Source of the DNA: Escherichia coli O127:H6 str. E2348/69 | Lineage (GTDB): Bacteria; Pseudomonadota; Gammaproteobacteria; Enterobacterales; Enterobacteriaceae | Assembly: GCF_000026545.1 (NCBI RefSeq) | Contig: NC_011601.1 | Length of the DNA: 64,000 nt | Direction: 5' to 3' (one strand) | Shown here: positions 1 to 64,000 of the stretch, piece after piece | Layout of the letters: each line of letters opens with the position of its first letter | Position numbering within the stretch: position 1 is the first letter of the stretch | Translations under genes and position numbers: made by a program | The notes under the pieces: model-generated | Seen by the model: only the letters and a program-made list of their open reading frames with translations | Told to the model about the DNA's origin: nothing | Databases searched by the model: none

Positions 1-13
1 AGGGAACAATCTC

Positions 14-901
14 ATGAAAACTGAACGAAAAAACGAGCATTACCTGGCGCTACAACAGGCGTTTGACGCGCCATGGCCTGGGCCTGTAGGAGAGTTAGTG
101 ATGCTGGAAAAAGGCAATATTCACCTGCAGATTTATCCGCATGATGGTGCCAGGATAACCTCGTTAAAGGCATTTGGTTCTGAAGTATTACGCCAATGGC
201 AGCCGCAGCGCAGAGCTTTTCAGTATAGCTGTTTCCCAATGGTGCCGTGGGCAGGGCGACTGGGGAATGCGACGCTGAATGCTGGTGGGCAATGTTATTC
301 TTTACCCGCCAATAAACCACCACATGCGTTGCATGGTATGGCTTGTTACTCAACGTGGGAAATCATCGACAAAACAGCAGATTCCCTGACTTTACGTATG
401 CCCCTGGCTTCACCGTGGCCCTGGCAAGGGGAAGTGATTCAGACTTTTTTGCTGGAGAACGATGCGCTGGTTTTGCAACTGGAAGTCCATTCATATGCCG
501 ATACATTCCCGGCCTCCGCAGGCTGGCATCCGTGGTTTGCGAAAAAGCTGACTCCGCAAAATACAGAATCGTTGCAGGTGCTTTTTGATGCGGACTGGCA
601 AGAAGAAGCGGGTAGTGATGAACTGCCAACTGGAAATCGTATCTCTCCTCAAGTTGGTCCCTGGGATGACTGTTTTGGTTTTTATGACGGGGTGAAGGTT
701 AAGTTACTGTGGCCTGGTAAACTCGCGATGACCATGACCTCTTCTGCAAACAGTCTGGTGGTATTTGATAAACAGCCCGATGCCACCTGTATTAACCCAC
801 TGACTCAGGCACCTAACGCAATAAATCTAACGCCGGAATTTGTGACACCAGATAAGCCGCTGGTCATCGAAACTCGTTGGCAATTTACACCTGAATCTTA
901 A
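14..901 (+). CDS. aldose 1-epimerase family protein (YihR-like)
   Basis: 295-aa ORF; motifs resembling the aldose-1-epimerase fold (FPMVPWAGRL, HALHGMACYSTWEI, AGWHPWF); AGGGA SD-like sequence just upstream of ATG at 14. Confidence 0.6.
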   Translation: MKTERKNEHYLALQQAFDAPWPGPVGELVMLEKGNIHLQIYPHDGARITSLKAFGSEVLRQWQPQRRAFQYSCFPMVPWAGRLGNATLNAGGQCYSLPANKPPHALHGMACYSTWEIIDKTADSLTLRMPLASPWPWQGEVIQTFLLENDALVLQLEVHSYADTFPASAGWHPWFAKKLTPQNTESLQVLFDADWQEEAGSDELPTGNRISPQVGPWDDCFGFYDGVKVKLLWPGKLAMTMTSSANSLVVFDKQPDATCINPLTQAPNAINLTPEFVTPDKPLVIETRWQFTPES

Positions 902-1041
902 CCATTCATCTATTGCGAAAAAGCCAGTGAAATTACTCTGCTTTTTCGCAATCAGCATCACAAGATTACCCTTATTGCCACATAGCCAAACCCATCCTTT
1001 CCCGCTACAGTTAATTTCTTGTGGCGCGAAAGGAGGCAAAA

Positions 1042-1641
1042 ATGCTCTATATCTTTGATTTAGGTAATGTGATTGTCGATATCGACTTTAACCGTGTGCT
1101 GGGGGCCTGGAGCGATTTAACGCGTGTTCCACTGGCTACGCTTAAGAAGAGTTTCCACATGGGCGAGGCGTTTCATCAGCATGAGCGTGGGGAAATTAGC
1201 GACGAAGCGTTCGCAGAGGCACTGTGTCATGAGATGGCCCTGCCGCTAAGCTATGAGCAGTTCTCCCACGGTTGGCAGGCGGTATTTGTTGCGCTACGAC
1301 CGGAAGTGATCGCCATCATGCATAAACTGCGTGAGCAGGGGCATCGCGTGGTGGTGCTTTCCAATACTAACCGCCTGCATACTACCTTCTGGCCGGAGGA
1401 ATACCCGGAAATCCGTGATGCTGCTGACCATATCTATCTGTCGCAAGACTTGGGTATGCGCAAACCTGAAGCACGAATTTATCAGCATGTTTTGCAGGCA
1501 GAAGGTTTTTCACCAGACGATACGGTCTTTTTCGACGATAACGCCGATAATATAGAAGGAGCTAATCGGCTAGGCATTACTAGTATTCTGGTGAAAGATA
1601 AAACCACCATCCCGGACTATTTCGCGAAGGTGTTATGCTAA
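1042..1641 (+). CDS. yihX: alpha-D-glucose-1-phosphate phosphatase, HAD family
   Basis: 199 aa from ATG 1042, preceded by AGGAGG at 1031-1036; N-terminus [10 protein letters not shown](I)VDID is the HAD motif I; the track ORF begins at an upstream GTG. Confidence 0.9.
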
Positions 1642-2507
1642 AAACCATTCAGGACAAAGCCAAGCATCGTACCCGTCCACTATGGGCCTGGCTAAAACTA
1701 CTCTGGCAACGCATTGATGAGGACAACATGACAACCCTGGCAGGTAACCTTGCCTATGTGTCGTTGCTCTCATTAGTGCCGCTGGTTGCCGTTGTTTTTG
1801 CGCTTTTCGCCGCTTTTCCCATGTTTTCCGACGTCAGCATTCAGTTGCGTCACTTTATTTTTGCCAACTTTCTGCCTGCTACTGGCGATGTTATCCAGCG
1901 ATATATCGAACAGTTTGTCGCCAATTCCAACAAAATGACCGCCGTCGGGGCGTGCGGGCTGATCGTCACGGCGTTATTGTTGATGTACTCCATCGATAGC
2001 GCGTTGAATACCATCTGGCGCAGTAAACGAGCGCGACCCAAAATTTACTCGTTTGCCGTGTACTGGATGATTTTAACGCTGGGGCCGCTGTTGGCAGGGG
2101 CCAGTCTGGCGATCAGCTCCTATCTGCTCTCTCTGCGCTGGGCGAGCGATCTCAATACTGTCATCGATAATGTGTTGCGTATTTTTCCGCTGCTGTTGTC
2201 GTGGATCTCTTTCTGGCTGCTGTACAGCATCGTTCCTACCATCCGTGTACCTAACCGCGACGCGATTGTCGGCGCGTTTGTCGCCGCGCTCCTGTTCGAA
2301 GCAGGAAAGAAAGGTTTCGCGCTTTATATCACCATGTTCCCATCATATCAGCTCATTTACGGTGTGCTGGCGGTGATCCCCATTCTCTTTGTTTGGGTCT
2401 ACTGGACATGGTGTATCGTCTTGCTTGGCGCGGAAATTACTGTCACTCTCGGGGAATACCGCAAATTAAAACAAGCTGCTGAACAAGAAGAAGACGACGA
2501 ACCATGA
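1635..2507 (+). CDS. yihY: YihY/virulence factor BrkB family inner membrane protein
   Basis: 290 aa, multiple hydrophobic segments; overlaps the yihX stop; matches K-12 gene order and size. Confidence 0.9.
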
Positions 2508-2941
2508 TTGCATTAATTCAACGCGTAACCCGTGCCAGCGTCACCGTGGAGGGAGAAGTGACGGGTGAAATTGGCGCGGGACTTTTGGTGTTATTGGGTG
2601 TCGAAAAGGATGACGACGAACAGAAAGCAAACCGTCTGTGCGAGCGTGTGCTCGGCTACCGCATCTTTAGCGATGCCGAAGGCAAGATGAATCTCAACGT
2701 GCAACAGGCGGGCGGCAGTGTACTGGTGGTTTCCCAGTTTACCCTTGCCGCAGATACCGAACGGGGGATGCGCCCAAGTTTCTCCAAAGGCGCATCACCG
2801 GATCGCGCAGAGGCGTTATATGACTATTTCGTCGAACGCTGCCGTCAGCAAGAGATGAACACGCAAACAGGACGCTTCGCTGCGGATATGCAGGTATCGC
2901 TGGTCAATGATGGCCCCGTGACATTCTGGTTGCAGGTATGA
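2504..2941 (+). CDS. dtd: D-aminoacyl-tRNA deacylase
   Basis: 145 aa, N-terminus MIALIQRV; 4-bp overlap with yihY. Confidence 0.93.
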
Positions 2942-3927
2942 GCCAGCTTCCAGGGTTGTCACGGGAAACAAGAGAGAGTATCGCTATGTATCACCTTCGG
3001 GTTCCACAAACAGAAGAAGAATTAGAGCGTTACTATCAGTTTCGCTGGGAAATGTTGCGTAAGCCCCTGCATCAACCAAAAGGTTCGGAACGCGACGCGT
3101 GGGATGCGATGGCGCATCACCAGATGGTCGTCGACGAGCAGGGTAATCTGGTAGCGGTAGGCCGACTGTATATTAATGCCGACAATGAAGCGTCCATTCG
3201 CTTTATGGCCGTTCATCCCGACGTGCAGGACAAAGGGTTAGGCACGCTGATGGCGATGACCCTGGAGTCGGTGGCACGTCAGGAAGGCGTTAAGCGCGTG
3301 ACCTGTAGCGCCCGTGAAGACGCGGTGGAGTTTTTCGCCAAGCTGGGGTTTGTTAATCAGGGAGAAATCACCACGCCAACCACCACGCCGATTCGCCATT
3401 TTTTGATGATTAAACCCGTCGCCACTCTGGATGATATTCTTCATCGCGGCGACTGGTGCGCCCAGCTCCAGCAAGCGTGGTATGAACATATCCCGTTAAG
3501 CGAAAAAATGGGTGTGCGCATTCAGCAATATACCGGGCAAAAATTTATCACCACCATGCCGGAAACCGGCAATCAGAATCCGCATCACACGCTGTTTGCC
3601 GGGAGTTTATTCTCGCTGGCTACGCTCACCGGTTGGGGGCTTATCTGGCTGATGCTGCGCGAACGCCACCTCGGCGGAACGATTATTCTGGCGGATGCGC
3701 ATATCCGCTATAGCAAACCGATTAGCGGTAAACCCCATGCGGTAGCCGACCTTGGTGCCTTAAGTGGCGATCTCGACCGTCTGGCGCGCGGACGAAAAGC
3801 GCGGGTACAAATGCAGGTCGAAATCTTTGGCGACGAGACGCCGGGTGCAGTGTTTGAAGGCACGTATATCGTTCTGCCCGCGAAGCCATTTGGCCCGTAT
3901 GAAGAGGGCGGGAACGAAGAAGAGTAG
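2938..3927 (+). CDS. yiiD: bifunctional GNAT acetyltransferase/thioesterase-domain protein
   Basis: 329 aa; size and position after dtd as in K-12. Confidence 0.88.
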
Positions 3928-3944
3928 GGGCGTTTTACTTGACT

Positions 3945-3973
3945 GAAAAGGTTTTCAATCTGAAAACCTTTTC
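3945..3973 (+). terminator. perfect 12-bp stem hairpin (GAAAAGGTTTTC-loop-GAAAACCTTTTC) after yiiD
   Basis: inverted repeat read directly; lies between yiiD (+) and the convergent esterase gene (-). Confidence 0.6.
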
Positions 3974-3990
3974 TGGGCCCTGGTCCGGAG

Positions 3991-4941
3991 TTACCTTCCC
4001 GCTCTCCAGGCAACATCCCGTAGCGCCGATCGCGCAGCCTCACTGATACCACCTAACTGAAAAAATCCGTGGATAACGCCAAGGTAGCGTTGGCAGGTGC
4101 ATTGCACTCCTTGCCCTGTCATGCGGTGATACAACGCTTCACCTTCATCGCAAAGTGGGTCGTATTCAGCGGTAATGATATGTACAGGTGGCAATCCATT
4201 GAAATCATTGCGCCAAATAGGGCTGGCTTCAGGATGCCTGCGTTCAATGCCTGGCAGGTACATCTCAAAGCCGCTCAGTAAAGTGTCGCGTGTGATGATG
4301 TAATCGTGACCATTGCGTATGTAGCTTTCGAAATGCGCAGTCGCATCAAGCATAGGATAAATTAAGATGAGTTGTGCTGGTTGCCACTCGCCAGCACGCT
4401 TCAATCGCAAAGCAGTTACCTGCGCCAGATGCCCTCCCGCACTGTCACCGGCAAGAGTTATTCGTTGTTTATCAACGCCGAGTCGTTCGGCGTGTTGCCG
4501 GACTAATTCTGCACCTCGTTGTGCATCATCATGGGCGGCGGGGAAAGTATGTTCCGGTGCCAGCCGATACTGGACGGCAATAATCCGACATTGCCCGTAA
4601 TAGGCTAACTGGCGCAGCTGGTTGTCGTGAGTTGCGAACCCGCCGCTAACAAAACAGCCACCGTAGTAATAAATTATCGTCGGGAGTAATGTCGGGGCAT
4701 TCAGCGGTGACACTATTCGTAAGGTCATCCCTTCAAGTTCGATAGTCTGAATATCTACCCGCGTTTCTGTCTCACCCGCAAGGACAGCGCTGGCGATATA
4801 GCCCTCTCTGCGCTGCGTAATACTTTGTTGGCGCGATGAGGGGCGACCCGCAGCGATAAACTCTTCGACTAACTCTGCAATTCCTTTTTCCAGTGCCATA
4901 GTAGAACTCATTTTGCTGTATGAATGTACAGTTTTATACAC
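3991..4941 (-). CDS. alpha/beta-hydrolase fold esterase/lipase (Aes/HSL-family-like)
   Basis: GDSAGG nucleophile-elbow motif and YGGCF oxyanion-hole-like motif; true start uncertain (candidates at M1, M11, M15 of the track ORF); not expected at this position from K-12 order. Confidence 0.7.
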   Translation of the reverse strand: MYKTVHSYSKMSSTMALEKGIAELVEEFIAAGRPSSRQQSITQRREGYIASAVLAGETETRVDIQTIELEGMTLRIVSPLNAPTLLPTIIYYYGGCFVSGGFATHDNQLRQLAYYGQCRIIAVQYRLAPEHTFPAAHDDAQRGAELVRQHAERLGVDKQRITLAGDSAGGHLAQVTALRLKRAGEWQPAQLILIYPMLDATAHFESYIRNGHDYIITRDTLLSGFEMYLPGIERRHPEASPIWRNDFNGLPPVHIITAEYDPLCDEGEALYHRMTGQGVQCTCQRYLGVIHGFFQLGGISEAARSALRDVAWRAGR

Positions 4942-5073
4942 CCGTTTTTACTGGATGGATACAGGGAAATTCACGGGCGTGAAAAATCTGGAAAGCGCCT
5001 CGCAAATGTAAAGACAAACCCGGCAGAGACGTGGTTTTGCTGGAGCACTATCAGTAAGCTAGTGGTTTCAAGG

Positions 5074-5090
5074 GTACGTCAATGACGTAC
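5074..5090. promoter_or_regulatory. perfect palindrome GTACGTCA-A-TGACGTAC upstream of the toxin-antitoxin pair; putative antitoxin operator
   Basis: 8-bp inverted arms read directly, about 40 bp upstream of the higB-like ATG; a TATAAT hexamer also sits at 5121-5126. Confidence 0.4.
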
Positions 5091-5127
5091 AAAAAGGATT
5101 GTTACTCTAAGCCAATGGCGTATAATT

Positions 5128-5439
5128 ATGCTCTTCATCGAAACGGAAATTTTTACTGAAGATGTTCAAAAACTGCTGACCGACGATGAATTCAGTCGTT
5201 TTCAGTTTTTCCTGGCCTTGAATCCTGACTATGGTGAGGTAATACCTGAAACTGGTGGGTTAAGAAAGGTTCGATGGGTGTCAGGAGGAAAGGGGAAACG
5301 TGCTGGTGTCAGGGTTATTTACTTTCATCAGGTTAAACATTATGAGATCAGATTACTGCTTATTTATCGTAAGGGTATTAAAGATGATCTGTCTCCCCAG
5401 GAAAAAGCAATGCTCCGGTTGTTAAATACGAGGTGGTAA
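5128..5439 (+). CDS. RelE/HigB-superfamily toxin (type II TA)
   Basis: 103 aa, basic, toxin-first order, stop abuts the antitoxin ATG; sequence style typical of HigB-like addiction-module killers. Confidence 0.7.
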   Translation: MLFIETEIFTEDVQKLLTDDEFSRFQFFLALNPDYGEVIPETGGLRKVRWVSGGKGKRAGVRVIYFHQVKHYEIRLLLIYRKGIKDDLSPQEKAMLRLLNTRW

Positions 5440-5730
5440 ATGGATAAGGCACTTTTTGAGCGGTTGACTCACAGCATGGCCCAGATGAATGAAATTATTG
5501 AAGGAACGCGACAGCCTTCGCGGACTTTTGAAGTTGATGCTATGAAAATCAAAGAAATACGCCGCGCTTCAGGGTTGTCACAATCTAAATTTGCCGATCT
5601 TATTTCTGTAAGCGTAGACACGTTGCGTAACTGGGAGCAGGGGCGACGTTCACCGACCGGGCCTGCAAAGGCTTTGCTGCGAGCGATTGCCAATGATCCG
5701 CAACATGTGCTGCAAGCACTTAACCGTTAG
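5440..5730 (+). CDS. XRE-family HTH antitoxin (HigA-like)
   Basis: 96 aa; HTH signature SGLSQSKFADLISVSVDTLRNWEQGRR; ATG immediately after the toxin TAA with GAGGTGG SD inside the toxin 3' end. Confidence 0.7.
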   Translation: MDKALFERLTHSMAQMNEIIEGTRQPSRTFEVDAMKIKEIRRASGLSQSKFADLISVSVDTLRNWEQGRRSPTGPAKALLRAIANDPQHVLQALNR

Positions 5731-6198
5731 AGGCATGGTTATGCCATACAGAAAGCACCAGCATTCAGAACTCCTGTGAAAGCGGCGTAGTGCCACCTGC
5801 TCAGGAGTTTTGCTATGACCCGTAATCGTGCTGACCGTTGCCACCCTATGATGCGATTAAAAAAACTCATCGTCGCGCCGATGATTGACGTCAATGCTAT
5901 CGGATGATGTCAGGGGTGTTCCGGAAGGAATTCCTTGTTTCCCGAACTGTTACCAACAAAATTATAACGATGAGCAAGTTAAGACCGGTTGGTAGCAGTA
6001 CTGACCGGTCTGTGATGGATGATTAATTTCACCTTAAATCCGGGTGCTGTTAGGATGCTGACATTTTTCGGCTACACCATTCAGATTATGCAATTAAAGA
6101 TCCAATCAAAAAATAAACATCCCTGTATATAATATATTCATAGCACCTATAATTCATTTTGGGCGATAACTAAACCATTTTTGAGTAACAAATGAAAC

Positions 6199-6242
6199 AA
6201 CTGCAACGGACTTATTATTTCTGGAAAACGTCTCGCAAAAAC
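6199..6242. repeat. copy 1 of a ~45-bp motif (AACTGCAAC...TCTGGAAAACGYCTCGCRAAA) upstream of yiiE
   Basis: direct comparison with the second copy at 6647-6691, roughly 75 percent identical by eye. Confidence 0.5.
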
Positions 6243-6334
6243 AAAACAATATGAAAAAATCCGCTTTCGTTAATTAACTTTCCGGCGTAATTTTCGCACA
6301 TACATTAATGAGTAATATATGTAAGGTGGTGGTA

Positions 6335-6553
6335 ATGGCGATGAATACGGTTTTTCTTCATTTATCAGAAGAGGCAATTAAACGGCTGAACAAGCTTCGG
6401 GGATGGCGTAAGGTTTCGCGCTCTGCAATTTTACGCGAAGCGGTAGAGCAATATCTGGAGCGGCAGCAATTTCCGGTGCGTAAGGCAAAAGGCGGCAGGC
6501 AAAGGGACGAGGCAGTTGGTGTTGAAGAACTATGTAAGCAGCATAAGGAATGA
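6335..6553 (+). CDS. yiiE: ribbon-helix-helix (CopG/MetJ-like) small regulator
   Basis: 72 aa from MAMNTVFLHLSEEAIKRL; position between yiiD and fdhE; symbol could equally be the paralog yiiF. Confidence 0.6.
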   Translation: MAMNTVFLHLSEEAIKRLNKLRGWRKVSRSAILREAVEQYLERQQFPVRKAKGGRQRDEAVGVEELCKQHKE

Positions 6554-6646
6554 CAAAAAGATTTTTTCATTCTTGAATATAAAAACAAAAAACCAGATGA
6601 CCTTATTCTGGTATTAATACAAGGTTGTTTTACTTGAACTTATAAT

Positions 6647-6691
6647 AACTGCAACTGTTACATCATATCTGGAAAACGCCTCGCGAAATAC
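6647..6691. repeat. copy 2 of the ~45-bp motif, downstream of yiiE with no ORF following
   Basis: see copy 1; nothing of at least 60 aa lies between it and the fdhE stop. Confidence 0.5.
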
Positions 6692-6776
6692 GAGAGATTT
6701 TGCGGGAATAGCAGGTGTCGTCACACCCTATGAGCTGTAATCCGGGCGACCAGCGCCACCCGGAAAACGTCAGAGA

Positions 6777-7706
6777 TTACTCCCCTTCACCCGGAAACAG
6801 GAACGGGTTAATGGAACTACGGGCATAGCCTTCTTGCTCCATTCGCGCGTCCAGTACCAGAGAGGCGAGGTCATCTGCCACGGCTTCAACTTTCGGTTCT
6901 TTTTCCTGATAAAGAATCTTCAGGTAAGTGCCGCAGTCATCGCAGCTTTCGGCTTTAATCGCGGCCTGTTCGTCATCCAGCGACCAGTAATGCAGTTTGC
7001 CGCTCTGTTCACAGTTGCTGCATTTTACGCGCACTACGTGCCATTCAGTTTCACACAGGTTGCAGCGCAGGTAACGCAGACCCTGAGTGGTGCCAATTTG
7101 CACCATGCTGGACACCGGCATAGAGCCACATACCGGGCAATATTGACGTTGTTCGCCGTATTCAGCGCGGGCTTTGCCGGGGATCAGATTAGCCATCTGC
7201 GCCCAGTAGAGCGACAGCGCAGCCCAGATAAACGGCGCTTTATCGCTGCTGACGGACGAGAAATCAGAGGCAAACAGCGCGCTGGCCATATCTTCCAGCT
7301 CCTGAGTCGATGCCTTCTCCAGATTCTCAATCACTGCCAGCGCCGGGCCGCTCATTTCAGGTTTCAGCTCAGCAATTAGCGCCATCAGCAGCTTTTGCCA
7401 GTGCTTATCACGCGGCAGAACGTGAATATCCAGCGGGGGCTTGCCCTGTGCGCTGGCTTCTTTAATGCGCGCGGTCAGATCCATCTCCAGCGGATGGTCG
7501 TACAGCACCACTTCCTGGGCGTGGGCGATAAGCGCAGCAAAGCGCAGGTAATCACCCAGCGGATTATTTTCTGCCAGCTCGCGCAGACGCTCGGCGCGGC
7601 GGTTGTATAAATTCTTGAGCCGAGGGAACAATAACGGCGGAATCATATCCGCCGTACGTTTCTCGCTCGAACCCAGCTCATCTTGCGGGATTATGCGAAT
7701 ACTCAT
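6777..7706 (-). CDS. fdhE: formate dehydrogenase accessory protein FdhE
   Basis: 309 aa; CxxC pairs; K-12 order. Confidence 0.93.
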
Positions 7707-8338
7707 TCAGCTTTCTTTTCCGTTGTCTTGCGGACCTCACGGTACCAGCGCGGGTGATGTTTCTTTGCCCAGGCGCTGGTCACCCATCCTTCCACCATGG
7801 CGGTAATCGTGCCTTTCACCCAAAGGGCGGCGTAGATATGCACCATGATAACCACAATTAACGCCACTGCGGCAAATGAATGCAGCATTAACGCGAATCG
7901 GATCACCGGGATTGAGAAAGCAGGCGCAAAATAAGGACGCCAGATAATCACGCCGCTCACCAGCAGCAGAACCAGGAAAATAATCGCCGCCCAGAAAACG
8001 CATTTCTGACCGAAGTTATAACGCCCGGTGTCACCTACTTCCTCGTTGACGACGATCTTACGAATATTCTTCGCCCAAAAGATATCATCCCGATTGATTA
8101 GGTTGTGATGCCAGTAACGGAAAAACATGATGATGAACGAGGCAAACATAACCACGCCGACAAACGGGTGCAGAATGCGCGCCAGCTGCGGTGTGCCCAT
8201 GATTTGCATCAACCAGTTGAAGGACGGGAACAAAAAGCCCAGCCCGCTCACCGCCGCCAGGATGAAGCAGAAGGCGGTGATCCAGTGGTTGATACGTTCC
8301 GGCGCGGTGTAGCGCACGATGGTGTCACGTCGTTTCAT
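7703..8338 (-). CDS. fdoI: formate dehydrogenase-O cytochrome b556 subunit
   Basis: 211 aa, four hydrophobic helices, overlaps fdhE and fdoH. Confidence 0.93.
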
Positions 8339-9237
8339 TTGCGCTCCTCGTCTTTCTCTTCGTGCAGATTATTCTCTTCCTCATCCGCACGGTTCGGACC
8401 GACACCCACGTAGTGGAAGATACTGGCTGCGAAGGTAGCCGCAAAGCCAACAGCTGCGAGCGGTTTCCAGATGCCTTTCCAGAATTTCACGGTTTCGCTG
8501 ATTTCCGGGTTCTCCGGCAAGCCATGATACAGATTTGGCTTGTCAGCATGGTGCAGCACGTACATAACATGTGTACCACCGACGCCTGCCGGGTCGTACA
8601 AACCCGCATTGTCGTAACCACGGGTTTTCAGCTCCGCCACGCGCTCGCTCGCCAGCGTTTTCATCGACTCTTTCGTACCGAAGTGAATCGCGCCCGTTGG
8701 GCAGGTCTTCACGCAGGCCGGTTCTTGCCCAACCACCACGCGGTCAACGCACAGCGTACATTTGTAGACGCGGTTGTCTTCCGGGTTGAGGCGCGGAATG
8801 TCGAACGGACAGCCCGCAATGCAATAACCGCAGCCGATGCACTGCTCGGACTGGAAGTCGACGATACCGTTGGAATACTGAATAATTGCCCCTTCCGCCG
8901 GGCACGCTTTCAGGCAGCCTGGATCGGAACAGTGCATACAGCCGTCTTTGCGGATCAGCCATTCCAGTTTGTCGTTCTGCTCCACTTCCGAGAATCGCAT
9001 CACCGTCCACGATTTGGCACTTAAATCATTGGGGTTGTCGTACACCCCAATGTTATTGCCGACGGTATCGCGAATGTCGTTCCACTCTGAACACGCCACC
9101 TGACAGGCTTTACAGCCGATACAGGTGGTAACGTCGATGAGTTTCGCCACTTCTTCCTGGAAGTCCCGCGCCTGAGGCGCGGGGGTCAGACCGTTAGTCG
9201 CGGAACGACGAATGATATCTTGCGATTGATAAGCCAT
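8335..9237 (-). CDS. fdoH: formate dehydrogenase-O iron-sulfur subunit
   Basis: 300 aa, multiple CxxCxxCxxxCP ferredoxin motifs, C-terminal TM helix. Confidence 0.93.
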
Positions 9238-9249
9238 ATGTCGTCTCCG

Positions 9250-12200
9250 TTACACCTTTTCCACATTCACAAGGAAGGACTTAAACTCCGGCGTCTGCGT
9301 GTTCGCATCACCGACGAATGGCGTCAACGTATTGGCAATAAAGCCTTTTTTCGCAACACCTTCATAGCCCCAGTGAATCGGAATACCGATGGTATCGATA
9401 TCTTTGCCGTTTGCTTTCAGCGTGCGAATACGTTTGGTCACTACCGCTTTGGCTTTGATATAGCCACGGTTGGAGGAGACTTTCACAGTATCGCCCTGGG
9501 CAATGCCAAGTTTATTCGCCAGCGACTCCCCGATTTCCACAAACTGCTCTGGTTGCAAAATCGCATTCAACAGCGCGTGTTTGGTCCAGTAGTGGAAGTG
9601 CTCGGTCAGACGATAGGTGGTTCCGACATACGGGAACTTATCGGCTTTACCCAATGCTTCGGCGTCGTCTTTAAAGATACGCGCAGCCGGGTTCGAGATA
9701 ACGTTTGGATGCAGCGGGTTAGTTCCCAGCGGCGTTTCAAACGGCTCGTAGTGTTCCGGGAACGGACCTTCCGCCATCTTATCGAGGGCAAACAGACGTC
9801 CCATGCCTTCCTGCTGCATGATAAACGGCCCTACGCCGCTGCCCGGAGGCGCTGCGCTGTAGTCCGGAATATCCCAGCCGGTCCACTTAGTGCCGTCCCA
9901 TTTCAGCAACTGACGCTTCGGATCCCATGGGTTACCCTGCGGATCTGCGGAGGCGCGGTTATACAGAATGCGGCGGTTTAGCGGCCATGCCCATGCCCAG
10001 CCCAGCGTGTTACCGAGGCCAGACGGATCGGCGTTATCACGACGCGCCATCTGGTTGCCTTCCGGCGTCCAGCTACCGGCGAAAATCCAGCAGCCACAGG
10101 AGGTTGTACCGTCATCGCGCAGTTGGGCGAACGAGCTAAGTTGTTGGCCTTTCTTGACGATAACCGCACCGGTTGCCGGGTCGGTAATATCGGCCAGCGC
10201 TTTGCCGTTGCTCTCCATTGCCACTTCTTCTGAAGATGGCTCATGCGGAATGGCGTAGTTCCAGGTCATGTTCAGCACCTGGTCCGGGTTCGCGCCACCC
10301 TGTTCGGCATACATCTTGCGCAAGCGCAGGAAGATACCGGAGAGGATCTCGCCATCAGTCAGCGCAATCCCCGGGGCGTCCGCACCTTTCCAGTGCCACT
10401 GTAACCAGCGACCTGAGTTAACGATAGAACCGTTCTCTTCCGCGAAGCAGGTCGATGGTAGACGGAACACTTCGGTCTGGATCTTCGACGAGTCAACTTC
10501 GTTCAGCTCACCGTGGTTCTGCCAGAAGTTAGAGGTTTCAGTGTTCAGCGGGTCGATAGTCACGAGGAATTTCAGCTTCGACAGACAGCCGATCACTTTG
10601 TTTTTGTTCGGGAATGAGGCAACAGGGTTAAAGCCCTGGCAGATATAGCCATTGACCTTGCCTTCTTTCATCATCTCGAAGTATTGCAGGACGTCGTAGC
10701 CTTTATCCCACTTCGGCAACCAGTCAAAGCCCCAGCTATTTTCCGCCGTCGCTTTATCACCAAAGAAGGCCTTCATCATAGAGACGAAGAATTTCGGGTA
10801 GTTGCCCCAGTAGTTTACCTGGCCTTCCAGCAGCGGTTTTGGCGTGTTGGCGGTAAGGTAGGTTTGCAGATCGGTCTGCTTCTCGCTTGGCAGCGTCATG
10901 TAACCTGGCAGGCTCTGCGACAGCAGCCCCAGGTCGGTCAGCCCCTGAATATTGGAGTGACCGCGCAGGGCGTTAACGCCGCCGCCAGCCATCCCCATAT
11001 TGCCGAGCAGCAACTGGATCATCGCCATCGTACGGATGTTCTGCGCACCGATGGAGTGTTGCGTCCAGCCGAGCGCGTAAAGGAACGAGGCAGTTTTATC
11101 GTGAGCACTGGTTTCGGCGATGTATTCGCAGACTTTCAGGAATGCGTCTTTTGGCGTACCACAGATGTTTTCAACCACATCTGGCGTGTAGCGGGAAACG
11201 TGCTGTTTCAGCAAGTTCCACACGCAACGTGGATGTTGCAGGGTAGTATCGCGTTTGGCGAAGCCGTTTTCGTCCAGTTCGTAAGTCCAGGTGGACTTAT
11301 CGTACTTGCGTTTTTCCGCGTCGTAGCCGGTGAACAGGCCATCTTCAAAGCCGTAATCCTCACGCACGATCAGGCTAGCGTTGGTATAGGCTTCGGTGTA
11401 TTCGCGGTTGAATTTTTCATTGTTCAGCAGGTACAGCAATACGCCTGACAGGAAAGCAATGTCAGTACCGGAACGGATAGGGGCATAGTAGTCAGCCACC
11501 GCCGCTGTACGTGTAAAGCGAGGATCGATCACAATCAGCTTCGCGCCGTTGTGAATTTTGGCTTCCATCGCCCAGCGGAACCCGACCGGGTGAGCTTCAG
11601 CGGCGTTACCGCCCATCACCACGACGAGGTTGGCATTCTTGATGTCGACCCAGTGGTTGGTCATCGCACCGCGACCAAATGTTGGAGCAAGACTTGCTAC
11701 CGTTGGTCCGTGTCAGACACGCGCCTGGTTGTCGACCGCGAGCATACCCAGCGCGCGGGAGAATTTTTGCGTTAAATAGCCGGTTTCGTTACTCGACGCG
11801 GAAGCACACAGCATCCCGGTGGAGAGCCAGCGGTTAACAGTCACGCCTTCGGCGTTTTGCGCAATGTAGTTCGCATCGCGGTCTTCTTTCATCAGTTTGG
11901 CGATGCGATCAAACGCCTCTTCCCAACTGATTTGCTGCCATTTATCAGAACCTGGCGCACGGTATTCCGGAAACTTCAGGCGGCTTTCGGAGTGGATGAA
12001 ATCCACCAGGCCAGCGCCTTTCGGACAAAGTGCTCCGCGGTTGACCGGGTGATCCGGGTCACCTTCGATATGGAAGATAGATGCTTTGGCGTTTTTTGCT
12101 CCGTCACCGAGGCTGTACATCAACAGCCCACAGCCTACGGAACAATAGGTGCAGGTATTACGGGTTTCGCGGGTGCGCAGCAGTTTATACTGCCGGGTTT

Positions 12201-12300
12201 CCGCGAGTGCTACGCTGGGTGCAAAACCCAGTGCCGCTGCCGTGGTGCCTGCCATACCGCCAGCGCAGATCTTAAAGAACTGCCTTCTGCTGACCTGCAT
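9250..12300 (-). CDS. fdoG: formate dehydrogenase-O major subunit, selenoprotein (in-frame UGA = Sec at 11713..11715)
   Basis: track ORFs 11713..12300 (195 aa, Tat signal SRRQFFK) and 9250..11664 (804 aa) are in one frame separated only by TGA; joined length is 1016 aa. Confidence 0.92.
11668..11712 (-). other. SECIS-like hairpin immediately 3' of the fdoG UGA
   Basis: mRNA reads UGA-CACGGACCAACGGUAGCAAGUCUUGCUCC..., a stem with an AGUC-type apical loop resembling the fdhF SECIS. Confidence 0.6.
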
Positions 12301-12493
12301 GGATTGCTCCTTGTTTCGACATTGTCACGTCCCATTTACATTCGCTTGCTGCGTGTGCAGGGAGTGGGAGTTATTTTTCTTTGCGGAAGGGGCCGCAAAG
12401 GTCCAGAATTGGCTCAATTTCCCTCCATCCAGGAAGGGTTTGTAACAGAATACCATAATGTTGGTGTGTGTGTTCTTATCTGGTTAATAGAAA

Positions 12494-13330
12494 GTGAAAA
12501 AAACACAGCAAAAAGAAATCGAGAATGTGACAAATATCACAGGTGTTCGTCAAATTGAGTTATGGCGGCGTGATGATTTACAACACCCACGGTTAGATGA
12601 GGTGGCGGAAGAAGTTCCCGTTGCGCTGGTCTACAACGGCATTTCGCATGTGGTGATGATGGCGTCGCCCAAAGACCTTGAGTACTTTGCGCTCGGTTTT
12701 TCGCTTTCCGAAGGAATTATCGAAAGCCCGCGCGATATCTTCGGCATGGATGTCGTTCCTTCCTGTAATGGCCTGGAAGTACAAATTGAGCTTTCCAGCC
12801 GCCGCTTTATGGGGTTGAAGGAACGCCGCCGGGCGCTGGCGGGACGTACGGGCTGTGGCGTATGCGGTGTAGAACAGCTTAACGATATCGGTAAACCGGT
12901 GCAGCCGCTGCCGTTCACCCAGACGTTTGATCTCAACAAACTGGATGATGCATTACGTCATCTCAATGATTTCCAGCCAGTGGGGCAACTGACTGGTTGT
13001 ACTCACGCCGCTGCATGGATGTTGCCATCTGGCGAACTGGTCGGCGGGCATGAAGACGTGGGTCGCCATGTGGCGCTGGACAAACTGTTAGGCCGCCGGT
13101 CACAAGAAGGGGAAAGCTGGCAGCAAGGTGCGGTGCTGGTTTCCAGCCGTGCCAGTTATGAAATGGTGCAAAAGTCGGCGATGTGCGGCGTAGAGATTTT
13201 GTTTGCGGTGTCTGCCGCGACCACACTTGCTGTAGAAGTGGCTGAGCGCTGTAATCTGACGCTGGTGGGCTTTTGTAAACCGGGTCGGGCAACGGTTTAT
13301 ACCCATCCGCAGCGTTTGGTTCATAATTAA
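12494..13330 (+). CDS. fdhD: formate dehydrogenase sulfurtransferase FdhD
   Basis: 278-aa ORF from a GTG start, divergent from fdoG. Confidence 0.9.
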
Positions 13331-13337
13331 AGAAATA

Positions 13338-13373
13338 CCGCAATTCTGATTCTGGATTGCGGTTTTATTTTTC
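13338..13373 (+). terminator. rho-independent terminator after fdhD
   Basis: CCGCAAT...ATTGCGG stem followed by TTTTATTTTTC. Confidence 0.65.
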
Positions 13374-13640
13374 TATTAAATAATCCTCAATATATTATTC
13401 AGCATTTAAATAATAATTTCACCACAATAAATTATCTCGTTAATTCCGGTTTATATCGATATACTCCGGTCGCATTAATCCTTTAAGAATTAATCATTAT
13501 TTATATAAGACATTTTGTTTTAATCATCGCGTCAATAAATAAATGTTTCTGATGAGTGAATGCAAATAACAAACCTTGCACCGGTTGTAAAAACAGCAAT
13601 GTATTTTCAATAGTGGGTGATGGATTATGAGTATTGAAAA
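13374..13640 (+). promoter_or_regulatory. strongly AT-rich leader/promoter region upstream of the Hsp90-paralog cassette
   Basis: GC roughly 25-30 percent by eye; TTGCAC at 13576-13581 as a possible -35; no precise promoter assigned. Confidence 0.3.
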
Positions 13641-15476
13641 ATGAGTACATTACAGTTACCTGGCAGTTCATATTCTACTGAAGTTAATTTAAACGGCTTA
13701 ATTGAGGTGCTCAGTAAGCACCTTTACTCTACCCCCGTGGTCGCCGTGCGCGAGCTGGTGCAGAACGGACACGATGCGATCGTGCGCCGCAGGATTGAGC
13801 AGCCCGATGCGCCAAAGGATAACCAAATTCGTGTGGTGGCAGACGTGGCGAAGTCCACCATCACCATTACCGATACCGGTGCGGGTTTGACAGAAAGCGA
13901 AATTCACGGCTTCCTGGCAACAGTGGGCGTGGGTTATACCCGAATGTTGCGCCAGCAGGATGACAACACCGGTTTAATTGGTATGTTCGGCCTTGGTTTC
14001 TTGTCAGCATTTGTACTTGCAAAAGAGGTCACGGTGTTGACCACATCCTGGCAAACGCCGGATCAGAGCTGGAAATACCACTCTACCGACGGGCAAAAAT
14101 ATACCGTTACGCCGCATCAGTCCTCGGAAACGGGAACGCAGGTGATTCTGACGCTCAAAGAAGAGTACAGCCATCTGGCGAGTAACAATTTGCTGAACCG
14201 CGTTCTTTCCCGCTACTGTGTATTGCTGCACGAACCGGTCTATGTCGGCGATGCCAGCGAGCCGGTAAATAAACTTCAACCACCGTGGCGTGAAGTTGCC
14301 CCCGAAGGCGTAACCATACACCGCGCGCTGGTACAGCGTAAAAATCTCGCCTTTGCCGCCCAGTTTGAATCCTCCTTCGAACCGATTTGCACCATTCCGG
14401 TGGTGCCAGCGGGAATGAGCGACGCGGTTGGGATTTTATGGATTCAGGATGGCGCGACCTACGGCACCAGCGATAACCGCAACCTGTCGTTGTTTTTGCG
14501 CGGCATGTTACTGGATGATGAAGCGCGTGAGTTGTTACCGCCCTGGGCCGGATTTATTGGCGGCGTGATTGAGTCATCGAAACTGACGCCGACGGCGAGC
14601 AGGGAAGATCTCCAGCGGGATGCAACCTGGGTTGCGGTACAGGAGGCGTTAAAAGAGGCGCTGATTTCTGGTTTGTCCGATCTCGCACAAAATCAGCCAG
14701 AAATCTGGCGGCGGGTATTAATGCGCCACAACGAAGCGTTGCTGGGTGCGGCCTTGTGTGATGACCGTCTGTTTGATTTGCTCAAAGATCGCTTGCAGGT
14801 GCCAACGTCAAAAGGGGCGCTGCTGGCGAAGGATTTACGCGTTAATAACAGCATTCATATTCTGTTAAGCCGCGACGGCGGTTTTGAAGAGATGTTGTTC
14901 CATATTCTGCAACGGCCTGTAGCCCGTGGCGATCGCTATGCGGTGGTGCCATTTTTACGCCGTTGGGCGCTGTTATATCACTGCCGGATTGTCGAAGTCG
15001 GTACGCAAACGGGTAATGAGCAGTTGTTCAGCCTGGCAGAATTACCCAAAGAGCAGGTGGCTTATCTGGAAGAGCATCTCTGCGACGGCGAGCAATTAAT
15101 TATCTCACGCTTCGAACCCGCCGTTTTACCGTTAGTGGTTACACCAGACCGCGAAGCAGAATTAAAACAAATTCTCGAACAGGATGACGCAGATAAACGC
15201 ATCAGTACCGCAGCGTTAATGCTGGCGCGGCAATTTACCTCGCAAATCCAAAAATCTAAAACTTCAAGTCTGTATATCAACCTTAATAACCCCTGTGTCA
15301 TGCAACTGGTGACGGCCTTACAACACCATCAACAGCCAGCGGCAGCATTACGGTTATTAAAATCGCTGAAAGTGATTTTGTGCTCCAGCGGTAATAAAGA
15401 ACAGCAGTGGGATTTACACCAGGCACTGGAAGATTTTACTCAGGTTATTCCTGTCTTAATTAATCAAGGAAAATAA
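13641..15476 (+). CDS. divergent Hsp90/HtpG-family paralog (GHKL ATPase with Hsp90 middle domain)
   Basis: 611 aa; N-terminus aligns by eye to HtpG: YSTEV..LYS..VRELVQNGHDA (HtpG FQSEV..LYS..LRELISNASDA), ITDTGAGLTESE (ISDNGVGMTRDE), GLIGMFGLGFLSAF (QLIGQFGVGFYSAF); middle domain LFLRGMLLDDEARELLP...IESSKLTPTASREDLQ (LYVQRVFIMDDAEQFMP...IDSSDLPLNVSREILQ). Confidence 0.8.
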   Translation: MSTLQLPGSSYSTEVNLNGLIEVLSKHLYSTPVVAVRELVQNGHDAIVRRRIEQPDAPKDNQIRVVADVAKSTITITDTGAGLTESEIHGFLATVGVGYTRMLRQQDDNTGLIGMFGLGFLSAFVLAKEVTVLTTSWQTPDQSWKYHSTDGQKYTVTPHQSSETGTQVILTLKEEYSHLASNNLLNRVLSRYCVLLHEPVYVGDASEPVNKLQPPWREVAPEGVTIHRALVQRKNLAFAAQFESSFEPICTIPVVPAGMSDAVGILWIQDGATYGTSDNRNLSLFLRGMLLDDEARELLPPWAGFIGGVIESSKLTPTASREDLQRDATWVAVQEALKEALISGLSDLAQNQPEIWRRVLMRHNEALLGAALCDDRLFDLLKDRLQVPTSKGALLAKDLRVNNSIHILLSRDGGFEEMLFHILQRPVARGDRYAVVPFLRRWALLYHCRIVEVGTQTGNEQLFSLAELPKEQVAYLEEHLCDGEQLIISRFEPAVLPLVVTPDREAELKQILEQDDADKRISTAALMLARQFTSQIQKSKTSSLYINLNNPCVMQLVTALQHHQQPAAALRLLKSLKVILCSSGNKEQQWDLHQALEDFTQVIPVLINQGK

Positions 15477-15477
15477 A

Positions 15478-17784
15478 ATGGATACATGGGAGTGGTACAA
15501 CAAATATAGTCAAGAGTTGCGTGATGCCGGGCAAGAATATATTCCGCAGCTTATTGATGATTTTTCAGAAAGTGTTTTGCACCTACAAATAGAAAAATGT
15601 GATTCGCTATTGCCGGAAATGAAAGCACTGAATCAAGTCGCCAAAAATCCGTGGCTGGAAATATTTATTGGTCACTGGGAAATGCGTCATCGCCTGACTA
15701 ACTATGAAGAAGGTGAAAAGGTGCTGCCAGACGTGGTAGCGCTGTTTGAAAAAGCGCATCGGGAAGAGGCGAAAGATTGCCCGCAATCTATCTGCGTTAC
15801 CCAGGATTTATCAGCCTGCTACGAAAATATTGACGCACCAGGCTGGGCGAATGAACGCATGGCGGTGTGTGAAGAAACCATCGCGCGCATTGATCCGACC
15901 TGGAGCTGTTTTCAGTGTTTGTCCACTGAATATGCCAGCGCACTGATAGATTCCAAAAGAACAGAGGAGGCACTGGCTTATCTGGATCGGCAAATCGACG
16001 CAGTTAAAGCAGCCGGGAAAGATGATATTGATCCATTACTTTATACTCGCGCCGATATTCTGATTGAACTTCAGCGTTATGATGAAGCACGCAAATTGAT
16101 TGATGAGCTGACAGAAGCCAATGATTACTGGGGCCGCGACCGCATTAGTAATCACCTAAAAAAACTGTACATCATGGCGTTATGCGGGCAGGACGAAGAA
16201 GTCTGGGAGGAATTACCGCGTTGGTCCGATCTGACTCCGCATTCATGGGGGTCATGGCTGAAAATCATTACTGTGTTACTTCCCCGTCATCCACAAAGAA
16301 ACAACTGGCAACTGGCGCGCATCATCCAGAAAATGCTGGAGCAACGTTCACAGGCCGGGGCGCATCGAAAAGTGGTTAATCTGGCAAAACTACAAATCAC
16401 CCTGGCGCTGGAGCGTGAATCCGTCTGGGTTGCCAAAATAGCGATGAAACTGGCCCAGCGACACATGCCAAAATTACGCGCGTTACTGGGCGTCGATCGC
16501 GAGTTTCTCGAACTTAGCGAAAAAATCGCCACCAAAGAAGCAGAGTTGCTTGCTCGTCCGGTTGTAGAAGTACCTGAAAATAGCGACGAAGAAACGCAGC
16601 CAGATCCAGAAAAAGACGTCGAAATATTCCGCCGCGCTTATCTGAACACACCAGACGATGCAGAGTTACTGGGCAAACTGGTCAATGCGTTAAATGCCTG
16701 TAATGCGATTAATGAGTCAATTGAACTTCTGCAACGCTATGTTGAAAGCCACCTCCATGAAGATAATGGTCTTTGCTTCGATCTGTTGGATTTATTGCTC
16801 CACCGTGACGATCTGCAAACCATTGAGCACCTGGCGAAGCAGTATGAACAGGCGGGGCTGCTACATATGGCCTTGTGGTTCCGGGCGCGAGTGATCAACC
16901 AACAGGAAGACTGGAGTGAACTGGAGTCGATTGGACAACAGTTGCTGCAAAACGAAAAAGGGCGTGAGTGGGTTGGCGTTTATCGCATGTGCTCCTGGGC
17001 AGCACAAAAACAGGAAGCCTGGGATCGACAGCTGGATTATTTACAACAATTGCAGCAACTGATGATTAGCCGTGAAGAAGATATTCGTAATCTCCAGTGG
17101 GATATCATGGCGACCGCCAGCATCCTGCAACAATGGGATTTGGTTCGTGCTATTGCTGCTGAACTGGAAATCGAACTCACGGAAGGTGAAGGTTTTATTG
17201 ACGAAAAATGGGGGCTGCTAAACATTCGCTTCCGGGAAAATTATGAATACCGCTATTACTATGCTCAACGTATTGGGCCGGTAACCGCAAGGATCATTGA
17301 GCCAACTTACCGGACCGATTATCCGCAACATGTTGATGAGGTTGTGGTATTCGATGCAGAAATGTTGAATACCCGACCAGAGGATGAGGAAGAGCAGAAG
17401 AATTTCACTCCGCTTTATGGGTGCCTGAAAACCATTATCCCGACCGAATACGGCGAGTCCTGGTTCTGCGAAGGTGTCATGCCTGGTGAAGAAGAGTTTA
17501 ATACTTTCCGTGAGGCGCTCCGTGAACGAAACTGGTACTACTGGAGCAACAGTAATGACGACTATACGTTAACGGACAGTCATCAAGGAGAAGGCGCTGA
17601 GCCGCTGTCTGCATTCTATTTTGTTATCAGTGCGCCGCGTTCAGTTTCTAAAGGTGATATCGACAAGACCTTGCACGAATTGACCGCTGACTGGAAACAT
17701 CCGTTGTGCTGGTGGCGTCTTGCCAAAGAAGCCGGGGCGAATGAAGAGAAACATGCTGCTATTGCCGAGAGATATGGAATGTAA
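15478..17784 (+). CDS. 768-aa acidic, predicted all-helical repeat protein of unknown function, coupled to the Hsp90 paralog
   Basis: ATG one nucleotide after the upstream TAA; long uninterrupted ORF; TPR-like amphipathic segments; Trp/Tyr-rich C-terminal region; no catalytic motif I can name. Confidence 0.65.
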   Translation: MDTWEWYNKYSQELRDAGQEYIPQLIDDFSESVLHLQIEKCDSLLPEMKALNQVAKNPWLEIFIGHWEMRHRLTNYEEGEKVLPDVVALFEKAHREEAKDCPQSICVTQDLSACYENIDAPGWANERMAVCEETIARIDPTWSCFQCLSTEYASALIDSKRTEEALAYLDRQIDAVKAAGKDDIDPLLYTRADILIELQRYDEARKLIDELTEANDYWGRDRISNHLKKLYIMALCGQDEEVWEELPRWSDLTPHSWGSWLKIITVLLPRHPQRNNWQLARIIQKMLEQRSQAGAHRKVVNLAKLQITLALERESVWVAKIAMKLAQRHMPKLRALLGVDREFLELSEKIATKEAELLARPVVEVPENSDEETQPDPEKDVEIFRRAYLNTPDDAELLGKLVNALNACNAINESIELLQRYVESHLHEDNGLCFDLLDLLLHRDDLQTIEHLAKQYEQAGLLHMALWFRARVINQQEDWSELESIGQQLLQNEKGREWVGVYRMCSWAAQKQEAWDRQLDYLQQLQQLMISREEDIRNLQWDIMATASILQQWDLVRAIAAELEIELTEGEGFIDEKWGLLNIRFRENYEYRYYYAQRIGPVTARIIEPTYRTDYPQHVDEVVVFDAEMLNTRPEDEEEQKNFTPLYGCLKTIIPTEYGESWFCEGVMPGEEEFNTFREALRERNWYYWSNSNDDYTLTDSHQGEGAEPLSAFYFVISAPRSVSKGDIDKTLHELTADWKHPLCWWRLAKEAGANEEKHAAIAERYGM

Positions 17785-17881
17785 GCGGCACTAACGTTTG
17801 TCCGACTCTGGTGTAGCTGAACGGTGAAATCCCAGGTCGGACAACAAACCGTACTAACGGGGGGCCCAAAAATTGTGTCTC

Positions 17882-19630
17882 TCACCCCTGACGAAGTAAC
17901 GCCATAAACGCTTCATACCCTGTTAACCTGGCAATAGTTTCCGCCGGATGCTGACACAGGACGCTGGCAAGATAGCTGAATATTTTCAACTCGTGACGCG
18001 CATCGGCGGCGGCACAGGCGATCAACACGTGGTTAATGACTTCGTTATTCACCTCGATCGGGTGGGCGAGGGTAATAAAAAATCCACGAAAACGTCGCTC
18101 CTGCTCGCTCCAGCAATGTGGGATGGCGAGGCGATTAACAATCAGGTTTTCACCTTCGCCTTCGCGGGCGATGATGCGTTGTGCTTCATCGGTGGTAATA
18201 TGGTGTTGCGTCACTAATTGCGCACAAATTTGCCGGGTAATATGTTGCCAGCTTTCACCGCGTACATTCGAATAATGAAAACTTCCGGGGGCAGAGAAAA
18301 AACGCTCCGGTTGCTGGCGAATAAATGCCGTCGCCAGAAAATGTTTTATTTGTTCGATACCGGCAGCCGTAATGATATTTTTTACGGTGATGTAATTATT
18401 TACCGCGTCATCCAGTAAATAATGGCTGTTGTTAATGATCAATAACGGCTCAATTTCTTCGCGAATGGCAACAAGTTCGCTTAAGCTACGGGCAATAATC
18501 ACCCGACAATTTAAAACATCGCGCTCAATGGCGAGCTGATTAATAGTGGCAATCGCGTTCTGATCAGAGAGCAAAATGATCGGCTGGCGTTCGTTTTGAT
18601 GCCGTTCCAGCGCACAGGCAAAATACAAACCGATCAGATCGCTGTCGAAAAGGGGAATATCGAGTTGTTCACGCAGTAGCGTAATAAAGTGCAGACTCAT
18701 ATCAAAGGCCGCAGGCCAGGCGGCTTTCAGGTTATTCATGCTGCTTTGGCGGTGCTCACCAATCCACACCGGCGCGGCAAGGCAACGTAATAAATGCCCG
18801 GTAATATTCTCAACCAGCTGCGTATCAATAATATTCAATGACGCGATGCCCGGCACCCTTTGCAGCAACCCCTGCACATTATCGGCAGAAATTACCTGTG
18901 CTTGCTGATGCTGTTTCTCTATCAAACCTGTCAGGGTTCTTACAGCGTTATCACCAAGAAACATGCCGCTTTGTTCAACGATTTGTTTTATCTCGTCACC
19001 GGGATATTGCGGCCACTCATCGGTCAGTTGATTACGCAGGGCGTAAATAGCCAGTATCAGGCTGGAGAGATAATCACCCTGCATAAGCGGCAAGCGGTGT
19101 TGGTTGTCGCAGGCTGTGGATAAATGCTGAAGGTTGTCTCGTGTTACGCCAGCCAGAGGAATTAAAAACGGATCTTTGCGCAGCAAGTTCGCCAGCAAAA
19201 TAACGCGTTTCTCTTCTGTCTCATCAATGAAATGGCCCAAACCGGGGCGACTGGCCAGGCAGCAAGTGCGCTCATAACGTTGCTTTAATCGTGGCAGACG
19301 CTCTGCGACCCACGTTTCTGGCAAATTAAGCGCCGAGGCGAGCTGCGCACGGGGAGTAAAGGTATTCAGTAATAACAACGCCAGCAGCCGATCGTCGTTA
19401 TCGTGCTTTTGCAGCAACTGAAAAAAGCTGCGGCGCTCGAAGATTTCCAGCTGATAGCCCGCACTACCACTGGCAGAAATGCGGGCTTTGCCGTTAAGGG
19501 TAAAGTTGAGATAGTCAATATCACGCAGTATGGTCCTGCCAGAAACGCCAGTCTGTTGCGCCAGCTCACCAGGCGTGCGCGGCTGTTGCTCCAGCAGATC
19601 GACAATCTTTAACTGGCGTTCGTTTAGCAT
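17882..19630 (-). CDS. frvR: frv operon transcriptional regulator
   Basis: 582 aa, N-terminal HTH, K-12 size and order. Confidence 0.9.
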   Translation of the reverse strand: MLNERQLKIVDLLEQQPRTPGELAQQTGVSGRTILRDIDYLNFTLNGKARISASGSAGYQLEIFERRSFFQLLQKHDNDDRLLALLLLNTFTPRAQLASALNLPETWVAERLPRLKQRYERTCCLASRPGLGHFIDETEEKRVILLANLLRKDPFLIPLAGVTRDNLQHLSTACDNQHRLPLMQGDYLSSLILAIYALRNQLTDEWPQYPGDEIKQIVEQSGMFLGDNAVRTLTGLIEKQHQQAQVISADNVQGLLQRVPGIASLNIIDTQLVENITGHLLRCLAAPVWIGEHRQSSMNNLKAAWPAAFDMSLHFITLLREQLDIPLFDSDLIGLYFACALERHQNERQPIILLSDQNAIATINQLAIERDVLNCRVIIARSLSELVAIREEIEPLLIINNSHYLLDDAVNNYITVKNIITAAGIEQIKHFLATAFIRQQPERFFSAPGSFHYSNVRGESWQHITRQICAQLVTQHHITTDEAQRIIAREGEGENLIVNRLAIPHCWSEQERRFRGFFITLAHPIEVNNEVINHVLIACAAADARHELKIFSYLASVLCQHPAETIARLTGYEAFMALLRQG

Positions 19631-20700
19631 TAATCCACCTGACGGAACTGGCTAAACGCGTTGACTTTCTCCGCAGTTAAGGTCGTCAGAAAATCCCGTA
19701 TCAGCATGAGCAGAGCATCGTAATCGGCTTTTGAAATCATGCCGCTGTTAGCGTGCAGATAACGAGTTGGCAGACACAGCGCAACAACCGGACGCCCGCC
19801 GCCCATTACGTTGTAGCGCCCGCCATCCGTCGCACCGGTTTTCATGGTGGAAAATTGCAGCGGTAAATCATTCTGCGTGGCACAGCTTTTTAACGCCACC
19901 ACCAGCTTCTGGTTGGGGAAGTAGCGTTTATCAAACAGCATCAGCCCCGGCCCCTGGCCCAGTTTTAGCGGGTATTTAATGTTATCAATGCCCGGAACAT
20001 CGCCTGCGACGGCGGTATCCAGCACGATCACAACATCCGGTTTAATGTGTTCCGCCGAGGTTTGCGCCCCGCGCAGGCCAACTTCTTCTTCCACACTGCC
20101 AACGCCATACAGCGTAATTTCGGGATTATTCACCGTCTGCAATAGCTCAGCCATCATTGCGCAGCCGATGCGGTTATCCAACGCCTTGCCGACCACTTTA
20201 TCTTCGCCCCAGCAGGCAAAATTGGCTTCCGGGCTAATAAAATTACCAATTTCCACGCCGCATTTTTCCGCTTCTTCGCGGCTGTTCGCGCCAATATCAA
20301 TGAACATCTCATCAAATGACAGCGGTTGTTGCTTTTGCTTTTCGGTTAACGCATGTGGCGCGACGGAACCAATCACACCAAGGATTTTAAATCCCTTGTG
20401 TGTGCGTATGGTTACCCGGTGGTTGAGCATCGACTGATTCCACCAGCCACCAATGGTGGTGAAACGCAGAAAACCGCTCTCGTCGATGTGGGTGACCATA
20501 AAGCCGACTTCATCCATATGCCCGACAACGGCAACTTTTGGACCTTTATTCCCCTTACGGGCAACAAAGCTGCCCAGACCATCAAAGGTGATCTCATTAA
20601 TGCAAGGTTCCAGCGTGTTTATCAGAATGTCGCGAACTTCCTGTTCATCGCCGCTAACGGCGCTGGCTTCGCACAACTGTTGCAGTAACTCAATGTTCAT
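19630..20700 (-). CDS. frvX: M42-family aminopeptidase/cellulase-like protein
   Basis: 356 aa from MNIELLQQL; the track ORF starts two codons upstream. Confidence 0.9.
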   Translation of the reverse strand: MNIELLQQLCEASAVSGDEQEVRDILINTLEPCINEITFDGLGSFVARKGNKGPKVAVVGHMDEVGFMVTHIDESGFLRFTTIGGWWNQSMLNHRVTIRTHKGFKILGVIGSVAPHALTEKQKQQPLSFDEMFIDIGANSREEAEKCGVEIGNFISPEANFACWGEDKVVGKALDNRIGCAMMAELLQTVNNPEITLYGVGSVEEEVGLRGAQTSAEHIKPDVVIVLDTAVAGDVPGIDNIKYPLKLGQGPGLMLFDKRYFPNQKLVVALKSCATQNDLPLQFSTMKTGATDGGRYNVMGGGRPVVALCLPTRYLHANSGMISKADYDALLMLIRDFLTTLTAEKVNAFSQFRQVD

Positions 20701-22141
20701 GGACAAGCTCCTGTTGTGCGGCTTTCGCTTTGCGGCGTAACCACAATCCTTTCAGGACGATAATGAATGAAATGTTCAGCGCCAGACCAATCGCCAGCAC
20801 CAGATAAAACGAACCTACCGGCGACATCAGGCCGATCAGCGGGTCAAAGATACCTAAACCCGGTGCCAGACGTTTGATTCCGAAAGCGATCACCAGCACG
20901 CCGGTAATGCCGCCCGCCAGCGTATTGGCGGTAATCATCGGCAACGGAGCTGCCAGAGCGTAAGGAATAGCTGGTTCGGTTGCGACTGTGGCACCGACCA
21001 CAATGGCACTACTGGCAGCCTCTTTTTCCTGTTGAGTAAACAGTTTGGGCGCAATGAACGTCGCAAGACCCGACGCGACGGGCGGCATCAGCGCGACAAC
21101 GCCGACGATGGCGTACCAGTCATAAATGTGTTTTTCCAGCAGCGAGAAGCAGAAGAACCAGGCAGTTTTGTTGATGGGGCCGCCCATATCGAACGCCAGC
21201 ATCGCACCAACCAGAAACGCCGCCGCAAACTTCATTGACGGAGGAATAGTATTCAGGAAGTGCAGCAGCCCGCCCATGAGGTCGGACATCACCGGCCCGA
21301 TAACGTAGTAAGTGAGCACGCCAAAAACCAGCAGAGTAACGAACGGGATCAGCATTGAACCGAGCAGCGGTTGTAATGCTTTGCCAAGGCGCACTTTGCG
21401 GAACCAGAAGACGAAGTAGCCAATTGCCAGCCCCAGCACCACCGCACCGAGGAAGCCCGCGCCAGACTGGGTGCCGAGCAACGCTTTGTCGTTCGCCAGA
21501 TAGCAAACCAGAAACGCCGGAGCGAAAGCGGGTTTATCGGCAATCGACGAGGCAATATAAGCGCCCATGATGGGGATCATAAAGGTGAAGCCGAGATAAC
21601 CGATGGATTCAACCACCCAGGTAAACGACGGCGCGCCTTTCGACATATCGGTATACGGCAAACCGAACTGCACCAGCATGTTGGCAAGCGCCACCAGAAT
21701 ACCGCCGCCGATGACAAACGGCAGTGCCGCAGAGACGCCCGCCATCAGGTGGCTCATCACGCTGCCGCTTTGTACTTCCTGTTTGCCGAGCTTTACGCCG
21801 CTATCTGCGGCAAAAAGCTGCGAGTTTGTCGGTAATTCACTGAAAATCTGGTCGATATTTTTCAACGCCTGGGAGATGGCAATCTCATAAACCTTCTTCC
21901 CGGCAAACCGCGCGCGATCGTCGCCGCTCAGACCACGCCCGGTGGCGAGAATCACGTAATCGGCAGCGGCAATCTCTTCGCTGGATAAGCGGTTTTCAAC
22001 GCCGCTTGATCCTTGAGTTTCCACTTTAATGGTATAGCCGAGAGAACGGGCTTTCTGTTCCAGGGCTTCCGCCACCATGTAGGTGTGAGCGATCCCGGCA
22101 GGGCAGTTGGTGATCGCGACAATACGTAAGGATGACTCCAT
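20690..22141 (-). CDS. frvB: PTS fructose-like EIIBC component
   Basis: 483 aa, N-terminal IIB Cys motif (NCPAGIAHTYM), polytopic C-terminus. Confidence 0.9.
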   Translation of the reverse strand: MESSLRIVAITNCPAGIAHTYMVAEALEQKARSLGYTIKVETQGSSGVENRLSSEEIAAADYVILATGRGLSGDDRARFAGKKVYEIAISQALKNIDQIFSELPTNSQLFAADSGVKLGKQEVQSGSVMSHLMAGVSAALPFVIGGGILVALANMLVQFGLPYTDMSKGAPSFTWVVESIGYLGFTFMIPIMGAYIASSIADKPAFAPAFLVCYLANDKALLGTQSGAGFLGAVVLGLAIGYFVFWFRKVRLGKALQPLLGSMLIPFVTLLVFGVLTYYVIGPVMSDLMGGLLHFLNTIPPSMKFAAAFLVGAMLAFDMGGPINKTAWFFCFSLLEKHIYDWYAIVGVVALMPPVASGLATFIAPKLFTQQEKEAASSAIVVGATVATEPAIPYALAAPLPMITANTLAGGITGVLVIAFGIKRLAPGLGIFDPLIGLMSPVGSFYLVLAIGLALNISFIIVLKGLWLRRKAKAAQQELVHEH

Positions 22142-22151
22142 CGCTACGTCC

Positions 22152-22598
22152 TTATGAGCTGAGGGTTTGATTTAACAAAGCAAGCACCTGGTCGGCGTCG
22201 CCCTGTCGCAGTTGGTTGATAAAATCCTGGTGGATAATTTTGCGACATAGTGTGCCGATGAGTTTGACCTGATCCTCTTCGCCGCTTTGCGGTACGCCGA
22301 GGCAGATCCAGCAATTGACGTCTTCGCCATCGCTGGCTTGCCAGTCAATGGCTTGTGTTTTACGTGCGAACAGCACGAACGGTTGTTTAACGCAGGCGCT
22401 TTTACCGTGCGGTACGGCGATGCCGGAACCAAAACCGGTGGAGTGCATTTTTTCGCGCAGTAGTAACGTTTGCAGGAATTGGTGTGAGTCGGTGATAAAA
22501 CCGTTTTGTAACGCTATTGTCGCCAGTTGCTTCAGAATGGAATAAGCGCCGTTGCCCTGAATATTCAGGTCAATACAGCTTGCAGTAAGTGCTGCCAT
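22152..22598 (-). CDS. frvA: PTS fructose-like EIIA component
   Basis: 148 aa, PTS IIA fold signature with conserved His. Confidence 0.9.
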   Translation of the reverse strand: MAALTASCIDLNIQGNGAYSILKQLATIALQNGFITDSHQFLQTLLLREKMHSTGFGSGIAVPHGKSACVKQPFVLFARKTQAIDWQASDGEDVNCWICLGVPQSGEEDQVKLIGTLCRKIIHQDFINQLRQGDADQVLALLNQTLSS

Positions 22599-23073
22599 TA
22601 TCAGACTCCATGAAAAATATTTCAGTTAATTGTAATCGCGGGGCGGGTTTGTGATGAGCGCGGATATGTCACGAAGTCGCGACAATATAAAGCAGAGTGA
22701 AAGGTAAAATTTGCGGTACCAGACACATATCAGTAGATAAAATAAACTTTGTGAATAAAGTATTATTATTTAATGATTTTGTGAATGTTTAAATGCCCAG
22801 GATATCTTGCCATAACGTTATTTATATTTGTGGCTTATGAGTCAGCGTGAATTATATCTAATATTTTTTACGATATTTAGTTAAAAACGGCACTATTGTT
22901 ATATTCCTCACATTCCAGGAAATCAGCGGATTTACTCATATTATGCAGCGGGATACTATCCATCGGCCTGCTGAAGTTGGATTAAAAATTCGAAAGTGCA
23001 CACCTTATATTTCTCTATATACGTATTCCTTTTGGAAAGCGTAGGGTCTCCTTTATTTCAGGGAACGTAAATA

Positions 23074-24468
23074 ATGAAAAAATCGACATTATCTTTAGCC
23101 ATCGGTTTATTATTGGCATGTAGTACCGGTATGGCAAAAACACAGCATTTAACGCTGGAACAACGCATGGCATTGCTGGAAGAACGCCTGGAAGCGGCAG
23201 AAATGCGGGCAGCAAAAGCAGAGGGGCAGGTTAAACAGCTTCAGACACAACAAGCCGCCGAGATCCGCGAAATTAAGATCGCACAGGGCAACACGCCGGT
23301 AAACGGTCAATCAACGACGGAGTCAGAGAAGAAAAACGCCACCCCGCCTAATCTCCTGCTTTCAGGGTATGGCGATTTAAAAATCTACGGTGACGTAGAA
23401 TTTAATATGGATGCGGAAAGTAATCATGGCCTGCTGGCAATGACCAACGCTGATGTGAATAGCGATCCCACTAATGAACAGTGGAATCTCAATGGTCGTA
23501 TTCTGTTAGGTTTTGATGGTATGCGAAAACTGGATAATGGCTATTTCGCTGGGTTCTCCGTACAACCGCTGGGGGATATGCACGGTTCAGTAAATATCGA
23601 TGATGCGGTTTTCTTCTTTGGCAAAGAAAACGACTGGAAGGTCAAAGTAGGCCGTTTTGAAGCCTACGATATGTTCCCGCTGAATCAGGATACCTTTGTT
23701 GAACATTCCGGTAATACTGCGAACGATCTTTATGACGATGGCAGCGGTTATATCTATATGATGAAAGAGGGCCGCGGGCGTTCTAACGCTGGCGGTAATT
23801 TCCTCGTCAGCAAACAACTCGATAACTGGTATTTTGAATTAAACACGTTACTTGAAGACGGAACATCTTTATATAATGACGGTAATTATCATGGACGCGA
23901 TATGGAGCAGCAGAAAAATGTTGCTTATCTGCGTCCGGTAATTGCCTGGTCGCCGACGGAAGAATTCACCGTTTCCGCAGCGATGGAAGCGAACGTAGTA
24001 AATAATGCTTATGGTTATACCGATAGCAAGGGTAATTTTGTCGATCAGTCCGATCGTACCGGCTATGGTATGAGCATGACCTGGAATGGCCTGAAAACGG
24101 ATCCGGAAAATGGCGTCGTGGTTAATCTTAATACCGCCTATTTAGATGCTAATAATGAGAAAGATTTCACTGCCGGGATTAACGCGCTGTGGAAACGTTT
24201 CGAGCTGGGTTATATCTACGCACATAATAAGATTGATGAATTTAGTGGCGTGGTTTGTGATAACGATTGCTGGATTGATGATGAAGGAACATACAACATT
24301 CACACCATTCATGCGTCTTATCAGTTCGCTAATGTGATGGATATGGAGAACTTTAATATTTACCTCGGCACGTATTACTCCATTCTGGATAGCGACGGCG
24401 ATAAGATACACGGCGACGATAGTGATGACCGTTACGGCGCACGCGTTCGCTTTAAATACTTCTTCTGA
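23074..24468 (+). CDS. putative outer-membrane beta-barrel porin with N-terminal coiled-coil (carbohydrate-porin-like)
   Basis: 464 aa; signal peptide MKKSTLSLAIGLLLACSTGMA; heptad-like LTLEQRMALLEERLEAAEMRAAKAEGQVKQLQ; alternating aromatic/polar strands; C-terminal ...RFKYFF; AGGGA SD upstream; absent from K-12 order as I recall it. Confidence 0.6.
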   Translation: MKKSTLSLAIGLLLACSTGMAKTQHLTLEQRMALLEERLEAAEMRAAKAEGQVKQLQTQQAAEIREIKIAQGNTPVNGQSTTESEKKNATPPNLLLSGYGDLKIYGDVEFNMDAESNHGLLAMTNADVNSDPTNEQWNLNGRILLGFDGMRKLDNGYFAGFSVQPLGDMHGSVNIDDAVFFFGKENDWKVKVGRFEAYDMFPLNQDTFVEHSGNTANDLYDDGSGYIYMMKEGRGRSNAGGNFLVSKQLDNWYFELNTLLEDGTSLYNDGNYHGRDMEQQKNVAYLRPVIAWSPTEEFTVSAAMEANVVNNAYGYTDSKGNFVDQSDRTGYGMSMTWNGLKTDPENGVVVNLNTAYLDANNEKDFTAGINALWKRFELGYIYAHNKIDEFSGVVCDNDCWIDDEGTYNIHTIHASYQFANVMDMENFNIYLGTYYSILDSDGDKIHGDDSDDRYGARVRFKYFF

Positions 24469-24508
24469 TGAAAGGGCGGTGCTGGATATTATCCGGCACC
24501 GCAACTCA

Positions 24509-24823
24509 TTAAGGCAGGTAAAACACTTCTTGCAGTTCGCTACTGACTGGGCTGTTATCCGCATTAGCGGGCATAACGTCGATCATATATTTCCACCAAC
24601 GTTGGCAAACATCTGTACTGGCAACCGCATTCCACCGCTCTTCAGATTCAATCTCTATCGTGGCAAATAGCAGATTACGCGCTTTGTCGAGATAGATGGC
24701 GTAGTTATGCGCACCGTGAGATTTCAGCACTGCTTCCAGTTCCGGCCAGATGGGATTATGCCGACGCTGATACTCTTCGTGGGCGTCGGGGTTTACCTGC
24801 ATGACAAAGGCTTTGCGGATCAT
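24509..24823 (-). CDS. rhaM: L-rhamnose mutarotase
   Basis: 104 aa, [22 protein letters not shown]. Confidence 0.93.
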
Positions 24824-24832
24824 GTTTGCTCC

Positions 24833-25657
24833 TTACAGCGCCAGCGCACTGGCGAGTGGTGTAACGCCGAAACGCTGGCCGAGCGCTATCAACTCTTCAC
24901 GACTGATGGTCTGTTTCATGCCGCCCATCGAATAAACCTTCACTAATACTTGTGCTGATTTTTCTGCGGTGTCGATTAAACCGAATGTTTCATCCAGTGT
25001 CGGACCGCTGCCGAAGACGCCGTGGAAGGGCCACAACACCAGCGAATGTTTTTGCATTTCCTGTGCGGTCGCCTGGCCGATTTCGTCCGTGCCGGGCACC
25101 ATCCACGGCAGAATTCCAACGCCATCCGGGAACACTACCAGACACTCGGTGCTGCCTTCCCAAAGCTGGCGAGTGAAGACCGCGGTGTCGTTTTCCAGTA
25201 CGTAGGTAAGGGCGATCAGGTTGGTGGCATGGCAGTGCATGATCACCCGATCTTTACCGTTGGTGGCTTTAATGCGCTCGCAATGAGAGAGAAAGTGAGC
25301 CGGAAGTTCGGATGTCGGGACGGCTTCGTTGGTTAACCCCCAGAGAATATGGTAGCCCGCGCCGTCGCTGTCGACTTTTACGACGCCTAAGTTAGCCGCA
25401 GGATCAAGCTGGACGTTACGGAAGAATTTGCCGGAGCCGGTGACAATAAACGGTGTATTTGCCAGTAAAGGCATGGGCTGGCTGAGCGGGATATAGCGCG
25501 GTTGTGCATGAAAGTTGCCGTGATAAGGCGCGATATCGGCGTCATCCAGGCGCAGCGTCAGGTTACCACCATTGCGCTCGTCCCAGCCTTTCAGCCAGGC
25601 ATCGGTGGTGGCTTTGATCATTCCCTGGACAAACCAGGACTGGGTTATGTTTTGCAT
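24833..25657 (-). CDS. rhaD: rhamnulose-1-phosphate aldolase
   Basis: 274 aa. Confidence 0.93.
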
Positions 25658-25699
25658 GTTCTGTGTTCCTGTTAATTGGACGTCCGTGCCTGTTGCCGG

Positions 25700-25845
25700 A
25701 TGTACGATCTGTAGGCCGGATAAGGCACTCGTGCCGCATCCGGCATTTGAGCAGGATGCCTGATGCGACGCTGTCGCGTCTTATCAGGCCTACAACTATT
25801 GCCGACCCGTAGGCCGGATAAGGCACTTGTGCCGCATCCGGCAGT
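25700..25845. repeat. BIME: three REP palindromic units between rhaA and rhaD
   Basis: GTAGGCCGGATAAGGC...GCCGCATCCGGCA twice and GCCTGATGCGACGCTGTCGCGTCTTATCAGGCCTAC once. Confidence 0.85.
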
Positions 25846-25847
25846 GT

Positions 25848-28860
<3,013 letters not shown>

Positions 28861-29697
28861 ATGACCGTATTACATAGTGTGGATTTTTTTCCGTCTGGTA
28901 ACGCGTCCGTGGCGATAGAACCCCGGCTCCCGCAGGCGGATTTTCCTGAACATCATCATGATTTTCATGAAATTGTGATTGTCGAACATGGCACGGGTAT
29001 TCATGTATTTAATGGGCAGCCCTATACCATCACCGGTGGGACGGTCTGTTTCGTACGCGATCATGATCGGCATCTGTATGAACATACCGATAATCTGTGT
29101 CTGACCAATGTGCTGTATCGCTCGCCGGATCGATTTCAGTTTCTCGCCGGGCTGAATCAGTTGCTGCCACAAGAGCAGGATGGGCAGTATCCGTCTCACT
29201 GGCGCGTTAACCACAGCGTATTGCAGCAGGTGCGACAGCTGGTTGCACAGATGGAACAGCAGGAAGGGGAAAATGATTTACCCTCGACCGCCAGTCGCGA
29301 GATCTTATTTATGCAATTATTGCTCTTGCTGCGTAAAAGCAGTTTGCAGGAGAACCTGGAAAACAGCGCATCACGTCTCAACTTGCTTCTGGCCTGGCTG
29401 GAGGACCATTTTGCCGATGAGGTGAATTGGGACGCTGTGGCGGATCAATTTTCTCTTTCATTGCGTACGCTGCATCGCCAGCTTAAGCAGCAAACGGGGC
29501 TGACGCCTCAGCGTTACCTGAACCGCCTGCGACTGATGAAAGCCCGACATCTGCTACGCCACAGCGAGGCCAGCGTTACTGACATCGCCTATCGCTGCGG
29601 ATTCAGCGACAGTAACCACTTTTCGACGCTTTTTCGCCGAGAGTTTAACTGGTCACCGCGTGATATTCGTCAGGGACGGGATGGTTTTCTGCAATAA
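28861..29697 (+). CDS. rhaS: AraC-family activator RhaS
   Basis: 278 aa, cupin N-domain plus C-terminal AraC HTH. Confidence 0.93.
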
Positions 29698-29770
29698 CGC
29701 GAATCTCCTCAACGTATTTGTACGCCATATTGCGAATAATCAACTTCGTTCTCTGGCCGAGGTAGCCACG

Positions 29771-30619
29771 GTGGCGCATCAGTTAAAACTTCTCAAAGAT
29801 GATTTTTTTGCCAGCGACCAGCAGGCAGTCGCTGTGGCTGACCGTTATCCGCAAGATGTCTTTGCCGAACATACACATGATTTTTGTGAGCTGGTGATTG
29901 TCTGGCGCGGTAATGGTCTGCATGTACTCAACGATCGCCCTTATCGCATTACCCGTGGCGATCTCTTTTATATTCATGCTAACGATAAACACTCCTACGC
30001 TTCCGTTAACGATCTGGTTTTGCAGAATATTATTTATTGCCCGGAGCGGCTGAAGCTGAATCTTGACTGGCAGGGAGCGATTCCGGGATTTAGCGCCAGC
30101 GCAGGGCAACCACACTGGCGCTTAGGTAGCGTGGGGATGGCGCAGGCGCGGCAGGTTATCGGTCAGCTTGAGCATGAAAGTAGTCAGCATGTGTCGTTTG
30201 CTAACGAAATGGCTGAGTTGCTATTCGGGCAGTTGGTGATGTTGCTGAATCGCCATCGTTACACCAGTGATTCGTTGCCGCCAACATCCAGCGAAACGTT
30301 GCTGGATAAGCTGATTACCCGGCTGGCGGCTAGCCTGAAAAGTCCCTTTGCGCTGGATAAATTTTGTGATGAGGCATCGTGCAGTGAGCGCGTTTTGCGT
30401 CAGCAATTTCGTCAGCAGACTGGAATGACCATCAATCAATATCTGCGACAGGTCAGAGTGTGTCATGCGCAATATCTCCTCCAGCATAGCCGCCTGTTAA
30501 TCAGTGATATTTCGACCGAATGTGGCTTTGAAGATAGTAACTATTTTTCGGTGGTGTTTACCCGGGAAACCGGGATGACGCCCAGCCAGTGGCGTCATCT
30601 CAATTCGCAGAAAGATTAA
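29771..30619 (+). CDS. rhaR: AraC-family activator RhaR
   Basis: 282 aa from the GTG at 29771 ([13 protein letters not shown]); the track ORF extends upstream to 29660 and overlaps rhaS. Confidence 0.85.
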
Positions 30620-31650
30620 TTCGCCATGCCGATGCCGACGATGTTAGCGGCGACAATAATCACCACACAACCGAGGCTCAACACCGTTACCGGACGGCGT
30701 CCTGCATTGTTCCACTCTTTCAGCACCAGCCCGACGATACCGCCGCACAATACATAGAAGCTCATATGCAGCATCCAGCTGATGTAGTCATACTGCGCCG
30801 GAATGCGGGCGTGGCCCCAGGCATAGAAAAAGAATTGCAGATACCACATCAACCCGCCCAGTGCTGAGAGTAACACATTGTGAATGATCAGCGGTTTTGC
30901 CAGCGAGAAGTCGGCTTTTAGCGACAAATCTTTCACTTTTGCCAGACGAATGAAGCAGAAGCCGAGGTTGATGATTGCGCCGCCGCCCATGATGACAACA
31001 TAGCTTGGCAGAGCGACATACAGGGGATCGACGCCCAGCGCGGCAGCGGCTTCATGCATCGGTTTTGCGGCGTTCATCGCAAAGGACATCCCGGCAGAGA
31101 AAATGCCGCACATCACCGCCAGCACCAGCCCTTTTTTCAGATTGAACTCTTCGGCTTTAATGCCCATCTTGCGCTCTTTCAACTGCCCGGCGCGAGTTAC
31201 AATCCCTACGCCAATCAGCGCCACCAGAACGCCGAGCAACGTCATGCGTCCGCCTTCGGTATTAATCAGCACATCGAAATTGCCGTTGATAATTGGCGTC
31301 ATCAGCGTACCGACAATCAACGTAATGCCAATGGCGATGCCAATTCCCATCGACATGCCGAGATAACGCATGGTCAGGCCGTAGTTGATATTACCGATCC
31401 CCCACATAGCGCCGAACAGAAAAACAGGCAGCAGCGTAGAGAGACTAAACGAGCTGTAATACGCCCAGAAATTCGGTAGTAACAGGGCGCTGATGGCCCA
31501 CGGCAGGATAATCCACGAAACAATCCCACCGACTGACCACATGGTTTCCCATGACCATTTTTTTACTTTTTTGAACGGAGCGTAAAAACAGGCTGCACTG
31601 GCCGCGCCGATCAAATGCCAAAATATCCCCATCGTAATCGCGTTACTCAT
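30616..31650 (-). CDS. rhaT: L-rhamnose-proton symporter
   Basis: 344 aa from [13 protein letters not shown]; ten or more TM segments. Confidence 0.9.
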
Positions 31651-31842
31651 CTTCTTATCCTCATCATTTTTTCGTCGCGTCACATCTCCGACGAGATGAG
31701 TGTAAAAATTGAGCTGTCGATTAACCTTTCGCCTGTTGCCGCCGCTGCCGATTTACTGGCAATCACGGCATTAAGTGGGTGATTTGCTTCACATCTTGGG
31801 CATTTTCCTGCAAAACCATACCCTTATGAAAAGTACGGCATT

Positions 31843-31864
31843 GATAATCATTTTCAATATCATT
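31843..31864 (+). promoter_or_regulatory. Fur-box-like sequence in the sodA promoter
   Basis: GATAATCATTTTCAATATCATT resembles the GATAATGATAATCATTATC consensus; TATAAT at 31873-31878. Confidence 0.55.
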
Positions 31865-31935
31865 TAATTAACTATAATGAACCAACTGCTTACGCGGCAT
31901 TAACAATCGGCCGCCCGACAACACTGGAGATGAAT

Positions 31936-32556
31936 ATGAGTTATACCCTGCCATCCCTGCCGTATGCTTACGATGCCCTGGAACCGCACTTCGATAAGCA
32001 GACCATGGAAATCCACCACACCAAACACCATCAGACTTACGTCAACAACGCCAACGCGGCGCTGGAAAGCCTGCCAGAATTTGCCAACCTGCCGGTTGAA
32101 GAGCTGATCACCAAACTGGACCAGCTGCCAGCAGACAAGAAAACCGTACTGCGCAACAACGCTGGCGGTCACGCTAACCACAGCCTGTTCTGGAAAGGTC
32201 TGAAAAAAGGCACCACCCTGCAGGGTGACCTGAAAGCGGCTATCGAACGTGACTTCGGCTCCGTTGATAACTTCAAAGCAGAATTTGAGAAAGCGGCAGC
32301 TTCCCGCTTTGGTTCCGGCTGGGCATGGCTGGTGCAAAAAGGCGATAAACTGGCGGTGGTTTCTACTGCTAACCAGGACTCTCCGCTGATGGGCGAAGCC
32401 ATTTCTGGCGCTTCCGGCTTCCCGATTCTGGGCCTGGATGTGTGGGAACATGCTTACTATCTGAAATTCCAGAACCGCCGTCCGGACTACATTAAAGAGT
32501 TCTGGAACGTGGTGAACTGGGACGAAGCAGCGGCACGTTTCGCGGCGAAAAAATAA
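31936..32556 (+). CDS. sodA: Mn superoxide dismutase
   Basis: 206 aa from [20 protein letters not shown]; GGAGA SD. Confidence 0.95.
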
Positions 32557-32568
32557 TCATTTGCCGCC

Positions 32569-32639
32569 TGCTGCAATGAGGCGTTTACGCCGCATTGCAG
32601 CTTAAAAAATGAACCATCGCCAACGGCGGTGGTTTTTTT
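32569..32639 (+). terminator. sodA terminator region (two hairpins, the second followed by a T-run)
   Basis: CTGCAATG...CATTGCAG stem; CCATCGCC...GGCGGTGG followed by TTTTTTT. Confidence 0.6.
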
Positions 32640-32815
32640 GTGATCAATTTCAAAATAAAAACAATGATCCGATAAAAATAAAACAGCGTTTCAATTGGTG
32701 TGGTTTTGATCACTTTTATTGATCAAATGAATGTCTATCTTCGTTTCCATCAACACTGATGCTCCGTTGAGGAATGACGCATCAGCCCTTAAAAATATGC
32801 CGACAGGTGATGGAA

Positions 32816-33799
32816 ATGCAGATAAAACGCTCGATTGAGAAAATCCCGGGGGGGATGATGCTCGTCCCGCTATTCCTTGGCGCACTGTGCCACACCTTCT
32901 CGCCGGGGGCGGGGAAATATTTTGGATCATTCACCAACGGGATGATTACCGGTACGGTGCCCATTCTGGCGGTGTGGTTTTTTTGCATGGGGGCGTCAAT
33001 AAAATTAAGCGCGACGGGAACGGTACTGCGTAAATCCGGTACGCTGGTGGTAACTAAAATTGCCGTCGCGTGGGTGGTTGCGGCAATTGCCTCGCGCATT
33101 ATTCCGGAACATGGTGTTGAAGTTGGATTTTTTGCCGGACTTTCAACGTTGGCGCTGGTGGCGGCGATGGATATGACCAACGGCGGACTTTACGCTTCCA
33201 TCATGCAGCAGTACGGCACAAAAGAAGAAGCTGGGGCATTTGTGTTGATGTCGTTGGAGTCCGGGCCGCTCATGACGATGATTATTCTGGGCACTGCCGG
33301 GATTGCCTCGTTTGAACCGCATGTTTTCGTCGGCGCAGTATTGCCGTTCCTGGTGGGCTTTGCCCTGGGGAACCTTGACCCTGAGTTACGAGAATTTTTT
33401 AGCAAAGCGGTGCAGACGCTGATTCCATTCTTTGCCTTCGCATTGGGCAATACCATTGATTTGACTGTAATTGCCCAGACAGGTTTGCTGGGGATCCTGT
33501 TGGGTGTGGCAGTAATTATCGTGACCGGTATTCCGTTGATTATCGCCGATAAATTGATTGGCGGTGGCGATGGCACTGCCGGAATTGCCGCTTCCAGTTC
33601 CGCAGGGGCCGCGGTAGCGACACCTGTGCTGATTGCAGAAATGGTGCCTGCGTTTAAACCTATGGCTCCGGCAGCAACTTCGCTGGTCGCGACGGCGGTC
33701 ATTGTGACTTCGATTCTGGTGCCAATTCTTACCTCTATCTGGTCACGTAAAGTCAAAGCCAGAGCGGCGAAAATCGAAATTTTAGGTACGGTGAAATAA
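32816..33799 (+). CDS. kdgT: 2-keto-3-deoxygluconate permease
   Basis: 327 aa from [23 protein letters not shown]. Confidence 0.9.
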
Positions 33800-33947
33800 A
33801 CCAACTTCCTTAATCCCCACAGCCGGATGAACTAACGTTCGTCTGGTTTTCAATTGCGTTTCTGCCTGGATACTTACCGCGAAAACAGCACGCCTGACAT
33901 AAAATAAATATGGTCTAATGGGGAAATTTCTCGTGGAGAGGGAACAG

Positions 33948-34622
33948 ATGCGATATCCGGTTGATGTATACACAGGCAAGATTCAGGCTTATCCCGAAGG
34001 CAAACCCAGCGCAATTGCCAAAATCCAGGTTGATGGTGAGTTGATGCTGACGGACCTGGGGCTGGAAGGTGACGAACAGGCGGAGAAAAAGATCCACGGC
34101 GGGCCAGACAGAGCGCTGTGTCATTATCCTCGTGAGCATTATCTCTACTGGGCGCGGGAATTTCCGGAACAGGCGGAGCTGTTTGTTGCGCCTGCGCTTG
34201 GCGAAAATCTCTCAACCGACGGTCTGACGGAAAGTAATGTTTATATTGGTGATATTTTCCGCTGGGGAGAGGCATTAATTCAGGTCAGCCAGCCACGCTC
34301 ACCTTGCTATAAACTCAATTACCATTTTGATATCAGCGATATAGCGCAGTTGATGCAAAACACGGGTAAAGTGGGGTGGTTGTATAGCGTAATTGCACCA
34401 GGGTTGGTATCTGCTGATGCGCCACTGGAGTTGGTTTCCCGTGTCAGCGATGTGACCGTGCAGGAGGCTGCCGCCATCGCATGGCATATGCCGTTTGATG
34501 ACGATCAGTATCACCGTTTACTCTCCGCCGCAGGGTTATCGAAAAGCTGGACGCGAACGATGCAAAAGCGCCGACTGAGCGGCAAGATCGAAGATTTTTC
34601 CCGCCGGTTGTGGGGAAAATAA
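33948..34622 (+). CDS. yiiM: MOSC-domain protein
   Basis: 224 aa from MRYPVDVYTGKIQAY. Confidence 0.88.
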   Translation: MRYPVDVYTGKIQAYPEGKPSAIAKIQVDGELMLTDLGLEGDEQAEKKIHGGPDRALCHYPREHYLYWAREFPEQAELFVAPALGENLSTDGLTESNVYIGDIFRWGEALIQVSQPRSPCYKLNYHFDISDIAQLMQNTGKVGWLYSVIAPGLVSADAPLELVSRVSDVTVQEAAAIAWHMPFDDDQYHRLLSAAGLSKSWTRTMQKRRLSGKIEDFSRRLWGK

Positions 34623-34632
34623 CCCCCGGAGT

Positions 34633-34716
34633 GTAGGCCTGATAAGACGCTATCAGCGTCGCATCAGGCATCCTGCTCAAATGCCGGATGCGGCGTAAAC
34701 GCCTTATCCTGCCTAC
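34633..34716. repeat. REP palindromic units (two) between yiiM and cpxA
   Basis: GTAGGCCTGATAAGACGC...GCATCAGGCA and ATGCCGGATGCGGCGTAAACGCCTTATCCTGCCTAC. Confidence 0.85.
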
Positions 34717-34727
34717 AAATGCGGAGT

Positions 34728-36101
34728 TTAACTCCGCTTATACAGCGGCAACCAAATCACCAGCCGTAAACCGCCCAGCGGGCTGTCTTCTGCCTTCACC
34801 CAGCCACGATGCTGCTGAATGGCGGTTTCTACAATCGCCAGCCCCAAACCTGTACCGCCAGATTCACGATCGCGTGCTTCATCGGTCCGATAGAATGGAC
34901 GGAAAATCTGTTCGCGATCTTCCGGGCTAACGCCAGGACCATCGTCGTCCACCGTAATGGTGATACCGTCTTTATCTACCGCAAAGCCCACTTCAATCTT
35001 CGTATGGGAATAACGCAGAGCATTACGAACAATGTTTTCCAGCGCACTTTCCAGGGCGTTCGGGTTGCCGTACAGCGGCCACGGCCCAGGTGGGAAGTTA
35101 ACCGTCAACGACTTGCCCATTTGCTCGGCTTCGAACGCCGCGTTATCCAGCACTTCACTCCACAACTGGTTGGCTTTGATGGTCTCGCTAACCAGCGCAT
35201 TTTTCTGCTGATTACGTGACATCACCAACAGATCGTTGATCATGCTGTCCAGACGTTGCGCTTCGGTTTCAATACGCTCCAGTTCCTTGCTTTCACCGCT
35301 ACGACGGCGCAGTAACGCCGTACCCAGTTGCAGACGCGTCAGCGGGGTGCGCAGTTCGTGAGAGATATCAGAAAGTAGACGCTGCTGAGAGGTCATCATG
35401 CGCTCCAGCGCGGTGACCATCTGGTTAAAACTGGCACCGGCGGCAAGGAATTCCTGTGGCCCCGCTTCCAGTTCCGGGTGCTGGCGTAAGTTTCCCTGGG
35501 CAACTTCATCGGCAGCGTTTTTCAGCTTACGCGCCGGTTTTGCCAGACTCCAGGCCAACCACAACAGCAGCGGCGTACTGACCAGCATGGTGACAATCAG
35601 CAGTAATAGCGGGCGGTCAAACAGTAAGTTGATGAAATCGGATTGAGAACTGCTGGCCGGACGAATCAGATAAAGTTGGTAATTATCTTCGCCATCACGC
35701 ACGGAGAACGGACCGACCAGTTCCACGCGGCCATACTTTTTCTTCTGCGGATGATCGGCGTTATCGGCCTGACCAATAAAGTTACGAATGATCTGCATTT
35801 CGCTGCGTTCAGCGCCGATCACGCGGCCTTCGGTGGTCACCAGTAACAAACGCTGTCCTGGCGGTGCCCACTTATCAATCGCCCGGAACAGACGCCGCCA
35901 CCACATTAAATCGTTGGGCGGATCGTTCGCCAGCTCCGCTTCGACATGCTGCTCAATCATCAGACCCTGACGCTGTTCGCTATCCAGAAGCTCGGTCATC
36001 TGGCGTGAATCGAGCTTGGGTAACATCAAAACCAACATCAACACCAGCGCCAGCGTCAGCCAGAAGATGGCGAAGATGCGCGCGGTTAAGCTGCCTATCA
36101 T
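34728..36101 (-). CDS. cpxA: envelope-stress sensor histidine kinase
   Basis: 457 aa, two TM segments, HisKA H-box (SHELRTPL), HATPase. Confidence 0.95.
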   Translation of the reverse strand: MIGSLTARIFAIFWLTLALVLMLVLMLPKLDSRQMTELLDSEQRQGLMIEQHVEAELANDPPNDLMWWRRLFRAIDKWAPPGQRLLLVTTEGRVIGAERSEMQIIRNFIGQADNADHPQKKKYGRVELVGPFSVRDGEDNYQLYLIRPASSSQSDFINLLFDRPLLLLIVTMLVSTPLLLWLAWSLAKPARKLKNAADEVAQGNLRQHPELEAGPQEFLAAGASFNQMVTALERMMTSQQRLLSDISHELRTPLTRLQLGTALLRRRSGESKELERIETEAQRLDSMINDLLVMSRNQQKNALVSETIKANQLWSEVLDNAAFEAEQMGKSLTVNFPPGPWPLYGNPNALESALENIVRNALRYSHTKIEVGFAVDKDGITITVDDDGPGVSPEDREQIFRPFYRTDEARDRESGGTGLGLAIVETAIQQHRGWVKAEDSPLGGLRLVIWLPLYKRS

Positions 36102-36796
36102 GAAGCAGAAACCATCAGATAGCCGCGACCACGCAGGGTTTTAAACCACGGGTGACCATCTTTACGATCCGGCAGTTTACGACGCAGGTTGGAAATGTGC
36201 ATATCGATAGCGCGGTCGAAAGGCGTCAGGCGCTTGCCCAGCACTTCCTGGCTTAAATGCTCACGGGAAACCACCTGACCCAGATGCTGTGCCAGCAAAT
36301 AGAGCAGGGTAAACTCAGTACCGGTTAACTCCAGTGTTTGCCCGTCGAAGCTGGCTTCCTGGCGACCAGGATTGAGACTTAAGGCATCAACTTCCAGTGT
36401 CGGTGAACCGTTGTCGTTGTTTTGCTGTTGTTCGCTCCAGTGCGAACGGCGCAGGATCGCGCGAATACGTGCCACCAGCTCACGATCATTAAACGGTTTT
36501 GGGAGATAGTCATCTGCGCCCAGCTCAAGCCCGAGAACGCGATCAAGTTCACTGCCGCGCGCCGTCAACATAATGACAGGCGTCTGGTGTGTCTGGCGAA
36601 GTGCTTTTAATGTGTCGATACCATTTTTCTTCGGCATCATTACATCAAGCAAAAGTAAATCAATGCTGTCGTCCAGAAGATCAAGCGCCTGTTCCCCATC
36701 GTGGGCAACAATCACGTTGAAGCCTTCCATCTCGAGCAGCTCCTTTAATAGGGAAGTCAGCTCTCGGTCATCATCAACTAACAGGATTTTATTCAT
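36098..36796 (-). CDS. cpxR: envelope-stress response regulator
   Basis: 232 aa, OmpR family; overlaps cpxA. Confidence 0.95.
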   Translation of the reverse strand: MNKILLVDDDRELTSLLKELLEMEGFNVIVAHDGEQALDLLDDSIDLLLLDVMMPKKNGIDTLKALRQTHQTPVIMLTARGSELDRVLGLELGADDYLPKPFNDRELVARIRAILRRSHWSEQQQNNDNGSPTLEVDALSLNPGRQEASFDGQTLELTGTEFTLLYLLAQHLGQVVSREHLSQEVLGKRLTPFDRAIDMHISNLRRKLPDRKDGHPWFKTLRGRGYLMVSAS

Positions 36797-36851
36797 TGTT
36801 TAAATACCTCCGAGGCAGAAATTACGTCATCAGACGTCGCTAATCCATGAC

Positions 36852-36866
36852 TTTACGTTGTTTTAC
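36852..36866 (-). promoter_or_regulatory. CpxR box GTAAA-N5-GTAAA in the cpxR/cpxP divergent region
   Basis: plus strand TTTACgttgtTTTAC is the reverse complement of the tandem GTAAA consensus. Confidence 0.7.
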
Positions 36867-36945
36867 ACCCCCTGACGCATGTTTGCAGCCTGAATCGTAA
36901 ACTCTCTATCGTTGAATCGCGACAGAAAGATTTTGGGAGCAAATG

Positions 36946-37446
36946 ATGCGCATAGTTACCGCTGCCGTCATGGCCTCAACGCTGGCAGTCAGTTCATTAA
37001 GCCACGCTGCTGAAGTCGGTTCAGGCGATAACTGGCATCCGGGTGAAGAACTTACGCAGCGCAGTACGCAGAGCCATATGTTCGACGGCATAAGTTTAAC
37101 CGAACATCAGCGTCAGCAGATGCGAGATCTTATGCAACAGGCCCGGCACGAACAGCCTCCTGTTAATGTTAGCGAACTGGAGACAATGCATCGCCTTGTC
37201 ACCGCAGAAAATTTTGATGAAAACGCTGTGCGTGCACAGGCAGAAAAAATGGCGAACGAGCAAATAGCTCGTCAGGTTGAGATGGCAAAAGTCCGCAACC
37301 AAATGTATCGCCTGTTAACGCCGGAGCAGCAAGCGGTTTTAAACGAGAAACATCAACAACGAATGGAGCAGTTGCGCGACGTGACGCAATGGCAAAAAAG
37401 TTCATCGTTGAAGCTATTGAGTAGTAGCAACTCACGTTCCCAGTAG
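36946..37446 (+). CDS. cpxP: periplasmic Cpx pathway inhibitor/adaptor
   Basis: 166 aa from [21 protein letters not shown]; LTxxQ motifs. Confidence 0.93.
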
Positions 37447-37454
37447 TAAACCCT

Positions 37455-37512
37455 GTTTTCCTTGCCATAGACACCATCCCTGTCTTCCCCCACATGATGT
37501 GGGGGTTTTTTT
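37455..37512 (+). ncRNA. cpxQ: cpxP 3'UTR, expected source of the 3'UTR-derived sRNA CpxQ
   Basis: about 58 nt between the cpxP stop and its terminator T-run; assignment rests on the known K-12 locus arrangement, boundaries approximate. Confidence 0.45.
37487..37512 (+). terminator. cpxP rho-independent terminator
   Basis: CCCCCACATGATGTGGGGG followed by TTTTTTT. Confidence 0.85.
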
Positions 37513-37593
37513 ATCCTCAATTTGCCTGCTGCTTAATGCATTGCAGATGATTTGCTTCCGTTATACTACCGTCAGTTGATAGCGGGAGTATTT

Positions 37594-38496
37594 ATGAATC
37601 AATCTTATGGACGGCTGGTCAGTCGGGCGGCGATTGCTGCGACGGCGATGGCTTCGCTGCTATTGCTGATTAAAATTTTTGCATGGTGGTATACCGGGTC
37701 GGTGAGTATTCTCGCCGCGCTGGTGGATTCGCTGGTGGATATCGGCGCGTCGTTGACGAATTTACTGGTGGTGCGATATTCCCTGCAACCTGCCGACGAT
37801 AATCACTCGTTTGGTCACGGTAAAGCTGAGTCTCTCGCGGCGCTGGCGCAAAGTATGTTTATCTCCGGTTCGGCACTATTCCTGTTTTTGACGGGTATTC
37901 AACATCTGGTATCTCCAACACCGATGACAGATCCAGGCGTCGGGGTTATCGTGACAATTGTGGCGCTAATTTGTACGATTATCCTTGTCTCGTTTCAGCG
38001 TTGGGTGGTGCGCCGGACGCAAAGCCAGGCGGTGCGGGCTGATATGCTACATTACCAGTCTGATGTTATGATGAACGGCGCAATTCTGCTGGCGCTGGGG
38101 TTGTCCTGGTACGGCTGGCATCGCGCCGATGCTCTGTTTGCATTGGGGATCGGCATCTATATTTTATATAGCGCGTTACGCATGGGATATGAGGCGGTAC
38201 AGTCATTACTGGATCGCGCATTGCCTGATGAGGAACGGCAAGAAATTATTGATATCGTGGCTTCCTGGCCGGGTGTTAGCGGCGCTCACGATCTTCGCAC
38301 GCGGCAGTCAGGGCCGACCCGCTTTATTCAGATTCATTTGGAAATGGAAGACTCTCTGCCTTTGGTTCAGGCACATATGGTGGCGGATCAGGTAGAGCAG
38401 GCTATTTTACGGCGTTTTCCGGGATCGGATGTGATTATCCATCAGGACCCCTGTTCCGTCGTACCCAGGGAGGGTAAACGGTCTATGCTTTCATAA
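37594..38496 (+). CDS. fieF: cation diffusion facilitator (ferrous iron/zinc efflux)
   Basis: 300 aa from [14 protein letters not shown]. Confidence 0.9.
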
Positions 38497-38676
38497 TCAG
38501 TATAAAAGAGAGCCAGACCCGCATTTTGTGTATAAAATACCGCCATTTGGCCTGACCTGAATCAATTCAGCAGGAAGTGATTGTTATACTATTTGCACAT
38601 TCGTTGGATCACTTCGATGTGCAAGAAGACTTCCGGCAACAGATTTCATTTTGCATTCCAAAGTTCAGAGGTAGTC

Positions 38677-39639
38677 ATGATTAAGAAAATCGGTGTGTTG
38701 ACAAGCGGCGGTGATGCGCCAGGCATGAACGCCGCAATTCGCGGGGTTGTTCGTTCTGCGCTGACAGAAGGTCTGGAAGTAATGGGCATTTATGACGGCT
38801 ATCTGGGTCTGTATGAAGACCGTATGGTACAGCTAGACCGTTACAGCGTTTCTGACATGATCAACCGTGGTGGTACGTTCCTCGGTTCTGCGCGTTTCCC
38901 GGAATTCCGCGACGAGAACATCCGCGCCGTGGCTATCGAAAACCTGAAAAAACGTGGGATCGACGCGCTGGTGGTTATCGGCGGTGACGGCTCCTACATG
39001 GGGGCAATGCGTCTGACCGAAATGGGCTTCCCGTGCATCGGCCTGCCGGGCACTATTGACAACGACATCAAAGGCACTGACTACACGATCGGTTTCTTCA
39101 CTGCGCTGAGCACCGTTGTAGAAGCGATCGACCGTCTGCGTGACACCTCTTCTTCTCACCAGCGTATTTCCGTGGTGGAAGTGATGGGCCGTTATTGTGG
39201 CGATCTGACGTTGGCTGCGGCCATTGCCGGTGGCTGTGAATTCGTTGTGGTTCCGGAAGTTGAATTCAGCCGTGAAGACCTGGTAAACGAAATCAAAGCG
39301 GGTATCGCGAAAGGTAAAAAACACGCGATCGTGGCGATTACCGAACATATGTGTGATGTTGACGAACTGGCGCATTTCATCGAGAAAGAAACCGGCCGTG
39401 AAACCCGCGCAACTGTGCTGGGCCACATCCAGCGCGGTGGTTCTCCGGTGCCTTACGACCGTATTCTGGCTTCCCGTATGGGCGCTTACGCTATCGAGCT
39501 GCTGCTGGCAGGTTACGGTGGTCGTTGCGTAGGTATCCAGAACGAACAGCTGGTTCACCACGACATCATCGACGCTATCGAAAACATGAAGCGTCCGTTC
39601 AAAGGCGACTGGCTGGACTGCGCGAAAAAACTGTATTAA
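38677..39639 (+). CDS. pfkA: 6-phosphofructokinase I
   Basis: 320 aa from [23 protein letters not shown]; AGAGG SD. Confidence 0.95.
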
Positions 39640-39694
39640 TGATTTCGGAAAAAGGCAGATTCCTTTAGCCTGAAACCGATGACAGAAGCAAAAA

Positions 39695-39793
39695 GGCCTG
39701 ATGCGCTTCGCTTATCAGGCCTACATGAATTCTGTAATCTATTGAATTTGCAAACTTTTGTAGGCCGGATAAGGCGTTTGTGCCGCATCCGGC
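39695..39793. repeat. REP palindromic units after pfkA
   Basis: GCCTGATGCGCTTCGCTTATCAGGCCTAC and GTAGGCCGGATAAGGCGTTTGTGCCGCATCCGGCA. Confidence 0.85.
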
Positions 39794-39958
39794 ATGGACA
39801 AAGCGCACTTTGTCAGCAATATGAGGCGGATTTCTTCCGCCTTTTTAATCCCCCAACATATACTCGCAAGTTATAGCCAATCTTTTTTTATTCTTTAATG
39901 TTTGGTCAACCTTCTGGCACGCTTTGCTCATCACAACACAACATAAGAGAGTCGGGCG

Positions 39959-40948
39959 ATGAAAAAGTGGGGCGTAGGGTTAACATTTTTGCTGGCGGCA
40001 ACCAGCGTTATGGCAAAGGATATTCAGCTTCTTAACGTTTCATATGATCCAACGCGCGAATTGTACGAACAGTACAACAAGGCATTCAGCGCCCACTGGA
40101 AACAGCAAACTGGCGATAACGTGGTGATTCGTCAGTCACACGGTGGTTCAGGCAAACAAGCGACGTCGGTAATCAACGGTATTGAAGCTGATGTTGTCAC
40201 GCTGGCTCTGGCCTATGACGTGGACGCGATTGCTGAACGCGGGCGGATTGATAAAGAGTGGATCAAACGTCTGCCGGATAACTCCGCACCGTACACTTCC
40301 ACCATTGTTTTCCTGGTACGTAAGGGTAATCCGAAGCAGATCCATGACTGGAACGATCTGATTAAACCGGGTGTTTCGGTGATCACGCCTAATCCGAAAA
40401 GCTCTGGTGGCGCGCGCTGGAATTACCTGGCAGCCTGGGGCTACGCGCTGCATCACAACAACAACGATCAGGCAAAAGCACAGGATTTTGTTCGTGCACT
40501 GTATAAAAACGTCGAAGTTCTGGATTCTGGCGCGCGCGGATCCACTAACACTTTTGTCGAGCGCGGAATTGGCGATGTACTGATTGCCTGGGAAAATGAA
40601 GCTCTGCTGGCAGCGAATGAACTGGGGAAAGATAAATTCGAAATCGTTACGCCGAGTGAGTCTATCCTCGCAGAGCCAACCGTGTCGGTGGTCGATAAAG
40701 TGGTCGAGAAAAAAGGCACCAAAGAGGTGGCGGAAGCCTACCTGAAATATCTCTACTCGCCAGAAGGTCAGGAAATTGCAGCGAAAAACTACTACCGTCC
40801 GCGCGACGCTGAGGTAGCGAAAAAGTACGAAAATGCGTTTCCAAAATTGAAGTTATTCACCATTGATGAAGAGTTCGGCGGCTGGACGAAAGCGCAAAAA
40901 GAGCATTTTGCTAACGGCGGTACGTTCGATCAGATCAGCAAACGCTGA
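39959..40948 (+). CDS. sbp: periplasmic sulfate-binding protein
   Basis: 329 aa with signal peptide. Confidence 0.93.
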
Positions 40949-41054
40949 TTTCCCCAGGATAATTATCAAGCCCGGTGGTTTCTCGCGACTGGGTTTTTTA
41001 TTTGTCACGATTTTGCGTTACCCTTGCATCTCTTTGAGGTACAGGGAAAAAAAG

Positions 41055-41810
41055 ATGAAAAAAGCGGGTCTTCTTTTTTTGGTGATGATAGTTATCGCCG
41101 TTGTGGCTGCCGGTATTGGTTACTGGAAATTAACCGGTGAAGAGTCAGACACGTTACGTAAGATTGTTCTTGAGCAATGTTTGCCCAACCAGCAGGAAAA
41201 CCAAAACCCGTCGCCATGTGCGGAAGTCAAACCCAACGCCGGATACGTGGTTTTAAAAGATCGTCATGGCCCACTGCAATATCTGTTGATGCCAACGTAC
41301 CGTATTAACGGTACTGAAAGCCCATTGTTGACCGATCCGTCAACGCCTAATTTTTTCTGGTTAGCCTGGCAGGCGCGTGATTTTATGAGCCAAAAATACG
41401 GCCAGCCTGTTCCCGATCGCGCGGTATCTCTGGCGATCAACTCCCGGACCGGGCGTACGCAAAACCATTTTCATATTCATATTTCTTGTATTCGTCCTGA
41501 TGTGCGCGAACAACTGGATAACAATCTGGCGAACATCAGTAGCCGCTGGTTGCCACTGCCAGGTGGTTTGCGTGGGCATGAGTACCTGGCGCGTCGGGTA
41601 ACGGAAAGCGAACTGGTACAACGCAGCCCATTTATGATGCTGGCGGAAGAAGTGCCTGAGGCGCGGGAACATATGGGAAGCTACGGGCTGGCGATGGTAC
41701 GGCAGAGTGATAACTCATTTGTATTGCTGGCGACACAACGAAATCTACTGACGCTGAACCGTGCTTCAGCCGAGGAAATCCAGGATCATCAGTGTGAGAT
41801 TTTGCGTTAA
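41055..41810 (+). CDS. cdh: CDP-diacylglycerol pyrophosphatase
   Basis: 251 aa from [17 protein letters not shown]; the track ORF extends 64 codons upstream. Confidence 0.9.
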
Positions 41811-41832
41811 GGCGAGGAGTTTAGGAAAGTAA

Positions 41833-41855
41833 GTGCCGGATATGAAATCCGGCAC
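41833..41855. terminator. hairpin between convergent cdh and tpiA
   Basis: GTGCCGGA-tatgaaa-TCCGGCAC inverted repeat; no strong T-run. Confidence 0.4.
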
Positions 41856-41864
41856 CTGTCAGAC

Positions 41865-42632
41865 TTAAGCCTGTTTAGCCGCTTCTGCAGCTTTAACGAT
41901 CACGGCGAAAGCGTCAGCTTTCAGAGAAGCACCGCCAACCAGCGCGCCGTCGATGTCTGGCTGAGCAAACAGTTCTGCAGCGTTAGACGCGTTTACAGAG
42001 CCGCCGTACTGAATGATCACTTGTTCAGCGATGTTAGCGTCAACTTTAGCAATGTGGTCACGGATGAATTTGTGAACAGCCTGTGCCTTAGCCGGAGTTG
42101 CAGATTTGCCAGTACCGATTGCCCATACAGGTTCGTAAGCGATAACCGCACCTTCGAATGCCGCAGCACCCTGAGTTTTCAGTACCGCGTCGATCTGACG
42201 TGCACAAACTTCTTCAGTTTTGCCCGCTTCGTTTTCCGCTTCGGTTTCACCGATGCACAGAACCGGAGTCAGTCCCTGCTCTTTCAGCACCGCGAATTTT
42301 TTCGCGATCAGTTCGTCAGATTCTTTGTGGTAAGTACGACGTTCAGAGTGGCCGATGATGATGTACTGTGCGCCGATGTCTTTCAGCATAGCAGCAGAGG
42401 TTTCACCGGTGAATGCGCCGGACAGGTTCAGGTCCACGTTTTGCGCACCCAGCATGATGTGGCTGCCTTCAGCTTCACGCTTCGCCATATCGATGTACAT
42501 TTCCGGTGGTGCGATTGCAACCGCACAGCCAGCAACACCTGCCAGCTCTTTACGCAGGTTAGATACCAGCTCGTGAACCATGTGGCGGCTGCCGTTCAGT
42601 TTCCAGTTACCCATCACTAAAGGATGTCGCAT
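41865..42632 (-). CDS. tpiA: triosephosphate isomerase
   Basis: 255 aa, [14 protein letters not shown]. Confidence 0.95.
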
Positions 42633-42739
42633 TTTAATTCTCCACGCTTATAAGCGAATAAAGGAAGATGGCCGCCCCGCAGGGCAGCAGGTCTGTGAAA
42701 CAGTATAGAGATTCATCGGCACAAAGGCTTTGCTTTTTG

Positions 42740-43339
42740 TCATTTATTCAAACCTTCAAGCGATTCAGATAGCGCCAGCTTAATCGGTTCAACAGCGAAG
42801 GTCAGCCCCTTTTCGCCGTTGTCCGCGACAACATAACGCAGTGCACCTTCTGTCTCGGTGTAATAACGTTTGTTTTTCCCCGCCGTTAGTAGCGACTGCA
42901 GTTTTTTCTGGCTTTGAGTTTTGGTCATTAATGGGGTGAGTGTGCGGATCACCGCTGCCATGTATGCCTGAGCTTTCGTTTTCGCGGCTTTTTGCTCTGG
43001 CCCCTGGATGGGTAGCCAGGTTATTTGAATGCTTTTGATTTTTAAGGTACCGCGCTCCAGTGCAGTAGAAGCATACAAGTTCTCGTTAATTTTACTTGCT
43101 GCACGAGTGAGATTGGCTTTGTCGGGACTGCTGTCGATGGCACGAAATTCGTTCAGTGGCAGGCTGGGATTCTGGCTGTTAAAGTCTTCTCGAAACTGGC
43201 TGATGGAGAGATCGAAAGTAGGGGCTCCAGCCAGCAGATAAGGCGCGGTCGTTGCCGTATCTGGTGTTTGTGCATGCGCCGTTGTTGTAACGGTTAATGC
43301 AGAACATAAGAGAAAAAACAGCGTACACCCTGGCTTCAT
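42740..43339 (-). CDS. yiiQ: DUF1454-family periplasmic protein
   Basis: 199 aa with signal peptide; K-12 order. Confidence 0.85.
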   Translation of the reverse strand: MKPGCTLFFLLCSALTVTTTAHAQTPDTATTAPYLLAGAPTFDLSISQFREDFNSQNPSLPLNEFRAIDSSPDKANLTRAASKINENLYASTALERGTLKIKSIQITWLPIQGPEQKAAKTKAQAYMAAVIRTLTPLMTKTQSQKKLQSLLTAGKNKRYYTETEGALRYVVADNGEKGLTFAVEPIKLALSESLEGLNK

Positions 43340-43439
43340 TGACAGTACCTTTTGTTATGACTGGCTCCGATTAAAACGATATCTGTCGCCCTTGTCAAAA
43401 GGGTAGAATCCTGGAAAAGACAACCATCAAGGAACTTAC

Positions 43440-43880
43440 ATGACCATACAGCAATGGTTATTCTCATTTAAAGGGCGTATTGGACGCCGTGATTTCTGGA
43501 TTTGGATAGGCCTGTGGTTCGCAGGCATGCTGGTGCTTTTCTCACTGGCGGGTAAAAATTTACTTGATATTCAGACCGCGGCGTTTTGCCTTGTGTGCTT
43601 GCTTTGGCCAACAGCGGCAGTAACCGTTAAGCGCTTGCATGATCGCGGGCGTTCCGGCGCATGGGCATTTCTGATGATTGTGGCGTGGATGCTGCTGGCG
43701 GGTAACTGGGCAATTTTACCGGGTGTCTGGCAATGGGCGGTGGGGCGTTTTATCCCGACATTGATTCTGGTGATGATGCTTATCGATCTTGGTGCGTTTG
43801 TTGGCACACAAGGCGAAAATAAATATGGTAAAGATACCCAGGATGTGAAGTATAAAGCCGACAATAAATCAAGTAATTAA
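43440..43880 (+). CDS. yiiR: DUF805 inner membrane protein
   Basis: 146 aa, hydrophobic. Confidence 0.85.
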   Translation: MTIQQWLFSFKGRIGRRDFWIWIGLWFAGMLVLFSLAGKNLLDIQTAAFCLVCLLWPTAAVTVKRLHDRGRSGAWAFLMIVAWMLLAGNWAILPGVWQWAVGRFIPTLILVMMLIDLGAFVGTQGENKYGKDTQDVKYKADNKSSN

Positions 43881-44091
43881 CCTTTAATATATCTCTTACT
43901 GCTATTTTTTTCCGGGATTGTTATTTCCACGATGCAAGTGACAATGCCCGGAAAATCCTTCTGAACTCTTCACCTTAAGCAATATCAAAAAAAATGGTAA
44001 TCCATAAGATCATTACTTGTTTGTTCTTCCTTTAACGGCGCATTATTCTTAAGTCGTAATCGACAGAGAGGCGAATATACAGAGGTGCCCT

Positions 44092-44391
44092 ATGAAAGAT
44101 GTCGTAGATAAATGCAGTACTAAAGGATGTGCGATTGATATCGGTACGGTGATTGATAACGACAACTGTACCAGTAAGTTTTCGCGCTTTTTTGCCACCC
44201 GCGAAGAAGCTGAGTCCTTTATGACCAAACTGAAAGAGCTTGCCACCGCTGCATCCTCTGCGGATGAAGGGGCCAGCGTGGCCTATAAGATTAAGGATCT
44301 GGAGGGGCAAGTTGAGCTTGATGCGGCCTTCACCTTCTCATGCCAGGCCGAGATGATTATTTTTGAGTTATCACTGCGTTCGTTAGCTTGA
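44092..44391 (+). CDS. yiiS: UPF0381/DUF406 protein
   Basis: 99 aa. Confidence 0.85.
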
Positions 44392-44417
44392 TGGAGTTGC
44401 TTTAGAAGGAGTTAAAT

Positions 44418-44846
44418 ATGGCTTATAAACACATTGGCGTGGCAATTTCCGGGAATGAAGAAGATGCCTTACTGGTGAATAAAGCCCTGGAGCTCGCCAG
44501 ACATAATGACGCTCACCTGACGTTAATTCATATTGATGATGGCTTAAGCGAGTTGTATCCGGGTATCTACTTCCCTGCAACAGAAGATATTCTTCAATTG
44601 TTGAAGAATAAGTCGGATAACAAGCTGTATAAACTGACGAAAAATATTCAATGGCCGAAGACAAAACTGCGTATTGAACGCGGAGAAATGCCGGAAACAC
44701 TGCTGGAAATTATGCAAAAAGAGCAGTGCGACCTCCTTGTCTGTGGTCATCACCACTCATTTATCAACCGTTTGATGCCGGCATATCGCGGGATGATCAA
44801 TAAGTTGAGTGCGGATCTCTTGATCGTGCCGTTTATCGACAAGTAA
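44418..44846 (+). CDS. uspD: universal stress protein D
   Basis: 142 aa. Confidence 0.9.
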
Positions 44847-44850
44847 CCGC

Positions 44851-45597
44851 TTACCAGTAATGCTCCGCTGTCATATGGCCCGGTCGGCGACGTAAATGTT
44901 TCGTCATCTGCCGGGTCTCCTTCAGCAACTGTTGTGTATCGCGCACCATCTGTGGATTGCCGCACAGCATCACATGGCTGGTTTCTTTATTCATCGGCAG
45001 GCCAACCGCGCTTTCCAGTTCACCACTTTCAATTAACGCCGGTAATCGCCCAGTGAGCGAACCCGCAGCCGTTTCCCGACTGACCACCGTCTGAATGCGC
45101 AGTTTCCCCTCGTAGCGTTTTTCCAGTTCCTGCATCAGAGGTAGATAGCTTAAGTCGGCGGCATATCGTGCGGCGTGAACCAGCACCATGTTTTTGAAGC
45201 GTTCTAAATCTTTGCCCAATTGCAGAATCGATAAATAAGGGCCAATCGCTGTACCGGTTGCCAGCATCCATAGCGTTTCGCAATCTGGTACTTCATCCAG
45301 CACAAAGAAGCCAGCGGCTTCGCTAACCACCTGCACTTCATCGCCCGGTTTCAGTGCCGCCAGTCGCGGGCTTAATTTGCCATCGGGGACGGTGACCAGG
45401 TAAAACTCCAGATCCGGATTATCGGGCGAGTTAACATAGGAGTAGGCGCGCTGAACGCGTTCGCCTTCAATTTCAAGGCCAAGTTTGGTGAATTGCCCGG
45501 CGGTAAACGGAAGCACGGGAGCGTGAACGGTGAGACTAAACAGGGCGTCGGTCCAGTTCTGCACTTTAGTGACTTTGCCTGTTACCCAATCAGCCAT
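44851..45597 (-). CDS. fpr: ferredoxin/flavodoxin-NADP+ reductase
   Basis: 248 aa, MADWVTGKVTKVQNWTDALFSL. Confidence 0.93.
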   Translation of the reverse strand: MADWVTGKVTKVQNWTDALFSLTVHAPVLPFTAGQFTKLGLEIEGERVQRAYSYVNSPDNPDLEFYLVTVPDGKLSPRLAALKPGDEVQVVSEAAGFFVLDEVPDCETLWMLATGTAIGPYLSILQLGKDLERFKNMVLVHAARYAADLSYLPLMQELEKRYEGKLRIQTVVSRETAAGSLTGRLPALIESGELESAVGLPMNKETSHVMLCGNPQMVRDTQQLLKETRQMTKHLRRRPGHMTAEHYW

Positions 45598-45642
45598 GTT
45601 TTTCTCCTGTTTTGATTGACTTGCCTTATCTTCGTTCTCCGA

Positions 45643-45671
45643 ACAAAAAAATTCCAGTCCCGAAGGACTGG
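45643..45671 (-). terminator. glpX terminator
   Basis: minus strand reads CCAGTCC-ttcg-GGACTGG followed by AATTTTTTT. Confidence 0.7.
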
Positions 45672-45693
45672 AAGGCTCAATCGATCAAATCAC

Positions 45694-46704
45694 TCAGAGA
45701 ATGTGCACCTGCATTTCCGGGTCTTTACGATCCAGATAGTGGATGGACTGAATGCGACGAATGGTGCGTGATTTACCACGGATCAGCAGCGTTTCGGTAG
45801 TCGCGATATTGCCTTTGCGGCTAATGCCTTCCAGCAGATCACCTTTGGTGATGCCGGTGGCAGAAAAGATGACGTTGTCGCTGCGCGCCATATCGCCCAA
45901 ACGCAATACTTTACCGGCTTCGATGCCCATCGCTTTGCAGCGTGCCAGCTCCTGCTCGCCAATGCGACGATTCTCTTCGTTGTCGCCTTTGACGTCATGA
46001 CGTGCCAGCAGACGACCATTCATGTCGCCATCTAATGCGCGGATCACCGCCGCAGAAACCACGCCTTCCGGCGCGCCGCCAATGCCGTACAGTACATCGA
46101 CTTCACTGTCCGGCATACAGGTGAGAATTGAGGCCGCCACATCGCCATCCGGAATAGCAAATACGCGTACGCCGAGTTGTTGCATTTCTGCGATAACGGC
46201 ATCGTGGCGCGGTTTTGCCAGAATCGTTACCGTCAGTTCGCTCAACGGTTTGCCGAGCGCCGCCGCAACATTGCGCAGGTTATCCGCCAGCGGCAGGTTC
46301 AGATCAATGGTGCCTTTGGCTCCCGGTCCGACGATCAGCTTCTCCATATACATATCTGGCGCGTTGAGGAAACAGCCTTTATCGCCTACTGCCAGCACCG
46401 CCAACGCGTTAGCCTGGCCCATCGCCGTCATGCGCGTGCCTTCAATCGGATCAACAGCAATATCTACCGCGTCGCCGCGACCAGTACCGACTTTTTCACC
46501 AATGTAGAGCATCGGTGCTTCGTCGATTTCACCTTCACCAATGACGATGGTGCCGTCAATGTTGACCTGGTTGAGCATAATACGCATGGCGTTTACCGCC
46601 GCGCCGTCCGCGGTGTTTTTATCGCCGCGTCCTAACCATTTGTAGCCAGCCAGCGCCGCTGATTCGGTGACGCGGGAAAATTCGATGGCAAGTTCTCGTC
46701 TCAT
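45694..46704 (-). CDS. glpX: fructose-1,6-bisphosphatase class II
   Basis: 336 aa. Confidence 0.93.
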   Translation of the reverse strand: MRRELAIEFSRVTESAALAGYKWLGRGDKNTADGAAVNAMRIMLNQVNIDGTIVIGEGEIDEAPMLYIGEKVGTGRGDAVDIAVDPIEGTRMTAMGQANALAVLAVGDKGCFLNAPDMYMEKLIVGPGAKGTIDLNLPLADNLRNVAAALGKPLSELTVTILAKPRHDAVIAEMQQLGVRVFAIPDGDVAASILTCMPDSEVDVLYGIGGAPEGVVSAAVIRALDGDMNGRLLARHDVKGDNEENRRIGEQELARCKAMGIEAGKVLRLGDMARSDNVIFSATGITKGDLLEGISRKGNIATTETLLIRGKSRTIRRIQSIHYLDRKDPEMQVHIL

Positions 46705-46807
46705 AGCAAACTCTAAGCAGTAAGGAATGGCGCGAAGTGTAGCACAGGGGAAGGGCGGGATTATTGATGTGTGCGGGGTTGCCCCCGCACGGTTTCAGAG
46801 TCTGCGT

Positions 46808-46866
46808 GATGCCGGATGTGTATCCGACTCGTAGGCCTGATAAGACGCGCAAGCGTCGTATCAGGC
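46808..46866. repeat. REP palindromic unit(s) between glpK and glpX
   Basis: GTAGGCCTGATAAGACGCGCAAGCGTCGTATCAGGCA. Confidence 0.8.
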
Positions 46867-46874
46867 AATCATTA

Positions 46875-49251
<2,377 letters not shown>

Positions 49252-49627
49252 AATCGGATCCTGAAGAGTTAATGTTTGTTGTATGCGTGAAAGTCACGGA
49301 CCTCCACGATGCTTGTAGGCATGCTGTAAACTTATCGTTAACGAGCAAAAACGAGAAATATCGAACTTAAAATGTGTGTGCTTCGTCATAAAATGAGCGT
49401 TATCGCGCCATTTGTTCCATCTGATTGTACATGATGCATGTCTGTTAGATCATTCGCGCAACAAATTTATTAACATTTTCGATTGGTGTGGATTATGTCA
49501 CCAGGAGAAGGATGAAAAGTGTAGCAAACCGTAATCTGCAAGGCGTGCCGCTGGACAGCGATGGCGCGGCTTCATACAATCGGAGCTAACTAAAGTGCGC
49601 TCGTATTTATTAAGGCGTCACCGGTAA

Positions 49628-49921
<294 letters not shown>

Positions 49922-49976
49922 TTACACTTCATCTTTCGCGTAATTTCTTTACTGTGTAGGCCAACAGGTAACGCAG

Positions 49977-50004
49977 AAAAAAGGCACCTTGCGGTGCCTT
50001 TTCT
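49977..50004. terminator. bidirectional terminator between zapB and rraA
   Basis: AAAAAA-GGCACC-ttgc-GGTGCC-TTTTCT. Confidence 0.75.
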
Positions 50005-50005
50005 A

Positions 50006-50491
50006 TCATTCAATATCCAGCGGATCTTCTGAAAGAATAATCCCGGTATTGTCGGCATAAAGATGGTCGCCGGAGAAGAAGGTGACACCGCCAAAATTGA
50101 CGCGGACATCGCTTTCGCCAATGCCTTCGCCAGCGGCACCAACCGGAATTGCCGCCATCGCCTGGATGCCGATATCCAACTCTTCCAGGTCATCTACCTG
50201 ACGCACCGCGCCGTAAATGACCAGACCTTCCCATTCATTTTGTACTGCCAGACGCGCCAGTTCAGCATCGACCAGTGCGCGACGAACAGAACCTCCGCCA
50301 TCGACGACAAGAACACGACCACGGCCATTCTGTTCGAGCAGATCGTACAGCAACCCGTTGTCCTCGAAACATTTTACCGTGATTATTTGTCCGCCAAACG
50401 ACGCCCGTCCGCCAAAGTTGGAGAACAGCGGTTCCACGACGTTAACATCTTCTTGATAGATGTCACAAAGCTCGGAAGTATCGTATTTCAT
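50006..50491 (-). CDS. rraA: RNase E inhibitor RraA
   Basis: 161 aa, [23 protein letters not shown]. Confidence 0.93.
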
Positions 50492-50583
50492 AGGCTTAAC
50501 ATTCAGTTGCTGCGAGAATTTTCAGTATATCGCGCTATGTGGGCTGTTGGCAAAATCATCAATTGTTAATTGATATTTGTCAG

Positions 50584-51510
50584 TTATGCTGCCCACTGGC
50601 TTAGGAATATCCCTAAAACAAACAGCAGGTTAGTCAGTAACGCTCCTTTGACAGTGCGTTCCAGCATTGGTCGCATCGCCACCGGGTCCATTTCGCGCAT
50701 CACATAACGAGCTTGCTTCACCAGCAACGGTGCCGCCAGCAGGAACAGCCAGCCCCACAGGCTATGCAGCGAAAAGAGATTAAACAGCGCCAGACACACC
50801 AGAGAGCCCATCAGCAGGCAGGCATGATAACGACGTGCGTTTACTGCGCCTAAGCGCACCACCAGCGTGTTTTTGCCGTTTTCGCGGTCGCTATTGATAT
50901 CACGCAGGTTATTAATGTTCAGTACTGCCGTTGCCAGCAGGCCGCATGCGGTTGCCGGAAGGATCAGTGCCGGAATCAATGTATGAGCCTGTAAATACCA
51001 GCTCCCCATGACGCTCAACCAGCCAAAGAAAACCAGTACGGAAATATCACCCAAACCGATATAACCATAAGGACGATTGCCCACGGTGTAGGTGATAGCG
51101 GCAATGATCGACAACCCACCAAGAATCAGGAAACCGACAAAATCGGCCAGCGTATGGCACGCCACTGCAACCAGTGCCAGCCCGGAAAGACAGATGAGCA
51201 CAACGGTAATAATGAGCGCCCGTTTCATCTCTTGCTGGGTAATGACCCCTTTTTGCATGCCGCGTAGCGGCCCAATGCGGTCAGGTTTATCGCTGCCTTT
51301 TACCGCATCGCCGTAATCATTGGCGAGGTTAGAAAGGATCTGTAATAGCCCGGCGGTAATCAATGCCAGCAGGGCGACCAGTGGATCGAAGTGACCTTGC
51401 CACCATGCCAGCGCCGTCCCGACGATAATTGCAGCAAAGGCGAGGGGGAGGGTTTTAGGTCGTAAACTTTCCAGCCACGCCTGAGTTCGGCTAATTTGTT
51501 GTTCAGTCAT
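50584..51510 (-). CDS. menA: 1,4-dihydroxy-2-naphthoate octaprenyltransferase
   Basis: 308 aa from MTEQQISRTQAWLESLRPKT. Confidence 0.9.
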   Translation of the reverse strand: MTEQQISRTQAWLESLRPKTLPLAFAAIIVGTALAWWQGHFDPLVALLALITAGLLQILSNLANDYGDAVKGSDKPDRIGPLRGMQKGVITQQEMKRALIITVVLICLSGLALVAVACHTLADFVGFLILGGLSIIAAITYTVGNRPYGYIGLGDISVLVFFGWLSVMGSWYLQAHTLIPALILPATACGLLATAVLNINNLRDINSDRENGKNTLVVRLGAVNARRYHACLLMGSLVCLALFNLFSLHSLWGWLFLLAAPLLVKQARYVMREMDPVAMRPMLERTVKGALLTNLLFVLGIFLSQWAA

Positions 51511-51520
51511 AATACGCGCC

Positions 51521-51545
51521 AATAAAAATGGGGCCTTTCAGCCCC
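51521..51545 (-). terminator. hslVU operon terminator
   Basis: minus strand reads GGGGC-tgaaag-GCCCC followed by ATTTTTATT. Confidence 0.7.
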
Positions 51546-51576
51546 ATCAAACAATGATGAAAATGATTGAACGCGA

Positions 51577-52908
51577 TTATAGGATAAAACGGCTCAGATC
51601 TTCATCTGCCACCAACGCATCCAGATGTTTGCTCACATAATCTGCGTCAATAGTGATAGTTTGACCGCTTAAATCGCTGGCGTCGTAGGAAATCTCTTCC
51701 ATTAAACGCTCCAGAACGGTATGTAAACGACGAGCACCGATGTTTTCGGTAGATTCGTTCACCTGCCATGCCGCTTCCGCGATGCGCTTAATACCGGAGT
51801 CGGTAAACTCGATATTTACGCCTTCAGTCGCCATCAGTGCTTTGTACTGCACGGTAATAGAGGCATTCGGCTCGGTCAGAATACGCTCGAAGTCGCTGGT
51901 GGTCAGTGCCTGCAGCTCAACGCGGATTGGCAGACGACCTTGCAGTTCCGGGATCAGGTCAGACGGTTTCGCAATCTGGAACGCGCCAGAAGCGATAAAC
52001 AGAATGTGGTCAGTTTTGACCATCCCGTGTTTGGTGGAAACAGTGCAACCTTCTACCAGCGGCAGCAGGTCACGCTGAACGCCTTCACGAGAAACATCCG
52101 GACCGGAAGACTCGCCGCGCTTACAGATTTTGTCGATTTCGTCGATAAACACGATCCCGTGCTGCTCAACAGCGTCGATAGCATCTTGCTTCAGCTCTTC
52201 CGGGTTCACCAGTTTCGCCGCTTCTTCTTCAATCAGCAGCTTCATGGCGTCTTTGATTTTCAGCTTACGCGCTTTTTGCTTCTGACCGCCCAGGTTCTGG
52301 AACATGGACTGCAGCTGGCTGGTCATCTCTTCCATGCCCGGAGGAGCCATAATTTCAACGCCCATCGGTGCTGCGGCAAGATCGATCTCGATTTCTTTGT
52401 CATCAAGCTGGCCTTCACGCAGTTTTTTGCGGAATGCCTGACGAGCAGCGGACGGTTCCTGCTGCTGTTCGGTCTGTCCCCAGTTGTTTTTAGCAGGTGG
52501 GATCAGCACGTCGAGAATACGTTCTTCTGCCAGTTCTTCAGCGCGATAACGGTTTTTCTCGATAGCCTGGACGCGTACCATTTTCACGGCGGCATCGGTC
52601 AGATCGCGAATAATAGAATCCACTTCCTTACCGACATAGCCCACTTCGGTGAATTTGGTCGCTTCAACTTTGATGAACGGCGCATTCGCCAGCTTAGCCA
52701 GACGACGGGCGATTTCAGTTTTACCGACACCGGTCGGGCCGATCATCAGGATATTTTTCGGGGTCACTTCATGGCGCAGCTCTTCGTTGAGCTGCATGCG
52801 ACGCCAGCGGTTACGCAGAGCAATCGCCACGGAACGCTTGGCGTTGTCCTGGCCGATGATGTGCTTATCCAGTTCGCTGACGATTTCGCGTGGGGTCATT
52901 TCAGACAT
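51577..52908 (-). CDS. hslU: ATP-dependent protease ATPase subunit HslU
   Basis: 443 aa, Walker A GPTGVGKT. Confidence 0.95.
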
Positions 52909-52917
52909 GGGAGATCC

Positions 52918-53448
52918 TTACGCTTTGTAGCTTAATTCTTCGATGGTGTGGAAATGGTTGGTATAGATGCAAATGTCGCCTGCAATATCCAACGCCTTTT
53001 CAGCAATTTCACGGGCGCTAAGTTCAGTGTTTTCTAACAGCGCGCGCGCCGCAGCCTGGGCGTAAGGGCCGCCAGAGCCGATAGCAATAAGATCGTTTTC
53101 TGGCTGCACCACGTCACCGTTACCGGTGATGATAAGCGATGCAGTTTCATCCGCGACTGCCAGCAGTGCTTCAAGTTTGCGCAGCATGCGATCGGTACGC
53201 CAGTCTTTCGCCAGCTCAACGGCGGCTTTGACCAGATGGCCCTGATGCATTTCCAGTTTACGTTCAAACAGTTCGAACAGCGTAAAAGCATCCGCAGTAC
53301 CGCCCGCAAAGCCCGCGATGACTTTGTCGTTGTACAGACGGCGGACCTTTTTCACGTTGCCTTTCATTACGGTATTGCCCAACGTGGCCTGACCATCACC
53401 AGCGATGACCACATGGCCGTTACGGCGTACGCTTACTATAGTTGTCAC
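52918..53448 (-). CDS. hslV: ATP-dependent protease subunit HslV
   Basis: 176 aa, [20 protein letters not shown]. Confidence 0.95.
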
Positions 53449-53516
53449 GAGCTGACCCCTTGGTTACGAATACAGAGTACAAACCCCGTACAAAAGTACG
53501 GGGCATAATGCAATTA

Positions 53517-53544
53517 TAGATGGGGGGGATTTTGAGGGTTTCAA
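53517..53544 (-). promoter_or_regulatory. sigma32 heat-shock promoter of hslVU (TTGAAA -N13- CCCCATCTA)
   Basis: minus strand reads TTGAAAccctcaaaatcccCCCCATCTA, matching the sigma32 -35/-10 consensus; the -35 overlaps the ftsN stop codon. Confidence 0.65.
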
Positions 53545-54425
53545 CCCCCGGCGGCGAGCCGAATGCAGTTTGTATGACCCGCCATCTTCAAGCGATTGAG
53601 GGTGCTGTCTGCGTTCTCTTTGCCTTTCACCGGGCCAATCACCACACGATTCCAGCCATTGTTGGTGGTAATTTTTGAGTCAAAGCCTTCGAACGCCAGC
53701 TGAGCACGTACCGTCTCTGCCTGTTCCGCGCCTCTGAACGAACCGCACTGCACCATCCAGCGGCGTTCGTCTTTTTTCTCCGCCGTCGGTTTTGGCGCGT
53801 CAGCGGCACGAGCAACCGGCGCAGCTTGCTGCGGCTTCGACTGCGCGGTCGTGTGCGCAGGGGTTTGCAGCAGATCCTGGTACGGCTGCTGAGTAGAAGC
53901 CGGTTTAGACTGGCGCGGTTGCGCCTGTACCGGCGCGGCTTGCGACGTACGCGTCTGCTGCTGCCAGCTTTGTTCAGTCGTACGCGACTGCTGAGCCAGG
54001 CGTTGCTGCTCCGCTAATTGCTGCGCCTGACGCTGGCGCATATCAGCCTGCATTTGCTCAAGAAGCTGGCGTTGTTCTGGTGTCAGTTGCTCCGGCGTTT
54101 TCACTTCACCACCGGCAGAAGGTTCTGTAGGCGCACGCACACCCGGCTGGCGACTTTCCAGCTCTTTGATGTAGCGCCAGCGTTCTTCTGGTTTTGGTGG
54201 TAGTCCGTTTCCGGTCACTTTCTGGCTTTGCAGCGTCTCGGACTCTTCTTTCTTGTGATGCGTAATGAAGTACAGACCACCGATAAAGGTCACAAGAACG
54301 GCGGCAGCAATAGCGACCATAGCGGGAGAAACCGCAGGCAGATTTCGTTGCTTTTTCCGTGAGGTGCTCTTTTTTCGCCGCGAAGGTGCCGGTTGGCTGC
54401 GGCGTACATAATCTCGTTGTGCCAC
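53541..54425 (-). CDS. ftsN: cell division protein FtsN (shorter Gln-rich linker than the K-12 form)
   Basis: 294 aa, MAQRDYVRRSQPAPSRRKK, TM helix, C-terminal SPOR domain. Confidence 0.9.
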   Translation of the reverse strand: MAQRDYVRRSQPAPSRRKKSTSRKKQRNLPAVSPAMVAIAAAVLVTFIGGLYFITHHKKEESETLQSQKVTGNGLPPKPEERWRYIKELESRQPGVRAPTEPSAGGEVKTPEQLTPEQRQLLEQMQADMRQRQAQQLAEQQRLAQQSRTTEQSWQQQTRTSQAAPVQAQPRQSKPASTQQPYQDLLQTPAHTTAQSKPQQAAPVARAADAPKPTAEKKDERRWMVQCGSFRGAEQAETVRAQLAFEGFDSKITTNNGWNRVVIGPVKGKENADSTLNRLKMAGHTNCIRLAAGG

Positions 54426-54516
54426 TATCGTTTCGCTGTATTTATTCGTTCGTCAGCCCGCCATGTTACTTAAGCGGCGGGCCTTTGACCAGTCACGGCA
54501 GTCTTAAAGGTTTACT

Positions 54517-55542
54517 TTAAGGTAACGCGCGTGTTGATCCCCGGATGATAAGTTCGCAGTCCATTAAACGAGAGCCACTGCCAACGTGTTGCCCCTGCAT
54601 TTGATCAAGCAATAACAGCATAGCTTCCCGACCGATTTCGTAACGCGGCTGCGCGATGGTTGTCAGCGGCGGATCACAAAATTGCGTCAGGTCGATGTTA
54701 TCAAAACCGATTATGGAAAGGTCTTCCGGTACTTTCAGCCCCTGGCGTTTTGCCTGCGAAAGTGCGCCGAGCGCCATCACATCGCTATGGCAGAAGACAG
54801 CAGTAGGCGGTTGTGGAAGATCAAGCAGCTGTTGCATTGCTTTGCTTCCGGCTTCGAAGGTGAAGTCGCCACGGGCGATGTATTGCGGATCAACCATAAT
54901 GCCGCAGCGACGCAGCGCCTGAACGTAGCCTTGCAGGCGGTAGTGACACAGCGGCATCTCTTCGGGACCGGCTATACAGCCAATCCGTTTATGCCCTTGC
55001 TCATATAAATAATTTACTGCATCAAATGCGGCGGTCAGATTGTCGATATGAACTGTAGGCAGCTCCAGTTCCGGTGCAAATTCGTTCGCCATCACCATCG
55101 GCGGCAGATTACGCTGTTCCTCAATGCTGGCATCAAACGGCAGCCTTGAACCCAGCAGCAACATGCCATCAATTTGCTTGGTGATGATCAAATCGATAAA
55201 GGTTTTTTCCTGCTGATTTTGATGCGCACAGTCGCCAATCAGCACCAGATATCCGTGATTTGCCGCCGTAACTTCGATACCGCGAATAATTTCGCTAAAG
55301 AAAGGGTCGCAGATATCCGGGACAATCACCAGAATAGTGCGGGATTCATTACGCTTGACGTTGCGCCCCATAGGCTGTGGTAAATAACCCACTTCCCGGG
55401 CCGCTTTTTCAACCCGATTACGAGTGGTCTGGGAGACTTTATCGGGATTCATTAATGCTCGGGAGACGGTCGCTGTAGAGACTTTTGCCTTGAGGGCAAC
55501 GTCTTTCATGGTCGCGGCAGTTTCCTGCTTCTTCGCTTTCAC
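54517..55542 (-). CDS. cytR: LacI-family repressor CytR
   Basis: 341 aa from a GTG start (MKAKKQETAATMKDVALKAKVS). Confidence 0.9.
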   Translation of the reverse strand: MKAKKQETAATMKDVALKAKVSTATVSRALMNPDKVSQTTRNRVEKAAREVGYLPQPMGRNVKRNESRTILVIVPDICDPFFSEIIRGIEVTAANHGYLVLIGDCAHQNQQEKTFIDLIITKQIDGMLLLGSRLPFDASIEEQRNLPPMVMANEFAPELELPTVHIDNLTAAFDAVNYLYEQGHKRIGCIAGPEEMPLCHYRLQGYVQALRRCGIMVDPQYIARGDFTFEAGSKAMQQLLDLPQPPTAVFCHSDVMALGALSQAKRQGLKVPEDLSIIGFDNIDLTQFCDPPLTTIAQPRYEIGREAMLLLLDQMQGQHVGSGSRLMDCELIIRGSTRALP

Positions 55543-55697
55543 ACTCACTCCTCGCCTGGCACGTCAGGCGTACTACATCCATGTTTACTTCACATCGGCA
55601 ACATTTTTAGCAGATAGCGCGTGAAAACGGTTACAGAATTTTCATGAAAAGTGTGATGAATATTGAATTTTTCGATCCGCCTCGCATCGTGAGCGGT

Positions 55698-58055
<2,358 letters not shown>

Positions 58056-58059
58056 TTAG

Positions 58060-58311
<252 letters not shown>

Positions 58312-58324
58312 GACCGGATTTCCG

Positions 58325-58352
58325 AAAAAAGCGCCGCACGGCGCTTTTTTTG
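58325..58352. terminator. bidirectional terminator between rpmE and yiiX
   Basis: AAAAAA-GCGCCG-cac-GGCGC-TTTTTTT. Confidence 0.85.
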
Positions 58353-58371
58353 TGCCTGAATTTTGGTCGTA

Positions 58372-58980
58372 TTACCAGGAAAACAGCGGCCATTCTTTGG
58401 CGACCGTGGTGAGTTGTGGCGCGTCGAAAACGGCTTGTGGTGAAACTACCGTTTCCTCAAGCGGAATATTTTTGCCGTAGCGTTCTTTGAGCTTTGCCTG
58501 AACCAGCGGGTTACTAAGATCGAACTCTTTCAGCTTCTGCTGCTCGCCCACACGCATTCCCAGCGCATTCTGGTAGACCTTCCACACCACTTCCGAACAG
58601 TACTGGCGATCGTCGCTCCATGAGAAGCTGAAGTCATACGATTTACCGAGATAACGTTTTGCCGTTTGCGCCAGTTTTTGCTGTTGTTCAACACTCAGTC
58701 CGCCTTCAACGCGGCGAACAACGTATTTGCCCTTTTCACCATGGGCGATCCACTGCTTGAGTGGGGTGTATTTCACCGGGCCGACCGCTTCAAAAACGTA
58801 GGGCTTTTTGTTACGCATCACCAGCATACCGGTGTGGCTGTAATCGGAATGGGTCGCCAGTTGGATCGCTTTACTTTGCGATGAGCGAGAGATTTGAAAG
58901 ATGATGTCGCCAGTTTGCGGCTGCCAGGCAAAGGCAGGCACAGAAACCAGCAGGCTGAGGATCAGTAGCCTGATTTTCAT
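58372..58980 (-). CDS. yiiX: YiiX-family (permuted papain-like, DUF830) protein
   Basis: 202 aa with signal peptide. Confidence 0.85.
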   Translation of the reverse strand: MKIRLLILSLLVSVPAFAWQPQTGDIIFQISRSSQSKAIQLATHSDYSHTGMLVMRNKKPYVFEAVGPVKYTPLKQWIAHGEKGKYVVRRVEGGLSVEQQQKLAQTAKRYLGKSYDFSFSWSDDRQYCSEVVWKVYQNALGMRVGEQQKLKEFDLSNPLVQAKLKERYGKNIPLEETVVSPQAVFDAPQLTTVAKEWPLFSW

Positions 58981-59039
58981 CGTTAAACGTCCATGTATGA
59001 AAAAAGCGGCTGGTTAACTCCGCGCCGCTCTTTTCCGCT

Positions 59040-59357
59040 TTAGTATTCCCACGTCTCCGGGTTAATCCCCATCTCACGCATGATCTCTTTTGCCGCTTCC
59101 GGGATTTCGTCGCTGCGCTCTTTACGCAGGTCGGCATCATCCGGCAAAGGTTGCCCGGTAAAGGCATGCAGAAACGCTTCGCACAGCAGCTCGCTGTTGG
59201 TCGCGTGACGCAGGTTGTTCACCTGACGACGCGTGCGTTCATCGGTGAGGATTTTTAACACCTTAAGAGGAATGGAAACCGTAATTTTTTTGACTTGTTC
59301 ACTCTTCTTGCCGTGCTCAGCGTATGGGCTGATATATTCGCCGCTCCATTCAGCCAT
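59040..59357 (-). CDS. metJ: methionine repressor MetJ
   Basis: 105 aa from [34 protein letters not shown]; the track ORF extends 46 codons upstream. Confidence 0.95.
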
Positions 59358-59544
59358 GAGATACTTAATCCTCTTCGTCAATAAATTGAGGCCAGACCAC
59401 ACAATTAATATGGGTACTGACCGTAAACCCGCATAGTTTACCGTACAGGCGTTACCGTGACATCGTGTAATGCACCTGTCGGCGTGATAATGCATATAAT
59501 TTTAACGGCTATTTGAGATTTGCTCAATCTATACGCAAAGAAGT

Positions 59545-59572
59545 TTAGATGTCCAGATGTATTGACGTCCAT
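59545..59572. promoter_or_regulatory. tandem met-box-like repeats (MetJ operator) upstream of metB
   Basis: TAGATGTC CAGATGTA TTGACGTC: 8-bp tandem units resembling AGACGTCT. Confidence 0.6.
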
Positions 59573-59633
59573 TAACACAATGTTTACTCTGGTGCCTGAC
59601 ATTTCACCGACCAAGCCCAGGGAACTTCATCAC

Positions 59634-60794
59634 ATGACGCGTAAACAGGCCACCATCGCAGTGCGTAGCGGGTTAAATGACGACGAACAGTATGGTTGCG
59701 TTGTCCCTCCCATCCATCTTTCCAGTACCTATAACTTTACCGGATTTAATGAACCGCGCGCGCATGATTACTCGCGGCGCGGCAACCCAACGCGCGATGT
59801 GGTTCAGCGAGCGCTGGCAGAACTGGAAGGCGGTGCTGGTGCAGTACTTACTAATACCGGCATGTCCGCGATTCACCTGGTAACGACCGTCTTTTTGAAA
59901 CCTGGCGATCTGCTGGTTGCGCCGCACGACTGCTACGGCGGTAGCTATCGCCTGTTCGACAGCCTGGCGAAACGCGGTTGCTATCGCGTGTTGTTTGTTG
60001 ATCAAAGCGATGAACAGGCATTACGGGCAGCGCTGGCAGAAAACCCCAAACTGGTACTGGTAGAAAGCCCAAGTAATCCATTGTTACGCGTCGTGGATAT
60101 TGCGAAAATCTGCCATCTGGCAAGGGAAGTCGGGGCGGTGAGCGTGGTGGATAACACCTTCTTAAGCCCGGCATTACAAAATCCACTGGCATTAGGTGCC
60201 GATCTGGTGTTGCATTCATGCACGAAATATCTGAACGGTCACTCTGACGTGGTGGCAGGCGTAGTGATTGCTAAAGACCCGGACGTTGTCACTGAACTTG
60301 CCTGGTGGGCAAACAATATTGGCGTGACGGGCGGCGCGTTTGACAGCTATCTGCTGCTGCGCGGGTTGCGAACGCTGGTGCCGCGAATGGAGCTGGCACA
60401 GCGCAACGCGCAGGCGATTGTGAAATATCTGCAAACCCAGCCGTTGGTGAAAAAACTGTATCACCCGTCGCTGCCGGAAAATCAGGGGCATGAAATTGCC
60501 GCGCGCCAGCAAAAAGGCTTTGGCGCAATGTTGAGTTTTGAACTGGATGGCGATGAGCAGACGCTGCGTCGTTTCCTGGGCGGGCTGTCGTTGTTTACGC
60601 TGGCGGAATCATTAGGGGGAGTGGAAAGTTTAATCTCTCACGCCGCAACCATGACACATGCAGGCATGGCGCCAGAAGCGCGTGCTGCCGCCGGGATCTC
60701 CGAGACGCTGCTGCGTATCTCCACCGGTATTGAAGATGGCGAAGATTTAATTGCCGACCTGGAAAATGGCTTCCGGGCTGCAAACAAGGGGTAA
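59634..60794 (+). CDS. metB: cystathionine gamma-synthase
   Basis: 386 aa from MTRKQATIAVRSGLNDDEQYG. Confidence 0.95.
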   Translation: MTRKQATIAVRSGLNDDEQYGCVVPPIHLSSTYNFTGFNEPRAHDYSRRGNPTRDVVQRALAELEGGAGAVLTNTGMSAIHLVTTVFLKPGDLLVAPHDCYGGSYRLFDSLAKRGCYRVLFVDQSDEQALRAALAENPKLVLVESPSNPLLRVVDIAKICHLAREVGAVSVVDNTFLSPALQNPLALGADLVLHSCTKYLNGHSDVVAGVVIAKDPDVVTELAWWANNIGVTGGAFDSYLLLRGLRTLVPRMELAQRNAQAIVKYLQTQPLVKKLYHPSLPENQGHEIAARQQKGFGAMLSFELDGDEQTLRRFLGGLSLFTLAESLGGVESLISHAATMTHAGMAPEARAAAGISETLLRISTGIEDGEDLIADLENGFRAANKG

Positions 60795-60796
60795 AA

Positions 60797-63229
60797 ATGA
60801 GTGTGATTGCGCAGGCAGGGGCGAAAGGTCGTCAACTGCATAAATTTGGTGGCAGTAGTCTGGCTGATGTGAAGTGTTATTTGCGTGTCGCGGGCATTAT
60901 GGCGGAGTACTCTCAGCCTGACGATATGATGGTGGTTTCCGCCGCCGGTAGCACCACTAACCAGTTGATTAACTGGTTGAAACTAAGCCAGACCGATCGT
61001 CTCTCTGCGCATCAGGTTCAACAAACATTACGTCGTTATCAGTGCGATCTGATTAGCGGCCTGCTACCCGCCGAAGAAGCCGATAACCTCATTAGCGCTT
61101 TTGTCAGCGATCTTGAGCGCCTGGCGGCGTTGCTCGACAGCGGTATTAACGATGCGGTGTATGCGGAAGTGGTGGGCCACGGTGAAGTGTGGTCGGCGCG
61201 CCTGATGTCTGCGGTGCTTAATCAACAAGGGCTGCCATCGGCCTGGCTTGATGCCCGCGAGTTTTTACGCGCTGAACGCGCTGCGCAACCGCAGGTTGAT
61301 GAAGGGCTTTCGTACCCGTTGCTGCAACAGCTACTGGTACAACATCCGGGCAAACGTCTGGTGGTGACCGGGTTTATCAGCCGTAACAACGCCGGTGAAA
61401 CGGTGCTGCTTGGGCGTAACGGTTCCGACTATTCCGCGACACAAATCGGTGCGCTGGCGGGTGTTTCTCGCGTAACCATCTGGAGTGACGTCGCCGGGGT
61501 ATATAGCGCCGACCCGCGTAAAGTGAAAGATGCCTGCCTGCTGCCGTTGCTGCGTCTGGATGAAGCCAGCGAACTGGCGCGTCTGGCGGCTCCCGTTCTT
61601 CATGCCCGTACTTTACAGCCCGTTTCTGGCAGCGAAATCGACCTGCAACTGCGCTGTAGCTACACGCCGGATCAAGGTTCCACGCGCATTGAACGCGTGC
61701 TGGCCTCCGGTACTGGTGCGCGTATTGTCACCAGCCATGATGATGTCTGCTTGATTGAGTTTCAGGTGCCCGCCAGCCAGGATTTCAAACTGGCGCATAA
61801 AGAGATCGACCAGATCCTGAAACGTGCTCAGGTGCGCCCACTGGCGGTTGGCGTGCATAACGATCGCCAGTTGCTGCAATTTTGCTACACCTCAGAAGTG
61901 GCCGACAGTGCGCTGAAAATCCTCGACGAAGCGGGATTACCTGGCGAACTGCGCCTGCGTCAGGGGCTGGCGCTGGTGGCGATGGTTGGGGCGGGCGTCA
62001 CCCGTAACCCGCTGCATTGCCACCGCTTCTGGCAGCAACTGAAAGGCCAGCCGGTCGAGTTTACCTGGCAGTCTGATGATGGCATCAGCCTGGTGGCAGT
62101 ACTGCGCACCGGCCCGACCGAAAGCCTGATTCAGGGGCTGCATCAGTCCGTCTTCCGCGCGGAAAAACGCATCGGCCTGGTATTGTTCGGTAAGGGCAAT
62201 ATCGGTTCCCGCTGGCTGGAACTGTTCGCCCGTGAGCAGAGTACGCTTTCGGCACGTACCGGCTTTGAATTTGTGCTGGCAGGCGTGGTGGACAGCCGCC
62301 GCAGCCTGTTGAGCTATGACGGGCTGGACGCCAGCCGCGCGTTAGCCTTCTTCAACGATGAAGCGGTCGAGCAGGATGAAGAGTCGCTGTTCCTGTGGAT
62401 GCGCGCCCACCCGTATGATGATTTAGTGGTGCTGGACGTTACCGCCAGCCAGCAGCTCGCTGACCAGTATCTTGATTTCGCCAGCCACGGTTTCCACGTC
62501 ATCAGTGCCAACAAACTGGCAGGAGCGAGCGACAGCAATAAATATCGCCAGATCCACGACGCCTTCGAAAAAACCGGGCGTCACTGGCTGTACAATGCCA
62601 CTGTCGGTGCGGGTTTGCCGATCAACCATACCGTGCGCGATCTGATCGACAGCGGCGATACCATTTTGTCGATCAGTGGGATCTTCTCTGGCACGCTCTC
62701 CTGGCTGTTCCTGCAATTCGACGGTAGCGTGCCGTTTACCGAACTGGTGGATCAGGCGTGGCAGCAGGGCTTAACCGAGCCTGACCCGCGTGATGACCTT
62801 TCCGGCAAAGACGTGATGCGCAAGCTGGTGATTCTGGCGCGTGAAGCGGGTTACAACATTGAACCGGACCAGGTACGTGTTGAATCACTGGTACCTGCCC
62901 ATTGCGAAGGCGGCAGCATCGACCATTTCTTTGAAAATGGCGATGAACTTAACGAGCAGATGGTGCAACGACTGGAAGCGGCCCGCGAAATGGGGCTGGT
63001 GCTGCGCTACGTGGCGCGTTTCGATGCCAATGGCAAAGCGCGTGTGGGCGTGGAAGCGGTGCGTGAAGACCATCCGCTGGCATCACTACTGCCATGCGAT
63101 AACGTCTTTGCCATCGAAAGCCGCTGGTATCGCGACAACCCGCTGGTGATCCGCGGGCCAGGTGCAGGGCGCGACGTCACCGCCGGGGCGATTCAGTCGG
63201 ATATCAACCGGCTGGCGCAGTTGTTGTAG
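60797..63229 (+). CDS. metL: bifunctional aspartokinase II / homoserine dehydrogenase II
   Basis: 810 aa, 3 bp after the metB stop. Confidence 0.95.
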   Translation: MSVIAQAGAKGRQLHKFGGSSLADVKCYLRVAGIMAEYSQPDDMMVVSAAGSTTNQLINWLKLSQTDRLSAHQVQQTLRRYQCDLISGLLPAEEADNLISAFVSDLERLAALLDSGINDAVYAEVVGHGEVWSARLMSAVLNQQGLPSAWLDAREFLRAERAAQPQVDEGLSYPLLQQLLVQHPGKRLVVTGFISRNNAGETVLLGRNGSDYSATQIGALAGVSRVTIWSDVAGVYSADPRKVKDACLLPLLRLDEASELARLAAPVLHARTLQPVSGSEIDLQLRCSYTPDQGSTRIERVLASGTGARIVTSHDDVCLIEFQVPASQDFKLAHKEIDQILKRAQVRPLAVGVHNDRQLLQFCYTSEVADSALKILDEAGLPGELRLRQGLALVAMVGAGVTRNPLHCHRFWQQLKGQPVEFTWQSDDGISLVAVLRTGPTESLIQGLHQSVFRAEKRIGLVLFGKGNIGSRWLELFAREQSTLSARTGFEFVLAGVVDSRRSLLSYDGLDASRALAFFNDEAVEQDEESLFLWMRAHPYDDLVVLDVTASQQLADQYLDFASHGFHVISANKLAGASDSNKYRQIHDAFEKTGRHWLYNATVGAGLPINHTVRDLIDSGDTILSISGIFSGTLSWLFLQFDGSVPFTELVDQAWQQGLTEPDPRDDLSGKDVMRKLVILAREAGYNIEPDQVRVESLVPAHCEGGSIDHFFENGDELNEQMVQRLEAAREMGLVLRYVARFDANGKARVGVEAVREDHPLASLLPCDNVFAIESRWYRDNPLVIRGPGAGRDVTAGAIQSDINRLAQLL

Positions 63230-63241
63230 TGATTATTGAAC

Positions 63242-63268
63242 AAAAGCTGGCAGTTGCCAGCTTTTGTT
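63242..63268 (+). terminator. metL rho-independent terminator
   Basis: AAAA-GCTGGCA-gtt-GCCAGC-TTTTGTTGT. Confidence 0.85.
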
Positions 63269-63330
63269 GTCACCCCTAAACCTCTTCCTGGGGAAGTGGT
63301 GATTGATTGTCATTTTGCCTTTGGTCAGTG

Positions 63331-63358
63331 CCCCCGGTAATAAGGGGGCTTTTGTGTT
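63331..63358 (+). terminator. second hairpin plus T-run downstream of metL
   Basis: CCCCC-ggtaataa-GGGGG followed by CTTTTGTGTT. Confidence 0.5.
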
Positions 63359-63446
63359 GAGCGATGAAGTAACAGAGTGAATGGTGAAGTTATTAATGAC
63401 AATTACAAAATGACATTAAGTAACAATATCTAAAATGTCACCTAAT

Positions 63447-64000
63447 TTAAAATTGATAACCAATAGTAGTATAGGTTCCCCATCCTGTATTTTTTAATTC
63501 AAATGGACCATCTCCGAAGTTAACCTTCTCTCCCGCATTCCATTGTCCACCGTTGTGAAAATAACGTAGTGTAAATGCAAATTTCCAGTGTTCATATAGA
63601 AGGGAAAGGATATGGCTTGAAGCAATAGCATTACTGGTTCGTTTATTATTGTGTGACTTGTCCGCAAGATCGGAGCCAAAATCAAAGTTAGTAAAACTAT
63701 TGTATACCAATCGTCCTCCGAATAAATTTGTAAGAGGGATGCTATATTTTATTTTGAATCGATATCCGTCCCATTCATTTTCATTAGCGGCACCATAGTT
63801 TTGCCACTGATACTTGGCGTATATATTGGCAGAAAGCTTAATTGGTAGACCCGTGTCGATATCTGTACCAAGCCCCATATACCATGTACTTTGCCGGGAT
63901 GACTGGTTGTCACCCATATCATAGACATAGTTGTTTGCAATGAACCATTCTTTAAATGGGCCGAACGCAAGATTTAATCCGGTCAATTTGTCAATGGAAA
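63447..64000 (-). CDS. Tsx-family nucleoside-specific outer-membrane channel paralog (partial; 5' end lies beyond the window)
   Basis: C-terminal ~180 aa align closely to E. coli Tsx (FGPFKEW..ANNY.YDMG...[18 protein letters not shown]...[26 protein letters not shown]...GWG.Y...GY.F); the reading frame continues open to position 64000 (..SIDKL..). Confidence 0.8.

Follow-up and report, generated by a model that had tools for sequence, protein, structure and literature searches.

Among the closest described systems is the long cassette ompL-yihOPQRSTUVW of Escherichia coli K-12, in which a regulator, a kinase, an aldolase, and a reductase form a divergent W-V|U-T core, accompanied by a sulfoquinovosidase, YihS, YihR, the GPH-type YihO and YihP, and OmpL. 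Kaznadzey et al. (2025) described another allele of this locus, a "short yih cassette (yihTUVW)", as truncated, inverted, and not induced by sulfoquinovose (SQ) (PMC12608037). The short cassette is common in B2 and pathogenic strains, and Nissle 1917 is among its carriers, alongside many pathogenic strains that mostly belong to B2 (PMC12608037). The only paper on the short cassette concludes that it is truncated and that its function is unclear (PMC12608037).

The window analyzed here is a stretch of 64,000 nucleotides from E. coli O127:H6 str. E2348/69 (contig NC_011601.1), and it was 100% identical to E. coli E2348/69, NZ_CP059840.2. The first-pass annotation had expected the regulator gene yihW (csqR) directly before yihX, as in K-12, and had reported a 295-aa aldose-1-epimerase-family ORF there instead, on the same strand. 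The K-12 order had been remembered correctly: yihV, csqR, and yihX follow one another in a K-12-type genome. No DeoR domain was found between the ORF and yihX of E2348/69, and yihW/csqR is absent from that position. The features at this end of the window are as follows.

1–24, + strand: 3' end of the second MFS transporter gene (…REQSHEN*, stop at 22–24; RefSeq annotation)
14–901, + strand: aldose-1-epimerase-fold (galactose-mutarotase-like) gene, final gene of the alternative cassette
902–974, no strand: cassette-specific intergenic DNA (megablast and allele alignment)
910–955, + strand: stable hairpin directly 3' of the stop codon of ORF 14–901 (RNA folding)
975–1041, + strand: yihX upstream region, common to all E. 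coli alleles and partly to Citrobacter (alignment)
1042–1641, + strand: yihX (glucose-1-phosphatase, HAD family), conserved right flank outside the cassette (NF006991)

ORF 14–901 is intact and encodes 295 aa from an ATG start in the open reading frame list. It is labeled 'aldose 1-epimerase' in RefSeq (WP_001386512.1) and matched Pfam PF01263 (Aldose_epim) with 77.6 bits (E = 1.5e-21; gathering score 27) as its sole Pfam domain, in an alignment that covers only residues 29–213. A profile built from 109 homologues matched YphB, B. subtilis GalM, and the human and L. lactis mutarotases. The gene context of the Streptomyces homologues is unrelated and was uninformative. The AlphaFold2 model had a mean pLDDT of 93.7 and a pTM of 0.91. 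Its best Foldseek match in the PDB was E. coli YphB (3NRE; TM 0.77, E = 2.8e-21), followed by 3OS7, 3MWX, 1SNZ, and 1L7K, and this top set was mutarotase-like throughout. The yeast hexose-6-phosphate mutarotase 2CIQ ranked only 22nd (TM 0.64, 17% identity), well behind the YphB-like proteins. Judged by sequence and predicted fold, the protein is a member of the aldose 1-epimerase/galactose mutarotase superfamily, as first proposed, and sequence comparison places it in a subfamily distinct from YihR, YphB, and GalM.

The BLAST comparison advised by the first-pass annotation gave 27% identity to YihR over 164 aa and 27% to YphB over 263 aa, and neither protein is an orthologue. ORF 14–901 shares its Pfam family, fold, His pair, and sulfosugar-cluster setting with YihR and the sulfoquinovose mutarotase HsSQM. 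It differs from YihR in this low identity, in its score (34 bits against 251), and in an Asn for Glu replacement. A relocated yihR was rejected on the same values (34.4 bits against the 251 cut-off of NF011719), and the E2348/69 interval has no yihQ sulfoquinovosidase or yihS isomerase as neighbor of the ORF. A yihW-like identity after proper alignment was also rejected, as the HTH_DeoR and DeoRC domains are absent. The uncharacterized YphB is the closest solved structure and the best sequence match, but it retains the Glu (CLEPMS).

His107 (HALHG) and His172 (GWHPWF) were invariant across the 109 homologues and aligned with the equivalent His residues of YihR and YphB; Asp218 was also invariant. 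In L. lactis GalM, the catalytic His pair is His96 and His170, and structures of the H96N, H170N, and E304Q mutants of this enzyme were present among the Foldseek matches. Where mutarotases have their canonical catalytic Glu (Glu304 of the L. lactis enzyme), ORF 14–901 has Asn261; the alignment there reads C-I-N261-P against A-V-E-P in YihR, C-L-E-P in YphB, and C-I-E-P in 3OS7. Because Asn261 stands in place of this Glu, canonical mutarotase catalysis by the protein is not assured. Among the 109 homologues, the position holds Asn in 69, Glu in 39, and Ala in 1. With Asn in 69 of the 109, Asn261 is a lineage trait and no recent lesion.

Extension upstream and comparison of the locus across strains, both also suggested at first pass, revealed a cassette of 8.7 kb and eight genes in the typA/yihN–yihX interval (RefSeq annotation, E2348/69). 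One strand carries a DeoR regulator and a PfkB kinase; the opposite strand carries a HIBADH-type reductase, a class I aldolase of the DeoC/LacD type, a Zn-dependent alcohol dehydrogenase (Zn-ADH), two MFS transporters, and ORF 14–901. The yihW-V|U-T core is common to both alleles and is inverted in the alternative cassette relative to K-12. In BLASTP against the long-cassette proteins, its products shared 71% identity with CsqR, 67% with YihV, 72% with YihU, and 67% with YihT, and the core genes were 64–72% identical to bona fide sulfo-EMP enzymes. The alternative cassette shares with the K-12 long cassette a homologous regulator, kinase, aldolase, and reductase, identical sulfonate-pocket residues, and the divergent core layout. 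In contrast, the E2348/69 locus has no yihQ, yihR, yihS, yihO, yihP, or ompL. The cassette proteins gave zero BLASTP matches to YihQ, YihS, YihO, YihP, and OmpL of a K-12-type set, and family scans found no GH31 or AGE-type protein in the cassette. These missing front-end genes are replaced by the Zn-ADH, two anion-type MFS transporters, and the divergent mutarotase-like protein. The cassette is an allele alternative to ompL-yihOPQRSTUVW.

The first-pass annotation had suggested a rearranged or reduced sulfoglycolysis locus. The locus indeed differs from K-12 and its front-end genes are lost, but 'reduced' is misleading because a CsqR-like regulator is retained and four replacement genes are present. 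The gene for this regulator (71% identity to CsqR; domains HTH_DeoR and DeoRC) is found some 7 kb upstream of ORF 14–901, outside the window. Inversion of the yihW-V|U-T core accounts for its place at the other end of the cassette and for its opposite strand. The GC content was 49.5% in the alternative cassette, 52–53% in the flanks, and 50.7% in the long cassette. A recent horizontal island was rejected, as there is no compositional signal and Citrobacter carries the alternative cassette at the same locus.

Among the replacement genes, the second MFS product is ShiA-like and scored 404 bits with the metabolite/H+ symporter profile TIGR00883 and 408 bits with the shikimate transporter profile NF007414, under the 538-bit cut-off of the latter. 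Family profiles indicated organic-anion types for both transporters (ShiA/MHS-like and aromatic-acid/H+ symporter-like). The best PDB matches of the Zn-ADH were RspB, ketose reductase, threonine dehydrogenase, and sorbitol dehydrogenase. RspB was the top relative in both the PDB and NCBIfam, with modest similarity (132 bits).

The published short yih cassette agrees with this allele in its locus, its flanks (typA or yihN on the left, yihX on the right), its inverted yihW-V|U-T core, and a YihW-like regulator about 71–72% identical to K-12 CsqR. However, PMC12608037 treats it as a four-gene truncation, whereas here the co-oriented genes join one eight-gene unit. The Zn-ADH, the two MFS genes, and the epimerase-like gene are unmentioned in the main text and supplement of PMC12608037, and the literature searched yielded no account of the part that holds the Zn-ADH or the epimerase gene. 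The long/short swap is already published; the full content and wide conservation of the cassette appear to be unpublished. These comparisons show that the published 'short yih cassette' is no truncation but a unit that is both complete and widely conserved.

The alternative cassette was present in 1325 of 5426 complete E. coli genomes (~24%), counted at 80% or more of the whole 8.7 kb, with 98.6–100% identity among the matches listed. Window positions 1–1700 were matched over at least 80% in 1341 of the 5426. Given these two counts, the E2348/69 arrangement is a common allele and no chance event. The same eight-gene set occupies the typA…yihX locus of Citrobacter amalonaticus too, and was also found in K. 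oxytoca, Succinatimonas, Vibrio rhodolitus, R. palustris BisB18, Rhodovastum, and gut Sutterella. The Zn-ADH, two MFS transporters, ORF 14–901, and aldolase form a module kept across alpha-, beta-, and gammaproteobacteria. The alphaproteobacterial clusters have a non-orthologous kinase and reductase (26–28% identity), and in the Vibrio rhodolitus cluster a class II aldolase replaces the class I enzyme. The Zn-ADH was the most conserved cassette protein (94% to Citrobacter, 66–70% to Sutterella and R. palustris), and ORF 14–901 was the least conserved (72% to Citrobacter).

The sulfonate-pocket and catalytic residues of YihV, YihT, and YihU were taken from PMC8006165 as reference. The kinase triad K27/N109/R138 and the catalytic D244 were kept in the E. 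coli, Citrobacter, and Klebsiella copies; the Sutterella kinase reads K/S/R. The Schiff-base K193 and S226/S227/R253 of the aldolase were kept in all five class I clusters examined, and R123/N174/S178 of the reductase in the E. coli, Citrobacter, and Klebsiella copies. The cassette reductase also passed the NCBIfam sulfolactaldehyde-3-reductase equivalog NF012005 (581.6 bits, cut-off 348). The class II aldolase of Vibrio rhodolitus was 61% identical to the characterized SFP aldolase HpSqiA (8Q58, E = 1.7e-108). In the alphaproteobacterial clusters, sulfonate residues of the kinase and reductase were not found at the aligned positions (R. palustris for the kinase). By these alignments, the sulfonate-pocket residues of the E. 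coli cassette kinase, aldolase, and reductase are intact.

Taken jointly, an eight-gene catabolic cassette and a dehydrogenase-entry sulfosugar pathway make up the reading that we consider somewhat probable. One MFS transporter would import an anionic sugar, most likely a sulfonated one, and the mutarotase-like product of ORF 14–901 may open the ring or supply the anomer. The Zn-ADH, of polyol/ketose type, would stand in the place of the YihS isomerase and give the 2-ketose sulfofructose in a redox step, for which the simplest substrate would be a 6-deoxy-6-sulfo-hexitol. The YihV-like kinase would convert sulfofructose to sulfofructose-1-phosphate, the YihT-like aldolase would cleave this to DHAP and sulfolactaldehyde, and the YihU-like reductase would reduce sulfolactaldehyde to DHPS, which the remaining MFS transporter would export. 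Published data suggest a physiological substrate other than simply SQ, as yihT/U/V/W of the short cassette type were not induced on SQ in Nissle 1917 (PMC12608037).

The proposal of an alditol substrate is internally strained, because an alditol requires no mutarotase. No natural sulfo-alditol is on record in the literature searched. Sulfofructose mutarotates spontaneously with a half-life of 26 s, and SQ has a half-life of 299 min and needs a mutarotase (PMC8006165). A sulfofructose mutarotase role for ORF 14–901 is thus unlikely. Since sulfofructose anomerises unaided and SQ only slowly, conservation of the mutarotase-like gene points to a pyranose aldose as the substrate, whose conversion to a ketose is beyond a single polyol dehydrogenase. 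Asn261, the low conservation of ORF 14–901 and its 2 synonymous against 6 non-synonymous changes between two E. coli alleles, the missing SQ induction in Nissle 1917, and the alphaproteobacterial kinase and reductase also count against the pathway. A more specific form, in which the Zn-ADH and a divergent, often Glu-less mutarotase-like protein provide an undescribed, isomerase-independent sulfo-EMP entry from a non-SQ sulfosugar to sulfofructose, is proposed only tentatively and may well be wrong. Candidate sulfosugars for this entry are a 6-deoxy-6-sulfo-hexitol or an oxidized SQ derivative. Its extreme version, with net aldose-to-ketose isomerisation by the Zn-ADH through a bound cofactor, is much less likely. 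A sulfo-Entner-Doudoroff-type route with the Zn-ADH as a sugar-1-dehydrogenase was rejected, because a C1 carboxylate cannot give DHAP from C1–C3; the lack of a lactonase, dehydratase, or KDPG-type aldolase in family scans of the cassette also counts against it.

Dehydrogenase-first pathways for acid sugars include the RspB-type L-gulonate 5-dehydrogenase and the ydj cluster of E. coli, which contains a Zn-ADH, a PfkB kinase, an aldolase, and a reductase. As in the proposed pathway, they start with a Zn-ADH that oxidizes a polyol bearing an anionic group at its end. The resulting 2-ketose is phosphorylated and then cleaved into DHAP and an acid aldehyde, and the aldehyde is reduced. These pathways differ in their carboxylate substrates and are not known to include a mutarotase-like gene. 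The published SqiA clusters are known as SQ clusters that encode a sulfoquinovosidase together with an isomerase. The Vibrio rhodolitus cluster shares a SqiA-like aldolase with these class II SFP aldolase sulfo-EMP clusters (PMC10665668); unlike them, its front end consists of the Zn-ADH, two MFS transporters, and the epimerase-like gene. In K-12, yphB also lies at an operon end, directly after the Zn-ADH gene yphC and sugar-transporter genes, but the yph operon has an ABC transporter and is without kinase or aldolase. YphC was rejected as an orthologue of the cassette Zn-ADH (22.5% identity), and the yphC-yphB pairing is only an analogy.

The locus could instead be a decaying remnant, in which an SQ cassette was truncated and inverted, the neighbors are unrelated passengers, and ORF 14–901 is functionless or degenerating. 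This agrees with the published view of a truncated cassette uninduced by SQ (PMC12608037), and with the replacement of the catalytic Glu. Two E. coli alleles of ORF 14–901 also differ by 2 synonymous and 6 non-synonymous changes, and the E2348/69 allele has Ser72 where Gly is nearly invariant. However, all eight genes were intact in the five cassette-carrying E. coli genomes inspected (5/5), the gene set recurs in three proteobacterial classes, and the Asn is kept in most homologues. Between E. coli and Citrobacter, dN/dS was 0.013–0.078 for the six cassette genes with estimable dS, with 0.078 for ORF 14–901 and 0.013–0.065 for the other five. For the DeoR and second MFS genes, dS was saturated and pN was only 0.05 and 0.09. 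Given these conservation data, a remnant is largely refuted and we regard it as very improbable.

Two further explanations keep the cassette functional and give it a different substrate from the one proposed. A carboxylated rather than sulfonated sugar acid could be degraded, if the RspB-like dehydrogenase oxidized an aldonate to a keto-uronate that was phosphorylated and cleaved to DHAP and tartronate semialdehyde, which the HIBADH enzyme would reduce to glycerate. Both transporters are organic-anion types, the nearest relative of the Zn-ADH is RspB, which is linked to L-gulonate catabolism, and tartronate semialdehyde reductases are among the HIBADH enzymes; the alphaproteobacterial kinase and reductase, without sulfonate residues at the aligned positions, also fit. 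This is nevertheless unlikely in view of the K-R-N sulfonate triad of the enterobacterial kinase, the reductase score above its equivalog cut-off, the SFP-aldolase-like enzyme of Vibrio, and the identity of the core genes to sulfo-EMP enzymes. We judge it equally unlikely that the cassette is still an SQ pathway, with ORF 14–901 as a functional stand-in for the mutarotase YihR. SQ would then enter by the MFS transporters and reach sulfofructose by an unrecognized route; a housekeeping aldose reductase could, for instance, reduce it and the Zn-ADH then oxidize the product. Growth of Nissle 1917, which has the short cassette, was similar on SQ to that of K-12, and in EMSA SQ released the Nissle YihW from DNA, though weakly (PMC12608037). 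The very slow mutarotation of SQ would make a mutarotase useful, and the residues that serve sulfofructose, SFP, and sulfolactaldehyde in the lower pathway are preserved. On the other side, besides the uninduced yihT/U/V/W, the remaining cassette genes are absent from the listed differentially expressed genes (PMC12608037). The cassette also contains no YihS-type or any other isomerase, and ORF 14–901, far under the YihR equivalog cut-off, is without the catalytic Glu.

A complete eight-gene unit kept in several proteobacterial classes, with intact sulfonate-binding enzymes and a dehydrogenase at the place of the isomerase, turns the puzzle of a retained stump into a testable question: which sulfonated compound do these bacteria eat? 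About a quarter of sequenced E. coli, including EPEC E2348/69, carry this cassette instead of the sulfoquinovose genes. The substrate question bears on gut sulfur cycling and H2S production, and on genotype-phenotype work in which "SQ metabolism islands" of clinical E. coli are scored (e.g., PMC11879602). For annotation, yihU/yihT/yihV labels in alternative-cassette strains should not be taken to indicate SQ catabolism. If isomerase-independent entry is true, the sharing of the unit by gut E. coli, Sutterella, and Succinatimonas with soil alphaproteobacteria and Vibrio would point to a widespread, unrecognized sulfonated nutrient.

At the right end of the cassette, the second MFS gene (annotated at L001 14675–16024) ends at window position 24 and shares an 11-nt overlap with ORF 14–901. 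The epimerase gene also lies next to the transporter gene, or overlaps it, in Citrobacter, R. palustris, and Rhodovastum. The intergenic part of the range 14–1041 marked at first pass is 902–1041. Its hairpin at 910–955 has a 13-bp stem, UUGCGAAAAAGC…GCUUUUUCGCAA, lies in cassette-specific DNA, and was identical in a second strain with the alternative cassette. It folded with -18.7 kcal/mol (z = -4.9 against shuffles). No T-tract follows it, and a promoter/terminator scan of 800–1150 made zero calls, so the hairpin was missed by the simple terminator scan. The hairpin may be an operon 3'-end or stabilizer element. The right junction of the cassette polymorphism lies near window position 975: megablast matches of long-cassette genomes start at 975–978, and the two alleles diverge upstream of TTGCCACATAGCC. 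The expression signals of yihX itself are presumably within 975–1041, where a consensus scan found no sigma-70-like site. The yihX product passed the NCBIfam glucose-1-phosphatase equivalog NF006991 (406 bits, cut-off 295) and was 98% identical to K-12-type YihX.

The window was 100% identical to the E. coli E2348/69 chromosome NZ_CP059840.2, and its first features were located as follows.

1-24, plus strand, 3' end of the second MFS transporter gene, overlapping the start of the next ORF by 11 nt
14-901, plus strand, intact aldose-1-epimerase-like ORF of 295 aa, RefSeq WP_001386512.1 "aldose 1-epimerase"
910-955, hairpin directly 3' of the ORF stop codon, in cassette-specific DNA
1042-1641, yihX, passing the glucose-1-phosphatase equivalog cut-off

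Downstream of yihX, the gene order was yihY, dtd, and fabY. The ORF product matched Pfam PF01263 (E=1.5e-21), and its AlphaFold2 model, built with 109 homologues as input, had a mean pLDDT of 93.7. The nearest PDB structures to the model were all mutarotase-like, led by E. coli YphB (3NRE, TM 0.77, 27% identity). No DeoR gene was found between the ORF and yihX. Thus, the first-pass annotation had correctly placed an aldose-1-epimerase-family gene instead of yihW directly before yihX, and the K-12 order it expected was also right, as a K-12-type genome reads yihV, csqR, yihX. The hairpin had a folding energy of -18.7 kcal/mol (z = -4.9 vs shuffles); a T-tract was lacking, and the terminator scan did not report it.

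The typA-yihX interval of E2348/69 contained eight genes, with unremarkable GC content.

Minus strand: DeoR regulator, PfkB kinase
Plus strand: HIBADH-type reductase (annotated yihU), DeoC/LacD class I aldolase
Plus strand: Zn-dependent alcohol dehydrogenase (Zn-ADH), two MFS transporters (MFS1 and MFS2), epimerase-like ORF

In BLASTP searches against K-12-type proteins, the regulator was 71% identical to CsqR, the kinase 67% to YihV, the reductase 72% to YihU, and the aldolase 67% to YihT, while the ORF product shared 27% identity with YihR over 164 aa. No match to YihQ, YihS, YihO, YihP, OmpL, or YihLMN was detected in this set. The W-V|U-T core is common to this alternative cassette and the long cassette of K-12, but it is inverted relative to K-12, so that the regulator lies at the distant end and yihX adjoins an unrelated gene. 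A yihW-like regulator is still present in the locus. The suggestion of a rearranged or reduced locus was right in that the arrangement differs and much of the sulfoquinovose cassette is missing, but the locus is no mere remnant.

With carriage defined as at least 80% of the 8.7-kb cassette matched, 1325 of 5426 complete E. coli genomes carried the alternative cassette, at 98.6-100% identity among the matches listed, and all eight genes were annotated intact in the five carrier genomes inspected. The allele itself is already known as the "short cassette": Kaznadzey et al. (PMC12608037) described the long/short polymorphism, the enrichment of the short form in pathogens, and its presence in Nissle 1917. 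They also reported that sulfoquinovose does not induce it, and that its YihW, 72% identical to CsqR, binds DNA with a weaker response to sulfoquinovose. Neither their main text nor their supplement mentions the Zn-ADH, the two MFS genes, or the epimerase-like gene, and a 2026 review of sulfoquinovose catabolism contains no route of this type. The apparently new findings are that the cassette extends over eight genes, with the Zn-ADH, a pair of MFS transporters, and a front end resembling mutarotases, that it is deeply conserved, and that its sulfonate pockets are intact.

This set of eight genes, closed by an orthologue of the ORF, was found in Citrobacter amalonaticus between typA and yihX, in Klebsiella oxytoca at another locus, and in Rhodopseudomonas palustris BisB18, Rhodovastum, gut Sutterella and Succinatimonas, and Vibrio rhodolitus. 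This context was absent only around Streptomyces homologues of the ORF. The alternative cassette is not a stump.

Identity of E. coli cassette proteins to counterparts in Citrobacter and R. palustris
Zn-ADH: 94%, 70%
MFS1: 91%, 69%
Aldolase: 90%, 73%
MFS2: 85%, 65%
Epimerase-like ORF: 72%, 51%
Kinase: 83%, 28%
Reductase: 84%, 26%
Regulator: 92%, 26%

The kinase, reductase, and regulator of R. palustris belong to the same three families but are different members of them, so that the deeply conserved module comprises the aldolase, Zn-ADH, both MFS transporters, and epimerase. Between E. coli and Citrobacter, dN/dS was 0.013-0.078 for the six cassette genes with an estimable value; for the DeoR gene and MFS2, dS was saturated and pN was only 0.05 and 0.09.

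Sulfonate-pocket and catalytic residues are published for sulfofructose kinase (K27/N109/R138/D244), sulfofructose 1-phosphate (SFP) aldolase (K193/S226/S227/R253), and sulfolactaldehyde reductase (R123/N174/S178) (PMC8006165). The copies from E. coli, Citrobacter, and Klebsiella retained every one of these residues, and Sutterella retained most. The cassette reductase scored 581.6 bits against the NCBI sulfolactaldehyde-reductase equivalog (cut-off 348). In Vibrio rhodolitus (locus L016, 5259-6140), a class II aldolase replaced the class I enzyme in an otherwise identical gene set. Its best PDB matches were the characterised SFP aldolases HpSqiA and YaSqiA (8Q58, 8Q57); HpSqiA matched at E=1.7e-108 and 61% identity, and AgaY or FBP aldolases were far weaker matches. 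This is a non-orthologous displacement and gives independent support for sulfonate chemistry. Both transporters were of organic-anion types, one ShiA/MHS-like and one aromatic-acid/H+-symporter-like. Because of the kept residues, the SFP-aldolase-like Vibrio enzyme, and these transporters, the lower pathway most likely converts sulfofructose to SFP, SFP to DHAP and sulfolactaldehyde, and the latter to DHPS.

No isomerase was present among the eight genes. Within the MDR family, the Zn-ADH groups with the polyol/ketose-reductase enzymes, and its best PDB matches were RspB, ketose reductase, threonine dehydrogenase, and sorbitol dehydrogenase. In pathways of RspB-type L-gulonate 5-dehydrogenase and of the E. 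coli ydj cluster, a polyol ending in an acid group is first oxidised to a 2-ketose, and phosphorylation and aldol cleavage come afterwards. By analogy, in the simplest scheme the Zn-ADH would oxidise a 6-deoxy-6-sulfo-hexitol to sulfofructose. This scheme is strained, as literature searches found no natural 6-deoxy-6-sulfo-hexitol and an alditol has no need of a mutarotase. The constant presence of the mutarotase-like gene right behind a transporter gene speaks rather for an aldopyranose substrate that mutarotates slowly. Sulfofructose anomerises spontaneously within seconds, whereas sulfoquinovose needs hours (PMC8006165). In K-12, an ABC sugar-transporter operon closes with yphC (Zn-ADH) directly followed by yphB (mutarotase-like) (K-12-type yph locus L012, 18817-20795), a recurrence of the pairing which hints that it is functional. 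The cassette Zn-ADH and ORF are not orthologues of YphC and YphB (22.5% and 27% identity). Overall, the cassette likely encodes a variant sulfosugar pathway for some substrate; we are confident of its architecture and less so of the proposed mechanism.

The ORF product forms its own subfamily within PF01263. His107, His172, and Asp218 were invariant across the 109 homologues. The canonical catalytic Glu, seen in A-V-E-P of YihR, C-L-E-P of YphB, and C-I-E-P of 3OS7, is Asn261 in E. coli; among the homologues, 69 had Asn at this position, 39 had Glu, and 1 had Ala. In inspected clusters, the Asn form was enterobacterial or from Sutterella, Succinatimonas, and Vibrio, and the Glu form was alphaproteobacterial. 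Since this split follows lineage, Asn261 is conserved as a feature of its lineage rather than being a new lesion. The protein may act as a mutarotase that uses another base, assist ring opening, or serve as a binding protein. The ORF was the fastest-evolving cassette gene, and two of its E. coli alleles differed at 2 synonymous and 6 non-synonymous sites. The E2348/69 allele carries Met30 and Ser72 (window 227-229) and may be mildly impaired; codon 72 encodes Gly in the remaining E. coli alleles and in 90% or more of the 109 homologues.

At the right junction, the alleles became homologous from window 975 onward, which lies 67 bp upstream of the yihX start codon. At the left, they diverged immediately after the typA terminator, or after yihN where yihLMN was present. 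The presence of yihLMN was independent of cassette type: ET791 (L011, 1-1732) had yihLMN with the alternative cassette, E2348/69 (L001, 8236-8343) had this cassette without yihLMN, and one ST131 strain had the long cassette without yihLMN. Therefore, the interval holds at least two separate polymorphisms.

In Citrobacter amalonaticus (L008, 11321-13942), yihX and the epimerase-like gene were separated by an inserted autotransporter gene (Pertactin and Autotransporter domains), so that a second genus also has an insertion point at this junction. E. coli ST131 strain 5392 (B2; L010, 4358-16967) carried the long cassette, not the alternative one, with a frameshifted csqR, a TauE/SafE sulfite-exporter pseudogene between yihQ and yihR, and no yihLMN. 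Between fabY and yiiE, window 3991-5730 contained a minus-strand alpha/beta hydrolase gene, also found in ST131 and Citrobacter, and a small toxin-antitoxin-like pair (hypothetical protein and NadS); at the K-12-type locus this place is taken by a pseudogene fragment alone. Between fdhD and frvR, at window 13641-17784, genes for an "ATP-binding protein" and a "tetratricopeptide repeat protein" formed a strain-variable two-gene insert where the K-12-type strain has yiiG.

Follow-up and report, generated by a model that had tools for sequence, protein, structure and literature searches.

The HigB-2/HigA-2 pair of Vibrio cholerae is a toxin–antitoxin cassette of the chromosome II superintegron. 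The toxin gene comes first in this pair, which is represented by PDB entries 5JA8, 5JA9, and 5JAA. Mutagenesis identified Arg51, Arg64, Tyr82, and Lys84 as the catalytic residues of the toxin, VcHigB2 (PMC5416850), and the footprinted higBA2 operator reads TGTACGC-N5-GCGTACA (PMC11006873). In Salmonella enterica, the pair sehCD (STM4032.2N-STM4033 / SL3979-SL3980) shares the fabY–fdhE interval with the esterase gene STM4032, and sehCD proved functional when toxicity and neutralisation were assayed (PMC4366850). The publication that introduced these names (PMC3868539) has been retracted and serves here only as their source. We analyzed a window of 64,000 nucleotides (the whole stretch of DNA considered here) from Escherichia coli O127:H6 str. 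E2348/69, in which an esterase gene and a toxin–antitoxin pair lie between fabY (yiiD) and yiiE. The features of the locus are as follows.

3927: 3' end of fabY (yiiD)
3945–3973: perfect hairpin (13-nt arms, 3-nt loop, 100% complementary) between the convergent fabY and esterase genes
3991–4899, minus strand: esterase gene, hormone-sensitive-lipase (Abhydrolase_3) family, 302 aa from the RefSeq start; a longer ORF reaches 4941
4916–4931: LexA-box-like palindrome CTGTATGAATGTACAG, 16 nt 5' of the esterase ATG
4987–5006, plus strand: first copy of a 20-nt motif, TCTGGAAAGCGCCTCGCAAA, at the left edge of the toxin–antitoxin cassette
5074–5090: operator-like inverted repeat O1, GTACGTCA-a-TGACGTAC
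5108–5123: operator-like repeat O2, TAAGCCAATGGCGTAT, overlapping a promoter-like TTGTTA-16-TATAAT (5099–5126)
5128–5439, plus strand: HigB-2-type toxin gene (RelE fold), 103 aa, stop codon at 5437–5439
5440–5730, plus strand: HigA-2/NadS-type antitoxin gene, 96 aa, C-terminal HTH-XRE domain
5705–5809, plus strand: stretch of ~105 bp with the 3' end of the antitoxin gene and a terminator-like hairpin (5766–5812)
6220–6239, plus strand: second copy of the 20-nt motif, 95 nt (115 bp start to start) 5' of the yiiE start
6335–6553, plus strand: yiiE, ribbon-helix-helix protein
6618–6740, plus strand: vapC 3' remnant, 40 codons plus stop
6668–6687: third copy of the 20-nt motif, inside the vapC remnant

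The toxin was compared with the V. cholerae protein using phmmer, which aligned its residues 2–99 with the PDB HigB-2 chains (5JA8/5JA9) over the full length and without gaps (E 1.5e-19 to 1.5e-18). R49, R62, Y80, and K82 of the toxin correspond to the catalytic Arg/Arg/Tyr/Lys of VcHigB2 and were kept in all 12 of the 12 aligned orthologues. The Pfam RelE model matched weakly (E 0.006), and no NCBIfam or PADLOC model named the toxin. The antitoxin matched PDB HigA-2 over residues 31–89 (E 2e-8) and Pfam HTH_3 over residues 37–74 (E 3e-9), consistent with the C-terminal HTH-XRE domain of the V. cholerae antitoxin; it differed in residues 1–30, which had no detectable sequence similarity to HigA-2. 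RefSeq names this gene nadS, the score against the NCBIfam NadS model NF041265 was marginal (60.7 bits; cut-off, 60), and a literature search on the meaning of "NadS" returned nothing relevant. A preliminary description of this DNA, made from the sequence alone, had reported a Hig-like toxin–antitoxin pair on the plus strand, and the PDB, Pfam, and NCBIfam matches assign that pair specifically to the HigB-2/HigA-2 type. Among the PADLOC anti-phage defence models, none matched the toxin or the esterase, and the antitoxin was recognised only as a generic helix-turn-helix protein; the functions in abortive infection or in stabilising neighbouring DNA that the preliminary description suggested are hypothetical.

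The arrangement of the pair also resembles that in V. cholerae. The toxin gene comes first, and the antitoxin ATG at 5440 directly abuts the toxin stop codon. O1 has GTACG half-sites with a spacing of 7 nt, identical to the V. cholerae higBA2 operator, although two operator-like repeats are present in E. coli versus one footprinted site in V. cholerae. Both candidate operators were conserved in 13 species and may serve autoregulation of the pair; the Salmonella variant is TATACGCCATTGACGTATA. Taken together by homology, the pair would form a toxin-first type II operon of the HigB-2/HigA-2 kind, orthologous to Salmonella sehCD, in which the toxin would act as a RelE-fold, ribosome-dependent mRNA endonuclease and the antitoxin would neutralise it via its N-terminal segment. 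The antitoxin gene is preceded by a strong Shine–Dalgarno sequence (GAGGTGG) and the toxin gene by none, which would favour an excess of antitoxin. The best promoter-like site (5099–5126) fits simple expression of the toxin poorly, because its TATAAT ends 1 nt short of the toxin ATG.

The minus-strand gene had been described as an alpha/beta-hydrolase esterase, and this was confirmed by a match to Pfam PF07859 (Abhydrolase_3; E 3.3e-68), by matches to PDB esterases (E about 5e-51), and by an intact triad of Ser153 (in GDSAG, from residue 151), Asp247 (DPLCDE), and His277 (HGF). The fold family, GDSAG, and the triad Asp and His are shared with hormone-sensitive-lipase-family esterases such as E. 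coli Aes, Est2, and PDB 2YH2. It differs from them in the oxyanion-hole motif HGG(G), in place of which YGG is found at residues 79–81, with the glycines kept and the histidine replaced; in scoring below the cut-offs of all NCBIfam models of the family (best, LipP1, 238 versus 350 bits); and in the LexA box upstream. The gene would encode a cytoplasmic hormone-sensitive-lipase-family esterase whose Ser-Asp-His triad is intact. The hairpin at 3945–3973, between this gene and fabY, is probably a bidirectional terminator. Amino-acid identities to the Salmonella proteins were 71% for the toxin, 85% for the antitoxin, and 75% for the esterase, and position between fabY and fdhE, gene order, and orientation were also alike. 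Salmonella (fabY-higAB-esterase-higB2-HTH-fdhE) differs in having fabY and the esterase gene separated by an extra Hig-type pair, sehAB, and in lacking yiiE and yiiF.

The extent of the segment was determined by sequence comparison with K-12. Homology breaks off at 3927 and restarts at 5938; absence from K-12, previously claimed for 3928–6300, therefore holds for 3928–5937 (2010 bp) and not for the remainder. The expectation that yiiE closely follows yiiD in K-12 was incorrect, since 852 bp separate the two genes there, including 474 bp of different DNA. An AT-rich stretch (GC down to 0.35–0.40 across ~5850–6450) had been counted as part of the variable segment, but it has a ~90% identical counterpart in K-12 and, on this alignment, is the own upstream region of yiiE, common to both strains. 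The fabY-yiiE locus is variable in E. coli, with at least four alleles. K-12 carries the initial 474 bp of another two-gene module, followed by sequence that, in a composite allele, is reached only after another 4.3 kb. K-12 is a deletion derivative, and this module fragment is its scar. In O157-type alleles, the antitoxin gene has left a diverged 3' end, and composite alleles carry a second, diverged copy of the 5705–5809 stretch upstream of the esterase gene. Family searches gave no match for either ORF of the alternative module or for two small ORFs from other strains, and no Rfam family was found across 3800–6850 at E up to 1.

Among 5426 complete E. coli genomes, the esterase gene and pair were present in 2599 (~48%), the K-12-type scar in 1996, and the alternative two-gene module in 1062; the segment was single-copy and chromosomal in this species. 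The preliminary description was therefore right that the segment is accessory within E. coli and not core: it is missing in K-12 and in about half of the genomes. This distribution, the presence of at least four alleles, and the GC content of the toxin gene (0.41, below that of its neighbours) would speak for a recently acquired, strain-specific islet that horizontal transfer had placed between two core genes, as had been proposed. However, no integrase or transposase ORF was found at the locus and no tRNA or tmRNA attachment site within 1–12000, and the suggested check for target-site duplications at the borders yielded only 12-nt matches within coding sequence, at chance level. Alleles without the segment bear deletion scars. 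Low GC is common for toxin–antitoxin genes and also occurs in the orthologues. Apparent "plasmid" matches proved to be mislabelled chromosome pieces with yihU to fdhD, and a plasmid origin was rejected. In contrast to the V. cholerae pair, the E. coli pair occupies a fixed chromosomal slot and has no integron features.

We surveyed 63 Enterobacteriaceae species with a complete fabY-fdhE interval. The esterase gene was found at the same place and in the same orientation in 39 of them and a HigB-2-type (HigB2-NadS) pair in the same slot in 11; the interval is syntenic in Enterobacter, Klebsiella, and Citrobacter, and Salmonella, Citrobacter, Enterobacter, and further genera have the same genes in it. 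Pairwise nucleotide distances of all three genes followed those of fabY plus fdhE (Pearson correlation 0.79 for the esterase, 0.87 for the toxin, and 0.89 for the antitoxin). No near-identical copy was found in another genus, the closest being 24–28% divergent. The dN/dS values of about 0.07 (esterase), 0.075 (toxin), and 0.05 (antitoxin) indicate purifying selection, although they are rough owing to saturated synonymous sites and few pairs. Both other Escherichia species sampled lacked an intact esterase gene or pair, and one of them has an internally deleted esterase gene. Given the lack of mobility signs, the shared site across genera, and divergence that tracks fabY and fdhE, "insertion" has the wrong polarity; the islet explanation is largely refuted and now very improbable. 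Instead, 3928–5937 has very likely long belonged to the fabY-fdhE interval of Enterobacteriaceae and been inherited with the chromosome; about half of E. coli keeps it, and the K-12 lineage deleted it. Presence is patchy among genera, which may reflect vertical descent with repeated loss or allele exchange by homologous recombination via the conserved flanks; because of this patchiness, the two are not fully separable. Under the reading of an inherited segment, K-12 represents a degraded state, and E2348/69 is nearer to the ancestral one. The direct consequences are few: the genes are of known kinds and a locus that is variable yet ancient is an ordinary finding, but it corrects a K-12-centred reading.

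Whether the toxin still matters was considered next to these data. Some E. coli strains carry a toxin nonsense allele (DS566, Q26stop) beside an intact antitoxin gene, so the pair is dispensable. Together with the missing Shine–Dalgarno sequence of the toxin gene, the NCBI naming of the antitoxin after a regulator family (NadS), and the adjoining yiiE and yiiF, which seem to be such orphan antitoxins, these alleles would fit a decaying, non-functional remnant in which only the antitoxin matters, as a regulator. Yet the window encodes a full-length toxin that has kept all four catalytic residues, the toxin is under purifying selection across genera, and the Salmonella orthologue was toxic and neutralised (PMC4366850). 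We therefore regard a remnant as improbable and retain the reading of a toxin–antitoxin operon, with putative toxicity, neutralisation, and physiological role in E. coli.

The esterase promoter region contains the LexA-box-like palindrome at 4916–4931, adjoined by a conserved TATAAA (4933–4938, minus strand). It agrees with the consensus TACTGTATATATATACAGTA at 15 of 20 positions, and patterns of the CTGT-N8-ACAG type occur just twice in the 64-kb window. Of the 47 esterase loci compared from other species, 39 have a perfect CTGT-N8-ACAG at this position; in the remaining eight, the box ends in CCAG, a single mismatch. This conservation suggests that the esterase is under SOS control by LexA and probably induced by DNA damage. 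An indirect hint comes from Salmonella, in which the operon STM4030-STM4031, located 3' of the esterase gene on the same strand, is listed as responding to the mutagen MX (PMC2225428). If the box is confirmed, a conserved esterase would join the enterobacterial SOS regulon, a membership invisible to K-12 studies because the gene is missing there.

Esterase gene and HigB-2-type pair are adjacent and divergent and have a 228-bp control region in common in E. coli, Salmonella, and some Citrobacter and Enterobacter, an arrangement that could be taken to mean that all three work as a single unit and that the esterase belongs to the toxin–antitoxin system as its third component or its effector. The survey argues against this: the 39 esterase species comprise six with a HigB-2 pair, 21 with VapBC, and 12 with neither, and in five species the pair occurs where the esterase gene is missing. 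Control would also be separate, from a LexA-box promoter for the esterase and from its own candidate operators for the pair. A single unit is thus extremely improbable, and the esterase and the toxin–antitoxin pair would be independent units with a shared divergent control region.

The VapBC pairs of Klebsiella, Citrobacter, Enterobacter, Kluyvera, and others have the same limits as the pair described here, the left one just after the 20-nt motif and the right one at the fdhE stop codon; they differ in their unrelated PIN-domain toxin and antitoxin-first order. The slot is occupied alternately by HigB-2-type or VapBC-type pairs, and its left edge is marked by the 20-nt motif across genera. The motif (TCTGGAAAGCGGCTCGCAAA) was present in 52 of the 63 species, and the three copies in E. 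coli each stand ahead of a cassette. A cassette deletion in E. whittamii has its exact junction within the motif, and in Citrobacter the HigB-2-type and VapBC-type alleles diverge at it. Two identities of the motif were rejected. Its GG-N10-GC spacing fits a sigma-54 promoter, but a genome-wide sigma-54 ChIP study in K-12 lists no site at yiiD, yiiE, or yiiF; as a phage attachment site, it was sought in 2.9 million viral contigs and matched exactly in two, each time within an unrelated structural-gene region of a phage and attributable to chance. A broader proposal is that fabY-fdhE is a family-wide dedicated toxin–antitoxin slot, with the 20-nt element as a recombination target for the exchange or stacking of cassettes and the esterase as an unrecognised conserved SOS gene; we consider this unlikely.

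In E. coli, unlike the genera with VapBC in the slot, the VapBC modules are reduced to the antitoxin genes yiiE and yiiF and to 3' fragments of vapC. The remnant at 6618–6740 was 58% identical to residues 84–124 of Klebsiella VapC (tblastn, E 8e-12). K-12 has yiiF at the position of this remnant, and the gene is missing in E2348/69. A literature search on yiiE and yiiF found nothing useful. E. coli yiiF was 80% identical to a VapB-type antitoxin of C. freundii, and both yiiE and yiiF are probably orphan VapB-type antitoxins. These "regulators" would then be antitoxins remaining in a single chromosomal slot that holds alternative toxin–antitoxin families across genera.

The window was 100% identical to E. 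coli E2348/69, and RefSeq annotation, taken alongside the open reading frames (ORFs) called in the window, gave the following genes.

Genes from fabY to fdhE in the window (RefSeq)
2986-3927, fabY (yiiD)
3991-4899, minus strand, alpha/beta hydrolase (esterase)
5128-5439, "hypothetical protein" (toxin)
5440-5730, nadS (antitoxin)
6335-6553, yiiE
6777-7706, minus strand, fdhE

The preliminary description, which placed an inserted esterase and HigBA-like pair between yiiD and yiiE, was correct in the features it listed: the RefSeq genes, the ORFs and the GC dip (to 0.35-0.40 at about 5850-6450) were all found, and Pfam and PDB matches identified a hormone-sensitive-lipase (HSL) family esterase and a HigB-2/HigA-2-type pair. 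The genes are of known kinds with orthologues already studied; only a 20-nt motif and a LexA box deserve further work.

To assess variation at the locus, presence of the esterase-plus-pair module was defined as at least 80% coverage of 3980-5865 and scored in 5426 complete E. coli genomes. The module was present in 2599, single-copy and chromosomal in every case. Homology to K-12 breaks off at 3927 and restarts at 5938. The K-12 site is not empty: it holds 474 bp from the start of an alternative two-gene module, after which K-12 jumps to sequence 4.3 kb further on in the composite allele of strain DETEC-P666. The K-12-type junction occurs in 1996 genomes and the complete alternative module in 1062 of the 5426, O157:H7 included; searches of Pfam, NCBIfam, PADLOC and PHROGs with its proteins gave no match.

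Alternative module in fetched E. coli loci
L004 (O157-type strain M7638) 7120-8934, complete, 297 + 304 aa
L005 2034-3848, complete, 297 + 304 aa
L002 (K-12) 1729-2202, remnant, first 474 bp (pseudogene fragment in the annotation)

Where an allele has only the alternative module, the final 26 nt of the antitoxin gene and its terminator survive as a diverged copy; such alleles therefore descend from one that carried the pair. The module is truly accessory (2599/5426, K-12 lacking it), but the change ran towards loss in K-12 rather than gain here. No integrase or transposase ORF and no tRNA was found around the segment, and a search of its borders for the proposed target-site duplications found none. 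The AT-rich stretch at 6060-6300 is the upstream region of yiiE, about 90% identical in K-12, and lies outside the variable segment. In other strains, small ORFs of 73 and 92 aa (L005 5840-6391), for which family searches gave no match, lie between the antitoxin gene and yiiE; about 400 bp of this region is gone from the window, where a remnant of the second is all that survives (5871-5975).

The same genes were found between fabY and fdhE in Salmonella, Enterobacter, Klebsiella and Citrobacter, first in records filed as plasmids. These PLSDB records (CP125156.1, NZ_CP051374.1, NZ_CP077309.1, NZ_CP151862.1 and others; loci L007-L011) are chromosomes or chromosome fragments, all with core genes from yihU to fdhD and one of 5.37 Mb, so plasmid matches at this locus are misleading. 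The fabY neighbourhood was then fetched from 80 Enterobacteriaceae species, and 63 complete intervals were scored. The esterase was present in 39, in unchanged orientation and with 70-82% amino-acid identity; the slot held a HigB-2/NadS pair in 11 of the 63 and a VapB/VapC pair in 32, and both pairs were complete together in none of the 63. Nucleotide distances computed pairwise for the esterase, toxin and antitoxin genes correlated with the fabY plus fdhE distances (Pearson 0.79, 0.87 and 0.89, respectively), and the closest copy in another genus was 24-28% divergent. The dN/dS of the three genes was about 0.05-0.075, an estimate made rough by saturation at synonymous sites. Most simply read, the esterase and a toxin-antitoxin slot are old features of the fabY-fdhE interval, the E2348/69 arrangement being near ancestral and that of K-12 derived. 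Homologous recombination through the conserved flanks, exchanging alleles, probably contributes too and is confounded with vertical descent in these data.

Judged from its sequence, the 3991-4899 product is a clear member of the HSL family (Pfam Abhydrolase_3, E 3e-68; solved esterase structures, E about 5e-51), with catalytic motifs GDSAG (Ser153), DPLCDE (Asp247) and HGF (His277) and an oxyanion motif YGG where HGG is usual. It scored under the curated cut-off of each named NCBIfam subfamily. A LexA-box palindrome, CTGTATGAATGTACAG (4916-4931), lies 16 nt 5' of the esterase start and adjoins a conserved TATAAA, the two spanning 4916-4938. Both are kept in all 47 orthologous loci, where the box pattern is perfect in 39 and differs by one base in 8. 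The esterase probably represents an SOS gene so far overlooked, undetectable in K-12 work because K-12 lacks it. The sole other CTGT-N8-ACAG pattern in the window is CTGTGTAGGCCAACAG (49952-49967).

The 103-aa toxin aligned without gaps to the solved V. cholerae HigB-2 (E about 1e-18). Alanine substitutions showed that Arg51, Arg64, Tyr82 and Lys84 matter in VcHigB2 (PMC5416850); the equivalent R49, R62, Y80 and K82 are retained in the window toxin and 12 orthologues. The 96-aa antitoxin contains an HTH_3 domain, barely passes the NadS model (60.7 bits, cut-off 60) and also matches HigA-2. An operator-like inverted repeat, GTACGTCA-a-TGACGTAC, lies 5' of the toxin gene at 5074-5090 and shares GTACG half-sites and 7-nt spacing with TGTACGC-N5-GCGTACA, the operator footprinted in V. 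cholerae (PMC11006873); a related repeat follows at 5108-5123, and both are kept in 13 species. A Shine-Dalgarno sequence is absent at the toxin gene and present at the antitoxin gene (GAGGTGG). Of the promoter-like sites, TTGTTA-16-TATAAT (5099-5126) is the strongest. It is near consensus and kept across genera, and the second repeat overlaps it; because it ends 1 nt 5' of the toxin ATG, a transcript starting from it would miss the start codon of the toxin gene. In Salmonella the orthologous pair is sehCD, beside the esterase gene STM4032; the paper that named it has been retracted (PMC3868539), and an independent study scored it as a functional toxin-antitoxin pair (PMC4366850). In strain DS566 (L006 2929-3240) the toxin carries Gln26-to-stop beside an intact antitoxin, and the RefSeq annotation has a toxin pseudogene in at least three listed strains, so some lineages are losing the toxin.

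The slot's left edge bears the 20-nt motif TCTGGAAAGCGGCTCGCAAA in 52 of 63 species, regardless of which pair comes next and with or without the esterase. Base conservation was 0.92 within it and about 0.5 in either flank. In 35 of 42 species 54-55 nt separate it from the LexA box, although the intervening sequence varies. The window holds three copies (TCTGGAAARCGYCTCGCRAA; 4987-5006, 6220-6239 and 6668-6687), against 0.01 expected by chance. In Escherichia whittamii, which lacks the pair, the junction falls precisely within the motif, and in a comparison of two Citrobacter species whose pairs differ, homology breaks off at its end. The motif may regulate the esterase promoter from upstream or be a hot spot of recombination; sigma-54 promoter and phage attachment site readings were considered and found unsupported. 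In E. whittamii (L012 8956-10030), a Salmonella sehAB-like Hig pair adjoins fabY, the HigB-2 pair is absent and the esterase is internally deleted with its LexA box kept.

K-12 YiiF is 80% identical to a VapB-type antitoxin of C. freundii. A 40-codon vapC 3' remnant lies 3' of yiiE in the window (6618-6740), and another vapC remnant lies 3' of yiiF in K-12; on this evidence both yiiE and yiiF resemble orphan antitoxins left by decayed VapBC pairs. Present in K-12 and many strains, yiiF is missing from the window, with about 600 bp of K-12 DNA gone at 6688-6714; the junction directly follows the third motif copy, and E. whittamii is arranged likewise. In some strains an IS110-family IS621 has inserted between yiiF and fdhE, within this variable interval (L094 4044-5024, strain 2010C_3902).

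Follow-up and report, generated by a model that had tools for sequence, protein, structure and literature searches.

A family IV esterase of Escherichia coli with a YGGCF oxyanion-loop motif and a conserved upstream LexA box

In family IV (HSL-type) esterases, the oxyanion hole is formed by the backbone NH of three residues, the second and the third glycine of an HGGG motif and the alanine that follows the catalytic serine (PMC7905190, PMC10537300). Four members of known structure, PestE (2YH2/3ZWQ), Est8 (4YPV), LAE6/EH1AB1 (5JD4/6I8D), and EST2 (1EVQ), resemble the E. coli protein described here in having a fold with an N-terminal cap, a GDSAG nucleophile elbow, a catalytic triad, and a loop after strand beta3. 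In this loop, they read HGGG(F/W), whereas the E. coli protein reads YGGCF. None of the four comes from the Enterobacteriaceae clade of this protein, and none is known to be SOS-regulated.

A small side chain in place of the third glycine, as found here, is also present in PMGL2 (HGGAF), TmelEST1 (HGGAW), and EST2 G84S (2HM7), which are still folded. The two natural HGGA enzymes fold and work (PMC6986724 for PMGL2; PMC5550427 for TmelEST1). Glycine to alanine mutants of the motif lose activity by less than 4-fold to 140-fold, depending on the enzyme, and keep partial activity (PMC10099132, PMC10537300). The histidine of the motif is described as buried and “stabilized by H-bonds” (PMC5550427); in the literature searched, general statements on this residue were found, but no mutational data. 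PMGL2, TmelEST1, and EST2 G84S all keep the histidine, whereas in the E. coli protein it is replaced, in addition to the presence of the cysteine.

E. coli also has another HSL-family paralogue, Aes (4KRX; PRK10162), with the same domain and triad. Aes has the HGGG motif, is present in K-12, and is a distant relative (phmmer E=1e-28). The aes gene sits at a different locus, and no LexA box is known for it. The close relatives are orthologs from Salmonella, Citrobacter, Enterobacter, Klebsiella/Raoultella, Kosakonia, and others, which are 74-81% identical, have about 302 residues, are encoded at the same fdhE-fabY locus, and are annotated as “alpha/beta hydrolase,” “lipase,” or “acetyl esterase.” They have Cys82, and all have His79 (HGGCF). 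Upstream of the gene, they carry a LexA box and a -10 element as in E. coli, and they keep an AAGG Shine-Dalgarno sequence that is lost in E. coli.

The gene analysed here lies in a 64-kb window (64,000 nucleotides, the whole stretch of DNA under study) of E. coli O127:H6 strain E2348/69. An earlier note on this DNA had described an HSL-family esterase with a non-canonical oxyanion-hole motif and an ambiguous start codon; it gave neither the strand nor the LexA box. Overall, the gene product is a genuine, if modest, variant within an enzyme family that is already known.

Start codon, fold, and catalytic triad

The open reading frame covers positions 3991..4941 on the minus strand and would give 316 residues if read from the GTG at 4941. 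Both IIYYYGGCFVSGGF and GDSAGG occur in the translated sequence, in agreement with the earlier note. The three in-frame starts mentioned there are also present (GTG 4941, ATG 4911, and ATG 4899), with no clear Shine-Dalgarno sequence before any of them. The ambiguity between them is settled by comparative data, which assign the start to ATG 4899. The coding part of the interval is then restricted to 3991..4899 (stop codon included), that is 302 residues, and the top 42 nucleotides (4900..4941, including GTG 4941 and ATG 4911) are read as untranslated 5′ leader and promoter. The RefSeq/PGAP annotation (“alpha/beta hydrolase,” WP_001386513.1) starts at ATG 4899, and the Pfam match and the AF2 model described below were also used in placing the coding sequence. 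A length of 302 residues is found in most of the best 120 database relatives. The sequence MALExGI begins at the ATG equivalent to 4899 in every ortholog retrieved (Salmonella, Citrobacter, Enterobacter, and another enterobacterium) and in four more E. coli alleles. In contrast, the extension upstream of ATG 4899 is not conserved in orthologs.

The two longer readings were rejected. For the 316-residue reading, besides the start of the orthologs at the equivalent of ATG 4899, the GTG (4941-4939) immediately adjoins the conserved -10 hexamer and would therefore sit upstream of the transcript. For the 306-residue reading, the orthologs again begin at the equivalent of ATG 4899, and ATG 4911 is changed to ATA in the E. 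coli alleles L006 and L007. The orthologs have AAGG/AGGA 8-12 nt ahead of the ATG, at a place where E. coli has AAATGAG or AAATAAG. By this comparison, the missing Shine-Dalgarno sequence is a derived E. coli feature.

The protein scores 230.3 bits on Pfam family PF07859 (Abhydrolase_3; E=2.6e-68), for which 25 bits are required, and the match spans positions 1-209 of a profile with 210. Its best solved relatives are the family IV esterases PestE, Est8, and LAE6/EH1AB1 (E~1e-50 to 1e-51), and EST2 is matched at E~1e-44. A chance open reading frame is excluded by the Pfam match, the best solved-structure match (E=5e-51), and the RefSeq annotation. An AF2 model calculated from a 108-sequence alignment (pLDDT 96.8, pTM 0.95) was compared with Est8, LAE6, PestE, and EST2 using Foldseek, giving TM values of 0.91-0.95 for 33-37% identity. 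In this predicted structure, the alpha/beta hydrolase core and the helical N-terminal cap superpose on the solved members. Pfam, solved relatives, and model superposition thus all agree with the HSL-family assignment first made from the sequence.

The nucleophile elbow, G151-D-S153-A-G-G156, is encoded at 4432..4449 (minus strand; Ser153 codon 4441-4443). Translation and alignment confirm that it is canonical, and the catalytic serine is conserved in 127 of the 128 aligned family members. Asp247 (DPLCDEG; 4159..4161) and His277 (IHGF; 4069..4071), also on the minus strand, each occupy an invariant column of the 108-sequence alignment. In the AF2 model, Ser153 is located at a strand-helix elbow, and a strand precedes both Asp247 and His277. 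Judged by homology, fold, elbow, and triad, the protein belongs to the GDSAG subfamily of family IV esterases; as the HGGG signature fails, it is a variant and not a standard member.

None of the three NCBIfam equivalog cut-offs compared was reached: LipP1 HSL (NF058653) scored 237.6 vs. 350, chloramphenicol hydrolase (NF033149) 162 vs. 500, and acetyl esterase Aes (NF007547) 137.8 bits vs. 389. Judging from these scores, the protein is neither Aes, LipP1, nor chloramphenicol hydrolase. Direct reading revealed no signal-peptide-like hydrophobic stretch at the N-terminus, so the enzyme is probably cytoplasmic.

The oxyanion loop and its distribution

The oxyanion-loop motif, Y79-G80-G81-C82-F83 (family consensus H-G-G-G-F/W), is encoded at 4651..4665 on the minus strand, with the tyrosine codon TAC at 4663-4665 and the cysteine codon at 4654-4656. 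In the family, this motif precedes the catalytic serine by about 70 residues. In the AF2 model, the loop directly follows strand 72-78. Alignment to family members confirms that the HGGG position is non-canonical, as previously pointed out. The Lipase Engineering Database distinguishes GGGX, GX, and Y classes of oxyanion hole, the first of them, also written GGG(A)X, being G-G-[G/A]-X with a hydrophobic X. Compared with this class, the sequence reads G-G-C-F; phenylalanine as X fits, and cysteine lies outside the published G/A alternatives (PMC5550427, PMC2841678).

The two departures from the consensus have different distributions. In a distant-relative alignment made up of the query and 127 representatives with less than 50% mutual identity, the first motif position is His in all 127 representatives and Tyr in the query alone. 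The fourth position is Gly in 111 of the 128 sequences and Cys in 9 (~7%), the rest having Ala, Ser, Trp, Val, or Arg. Among the best 120 database relatives, 114 have HGGCF and 6 have YGGCF, the latter all belonging to the E. coli cluster or being fragments of it. All 129 close sequences (114 orthologs and 15 from E. coli) carry Cys82.

One genome per species was also scanned for YY[H/Y]GGCF[V/I], which gave at least 120 matching stretches. Among the matches listed, 109 are true HGGCF esterases, all with His, from Enterobacteriaceae, Hafnia, Rahnella, Pectobacterium, Erwinia, Shewanella, Vibrio furnissii, Paenibacillus, and others; these matches include no Escherichia, so that E. albertii, E. 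fergusonii, and E. marmotae stand outside the comparison. Eleven “YYYGGCF” stretches, also among the matches listed, were discarded as chance occurrences in unrelated frames with stop codons. Within E. coli, a 41-mer centred on codon 79, for which a megablast match requires agreement at the central base, detected TAC (Tyr) in 2637 complete genomes and CAC (His) in none.

The suggestion of simple lineage divergence made in the earlier note is therefore correct for one of the two changes. As Cys82 is common to every ortholog, the Gly to Cys replacement can be read as ordinary clade divergence. The His to Tyr replacement is instead, on these comparisons, a derived and fixed substitution, confined to E. 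coli, at an otherwise invariant residue. The earlier note would have been contradicted by a motif common in a characterised subfamily, and this did not turn up: HGGC is common in an uncharacterised clade only, and YGGC was not found elsewhere; nor did the limited set of open-access literature searched contain a paper on HGGC or YGGC esterases. A relative 81% identical and carrying HGGCF (L002) was rejected as a sister species for dating the His to Tyr change. Its fabY gene has a dS of 1.3-1.6 vs. E. coli, which places it in another genus. A possible disulfide or redox pair was also considered, and covariation of Cys82 with Cys250 showed no association.

On the basis of the family mechanism, the gene product would be a cytoplasmic serine carboxylesterase of 302 residues, acting through the Ser153-Asp247-His277 triad and holding the oxyanion with the backbone NH groups of Gly81, Cys82, and Ala154. 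Because these groups belong to the backbone and do not depend on side chains, a cysteine at the third position leaves the NH in place, and the enzyme is predicted to be most likely still active. Cys82 goes back to the ancestor of an entire Enterobacterales clade, and Tyr79 results from a single C to T change, fixed in the E. coli lineage and probably either tolerated or modulatory. We infer that the tyrosine hydroxyl may in part replace the histidine in the hydrogen bonds stabilizing the loop. The most likely reading of the data, and in our judgement a fairly probable one, is that the esterase is active and that H79Y is tolerated or has a modulatory effect. As a counter-point, His79 is otherwise invariant, which argues that the residue matters.

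In a second reading, H79Y was fixed because it changes the substrate range, the pH profile, or the chemistry, for example with the tyrosine hydroxyl contributing to the oxyanion site or reshaping it, so that the E. coli enzyme would have a function its orthologs lack. H79Y is the sole departure of E. coli at 150 alignment columns with 95% or higher conservation in the 114 orthologs (individual orthologs depart at 0-6 of these columns, mean 1.5), and it falls within the catalytic loop. The tyrosine is fixed in all 2637 copies, with continued purifying selection (see below). In this family, residues of the oxyanion motif are known to determine specificity (PMC10099132), and a Tyr-type oxyanion class is known in alpha/beta hydrolases (PMC2841678). 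However, Tyr79 is three residues ahead of the oxyanion residue and not at the position of the Y class. Moreover, a single transition can be fixed by drift or hitch-hiking, no accompanying substitutions are observed nearby, and a weak ribosome-binding site, a weak -35 element, and frequent gene loss are unlike what is seen for a newly valuable function. Adaptive re-tuning of the enzyme thus appears rather unlikely.

It can also be imagined that H79Y cripples catalysis and that the protein is kept for binding a ligand or another protein, as occurs elsewhere in the fold family. GID1 gibberellin receptors and E. coli Aes, which binds MalT, are such HSL-fold binders among the structural relatives. 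The invariance of the histidine elsewhere and the purifying selection that goes on despite H79Y would both fit a pseudoenzyme. However, E. coli retains the complete Ser-Asp-His triad, GDSAGG, and both oxyanion glycines, all of which a pure binder could lose, and the oxyanion hole is built of backbone groups. We regard loss of catalysis as improbable.

By itself, the protein adds one further uncharacterised member to family IV. Whatever the role of Tyr79, H79Y offers a natural experiment on the histidine of the HGGG motif. The replacement was found nowhere else and stands in a conserved background, with His-containing orthologs at about 75-80% identity as controls. The clade marked by a cysteine in place of the third glycine is large and unstudied. 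This cysteine is relevant to esterase engineering, where the motif governs chain-length and tertiary-ester specificity.

Selection and gene content at the fdhE-fabY locus

The coding sequence is present in 2639 of 5426 complete E. coli genomes, with 97.1-100% identity. It is full length in 2636 of them, and the annotation of all the sampled E. coli copies is that of an intact gene. About 51% of complete genomes, that of K-12 among them, lack the gene. Five E. coli alleles segregate 19 synonymous and 12 non-synonymous changes, where ~76% non-synonymous changes would be expected under neutrality (p~1e-5). Pairwise dN/dS values within E. coli range from 0.13 to 0.31, and Tajima relative-rate tests give no acceleration on the E. 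coli branch. The gene is still under purifying selection and is not decaying; selection statistics, intact copies, and conserved columns all speak against a pseudogene as the main explanation. On the other hand, the within-species dN/dS (~0.2) is about 3-4 times the between-genus estimate of ~0.05, for which dS is saturated, and the neighbouring fabY has no such excess. Some relaxation of constraint in E. coli is therefore possible.

The gene order is fdhE, a variable toxin-antitoxin cassette, the esterase gene, fabY (convergent), dtd, yihY, and yihX. In E2348/69, the cassette (5128-5730) encodes a RelE-like toxin and a NadS/HTH antitoxin. A retracted paper, on which we do not rely, located STM4032 between two toxin-antitoxin modules (PMC3868539). 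The order from fdhE to yihX is kept in Salmonella, Citrobacter, Enterobacter, and another enterobacterium. This conserved synteny shows that the esterase gene is ancestral at the locus and not a recent import. In K-12, the esterase gene and the cassette are both missing, and an unrelated AT-rich segment of 474 bp lies between fabY and yiiE; tblastn revealed no remnant of the esterase or of the toxin-antitoxin genes in this segment. The same segment is found in about 3056-3083 genomes, so a few hundred genomes must hold both states. One of them is strain YDC107, where an IS element lies in between. The esterase gene has a long history between fdhE and fabY in Enterobacteriaceae, and about half of the E. 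coli strains, K-12 among them, have lost it by deletion or replacement.

Such a pattern raises the question of whether the gene is being lost. In that case, H79Y would be mildly deleterious and would have been fixed by drift in the ancestor of E. coli, the expression signals would have eroded, and the remaining copies would be marginal while the locus is being lost. Absence from about half of the genomes, with the AT-rich segment instead in K-12, would fit this view, as would the loss of the Shine-Dalgarno sequence, a -35 element weakened with respect to orthologs, and the within-species dN/dS excess that is not shared by fabY. However, nearly all copies are full length, the sampled ones are annotated intact, non-synonymous changes are strongly depleted without acceleration of the lineage, and no other conserved residue is changed. 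The probability of an outgoing gene is low in our estimation. Taken together, the lost Shine-Dalgarno sequence, the weaker -35 element, the missing gene in half of the strains, and the higher within-species dN/dS are compatible with a reduced importance of the esterase in E. coli.

The putative promoter and the LexA box

Alignment of the upstream regions revealed a LexA (SOS) box, AACTGTACATTCATACAGCA, at 4914-4933 on the minus strand. Its core, at 4916-4931, is a perfect CTGT-N8-ACAG palindrome that starts 32 nt ahead of the ATG. A putative promoter is located at 4933..4961 on the same strand, with a -35-like TATCCA (4956-4961), a 17-nt spacer, and a -10 TATAAA (4933-4938). It was drawn from conserved columns, since TATAA(A/G) at -10 and an upstream TTTTCA are conserved in a 65-sequence upstream alignment; a simple scan for the sigma-70 consensus found no minus-strand promoter.

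The box was scored with a matrix built from 14 established LexA sites of K-12 MG1655: recA, lexA (two), sulA, umuD, uvrA, recN (two), dinI, uvrB, yebG, dinB, uvrD, and dinD. It reaches 21.2 bits, where the 14 known sites range from 13.1 to 26.8 bits (leave-one-out) and the runner-up in the 64-kb window has 12.4 bits. Compared with the boxes of the K-12 SOS genes (sulA, recA, umuDC, dinD, and others), it matches CTGT-N8-ACAG, has a mid-range score, and is nearest in sequence to the sulA box.

Among 98 orthologous loci with enough upstream sequence, 64 have a box, either strict (50) or of the relaxed CTG-N10-CAG form (14); the chance expectation is ~0.024 per locus. Almost all these boxes lie 28-36 nt before the ATG. 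They come from about 20 genera, including Citrobacter, Enterobacter, Salmonella, Raoultella, Kluyvera, Kosakonia, and Lelliottia; in V. furnissii, the distance is 68 nt. Within the 98 loci, no box was found upstream of the orthologs in Hafnia, Cedecea, Rahnella, Pectobacterium, Shewanella, and Firmicutes. The Enterobacter locus is devoid of the toxin-antitoxin cassette and has kept the box, which argues that the box serves the esterase gene.

The conservation of the box at the putative promoter suggests SOS control. The box adjoins the -10 element, where bound LexA would block initiation. As the operator would cover the region where transcription starts, the gene is probably LexA-repressed and inducible by DNA damage. 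An indirect hint comes from a Salmonella dam mutant in which the SOS regulon is reported to be up; there, a “putative acetyl esterase,” STMUK_4015, is increased ~3-fold together with recA, sulA, umuDC, and others (PMC4213855); this gene is a candidate ortholog. No paper on a LexA-controlled esterase in enterobacteria was found in the limited set of open-access literature searched. Unlike the classical SOS genes, the gene discussed here encodes a hydrolase for which no connection with DNA repair is apparent, and because it is absent from K-12, it could not show up in K-12 regulon studies.

If the LexA box is functional, the SOS response of most Enterobacteriaceae would include a carboxylesterase that regulon work based on K-12 could not reveal, and this would raise the question of which ester is hydrolysed after DNA damage. 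A more far-reaching proposal would combine an unrecognised LexA-repressed SOS member across Enterobacteriaceae, overlooked since K-12 lacks the gene, with a function altered by H79Y, whether a new substrate, a new chemistry, or a binding role. This combination is doubtful on the sequence comparisons at hand. For a specialist, the fixed loss of the motif histidine would be a mild surprise, and the conserved SOS box would be of greater interest.

At the other end of the gene, a perfect A/U-rich hairpin of 12-13 bp (3945..3973, without strand assignment) lies within the 63 nt that separate the esterase gene from fabY, the two genes being convergent. A scan for GC-rich terminators did not flag it. 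In folding calculations, the hairpin has a minimum free energy of -21.5 kcal/mol (z=-2.84), none of 200 shuffled sequences folds as well, and it is possibly a bidirectional terminator.

Putative promoter and translation signals of the esterase gene

The inferred promoter of the esterase gene (3991-4899, minus strand, ATG at 4899) is overlapped by a strong predicted LexA/SOS box, AACTGTACATTCATACAGCA (4914-4933, minus strand). The predicted box, which abuts the inferred -10 element (4933-4938, minus strand), scores 21.2 bits with a matrix built from 14 verified K-12 boxes and is kept at the same position in 64 of 98 orthologous loci, spanning about 20 genera.

Positions 4900-4915 were set against the upstream regions of four orthologous loci from outside E. 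coli (L002, L009, L010, and L011). These orthologs retain an AAGG/AGGA Shine-Dalgarno sequence, 8-12 nt 5' of the ATG, whereas E. coli has AAATGAG or AAATAAG at this site. The -35 element is TTTTCA in orthologs vs. TATCCA in E. coli. Because of these two differences, the expression signals of the E. coli esterase look weaker than those of its orthologs.

On the other side of the gene, a perfect A/U-rich hairpin (3945-3973; GAAAAGGTTTTC-AATCT-GAAAACCTTTTC) sits between fabY and the esterase gene, which are convergent and 63 nt apart. Its folding z-score is -2.84 and it was not flagged by a GC-based terminator scan; it may be a bidirectional terminator. As for fabY (yiiD; 2938-3927, plus strand), its annotated start varies among records. 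The K-12 version has 329 aa, with its start at the ATG equivalent to 2938 and an overlap with dtd, and the PGAP version in E2348/69 and the other strains has 313 aa, with a start at 2986.

Toxin-antitoxin cassette and the K-12 state of the locus

A divergently oriented two-gene toxin-antitoxin cassette is found at 5128-5730 (plus strand). It is made up of a 103-aa RelE/ParE-like toxin, with a weak Pfam RelE match, and a 96-aa NadS/HTH_3 antitoxin. The type of cassette at this locus varies by genus (PIN+RHH, HigB+HTH, or RelE+HTH), and none is present in Enterobacter.

Comparison of 3928-5937 with K-12 (L012:6440-6913) showed that K-12 is devoid of both the esterase and the cassette, which are replaced by an unrelated AT-rich segment of 474 bp, annotated in other strains as a hypothetical protein. 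This segment is found in about 3056-3083 of 5426 genomes, and therefore a few hundred genomes have both states. In strain YDC107, an IS transposase lies between the two.

Other neighboring genes

In K-12 and some other E. coli (L006 and L007), yiiF lies between yiiE and fdhE. It is missing in L005 and in E2348/69 (6554-6776), where yiiE and fdhE are only 223 bp apart. Further along, the 804-aa ORF at 9250-11664 (minus strand) covers no more than the C-terminal portion of formate dehydrogenase subunit alpha; in RefSeq, the CDS extends upstream of this ORF. The same 195+804-aa split occurs at the Enterobacter locus (L011). The break in the ORF is the in-frame selenocysteine UGA codon, a known feature.

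Follow-up and report, generated by a model that had tools for sequence, protein, structure and literature searches.

A short basic ORF, a helix-turn-helix gene that starts where the first one stops, a perfect palindrome upstream and a TATAAT hexamer almost touching the first start codon raise the question of what this pair of genes in E. coli is, and of how the amounts of its two products are set. A first-pass annotation proposed a HigB/HigA-like module with the toxin gene first, an operator in the palindrome, and a toxin whose translation is leaderless or inefficient and so stays below that of the antitoxin. We followed up these proposals in the whole stretch of DNA that was analysed, here called the window, which is 64 kb long. 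Our preferred reading, to which we assign a probability of roughly 0.8, is that the locus is a type II toxin-antitoxin operon that lies on the chromosome and belongs to the HigBA2 family, with a mechanism like that of its characterized homologues. This family comprises pairs of a PF06296 'RelE'/HigB2 toxin with a HigA2-type XRE antitoxin.

Identity of the two ORFs

The first ORF, at 5128-5439 on the plus strand, encodes a basic protein of 103 aa (pI 9.3), and is followed at 5440-5730, on the same strand, by a gene for a 96-aa XRE-HTH protein that matches HTH_3 with an E value of 3e-9. The sizes, charge and order of the two products are thus as first described. The 103-aa protein matched, without gaps over residues 2-99, five V. 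cholerae HigB-2 chains of the PDB (phmmer, E 1.5e-19 to 9e-19), and it is 42% identical to V. cholerae HigB2 (VcHigB2) in an alignment, A1, that combines the toxin, six enterobacterial homologues and VcHigB2. No K-12 or Shigella HigB chain appeared among the PDB matches with E values up to 1. The top Pfam match is PF06296, at a sub-threshold score (i-Evalue 0.0062, 17.2 bits), and some orthologues at 70-73% identity carry a precomputed match to the same family. No NCBIfam model matched the protein, nor did any of the PADLOC models for anti-phage defence. The wider family is large, with 1702 homologues at E up to 1e-5, mostly of 103 aa, and the names given to them in the sources are 'RelE/ParE family toxin' or 'Toxin HigB-2'. 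Judged by this homology, the 103-aa ORF is a HigB2-family toxin of the RelE/ParE superfamily and of PF06296 type, and we refer to it below as the toxin.

The 96-aa product has the make-up of a HigA2-like antitoxin and autorepressor, with a predicted N-terminal toxin-binding segment and a C-terminal XRE HTH. It matches HigA-2 in the PDB with an E value of 1.8e-8, and BLASTP aligns it with V. cholerae HigA2 (VcHigA2) at 31% identity over residues 2-88 (E 9e-13), a span that includes the N-terminal neutralising helix. It also scores 60.7 bits (E 1.2e-16) with the NCBIfam model NF041265, NadS, just above the cutoff of 60 bits, in a match that spans positions 3-87 of the 94-position profile; it resembles YiaG (PRK10072) and MqsA-type HTH domains, and drew generic HTH matches only from PADLOC. 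A search of the accessible literature for the origin of the name 'NadS' found nothing relevant; one paper merely mentions a nadS gene annotated in K-12 BW25113. The recognition helix, TLRNWEQGR, is near-invariant across 81 antitoxin homologues. Two residues of the antitoxin that correspond to base contacts of VcHigA2 are retained almost without exception, N64 (N72 in VcHigA2) in 80 of the 81 and R69 (R77) in all of them; the other two contacts, R68 and E71 in VcHigA2, are D60 and R63 here. The homology of both proteins upholds the HigB/HigA-like, toxin-first assignment and makes it more precise, placing the module in the HigBA2 subfamily.

Genomic setting and carriage

The gene order around the module is yihX-yihY-dtd-fabY, an alpha/beta hydrolase gene on the minus strand, the toxin and antitoxin ORFs, yiiE and fdhE-fdoIHG. 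Of 5426 complete E. coli genomes, 2635 (about 49%) contain an 851-bp region with the module, covered by more than 80%. Nissle 1917, LF82 and ATCC 25922 are among the carriers. Of 2636 carriers of the toxin gene, 2476 have a full-length copy with an identity of at least 99%; for the antitoxin gene, the same identity is reached in 2232 of 2635 genomes. Frameshifted or truncated toxin copies are few and confined to the tail of the carrier ranking. Among six E. coli alleles sampled for comparison, the toxin gene shows three nonsynonymous changes and one frameshift, and the changes in the antitoxin gene all fall at third codon positions. This small sample hinted at decay of the toxin gene in E. coli, an idea that the 2476 full-length, nearly identical copies speak against. 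The intact and highly conserved state of the toxin gene across the species argues instead for expression and selection.

In all carrier genomes sampled, RefSeq labels the toxin 'hypothetical protein' or, in a few, 'RelE/ParE family toxin', and the antitoxin nadS or 'NadS family protein'. The 'hypothetical' label can be traced to the sub-threshold Pfam score and the lack of a matching NCBIfam model. Carried by about half of complete E. coli genomes under such 'hypothetical' and 'NadS' labels, the module can be missed by toxin-antitoxin inventories.

The interval between fabY and yiiE is a variable site among E. coli strains. Some strains hold a different HigB/HTH cassette there, of K-12 or SehAB type; further strains hold a transposase and have kept no more than the last 26 nt of the antitoxin gene; and K-12 itself has about 475 bp of unrelated AT-rich DNA. 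Two direct repeats, TCTGGAAAGCGCCTCGCAAA (4987-5006, plus strand) and TCTGGAAAACGTCTCGCAAA (6220-6239, plus strand), agree at 18 of 20 positions and bracket the module, and a strain with another cassette has a single copy at the junction. Outside E. coli, a syntenic module lying between fabY (often with the hydrolase gene) and fdhE was found in 14 loci from Citrobacter, Enterobacter, Salmonella arizonae, Kluyvera, Leclercia, Lelliottia, Klebsiella spallanzanii and Siccibacter, 13 of which have fabY inside the stretch fetched. Downstream of the antitoxin gene, an imperfect hairpin at 5766-5812 (plus strand, 76% complementary, fold z-score -1.9) followed by TTTTG is possibly, and at best tentatively, the transcription terminator of the operon. 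A terminator scan did not call this hairpin, and Rfam matched no RNA family within 4800-6400.

Operators

The palindrome that drew attention to the upstream region, GTACGTCA-A-TGACGTAC, occupies 5074-5090 and is perfect, with its 3' end 37 nt and its centre 46 nt upstream of the toxin ATG, in keeping with the distance of about 40 bp first given. Perfect palindromes are not rare in this DNA: the window contains 11 with arms of eight bases and a loop of 0-3 nt, where first-order Markov simulations give 5.5 +/- 3.0. The significance of this one therefore comes from its context and not from its rarity.

That context is a sequence shared by the whole family. Aligning the 70-nt stretches that precede 80 homologous toxin genes, one genome per species, gave us a family operator consensus, TACGCCANTGGCGTA, which can be written TACGCCA(A/T)TGGCGTA. 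With up to two mismatches it occurs 92 times in the 8.4 kb of upstream regions (the 100 nt before each of the 80 toxin genes) and once in a background made up of the remaining 382 kb of the same loci, an enrichment measured on the very loci from which the consensus was derived. At least one site precedes the toxin gene in 65 of the 80 loci when two mismatches are allowed and in 71 when three are; at the latter stringency, 35 loci have two sites. Within the window, exactly two sites lie within two mismatches of the consensus, and both are no more than 55 nt upstream of the toxin ATG. One is the palindrome, which we call O1 (two mismatches). The other, O2, is TAAGCCAATGGCGTA (TAAGCCA-A-TGGCGTA) at 5108-5122; it had been missed earlier, has a single mismatch, and is the best match to the consensus in the window. 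O2 is centred 13 nt before the toxin ATG, so that the two centres are 33 bp apart, or about three helical turns. Such agreement with the consensus is far beyond chance, although the palindrome on its own is not rare. Specificity belongs to the 14-base family consensus only: the 10-base V. cholerae core TACGC-N5-GCGTA gives 27 matches in the window at up to two mismatches against 29 expected, which is no enrichment, and is uninformative by itself.

The operator of VcHigA2, TGTACGC-N5-GCGTACA, has been footprinted and crystallised, and it starts past the -35 hexamer and runs over the -10 (PMC11006873). O1 has the core GTACG-N7-CGTAC, identical to that footprinted site in core and spacing, and a homologous site is found at -48 in the 13 syntenic orthologues that have an intact toxin gene. 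The proposal that the palindrome serves as an operator is thus credible, and O1 may well be the distal binding site of a HigA2-type repressor. The proximal site is also kept: its centre lies at -13 or -14 throughout the syntenic clade, and the CCAATGGCGTA of O2 is retained in the orthologues. As far as the sequence matches go, O1 and O2 overlap a candidate -35 and a candidate -10/start region, respectively.

Promoters and transcript start

We aligned the upstream region of the window with those of the 13 syntenic orthologues with an intact toxin gene. Three blocks are conserved in this 14-sequence alignment: O1, a TAnTnT hexamer at 5103-5108, and O2. O1 includes ATGACG (5082-5087, plus strand), a candidate -35 that reads TTGACG in most orthologues and whose TGACG is invariant. 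The candidate -10 is TACTCT (5103-5108, plus strand), which reads TACTAT, TAATAT or TATTAT in orthologues; its T1 is conserved in at least 90% of the sequences, its A2 and T6 are invariant, and its first two positions lie outside O2. The spacer is 15 nt here and 16 nt in the orthologues, and TTGACG-16-TA(C/A/T)TAT is the best-scoring promoter in most relatives. Because the hexamers are kept together with O1 and O2 as blocks in the orthologues, we regard this promoter, P1, as the probable conserved promoter of the operon. Its predicted start at about 5114-5115 would leave a leader of about 13 nt that lacks a Shine-Dalgarno sequence. P1 looks weak in E. coli, with its ATGACG, its 15-nt spacer and its TACTCT. 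Across the six alleles, both operators and both candidate promoters are unchanged save at three positions: 5090, the last base of O1, 5091, and 5115, the central base of O2. The change at 5091 is a 1-nt deletion within an A-run in the LF82 allele, where the P1 spacer is therefore 14 nt. A literature search for published transcription start data for the E. coli HigB-2 locus found none.

The TATAAT hexamer sits at 5121-5126 and ends 1 nt before the toxin ATG, as the first-pass annotation had noticed. Its first two bases, however, are supplied by the right arm of O2, and the bases between O2 and the ATG vary among orthologues (TATTAA, TACTCA, TATGGA, TATGAT and others), so that TATAAT as such is not conserved. 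It therefore fails as a cue for leaderless initiation; mostly, the hexamer appears to be the arm of a second repressor-binding site.

It is possible, nevertheless, that the hexamer belongs to a promoter. The sequence TTGTTA-16-TATAAT (5099-5126, plus strand), which we call P2, agrees with the sigma-70 consensus at 10 of 12 positions and is the sole such match on the plus strand in 1.5 kb. Its predicted start, at about 5132-5135, falls inside the toxin ORF. Since messages from P2 would begin past the toxin AUG, they could yield HigA2 only, and if P2 were the main promoter, most transcripts would encode the antitoxin alone: the locus would serve chiefly as a HigA2/'NadS' regulator that controls its own synthesis, and its toxin, expressed from a weak P1 only, would be nearly silent. 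Several observations favour this reading. P2 is placed relative to the operator exactly as the V. cholerae higBA2 promoter is, to whose position it corresponds (GCG-TACACT there, GCG-TATAAT here); a TAnnnT hexamer with a TTGnTA-like -35 is found in all seven loci of the Enterobacter/Leclercia/Lelliottia subclade; and the P1 spacer is short in E. coli, at 15 nt, and shorter still in the LF82 allele. Extra antitoxin promoters have also been reported in other toxin-first modules, mqsRA and P. aeruginosa higBA among them.

The case against a leading role for P2 appears stronger. The hexamer takes the form TAnnnT only in the subclade of Enterobacter, Leclercia, Lelliottia and E. coli, and conservation of P2 does not extend to the orthologues from Citrobacter, Salmonella, Kluyvera and Klebsiella. 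Promoter-like matches of the same stringency are expected by chance 3.4 times per 1.5 kb, and positions 6-9 past TATAAT are all pyrimidines, a poor context for initiation. A nearly silent toxin would also be hard to reconcile with a toxin gene that is intact and highly conserved across E. coli. Moreover, a predicted internal antitoxin promoter of A. baumannii higBA2 proved inactive (PMC5906591). We consider it unlikely, on balance, that P2 is the main promoter.

It is tempting to speculate on how P2 could have arisen. An ancestral promoter embedded in the operator, which in V. cholerae would give a leaderless higB2 mRNA, may in E. coli and its forebears have shifted by 5 nt towards the start codon and been sharpened to TATAAT, such that it now gives an antitoxin-only transcript from inside higB2 and leaves the toxin reliant on a degenerate upstream promoter. 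We hold this scenario to be doubtful too. If it were true, the shift would be a mechanism in which the position of the transcription start sets the toxin:antitoxin ratio of a toxin-first module, and possibly a step towards a domesticated, stand-alone HigA2/'NadS' regulator.

Predicted activity of the toxin

Mutagenesis of VcHigB2 has shown that R51, R64, Y82 and K84 are required for its activity (PMC5416850). These residues align with R49, R62, Y80 and K82 of the toxin and are invariant in alignment A1, which suggests that the toxin is an mRNase as well. It may be asked whether the protein could instead be a diverged member of the RelE/ParE fold with some other target, for example gyrase, as for ParE, or a cellular RNase, as for SehA. 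The sub-threshold Pfam match is compatible with such divergence, within the RelE/ParE superfamily a shared fold is known not to imply a shared function (PMC11980606), and the HigB-like SehA of Salmonella, which belongs to a different subfamily, is reported not to be an RNase itself but an inhibitor of RNase III (PMC12817084), a reminder that RNase predictions based on homology can fail. The 42% identity to VcHigB2, the ungapped match over 98 residues and the invariance of all four residues needed for mRNase activity nonetheless make a different activity improbable here, and SehA lies in another HigB subfamily, its partner SehB being a K-12 HigA-like protein of 142 aa. SehAB had itself suggested a characterized orthologue, as sehAB adjoins fdhE. 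That candidate was rejected, given the length and subfamily of SehB and the 96 aa of the antitoxin here. The 2013 SehAB paper is marked as retracted.

Translation starts and gene junction

The two start codons differ sharply in the sequences that precede them. The toxin start has no Shine-Dalgarno sequence (pairing of -1.5 kcal/mol), as the first-pass annotation stated. The antitoxin start is preceded by GAGGTGG at 5430-5436 (plus strand), which lies in the C-terminal codons of the toxin gene (..R-W) and pairs with the anti-Shine-Dalgarno sequence at -8.0 kcal/mol; this element, too, is where it was first placed. The toxin TAA (5437-5439) abuts the antitoxin ATG at 5440, again as described. 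This asymmetry extends to the whole family. Over 80 loci, the median pairing is -1.5 kcal/mol for the toxin and -8.2 kcal/mol for the antitoxin, and a Shine-Dalgarno sequence at or below -6 kcal/mol precedes the toxin in 3 of 80 loci and the antitoxin in 74 of 77. The conserved ..(E/T)RW end of the toxin encodes the antitoxin element. A stop codon that directly abuts the next start codon is limited to the Enterobacteriaceae clade (16 loci), and a 2-nt gap or short overlaps are found elsewhere. Poor translation of the toxin, held below that of the antitoxin, is thus a prediction supported across the family, and of the two possibilities first offered for the toxin, inefficient translation stands and leaderless translation does not.

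A leaderless toxin message, starting at the A of the ATG (5128) and translated inefficiently, has in its favour the missing Shine-Dalgarno sequence and the geometry of the V. cholerae locus and of several distant homologues, in which the operator is centred at -18 to -20 and the start codon follows 6-8 nt past the -10, but it is very improbable here. Only 1 nt separates TATAAT from the ATG; the -10 that initiation at 5128 calls for would fall at about 5116-5121, where TGGCGT is not -10-like; and the O2 centre of the syntenic clade lies at -13 or -14 and not at -18. With initiation about 7 nt downstream of TATAAT, at +5 in the ORF, a leaderless toxin mRNA from this hexamer is impossible, and no AUG is found at the predicted P2 start (about 5133). 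Another candidate for leaderless initiation was a mini-ORF of 14 codons from the out-of-frame ATG at 5115-5117, at the P1 start. We set it aside: its frame relative to the toxin differs, with 13 nt in E. coli and 14 nt in the orthologues, and the ATG is already accounted for by the O2 palindrome.

Discussion

Our preferred reading of the locus, a HigBA2 operon with P1 as its promoter, brings these elements together. By homology with V. cholerae HigBA2, HigB2 would be a ribosome-dependent mRNA endonuclease that HigA2 neutralises through its N-terminal segment, and HigA2 dimers would repress the operon through the C-terminal HTH. O1 would cover the -35, and O2 the edge of the -10 together with the predicted transcription start. 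Transcription from P1 would give a leader of some 13 nt, and because this leader has no Shine-Dalgarno sequence the toxin should be poorly translated; the strong antitoxin Shine-Dalgarno sequence in the last codons of the toxin gene and the TAA-ATG junction would tilt synthesis in favour of the antitoxin. What the sequences themselves show is the homology, the conserved catalytic and DNA-reading residues, the two conserved operator matches and the Shine-Dalgarno asymmetry; toxicity and RNase activity, binding to DNA, the choice of promoter and the transcription start are all points that we infer.

Some features reach well beyond this locus. Conservation of the HigA2 operator half-site and of the antitoxin's recognition helix extends from Enterobacteriaceae as far as Legionella, Pseudomonas, Thauera and Anaerolineae, and the family includes two architectures, one with a single operator and leaderless geometry and one with two operators. 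The pairing of a toxin gene that has no Shine-Dalgarno sequence with an antitoxin gene that has a strong one is a design common to the whole family. These results leave the understanding of type II toxin-antitoxin systems unchanged.

Among known systems, K-12 HigBA (YgjN/YgjM), Shigella HigBA and Salmonella SehAB share with the E. coli locus the toxin-first order and an HTH antitoxin. They belong, however, to another subfamily, with antitoxins of about 140-150 aa, a different HTH context and a toxin of another Pfam family. With the relE-yiaG modules and the 'NadS family' or YiaG-like HTH proteins the likeness is in the antitoxin, which resembles YiaG and just reaches the NadS cutoff, and PF06296 toxins paired with YiaG-like antitoxins have been described (PMC11980606). 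The relE-yiaG toxins have extended, disordered N-termini, which the E. coli toxin is without (PMC11980606). HigBA2 of the A. baumannii plasmid pAB120 shares the family name and the toxin-first architecture, a likeness drawn from its description; its antitoxin autorepresses, with the toxin, an RNase, in the role of co-repressor (PMC5906591). Unlike the E. coli locus, it is plasmid-borne and stabilises its plasmid (PMC5906591).

A literature search found no paper on this E. coli locus, and the closest comparison is with HigB2-HigA2 of a V. cholerae superintegron cassette (PDB 5JA8, 5JA9, 5JAA, 5J9I and 8A0X), which is likewise toxin-first. The toxins have the same R/R/Y/K active site at 42% identity; the antitoxins, at 31% identity, both combine an N-terminal neutralising segment with a C-terminal XRE HTH; the operators share the core (G)TACG-N7-CGTA(C), with a right arm that enters a TAnnnT hexamer; and in both loci the toxin is without a Shine-Dalgarno sequence and that of the antitoxin is in the 3' end of the toxin gene. 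A single operator lies between the -35 and the -10 in V. cholerae, whereas E. coli has two, 33 bp apart, the proximal one 5 nt nearer the ATG than the V. cholerae operator. The V. cholerae promoter, TTGCCA-17-TACACT, places the ATG at the seventh nucleotide past the -10 and the operator centre at -18, a leaderless geometry that E. coli does not have. The V. cholerae genes overlap by 14 nt, whereas the E. coli genes abut, and the E. coli toxin is 2 aa shorter at its N-terminus than VcHigB2. Finally, the V. cholerae module resides in an integron cassette, whereas the E. coli module occupies a conserved chromosomal site. Set beside these systems, the E. coli locus is apparently an ordinary, as yet uncharacterized member of the well-studied HigB2/HigA2 family.

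The fabY-yiiE interval as a variable site

The interval between fabY and yiiE (3928-6239 in the window; compared with loci L084, L085 and L090) is a hotspot of variation among E. coli strains, with four alternative contents. The first is the arrangement seen here, an alpha/beta hydrolase gene together with the HigBA2 module. In the second, the opposite strand carries another HigB/HTH cassette, one that resembles K-12 HigBA or SehAB in type. In the third, a transposase occupies the site and just the last 26 nt of higA2, the antitoxin gene, remain. The fourth is the K-12 state, an AT-rich filler of about 475 bp. The original paper on SehAB, the Salmonella pair of the other HigB subfamily (PMC3868539, PLoS Pathogens, 2013), is marked as retracted and is still cited in later SehB and SehA papers.

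The hydrolase gene encodes 316 aa on the minus strand (3991-4941), divergently from the toxin-antitoxin module, and is absent in K-12. The two are co-conserved at the syntenic site in nine loci of other enterobacterial genera, with 71-76% amino acid identity for the hydrolase. A direct repeat with 18 of 20 positions identical (4987-5006, TCTGGAAAGCGCCTCGCAAA; 6220-6239, TCTGGAAAACGTCTCGCAAA) encloses the module and approximately 490 bp downstream of it, and is present as a single copy at the junction in a strain carrying the alternative cassette. An insertion may have left this repeat as a scar, or recombination may use it as a substrate.

Sequences flanking the two genes

Upstream of the toxin gene, the LF82 allele (L087) has lost 1 nt from the A-run that lies between the candidate antitoxin operators O1 (5074-5090) and O2 (5108-5122), at the position equivalent to 5091 in the window. 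The deletion leaves the candidate promoter P1 with a spacer of 14 nt and the operators with a spacing of 32 bp. We also note an out-of-frame ATG at 5115-5117, at the centre of O2 and at the predicted P1 transcription start, which would begin a 14-codon ORF (5115-5159) that overlaps the start of the toxin gene. The syntenic orthologues of other Enterobacteriaceae do not conserve the frame of this ATG: the offset is 14 nt there, as against 13 nt in the window.

About 155 nt 3' of the antitoxin stop lies a perfect palindrome, ATTGACGTCAAT (5884-5895), that has the 9-mer ACGTCAATG in common with O1. It gave no match to the full operator consensus at three or fewer mismatches, and may have arisen by chance. 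In strain GON1437 (L089, 965-1050), RefSeq annotates a hypothetical protein of 73 aa that starts roughly 85 nt 3' of the antitoxin stop; the same ATG in the window opens merely a short ORF of some 31 codons (5816-5911), and alleles differ by an indel at about 5791.

Variant forms of the toxin protein

The LF82 toxin carries R58C in the conserved GKGKR loop (equivalent to 5299 in the window). Database entries for the toxin include several of 122 aa with a 19-aa extension at the N-terminus, as well as a toxin-antitoxin fusion with an HTH domain (P0005, 181 aa; 99% identity over 95% of the query). Both the extended and the fused entries probably reflect sequencing errors, frameshifts or gene-calling artefacts, although relE-yiaG genes have been described in fused form (PMC11980606).

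Follow-up and report, generated by a model that had tools for sequence, protein, structure and literature searches.

An in-frame UGA at codon 196 of fdoG in Escherichia coli E2348/69 is very probably read as selenocysteine

In a 64,000-nucleotide stretch of DNA from Escherichia coli O127:H6 str. E2348/69, here called the window, two minus-strand open reading frames of 195 and 804 amino acids lie in one frame and are separated by a TGA, which raises the question of whether this codon ends a short protein, marks a broken gene, or is translated. The window is the reverse complement of positions 4677516–4741515 of NZ_CP059840.2, a stretch of ordinary core chromosome that reaches from tsx/metL to yihX. 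We conclude, with a probability of about 98%, that the TGA is codon 196 of fdoG and encodes selenocysteine (Sec) by way of a SECIS element and the elongation factor SelB. This is already known, a textbook feature of the gene. The features discussed below are collected in Table 1.

An earlier note on this DNA had placed the two frames in register, with the TGA at 11713–11715, and both its coordinates and its frame were correct. Around codon 196 the minus strand reads GCG CGT GTC TGA CAC GGA CCA ACG GTA GCA AGT CTT GCT CCA ACA TTT GGT CGC GGT GCG ATG, the TGA occupying 11715–11713. Translation of 9250–12300 in one frame meets two stops, codon 196 and the terminal TAA, and no additional disruption of the frame. 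With 16 sense codons between the TGA and the 804-aa frame, the joined product has 195 + 1 + 16 + 804 = 1016 residues, the length that the note had proposed. The coding sequence of 3051 nt is 100% identical to the E2348/69 chromosome, and sequences at least 95% identical to it occur in 5424 of 5433 records and in 5425 of 5426 complete E. coli genomes.

Table 1. Features at the fdoG locus, in window coordinates
Feature	Position	Strand	Basis
fdoG, complete CDS, formate dehydrogenase O alpha subunit, 1016 aa including Sec196	9250..12300	-	One internal TGA
N-terminal 'fragment' ORF, 195 aa	11713..12300	-	ORF list
C-terminal 'fragment' ORF, 804 aa, from Met213	9250..11664	-	ORF list
UGA codon 196, very probably decoded as selenocysteine	11713..11715	-	Sequence and alignment to Sec of 1kqf_A and 8cm4_A
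SECIS element, Rfam RF01989 SECIS_3, inside the CDS	11660..11718	-	Covariance model, full length 1-59/59
SECIS upper stem-loop, presumed SelB-binding part, positions 15-32	11684..11701	-	MFE and Rfam consensus concordant
71-nt block identical in fdoG and paralog fdnG, spanning UGA and SECIS	11648..11718	-	Paralog alignment
fdoH, iron-sulfur beta subunit	8335..9237	-	TIGR01582 478.3 bits; PGAP concordant
fdoI, cytochrome b556 gamma subunit	7703..8338	-	NF007924 453.3 bits vs 243.6 on FdnI model NF007558
fdhE, formate dehydrogenase accessory protein	6777..7706	-	PGAP annotation of identical record, coordinates converted
fdhD, accessory sulfurtransferase, divergent	12494..13330	+	TIGR00129 338.9 bits; PGAP concordant

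The two frames divide the expected domains between them. The 195-aa frame holds a Tat signal, SRRQFFK (residues 4–10), and the cysteines C50, C53, C57 and C92, whose roles in [4Fe-4S] binding are taken from the literature (PMC3636253); the 804-aa frame holds the molybdopterin-binding domains and Arg446. One could suppose two separate genes, one for a 195-aa Fe-S protein and one for an 804-aa molybdopterin protein, as indeed they appear in public gene calls, which list separate products on thousands of contigs. Three results speak against such a division. The 16 codons from the TGA to Met213 (HGPTVASLAPTFGRGA) are open and align residue for residue to the continuous FdnG chain of structure 1KQF; the full-length NCBIfam model TIGR01553 matches residues 2–1015 in one unbroken stretch (1573.9 bits against a cut-off of 814.2); and a published peptide crosses the junction (PMC3636253). 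In view of the continuous alignment and the junction-spanning selenopeptide we reject the two-gene reading, to which we leave almost no probability.

The alignments also place the UGA at the catalytic position. For protein alignments and profile searches the UGA residue was replaced by X. The query aligned end to end with 1kqf_A (FdnG; residues 1–1015, 1900.8 bits), with X196 opposite the X that stands for Sec196 in the motif QARV-X-HGPTVASLAPTFGRGAMTNHW (QARV-U-HGPTV), and X196 likewise lies opposite the Sec of 8cm4_A (QARI-X-HSPTV), which is Desulfovibrio vulgaris FdhA, 'formate dehydrogenase, alpha subunit, selenocysteine-containing'. The comparison with known selenoproteins suggested in the earlier note thus came out as the note had expected, and its description of the product as a molybdopterin formate dehydrogenase with Sec in the active site is borne out by the TIGR01553 score and by the position of the UGA at Sec196 of 1KQF. 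Mass spectrometry on E. coli MC4100 detected the peptide V-Sec196-HGPTVASLAPTFGR from FdoG/FdnG, and Cys at residue 196 was never found (PMC3636253). This direct experimental proof of Sec196 belongs to the K-12 lineage; in E2348/69 the same residue is predicted. E. coli has been described as having three selenocysteine codons only, in fdhF, fdnG and fdoG (PMC3636253).

Which of the two respiratory enzymes the gene encodes is a separate matter, as PGAP names it 'fdnG / formate dehydrogenase-N subunit alpha' in all RefSeq genomes that we saw, and the equivalog model TIGR01553 does not tell FdoG from FdnG. Because of its match to K-12 FdoG, the arrangement of its neighbors and the gamma-subunit model scores (Table 1), we assign the gene, by orthology and by the fdoGHI-fdhE / fdhD synteny, to fdoG (FDH-O) and not to fdnG. 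The translated product agrees with K-12 FdoG at 1015 of 1017 positions and with FdnG at 781 of 1017.

K-12 fdoG (b3894) has the same 3051 nt, 1016 aa and TGA at codon 196, and its 51-nt SECIS is identical; the two genes differ elsewhere (2986 of 3051 nt identical, about 2% divergence, with two amino-acid differences). The K-12 element is known from the literature to bind SelB and to promote read-through of the UGA. E. coli fdnG (b1474; 1KQF) shares the Sec196 motif, the 71-nt block over UGA and SECIS, and the domain architecture. It is, however, a paralog of 1015 aa at a separate locus, fdnGHI, with 75% nucleotide identity. FDH-N is induced by nitrate and anaerobiosis, whereas FDH-O expression is more constitutive.

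We searched for the RNA signal with bacterial SECIS covariance models. Rfam SECIS_3 scored 84.3 bits (gathering score 63; E = 1.3e-20), with the UGA at model positions 4–6, whereas SECIS_2 (RF01988, the fdhF type) reached 28.1 bits on the window sequence against a gathering score of 70. The fdoG site is the sole SECIS match across the 64-kb window. With the U of the UGA numbered 1, the upper hairpin begins 11 nt past the UGA and is predicted to contain the pairs G15–C32, G16–C31, A18–U30, G19–C29, C20–G28, A21–U27 and a weak A22–U26, with U17 (11699) unpaired as a bulge and the loop nucleotides G23, U24 and C25 at 11693–11691. The predicted apical loop is GUC, closed by A22–U26, or AGUCU if the weak pair is open. 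The earlier note had seen a hairpin with an AGUC apical loop immediately after the UGA. A hairpin is present, but AGUC is the run of positions 22–25, homologous to the GGUC of fdhF, rather than the loop itself, and 'immediately' holds for the weaker lower helix, which reaches the UGA, and not for the presumed SelB-binding hairpin. In that lower helix the Rfam and minimum-free-energy (MFE) registers differ, and its pairing is approximate.

In the published layout of the E. coli SECIS, 11 nt separate the UGA from the upper stem-loop, U17 is bulged out and G23/U24 lie in the apical loop, U17 and G23 being the sites that SelB contacts (PMC8659212). The geometry of the fdoG element fits this layout, and it also fits fdhF, which was folded in parallel and adopted the same register. 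Like the SECIS of fdhF, the reference bacterial element, that of fdoG has CACGG after the UGA, a hairpin starting from G15, a bulged U at 17/18, and G23-U24-C25 in the loop. The two nevertheless belong to different families: fdhF is of the Rfam SECIS_2 type with a 4-nt GGUC loop and an upper hairpin of 17 nt, while the fdoG hairpin has 18 nt and a GUC loop closed by A–U, and the sequence of the lower helix differs.

The MFE structure contains the upper stem-loop at positions 15–32, but the folding energy of the 51-nt segment is no better than chance when compared with 200 shuffles (z = −0.76; 41 of 200 fold equally well). Because the segment folds no better than its shuffles, we dropped folding energy as an argument. 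That the SECIS is not a random hairpin rests on the covariance-model match and on the frozen synonymous sites described below, and not on thermodynamics.

The alternative that the TGA is a nonsense mutation, making fdoG a pseudogene in E2348/69, could draw on this non-significant energy and on the naive ORF list, which gives two fragments. Conservation of the TGA decides against it. The codon is kept at position 196 in K-12 fdoG and fdnG and in homologues from Kosakonia, Hafnia and Cronobacter, a set that was retrieved via the split 195- and 804-aa fragments and has 80–86% overall nucleotide identity. Of 5433 E. coli records, 5432 carry a 71-mer around the TGA without a single change, and each genome has it twice. 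Moreover, the UGA lies opposite the catalytic Sec of solved structures, the frame is otherwise intact, and PGAP raises no pseudogene flag. We therefore reject the pseudogene reading as ruled out by the data on TGA conservation, and its remaining probability is minute.

The nucleotide sequence downstream of the UGA is frozen to an extent that the surrounding gene is not. Among the homologues from other genera, codons 197–212 are unchanged in all comparisons (16/16 in Hafnia, 16/16 in Cronobacter, 15/15 in Kosakonia), against 54–66% outside the element, and the cross-genus substitutions within the SECIS are confined to the unpaired internal loop. Frozen codons of this kind are the signature of an RNA-level constraint over coding sequence. 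Paired positions of the SECIS do not vary between E. coli fdoG, fdnG and the homologues from Kosakonia, Hafnia and Cronobacter, and no compensatory changes occur among these sequences. Relative to the Rfam consensus, A18–U30 and A21–U27 replace G–C and C–G, respectively, both sides having changed with pairing kept. The support from covariation thus comes from the Rfam model only, and what the Enterobacterales sequences show is conservation, not covariation.

The 16 codons in the SECIS (window 11662–11712, minus strand) include GGA, ACG, GTA, AGT, CTT and ACA. These are non-preferred codons in E. coli, and their use here would fit an RNA structure that takes precedence over codon preference.

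The same constraint is visible between the paralogs. Over their whole length, fdoG and fdnG have 75% nucleotide identity, and codons for the same amino acid are identical in only 58% of cases. The block that spans UGA and SECIS is nonetheless identical for 71 nt (gene nt 583–653), starting 3 nt before the UGA; it is the longest run of identity between the two genes, the next being 36 nt. This identity exceeds the predicted hairpin by about 20 nt, and these hold only four degenerate codons. One might propose that this identity, kept between fdoG and fdnG and across genera, points to something besides SelB binding, either repeated gene conversion between the two genes or an additional regulatory function of the element, e.g., SelB-dependent pausing or translational control. 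We consider this unlikely: selection on the SECIS, together with a fully conserved peptide, accounts for most of the 71-nt identity, and a second role is not required.

UGA is the leakiest stop codon of E. coli, and read-through by a standard tRNA (near-cognate Trp or Cys) or frameshifting could in principle yield a full-length product without SelB and Sec. Beyond this general property nothing specific favors such a route, which we regard as highly improbable. A high-scoring SECIS stands at the correct distance from the UGA, and the frame is the same on either side of it. Nearly all of the species has the tRNA-Sec gene, selC (a species-level count of 5424 in 5426 complete E. coli genomes), and the cited mass spectrometry gave Sec, never Cys, at residue 196. 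Within the 64-kb window, selA, selB, selC and selD are absent, and it contains no tRNA genes.

Decoding of the UGA as selenocysteine, the reading that we prefer, would proceed as follows. The fdoG product is the catalytic subunit of formate dehydrogenase O, a respiratory enzyme that faces the periplasm. As the ribosome reaches codon 196, the UGA would be decoded as Sec and not as a stop, the mRNA directly 3′ of it being folded into the SECIS hairpin, to whose upper stem-loop the specialised elongation factor SelB would attach by its C-terminal domain. As SelB·GTP, the factor would bring Sec-tRNA(Sec), which derives from selC and needs SelA and SelD for its making, to the A site, where its delivery at the UGA would compete with release factor 2. 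In the folded enzyme, Sec196 would coordinate the molybdenum of the active-site bis-MGD cofactor, beside His197 and Arg446, active-site partners that are both present in FdoG. Published work describes binding of SelB·GTP·Sec-tRNA(Sec) to the apical region of the SECIS by its C-terminal winged-helix domains, and competition by RF2 (PMC8124441; PMC10778597). What is said here of SelB binding, of the incorporation of selenium and of Sec196 in catalysis comes from the literature and would hold likewise in E2348/69. What the present analysis itself established is the reading frame and the alignment of the UGA with Sec196, that the RNA matches the SECIS model and has its geometry, that synonymous sites are frozen, in which operon the gene lies, and that tRNA-Sec is nearly universal in E. 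coli.

The earlier note had further predicted that automated annotation would call a pseudogene or two fragments. This is not so for RefSeq/PGAP, which gives a single intact CDS of 3051 nt with no pseudogene or join flags in E2348/69, K-12 and Ecol_448, but naive gene callers do split the gene into 195 + 804. In the window, the split products would extend over 11716–12300 and 9253–11664, both on the minus strand. A public protein collection contains both fragments, 804 and 195 aa, in exactly this form, each from at least 1000 contigs and in clusters of 6687 and 3382 members, respectively, and the same split occurs in the called genes of Kosakonia-, Hafnia- and Cronobacter-type contigs. The name 'sulfate ABC transporter substrate-binding protein', borne by a few 195-aa cluster members from Cronobacter and Hafnia, is an annotation error that has spread. 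The value of the result is mainly that of an annotation check, as ORF-based callers still split fdoG and leave its fragments in databases by the thousands; the interpretation of the UGA is correct, ordinary and already known, and it brings no new biology.

The genes on either side are those expected for the formate dehydrogenase O locus: fdoH, fdoI and fdhE lie downstream of fdoG and the divergent fdhD upstream, the fdoGHI-fdhE / fdhD arrangement of K-12. A promoter and terminator scan of the fdoG-fdhD intergenic region returned no matches. Beyond fdhD the flanks differ, since K-12 has yiiG beside fdhD, whereas E2348/69 has an Hsp90-family gene and a TPR gene there.

These two genes form a cassette between fdhD and frvR (window 13641–17784, plus strand), in which the second gene's start and the first gene's stop lie 1 nt apart. 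The first encodes a divergent Hsp90-family ATPase of 611 aa, which scored 288 bits with NF010683 ('HSP90 family protein') and 198 bits with the HtpG model, both under the cut-off, and which in the PDB comes closest to TRAP1 and HtpG (~1e-30). A TPR protein of 768 aa is the product of the second. An Hsp90 paralog paired with a TPR partner is unusual for bacteria. At this position K-12 has yiiG only, and Ecol_448 has both the cassette and yiiG. Of 5426 complete E. coli genomes, only 254 have the cassette, in most cases with 90–95% nucleotide identity. PADLOC gave only weak matches to the N-terminal ATPase part and none for the TPR protein.

Two further loci look like small strain-variable insertions: a pair of genes near yiiE, nadS and one for a 'hypothetical protein' (window 5128–5730, plus strand), where K-12 has yiiF, and a 'carbohydrate porin' gene between rhaM and frvA (window 23074–24468, plus strand). 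Among RNA families, two copies of naRNA4 (CssrE) and one of ES036 (CssrF) scored above the Rfam gathering scores, the naRNA4 and ES036 sites lying at 25714–25790 (plus strand), 34636–34713 (minus strand) and 39717–39758 (minus strand). Rfam also matched a ClpQY promoter element at 53446–53503 and an L31 leader at 58040–58092.

Follow-up and report, generated by a model that had tools for sequence, protein, structure and literature searches.

A two-gene operon in Escherichia coli as a candidate bacterial Hsp90 with its own built-in partner

Between fdhD and frvR, the chromosome of Escherichia coli O127:H6 strain E2348/69 carries two adjacent genes, here called A and B, which RefSeq labels "ATP-binding protein" (WP_000105780.1) and "tetratricopeptide repeat protein" (WP_000382016.1). 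An earlier note, made from the letters of a 64,000-nucleotide stretch of this chromosome (the window; all coordinates refer to it), read the first gene as an additional Hsp90 and the second as its dedicated partner. This arrangement raises three questions: whether the two genes form a unit, how they came to occupy this position, and what an Hsp90 tied to a single partner might do.

Layout and linkage of the two genes

The locus comprises the following features.

13337 to 13373, + strand: intrinsic terminator of fdhD, the upstream edge of the cassette (terminator scan and sequence)
13374 to 13640, + strand: AT-rich leader (~30% GC, from composition), the presumed A-B promoter region
13641 to 15476, + strand: gene A (611 amino acids [aa]; ATG start; WP_000105780.1; ORF list), predicted divergent Hsp90-family ATPase
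15467 to 15480, + strand: A-B coupling junction, consisting of AGGA in the end of A, TAA, 1 nt, and the ATG of B (sequence)
15478 to 17784, + strand: gene B (768 aa; ATG start; WP_000382016.1; ORF list), partner protein
17785 to 17881, no strand: B-frvR junction, 97 bp from the stop of B to the stop of frvR (sequence and fold)

The ORF list and the junction sequence (...GGA AAA TAA A ATG GAT...) bear out the earlier description of two same-strand ORFs of 611 and 768 aa with a single-nucleotide spacer. The AGGA lies 7 to 8 nt 5' of the ATG, inside the 3' end of gene A, and is a plausible ribosome-binding site for B. The dN/dS values (0.03 to 0.05 for A; 0.09 to 0.12 for B) indicate that both genes are under purifying selection. 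Given that A and B are long, conserved across phyla, and have dN/dS values of 0.03 to 0.12, they are not chance ORFs.

Upstream, the terminator scan placed the fdhD hairpin at 13337 to 13363 (10-bp stem), followed by a T-run, with about 280 bp of 30% GC DNA between the terminator and gene A. The AT-rich DNA reported ahead of the pair is thus real (GC fraction, 0.297 in 13300 to 13599; about 0.5 to 0.58 in the flanks). Because the megablast matches of the listed E. coli carriers begin at query positions 1 to 3, the leader is part of the cassette haplotype in these genomes. No sigma-70 consensus on the + strand of the leader passed a strict promoter scan, and an Rfam scan of the leader and cassette returned 0 matches; an A-B promoter in the leader is therefore presumed.

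The two genes travel together well beyond E. coli. The testable species loci, which span the Gamma-, Beta-, and Alphaproteobacteria, Acidobacteria (Holophaga), Chloroflexi, and Actinobacteria (Kitasatospora), numbered 76, and in 75 of them an A-type gene immediately preceded B in the same orientation. With B as the query, an A-type gene was directly 5' of B in seven of seven metagenome or genome contexts; in the reverse direction, both of the A-subfamily representatives checked (332 and 368 bits) had a B homologue as the next gene. Members of the next Hsp90 clade (about 250 to 260 bits) had a transketolase operon downstream and no partner gene. The A-B spacing in other taxa lay between a 1-nt overlap and 36 nt for most loci (126 nt in locus L100), and the A and B distance matrices were correlated (r = 0.82, a value reached in 0 of 999 permutations). 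The pair was counted in at least 200 species-level genomes from several phyla; almost all of the Xanthomonas and Stenotrophomonas species genomes returned had it, as did both of the divergent Pseudomonas aeruginosa genomes sampled. No third gene family common to A-B loci was found across genera. The A-B pairing is close to obligate and jointly inherited, and the earlier view of a tightly coupled, co-conserved unit holds for the 75 loci, the seven contexts, and the loci found with A.

That A and B are chance neighbours with no functional link is accordingly a very remote prospect. Thorsellia anophelis, in which B is present with no neighbouring A, fits such a view; adjacency, strand, and order are nevertheless kept in 75 of 76 loci while all other neighbours vary, and the correlated distance matrices also speak against it. 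The linkage and the changing neighbours effectively refute this explanation.

The orthologous pair of P. aeruginosa (locus L002; B about 40% identical) has the same order and tight spacing, with a LysR gene on one side and branched-chain amino-acid ABC transporter genes on the other. From synteny and PAO1 gene numbering, we take this locus to be PA1068/PA1069. In the literature, these two genes occur only in omics tables, with no function assigned. The PA1069 protein was detected in P. aeruginosa proteomes, where it was reported to be Ca2+ and biofilm induced and described as "operonic" with the Hsp90 gene (PMC4053335); PA1069 is also a putative AmrZ target (PMC3946381), and its mRNA drops about 4-fold at 46°C (PMC4957987). 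Text matches to "PA1069" and "PA1068" in two other papers (PMC9729221 and PMC8315991) were discarded because they are, or appear to be, strain numbers. A search of the literature on either gene and on bacterial Hsp90 co-chaperones found no functional study of the pair, which agrees with its earlier designation as undescribed; the P. aeruginosa pair had merely been noted as apparently operonic.

Predicted features of the two proteins

The following segments were delimited in A and B.

13734 to 14162, + strand: GHKL ATP-binding domain of A (aa 32 to 174; Pfam, TRAP1 alignment, and conservation)
14460 to 14699, + strand: middle-domain segment of A (aa 274 to 353; Pfam HSP90 match)
15478 to 16551, + strand: N-module of B (aa 1 to 358), predicted to be all-helical and TPR-like (alignment A1, AF2, and hhalign)
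15778 to 15918, + strand: four invariant cysteines of B, C101-P-Q-S-x-C106 ... C144-x-x-C147 (alignment of 42 sequences)
16606 to 17163, + strand: second TPR block of B (aa 377 to 562), ten predicted helices (AF2)
17212 to 17781, + strand: C-terminal alpha/beta domain of B (aa 579 to 768)

Protein A was assigned to the Hsp90 family by Pfam (HATPase_c_3 at residues 32 to 174; HSP90 at 274 to 353), by NCBIfam, and by alignment with TRAP1 and HtpG structures (residues 10 to 359; E values of about 1e-30 to 1e-27), as the earlier note had proposed. It scored 287.7 bits over residues 13 to 571 against the NCBIfam model PRK14083/NF010683, "HSP90 family protein" (cut-off, 455), and 198.4 bits against the HtpG model NF003555 (cut-off, 371). 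Being under both cut-offs, A belongs to a separate subfamily and is an equivalog of neither model. The ATPase motifs RELVQNGHDA (E38, N42, and D45), D78-T-G-A-G, and G-M-F-G-L-G-F (113 to 119) align with the GHKL (Bergerat) motifs of TRAP1 and HtpG and are conserved in 47 family representatives. In the middle domain, the catalytic-loop motif T-A-S-R-E-D-L-Q (R321 at nt 14601 to 14603) aligns with LSRELLQ/VSREILQ of TRAP1 and HtpG and has a conservation of at least 95% across the family. By these alignments, A is a divergent Hsp90-family protein with all ATPase residue classes intact (E38, N42, D45, DxGxG, GxFGxGF, and Arg321). The claim that it is an extra Hsp90 also stands: housekeeping htpG is near-universal in E. 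coli (5,424 of 5,426 complete genomes), which makes A an additional Hsp90, and A is 26% identical to E. coli HtpG.

The NF010683 alignment of A extends to residue 571, and those with solved Hsp90s extend to about residue 360; the C-terminal 250 residues had no detectable similarity to solved Hsp90 C-domains, so dimerisation of A is assumed. At their C termini, A-family proteins vary, with neither a conserved acidic tail nor an EEVD-like motif. Docking of the eukaryotic TPR/MEEVD kind is therefore inapplicable, and another interface must be assumed.

Full-length members of the B family are about 750 to 800 aa long. The AF2 model of B (pLDDT, 91.9; pTM, 0.78) has 28 helices in residues 3 to 562, a predicted TPR solenoid, interrupted after the helices of residues 3 to 358 by a low-confidence linker (359 to 376). 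The N-module upstream of this linker is the best-conserved part of B in alignment A1. Beside a more distant A-type Hsp90 (locus L097), the partner is a protein of 352 aa that corresponds to the N-module alone and keeps CPQSxC...CxxC; residues 1 to 351 of B match it (L097:2577-3632) with an hhalign probability of 99.9%. Since this short partner equals the N-module with its cysteine motif, the N-module is marked out as the part tied to the Hsp90 paralog. The partners flanking another more distant Hsp90 paralog (locus L099) were rejected as relatives of B (hhalign probabilities, 14% and 0.1%).

Within the N-module, C101, C106, C144, and C147, together with D110, Y115, D119, and E151, do not vary among 42 sequences with 27 to 76% identity to B. 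The cysteine motif is retained in the 352-aa partner and in one 26%-identical member. In the AF2 model, each cysteine pair sits at or beside the N-terminal end of a helix (102 to 135 and 143 to 158). The site is a putative zinc or redox centre, and it is the CX4C...CX2C pattern that suggests metal binding by B. Hsp33 works by a Cys4-Zn switch, and this precedent, together with the retention of the four invariant cysteines (CX4C...CX2C) in every variant, including the short partner, would suit a redox- or metal-stress chaperone in which the Cys4 site of B is a Zn-thiolate redox switch that activates A-B under oxidative or metal stress. The response of PA1069 abundance to Ca2+ and biofilm conditions points in the same direction (PMC4053335). 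A structural Zn site accounts for the invariance equally well, however, and no oxidative-stress expression data for the pair were found in the literature; we regard a stress switch of this kind as improbable.

In the second TPR block, profile matches to positions 375 to 545 of B were consensus TPR, OGT, and IFT proteins, and Foldseek comparison of the whole model with the PDB picked up no more than generic solenoids of the TPR type and of other helical-repeat types (e.g., PPR). The C-terminal domain carries the motifs RxGPVTARI, VVFDA, PEDEEE, and DGxxPGEE, and its end has the family consensus ERYGL (ERYGM in the E2348/69 protein). Its modeled fold is ferredoxin-like and restricted to the B family. 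When B or its C-terminal domain was used in profile searches of PDB sequences, the outcome was TPR matches or nothing. Searches of B against PADLOC, PHROGs, NCBIfam, and Pfam gave weak TPR matches alone and no catalytic family, in keeping with the earlier remark that the second ORF lacks a recognisable catalytic motif. B, with a confident TPR-type solenoid and a predicted nonenzymatic ferredoxin-like domain, fits a scaffold or binder and not an enzyme.

These features also bear on the idea of a dedicated chaperone-client or signalling module, in which B would be the sole substrate or output of A, an obligate client or switch flipped between states at the expense of ATP, and would in turn signal or regulate by means of its TPR and C-terminal domains. 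Nothing resembling an output domain (DNA-binding, kinase, cyclase, or the like) was detectable in B, and its ACT-like similarity is generic. The 352-aa partner, moreover, has no C-terminal half, so that any output of B would have to sit in the N-module. We consider such a switch possible but unlikely.

History of the locus and the question of defence

A and B are carried by 254 of 5,426 complete E. coli genomes (4.7%). The two further E. coli carriers examined show the order fdhD-A-B-yiiG(-frvR), as do Escherichia sp., E. whittamii, and Superficieibacter, and the fdhD-linked position of the pair is the same, or nearly so, in Escherichia, Superficieibacter, and Salmonella. In Salmonella, the pair is sporadic and apparently missing from LT2. 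In most E. coli genomes, fdhD and yiiG are contiguous; they are split in about 261, a number near the 254 carriers. Across the 5,426 genomes, IS1 copies, either inside yiiG or at the junction, were the only other cargo seen in the fdhD-yiiG slot, which is essentially two-state. The fdhD-A-B-yiiG order across carriers and relatives makes the pair look like an ancestral feature that about 95% of E. coli have lost, and its patchy presence in E. coli (4.7%) and Salmonella indicates that the module is dispensable there. A search of 72,556 plasmid records gave B in 3, and at least one of these (11.85 Mb) is actually a chromosome; the single "phage" record with B is a Salmonella contig. The chromosomal surroundings are syntenic housekeeping genes. 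On this evidence, the pair looks like an old chromosomal module without sign of recent insertion.

The earlier picture, in which the pair stands in for yiiG as accessory DNA in a variable slot, is thus wrong in general, although one part of it describes E2348/69 itself. K-12 homology in the window ends at 13318 and restarts at 17882, and a tblastn search of the window with YiiG gave 0 matches: yiiG is absent from the fdhD-frvR slot of this strain but kept in other carriers examined. The yiiG-less A-B form was seen in E2348/69 and isolate SC477, both with the 97-bp junction, which stands where yiiG and its intergenic DNA would be. The junction contains a 12- to 13-bp inverted repeat (TTTGTCCGAC...GTCGGACAA), is without exceptional structure (folding z-score, -0.84), and shows no similarity to the B-yiiG and yiiG-frvR spacers of other carriers. 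A repeat element was considered for it and rejected, as it is single-copy, occurs in only 6 of the 5,426 complete E. coli genomes, and has an ordinary folding energy.

The sporadic occurrence in E. coli (254/5,426) and Salmonella and the AT-rich DNA upstream are compatible with an anti-phage or conflict system: B would detect a phage component with its TPR surface, whereupon A, as a GHKL ATPase, would power an abortive or inhibitory response. Both GHKL ATPases and TPR sensors are known from defence systems. The N terminus of A weakly matches the PADLOC TmtA and type II restriction endonuclease (REase) models (best E value, 5e-6), and some Hsp90-like proteins are encoded by phages (A against PHROG 32952; E = 4e-19). 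In the accessible part of the DefensePredictor material, "Molecular chaperone HtpG" stands beside defence-type names in a supplementary table whose columns are of unestablished meaning; the WP accessions of the pair and of the two other carriers examined were not in the tables seen, and no Hsp90/TPR system was found in the corresponding portions of text and supplements.

Other observations weigh against defence. No PADLOC v2 family matches A or B whole, with 0 matches for B, and the pair has no effector domain. Its neighbours are housekeeping genes with no defence genes among them, and none of the neighbouring families is shared between genera. In E. coli, the slot is essentially two-state, with IS1 copies as the sole other cargo, and synteny extends across Escherichia species, Superficieibacter, and Salmonella. 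The distribution, patchy in E. coli (4.7%), is near-universal in the Xanthomonas and Stenotrophomonas species genomes returned, and the two divergent P. aeruginosa genomes also have the pair. Plasmid and phage copies are essentially nil (3/72,556 plasmid records; one misfiled "phage" record), and selection is strongly purifying with no sign of diversification. The suggested defence role therefore found no positive evidence in PADLOC, the neighbourhood, the plasmid and phage counts, or the near-universal presence in some genera, and we judge it doubtful. An equally speculative variant is a surveillance or immune module, in which the TPR and C-terminal surfaces of B would recognise a foreign (phage) or damage-associated protein and ATP hydrolysis by A would lead to growth arrest or inhibition of the invader. 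It seems to us quite unlikely; if true, it would mirror in bacteria the HSP90-SGT1-RAR1 logic of plants and add a class of defence without a nuclease, NADase, or pore effector.

Proposed function and comparison with known systems

The reading that we prefer, at roughly even confidence, is that A and B form a self-contained two-component chaperone machine of the Hsp90 type, with B as the obligate co-chaperone or adaptor. A, predicted from its residues to be an ATP-hydrolysing Hsp90 paralog, would have B as its built-in co-chaperone or adaptor. The N-module of B, with its probably Zn-binding four-cysteine centre, would dock onto A and tune the ATPase cycle, and the second TPR block and the C-terminal domain would bind a particular client or ligand. 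In this proposal, the binding of B to A, the action of B as a co-chaperone, the metal site, and the identity of the client are inferences. The decrease in PA1069 mRNA at 46°C is unlike a classical heat-shock chaperone and counts against a chaperone machine. The B gene of Thorsellia without an adjacent A and the dispensability of the pair in E. coli and Salmonella are further observations on that side.

We conclude that the pair is a real two-gene operon and a candidate bacterial Hsp90 with its own built-in partner. The clients and raison d'être of bacterial Hsp90 are still poorly defined. In this case, one partner with a minimal conserved Cys4 N-module is genetically welded to a distinct Hsp90 subfamily, and a misreading is corrected: the cassette looks like an old resident lost by most E. 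coli, and not an island inserted for yiiG. The pair is tractable for chaperone biology, given a single ATPase with a single partner, short and long partner forms that occur in nature, E. coli carriers and noncarriers, and a P. aeruginosa pair apparently conserved in divergent strains. It allows study of the regulation or targeting of a bacterial Hsp90 and of whether Hsp90-TPR partnerships have more than one origin.

Among known systems, GHKL defence and restriction systems (PADLOC TmtA, BbrUII/HgiDII-type enzymes, and MORC-like modules) have the Bergerat/GHKL ATP-binding fold in common with A. Their matches cover just the first 55 to 185 residues of A (BbrUII model, 5.5e-10 and 38 bits with a cut-off of 550; other TmtA and REase models, 6e-4 to 4e-3), whereas A has an Hsp90 middle domain with the catalytic Arg. 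In contrast to these systems, A-B is without a nuclease, methylase, or other effector, defence-island context, or mobile-element carriage.

HtpG and its deep-branching paralogs are closer. A second, divergent HtpG copy is already known in some bacteria (deep-branching Groups B/C, Chen et al. 2006; PMC1525184), and these proteins have in common with A the fold family, the ATPase residues of the N and middle domains, and the absence of an MEEVD tail. A is only 26% identical to E. coli HtpG, is under the NCBIfam cut-offs, and has a C-terminal third with no detectable similarity to solved Hsp90s; in contrast to both HtpG and the nearest unpaired clade, A-type genes have one specific partner gene downstream. 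Bacterial Hsp90 has been stated to be without identified co-chaperones (PMC7926864).

The other likeness is to eukaryotic Hsp90 and its TPR or Cys/His-rich co-chaperones, in that an Hsp90 ATPase is combined with a predicted TPR solenoid bearing a putative Cys-rich metal site. Eukaryotic co-chaperones of these types include Hop/Sti1, PP5, Sgt1, and CHORD proteins. B matches none of them by sequence or fold beyond generic TPR similarity, and A, unlike eukaryotic Hsp90, has no EEVD-type tail for a carboxylate clamp. In contrast to the eukaryotic co-chaperones, B is encoded in the same operon as its Hsp90.

Two adjacent genes for a divergent Hsp90 and a helical-repeat protein

In the Escherichia coli E2348/69 window, which is 100% identical to NZ_CP059840.2, the gene pair lies downstream of fdhD, with the following layout (gene coordinates from the ORF list).

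13337-13363, upstream of gene A: fdhD terminator hairpin and T-run
13641..15476, + strand: gene A, 611 aa
15478..17784, + strand: gene B, 768 aa

By composition, the ~270 bp upstream of A have ~30% GC. The A/B junction reads ...GGA AAA TAA A ATG..., with an AGGA located 7 to 8 nt 5' of the B ATG, and cotranscription with translational coupling is plausible from this arrangement. The stop codon of B is 97 bp from that of the convergent frvR. The two-gene pair described in the earlier note was therefore borne out in its ORFs, one-nucleotide spacer, fdhD terminator, and AT-rich upstream DNA. Its view of the module as undescribed also held: the RefSeq labels (A, "ATP-binding protein"; B, "tetratricopeptide repeat protein") are nothing more specific than that, and a literature search found no paper assigning a function to A-B.

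Also in the window, an in-frame TGA (11713-11715; ...DNQARV-TGA-HGPTVA...) caused the ORF finder to break the formate dehydrogenase alpha-subunit gene (9250-12300, - strand; annotated fdnG here and fdoG in K-12) in two. This TGA is the enzyme's known selenocysteine codon and not the mark of a pseudogene.

Pfam places HATPase_c_3 at aa 32 to 174 and HSP90 at aa 274 to 353 of A. Among NCBIfam models, NF010683 ("HSP90 family protein") aligned with aa 13 to 571 at 287.7 bits (under its cut-off of 455), and the HtpG equivalog model scored 198.4 bits (under its cut-off of 371). TRAP1 and HtpG structures aligned with aa 10 to 359 (E, 1e-30 to 1e-27), the last ~250 residues matched no solved Hsp90, and identity to E. 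coli HtpG was 26%. A retains the catalytic Glu (E38), Asn42, Asp45, D78-x-G-x-G, and G-x-F-G-x-G-F, as well as a middle-domain Arg (R321, within TASREDLQ); these ATPase residues, including R321, are conserved among 47 subfamily representatives. In the same 47 sequences, the C-terminal tail is not conserved and an MEEVD-like peptide is absent. A is a divergent Hsp90 and is predicted to be ATPase competent. Because canonical htpG is present in 5,424 of 5,426 complete E. coli genomes, A is an additional Hsp90, as the earlier note had proposed. Deep, divergent groups of HtpG paralogs were recognized in 2006, in a paper that did not mention partners (PMC1525184).

For B, an alignment of 42 sequences (27 to 76% identity to the query) was used as input for an AlphaFold2 model (pLDDT, 91.9; pTM, 0.78), in which the following parts were distinguished.

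aa 3-358: helical repeats
aa 359-376: low-confidence linker
aa 377-562: second block, ten TPR-type helices
aa 579-768: alpha/beta domain

Across the 42 sequences, conservation is by far the highest in the N-terminal 160 residues, and invariant positions include W59, H66, R72, C101-P-Q-S-x-C106, D110, Y115, D119, C144, C147, and E151, among others. Both Cys pairs are located at or beside the N terminus of a predicted helix, and the CX4C...CX2C pattern suggests a putative Zn or redox center. With such a center in B, a redox- or metal-gated variant of an A-B machine can be envisaged, which we consider quite improbable. Whole-model Foldseek and profile searches recovered only generic TPR or other helical-repeat proteins. 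When the C-terminal domain was modeled alone (pLDDT, 94.6), the 50 AFDB50 matches listed all either shared the architecture of B at 750 to 800 aa or were shorter, the latter mostly flagged as fragments. No enzyme- or effector-like feature was found in B by PADLOC, NCBIfam, Pfam, PHROG, or PDB profile searches.

Pairing of A and B across bacteria

An Hsp90-like gene was located directly upstream of B in all seven contexts compared (P. aeruginosa, Xanthomonas, Cronobacter, one Nannocystaceae genome, and three metagenomic contigs), while every other neighbor differed. When 100,044 species, each represented by a single genome, were surveyed, at least 200 relatives of B were found, and the best 80 loci were analyzed for context. 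An A-type gene was directly upstream on the same strand in 75 of the 76 of these loci with enough upstream DNA, which supports the view in the earlier note of A and B as a unit. Hosts of B included Escherichia, Superficieibacter, Phytobacter, Kosakonia, Budvicia, Xanthomonas, Stenotrophomonas, Lysobacter, Pseudomonas, Azovibrio, Azoarcus, Duganella, Variovorax, Holophaga, a Chloroflexi MAG, and Kitasatospora. The sole exception among the 76 loci was Thorsellia anophelis, in which the 4.7 kb preceding a full-length B homolog (4755-7061 of locus L079) contain no A-type Hsp90; a 520-aa ORF located there is unrelated to A. Clustering of all flanking ORFs revealed no third gene family common across genera, the other multigenus clusters being only shadow ORFs inside A or B or generic ABC ATPases. 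A chance adjacency of A and B is effectively excluded.

In a search against 1.84 billion cluster representatives, the A subfamily formed a block at ≥330 bits (36 to 52% identity), after which scores fell to ~250 bits. Of the two lowest-scoring block members that were checked, one has a 774-aa B homolog directly after it and the other (locus L097) a 352-aa protein corresponding to B residues 1 to 351 (hhalign, 99.9%; E, 4e-33). Two checked members of the next Hsp90 clade have a transketolase operon downstream and no partner. The A-B partnership is thus specific to the A subfamily, and the N-terminal module of B (aa 1 to 358) is the minimal partner, since the short protein corresponds to this part. 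The short partner (2577-3635) keeps CPQSxC...CxxC and has neither the second TPR block nor the C-terminal domain. The A and B distance matrices were correlated (r = 0.82; a value reached by 0 of 999 permutations in a Mantel test), which fits joint inheritance of partners that were not swapped.

At locus L099, a more distant Hsp90 paralog scoring ~250 bits to A is closely flanked by proteins of 543 and 416 aa (353-1984 and 3877-5127) that lack a Pfam match and are not convincingly similar to B. Dedicated partners may thus exist in other clades of Hsp90 paralogs as well.

History of the slot, mobility, and defense

The cassette was present in 254 of 5,426 complete E. coli genomes, always complete and always chromosomal, and most copies were just 90 to 95% identical to that of E2348/69. 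The dN/dS ratios were 0.03 to 0.05 for A and 0.09 to 0.12 for B (dS, 0.15 to 0.42); judged from sequence, the alleles of both genes are old and functional. The adjacent frvR is as divergent as A and B. Compared with three other loci (L014, L015, and L016), frvR (17882-19630) had 87.6 to 95.8% nucleotide identity, dS of up to 0.53, and dN/dS of ~0.1. Such divergence of frvR is unusual within E. coli, so that deep haplotypes characterize the whole fdhD-frv region and not the cassette alone.

The earlier note had interpreted the pair as a replacement of yiiG at a variable locus. This was not borne out: the order is fdhD-A-B-yiiG-frvR in the two other E. coli carriers examined, and the same order occurs in an Escherichia cryptic-clade genome, E. 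whittamii, and Superficieibacter, for which reason an island displacing yiiG was rejected. In Salmonella Infantis, A-B is a few genes downstream of fdhD. Among the 5,426 genomes surveyed, yiiG was present in 5,387, and the fdhD-yiiG junction was contiguous in most and split in two places in ~261, which tallies with the carrier count. No alternative cargo was detected at this junction save IS1 copies, observed inside yiiG or at the junction in several K-12-like genomes (H21 to H26); these explain a small number of the split junctions. The simplest account takes fdhD-A-B-yiiG as the ancestral order, from which A-B was lost in most E. coli. The E2348/69 haplotype is rare: its 97-bp junction (17785-17881), where other carriers have yiiG and spacers, was found in 6 of 5,426 genomes (three O127:H6 and three environmental isolates), and both copies examined (E2348/69 and isolate SC477) are without yiiG. 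This spacer carries a 12- to 13-bp inverted repeat and did not match the spacers of other carriers.

The suggestion that A-B is a defense or conflict system gained no positive evidence from mobility, PADLOC, DefensePredictor, neighborhood, or distribution, and we regard it as distinctly unlikely. PADLOC v2 has no model for A or B and gave only weak GHKL-level matches; the E. coli accessions were not found in the portion of the DefensePredictor tables consulted, which is weak evidence. B occurred in 3 of 72,556 plasmid records, including an 847-kb P. aeruginosa replicon and an 11.85-Mb Nonomuraea "plasmid" that is plainly a chromosome; NZ_LT559118.1 and NZ_CP131792.1, among these records, look misfiled or chromosome-like. 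The sole "phage" record with B (AFYI01000005.1) is a 156-kb contig from the Salmonella Infantis chromosome, and such misfiled records do not count as signs of mobility. Neighbors in the seven contexts are ordinary metabolic and regulatory genes. Among the matches listed, A-B was carried by almost all species genomes of Xanthomonas and Stenotrophomonas and by two P. aeruginosa genomes, one PAO1-like and the other that of strain PA7.

Cronobacter (L008 to L010) was the only examined context with toxin-antitoxin-type neighbors, namely, two hok/gef-family toxin genes just upstream of A-B (4894-5596); a dynamin-like GTPase gene is located a few kb downstream.

A proposed specialized Hsp90 machine with a dedicated partner

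The most economical reading, to which we give about even credence, is that A-B is a specialized Hsp90 machine with a hard-wired partner. In the mechanism that we infer, A would act as an ATP-driven clamp, the Cys4 N-terminal module of B would serve as a conserved interface or regulator, and client or ligand specificity would come from the additional TPR block and the C-terminal domain present in long-form B. An ATP-driven switch with B as the sole client or output of A is an unlikely reading of the same pairing.

The P. aeruginosa B ortholog, PA1069 (numbered by synteny with PAO1), was detected as a protein, reported to be induced by Ca2+ and in biofilms, and described as apparently operonic with an Hsp90 gene (PMC4053335). 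PA1069 is a putative AmrZ target (PMC3946381), its mRNA was ~4-fold lower at 46°C (PMC4957987), and it is among the proteins listed from a BatR pull-down (PMC13411936).

The conserved A-B pair is a solid and unusual finding for bacterial chaperone biology and is directly testable, its mechanism being the inferred part. Eukaryotic Hsp90-TPR docking uses an EEVD clamp, whereas A has no conserved tail, which excludes docking of this kind. Bacterial Hsp90 has been stated to be without identified co-chaperones (PMC7926864); A-B is a previously undescribed module in which an Hsp90 comes with an obligate TPR/Cys4 partner encoded in the same operon.
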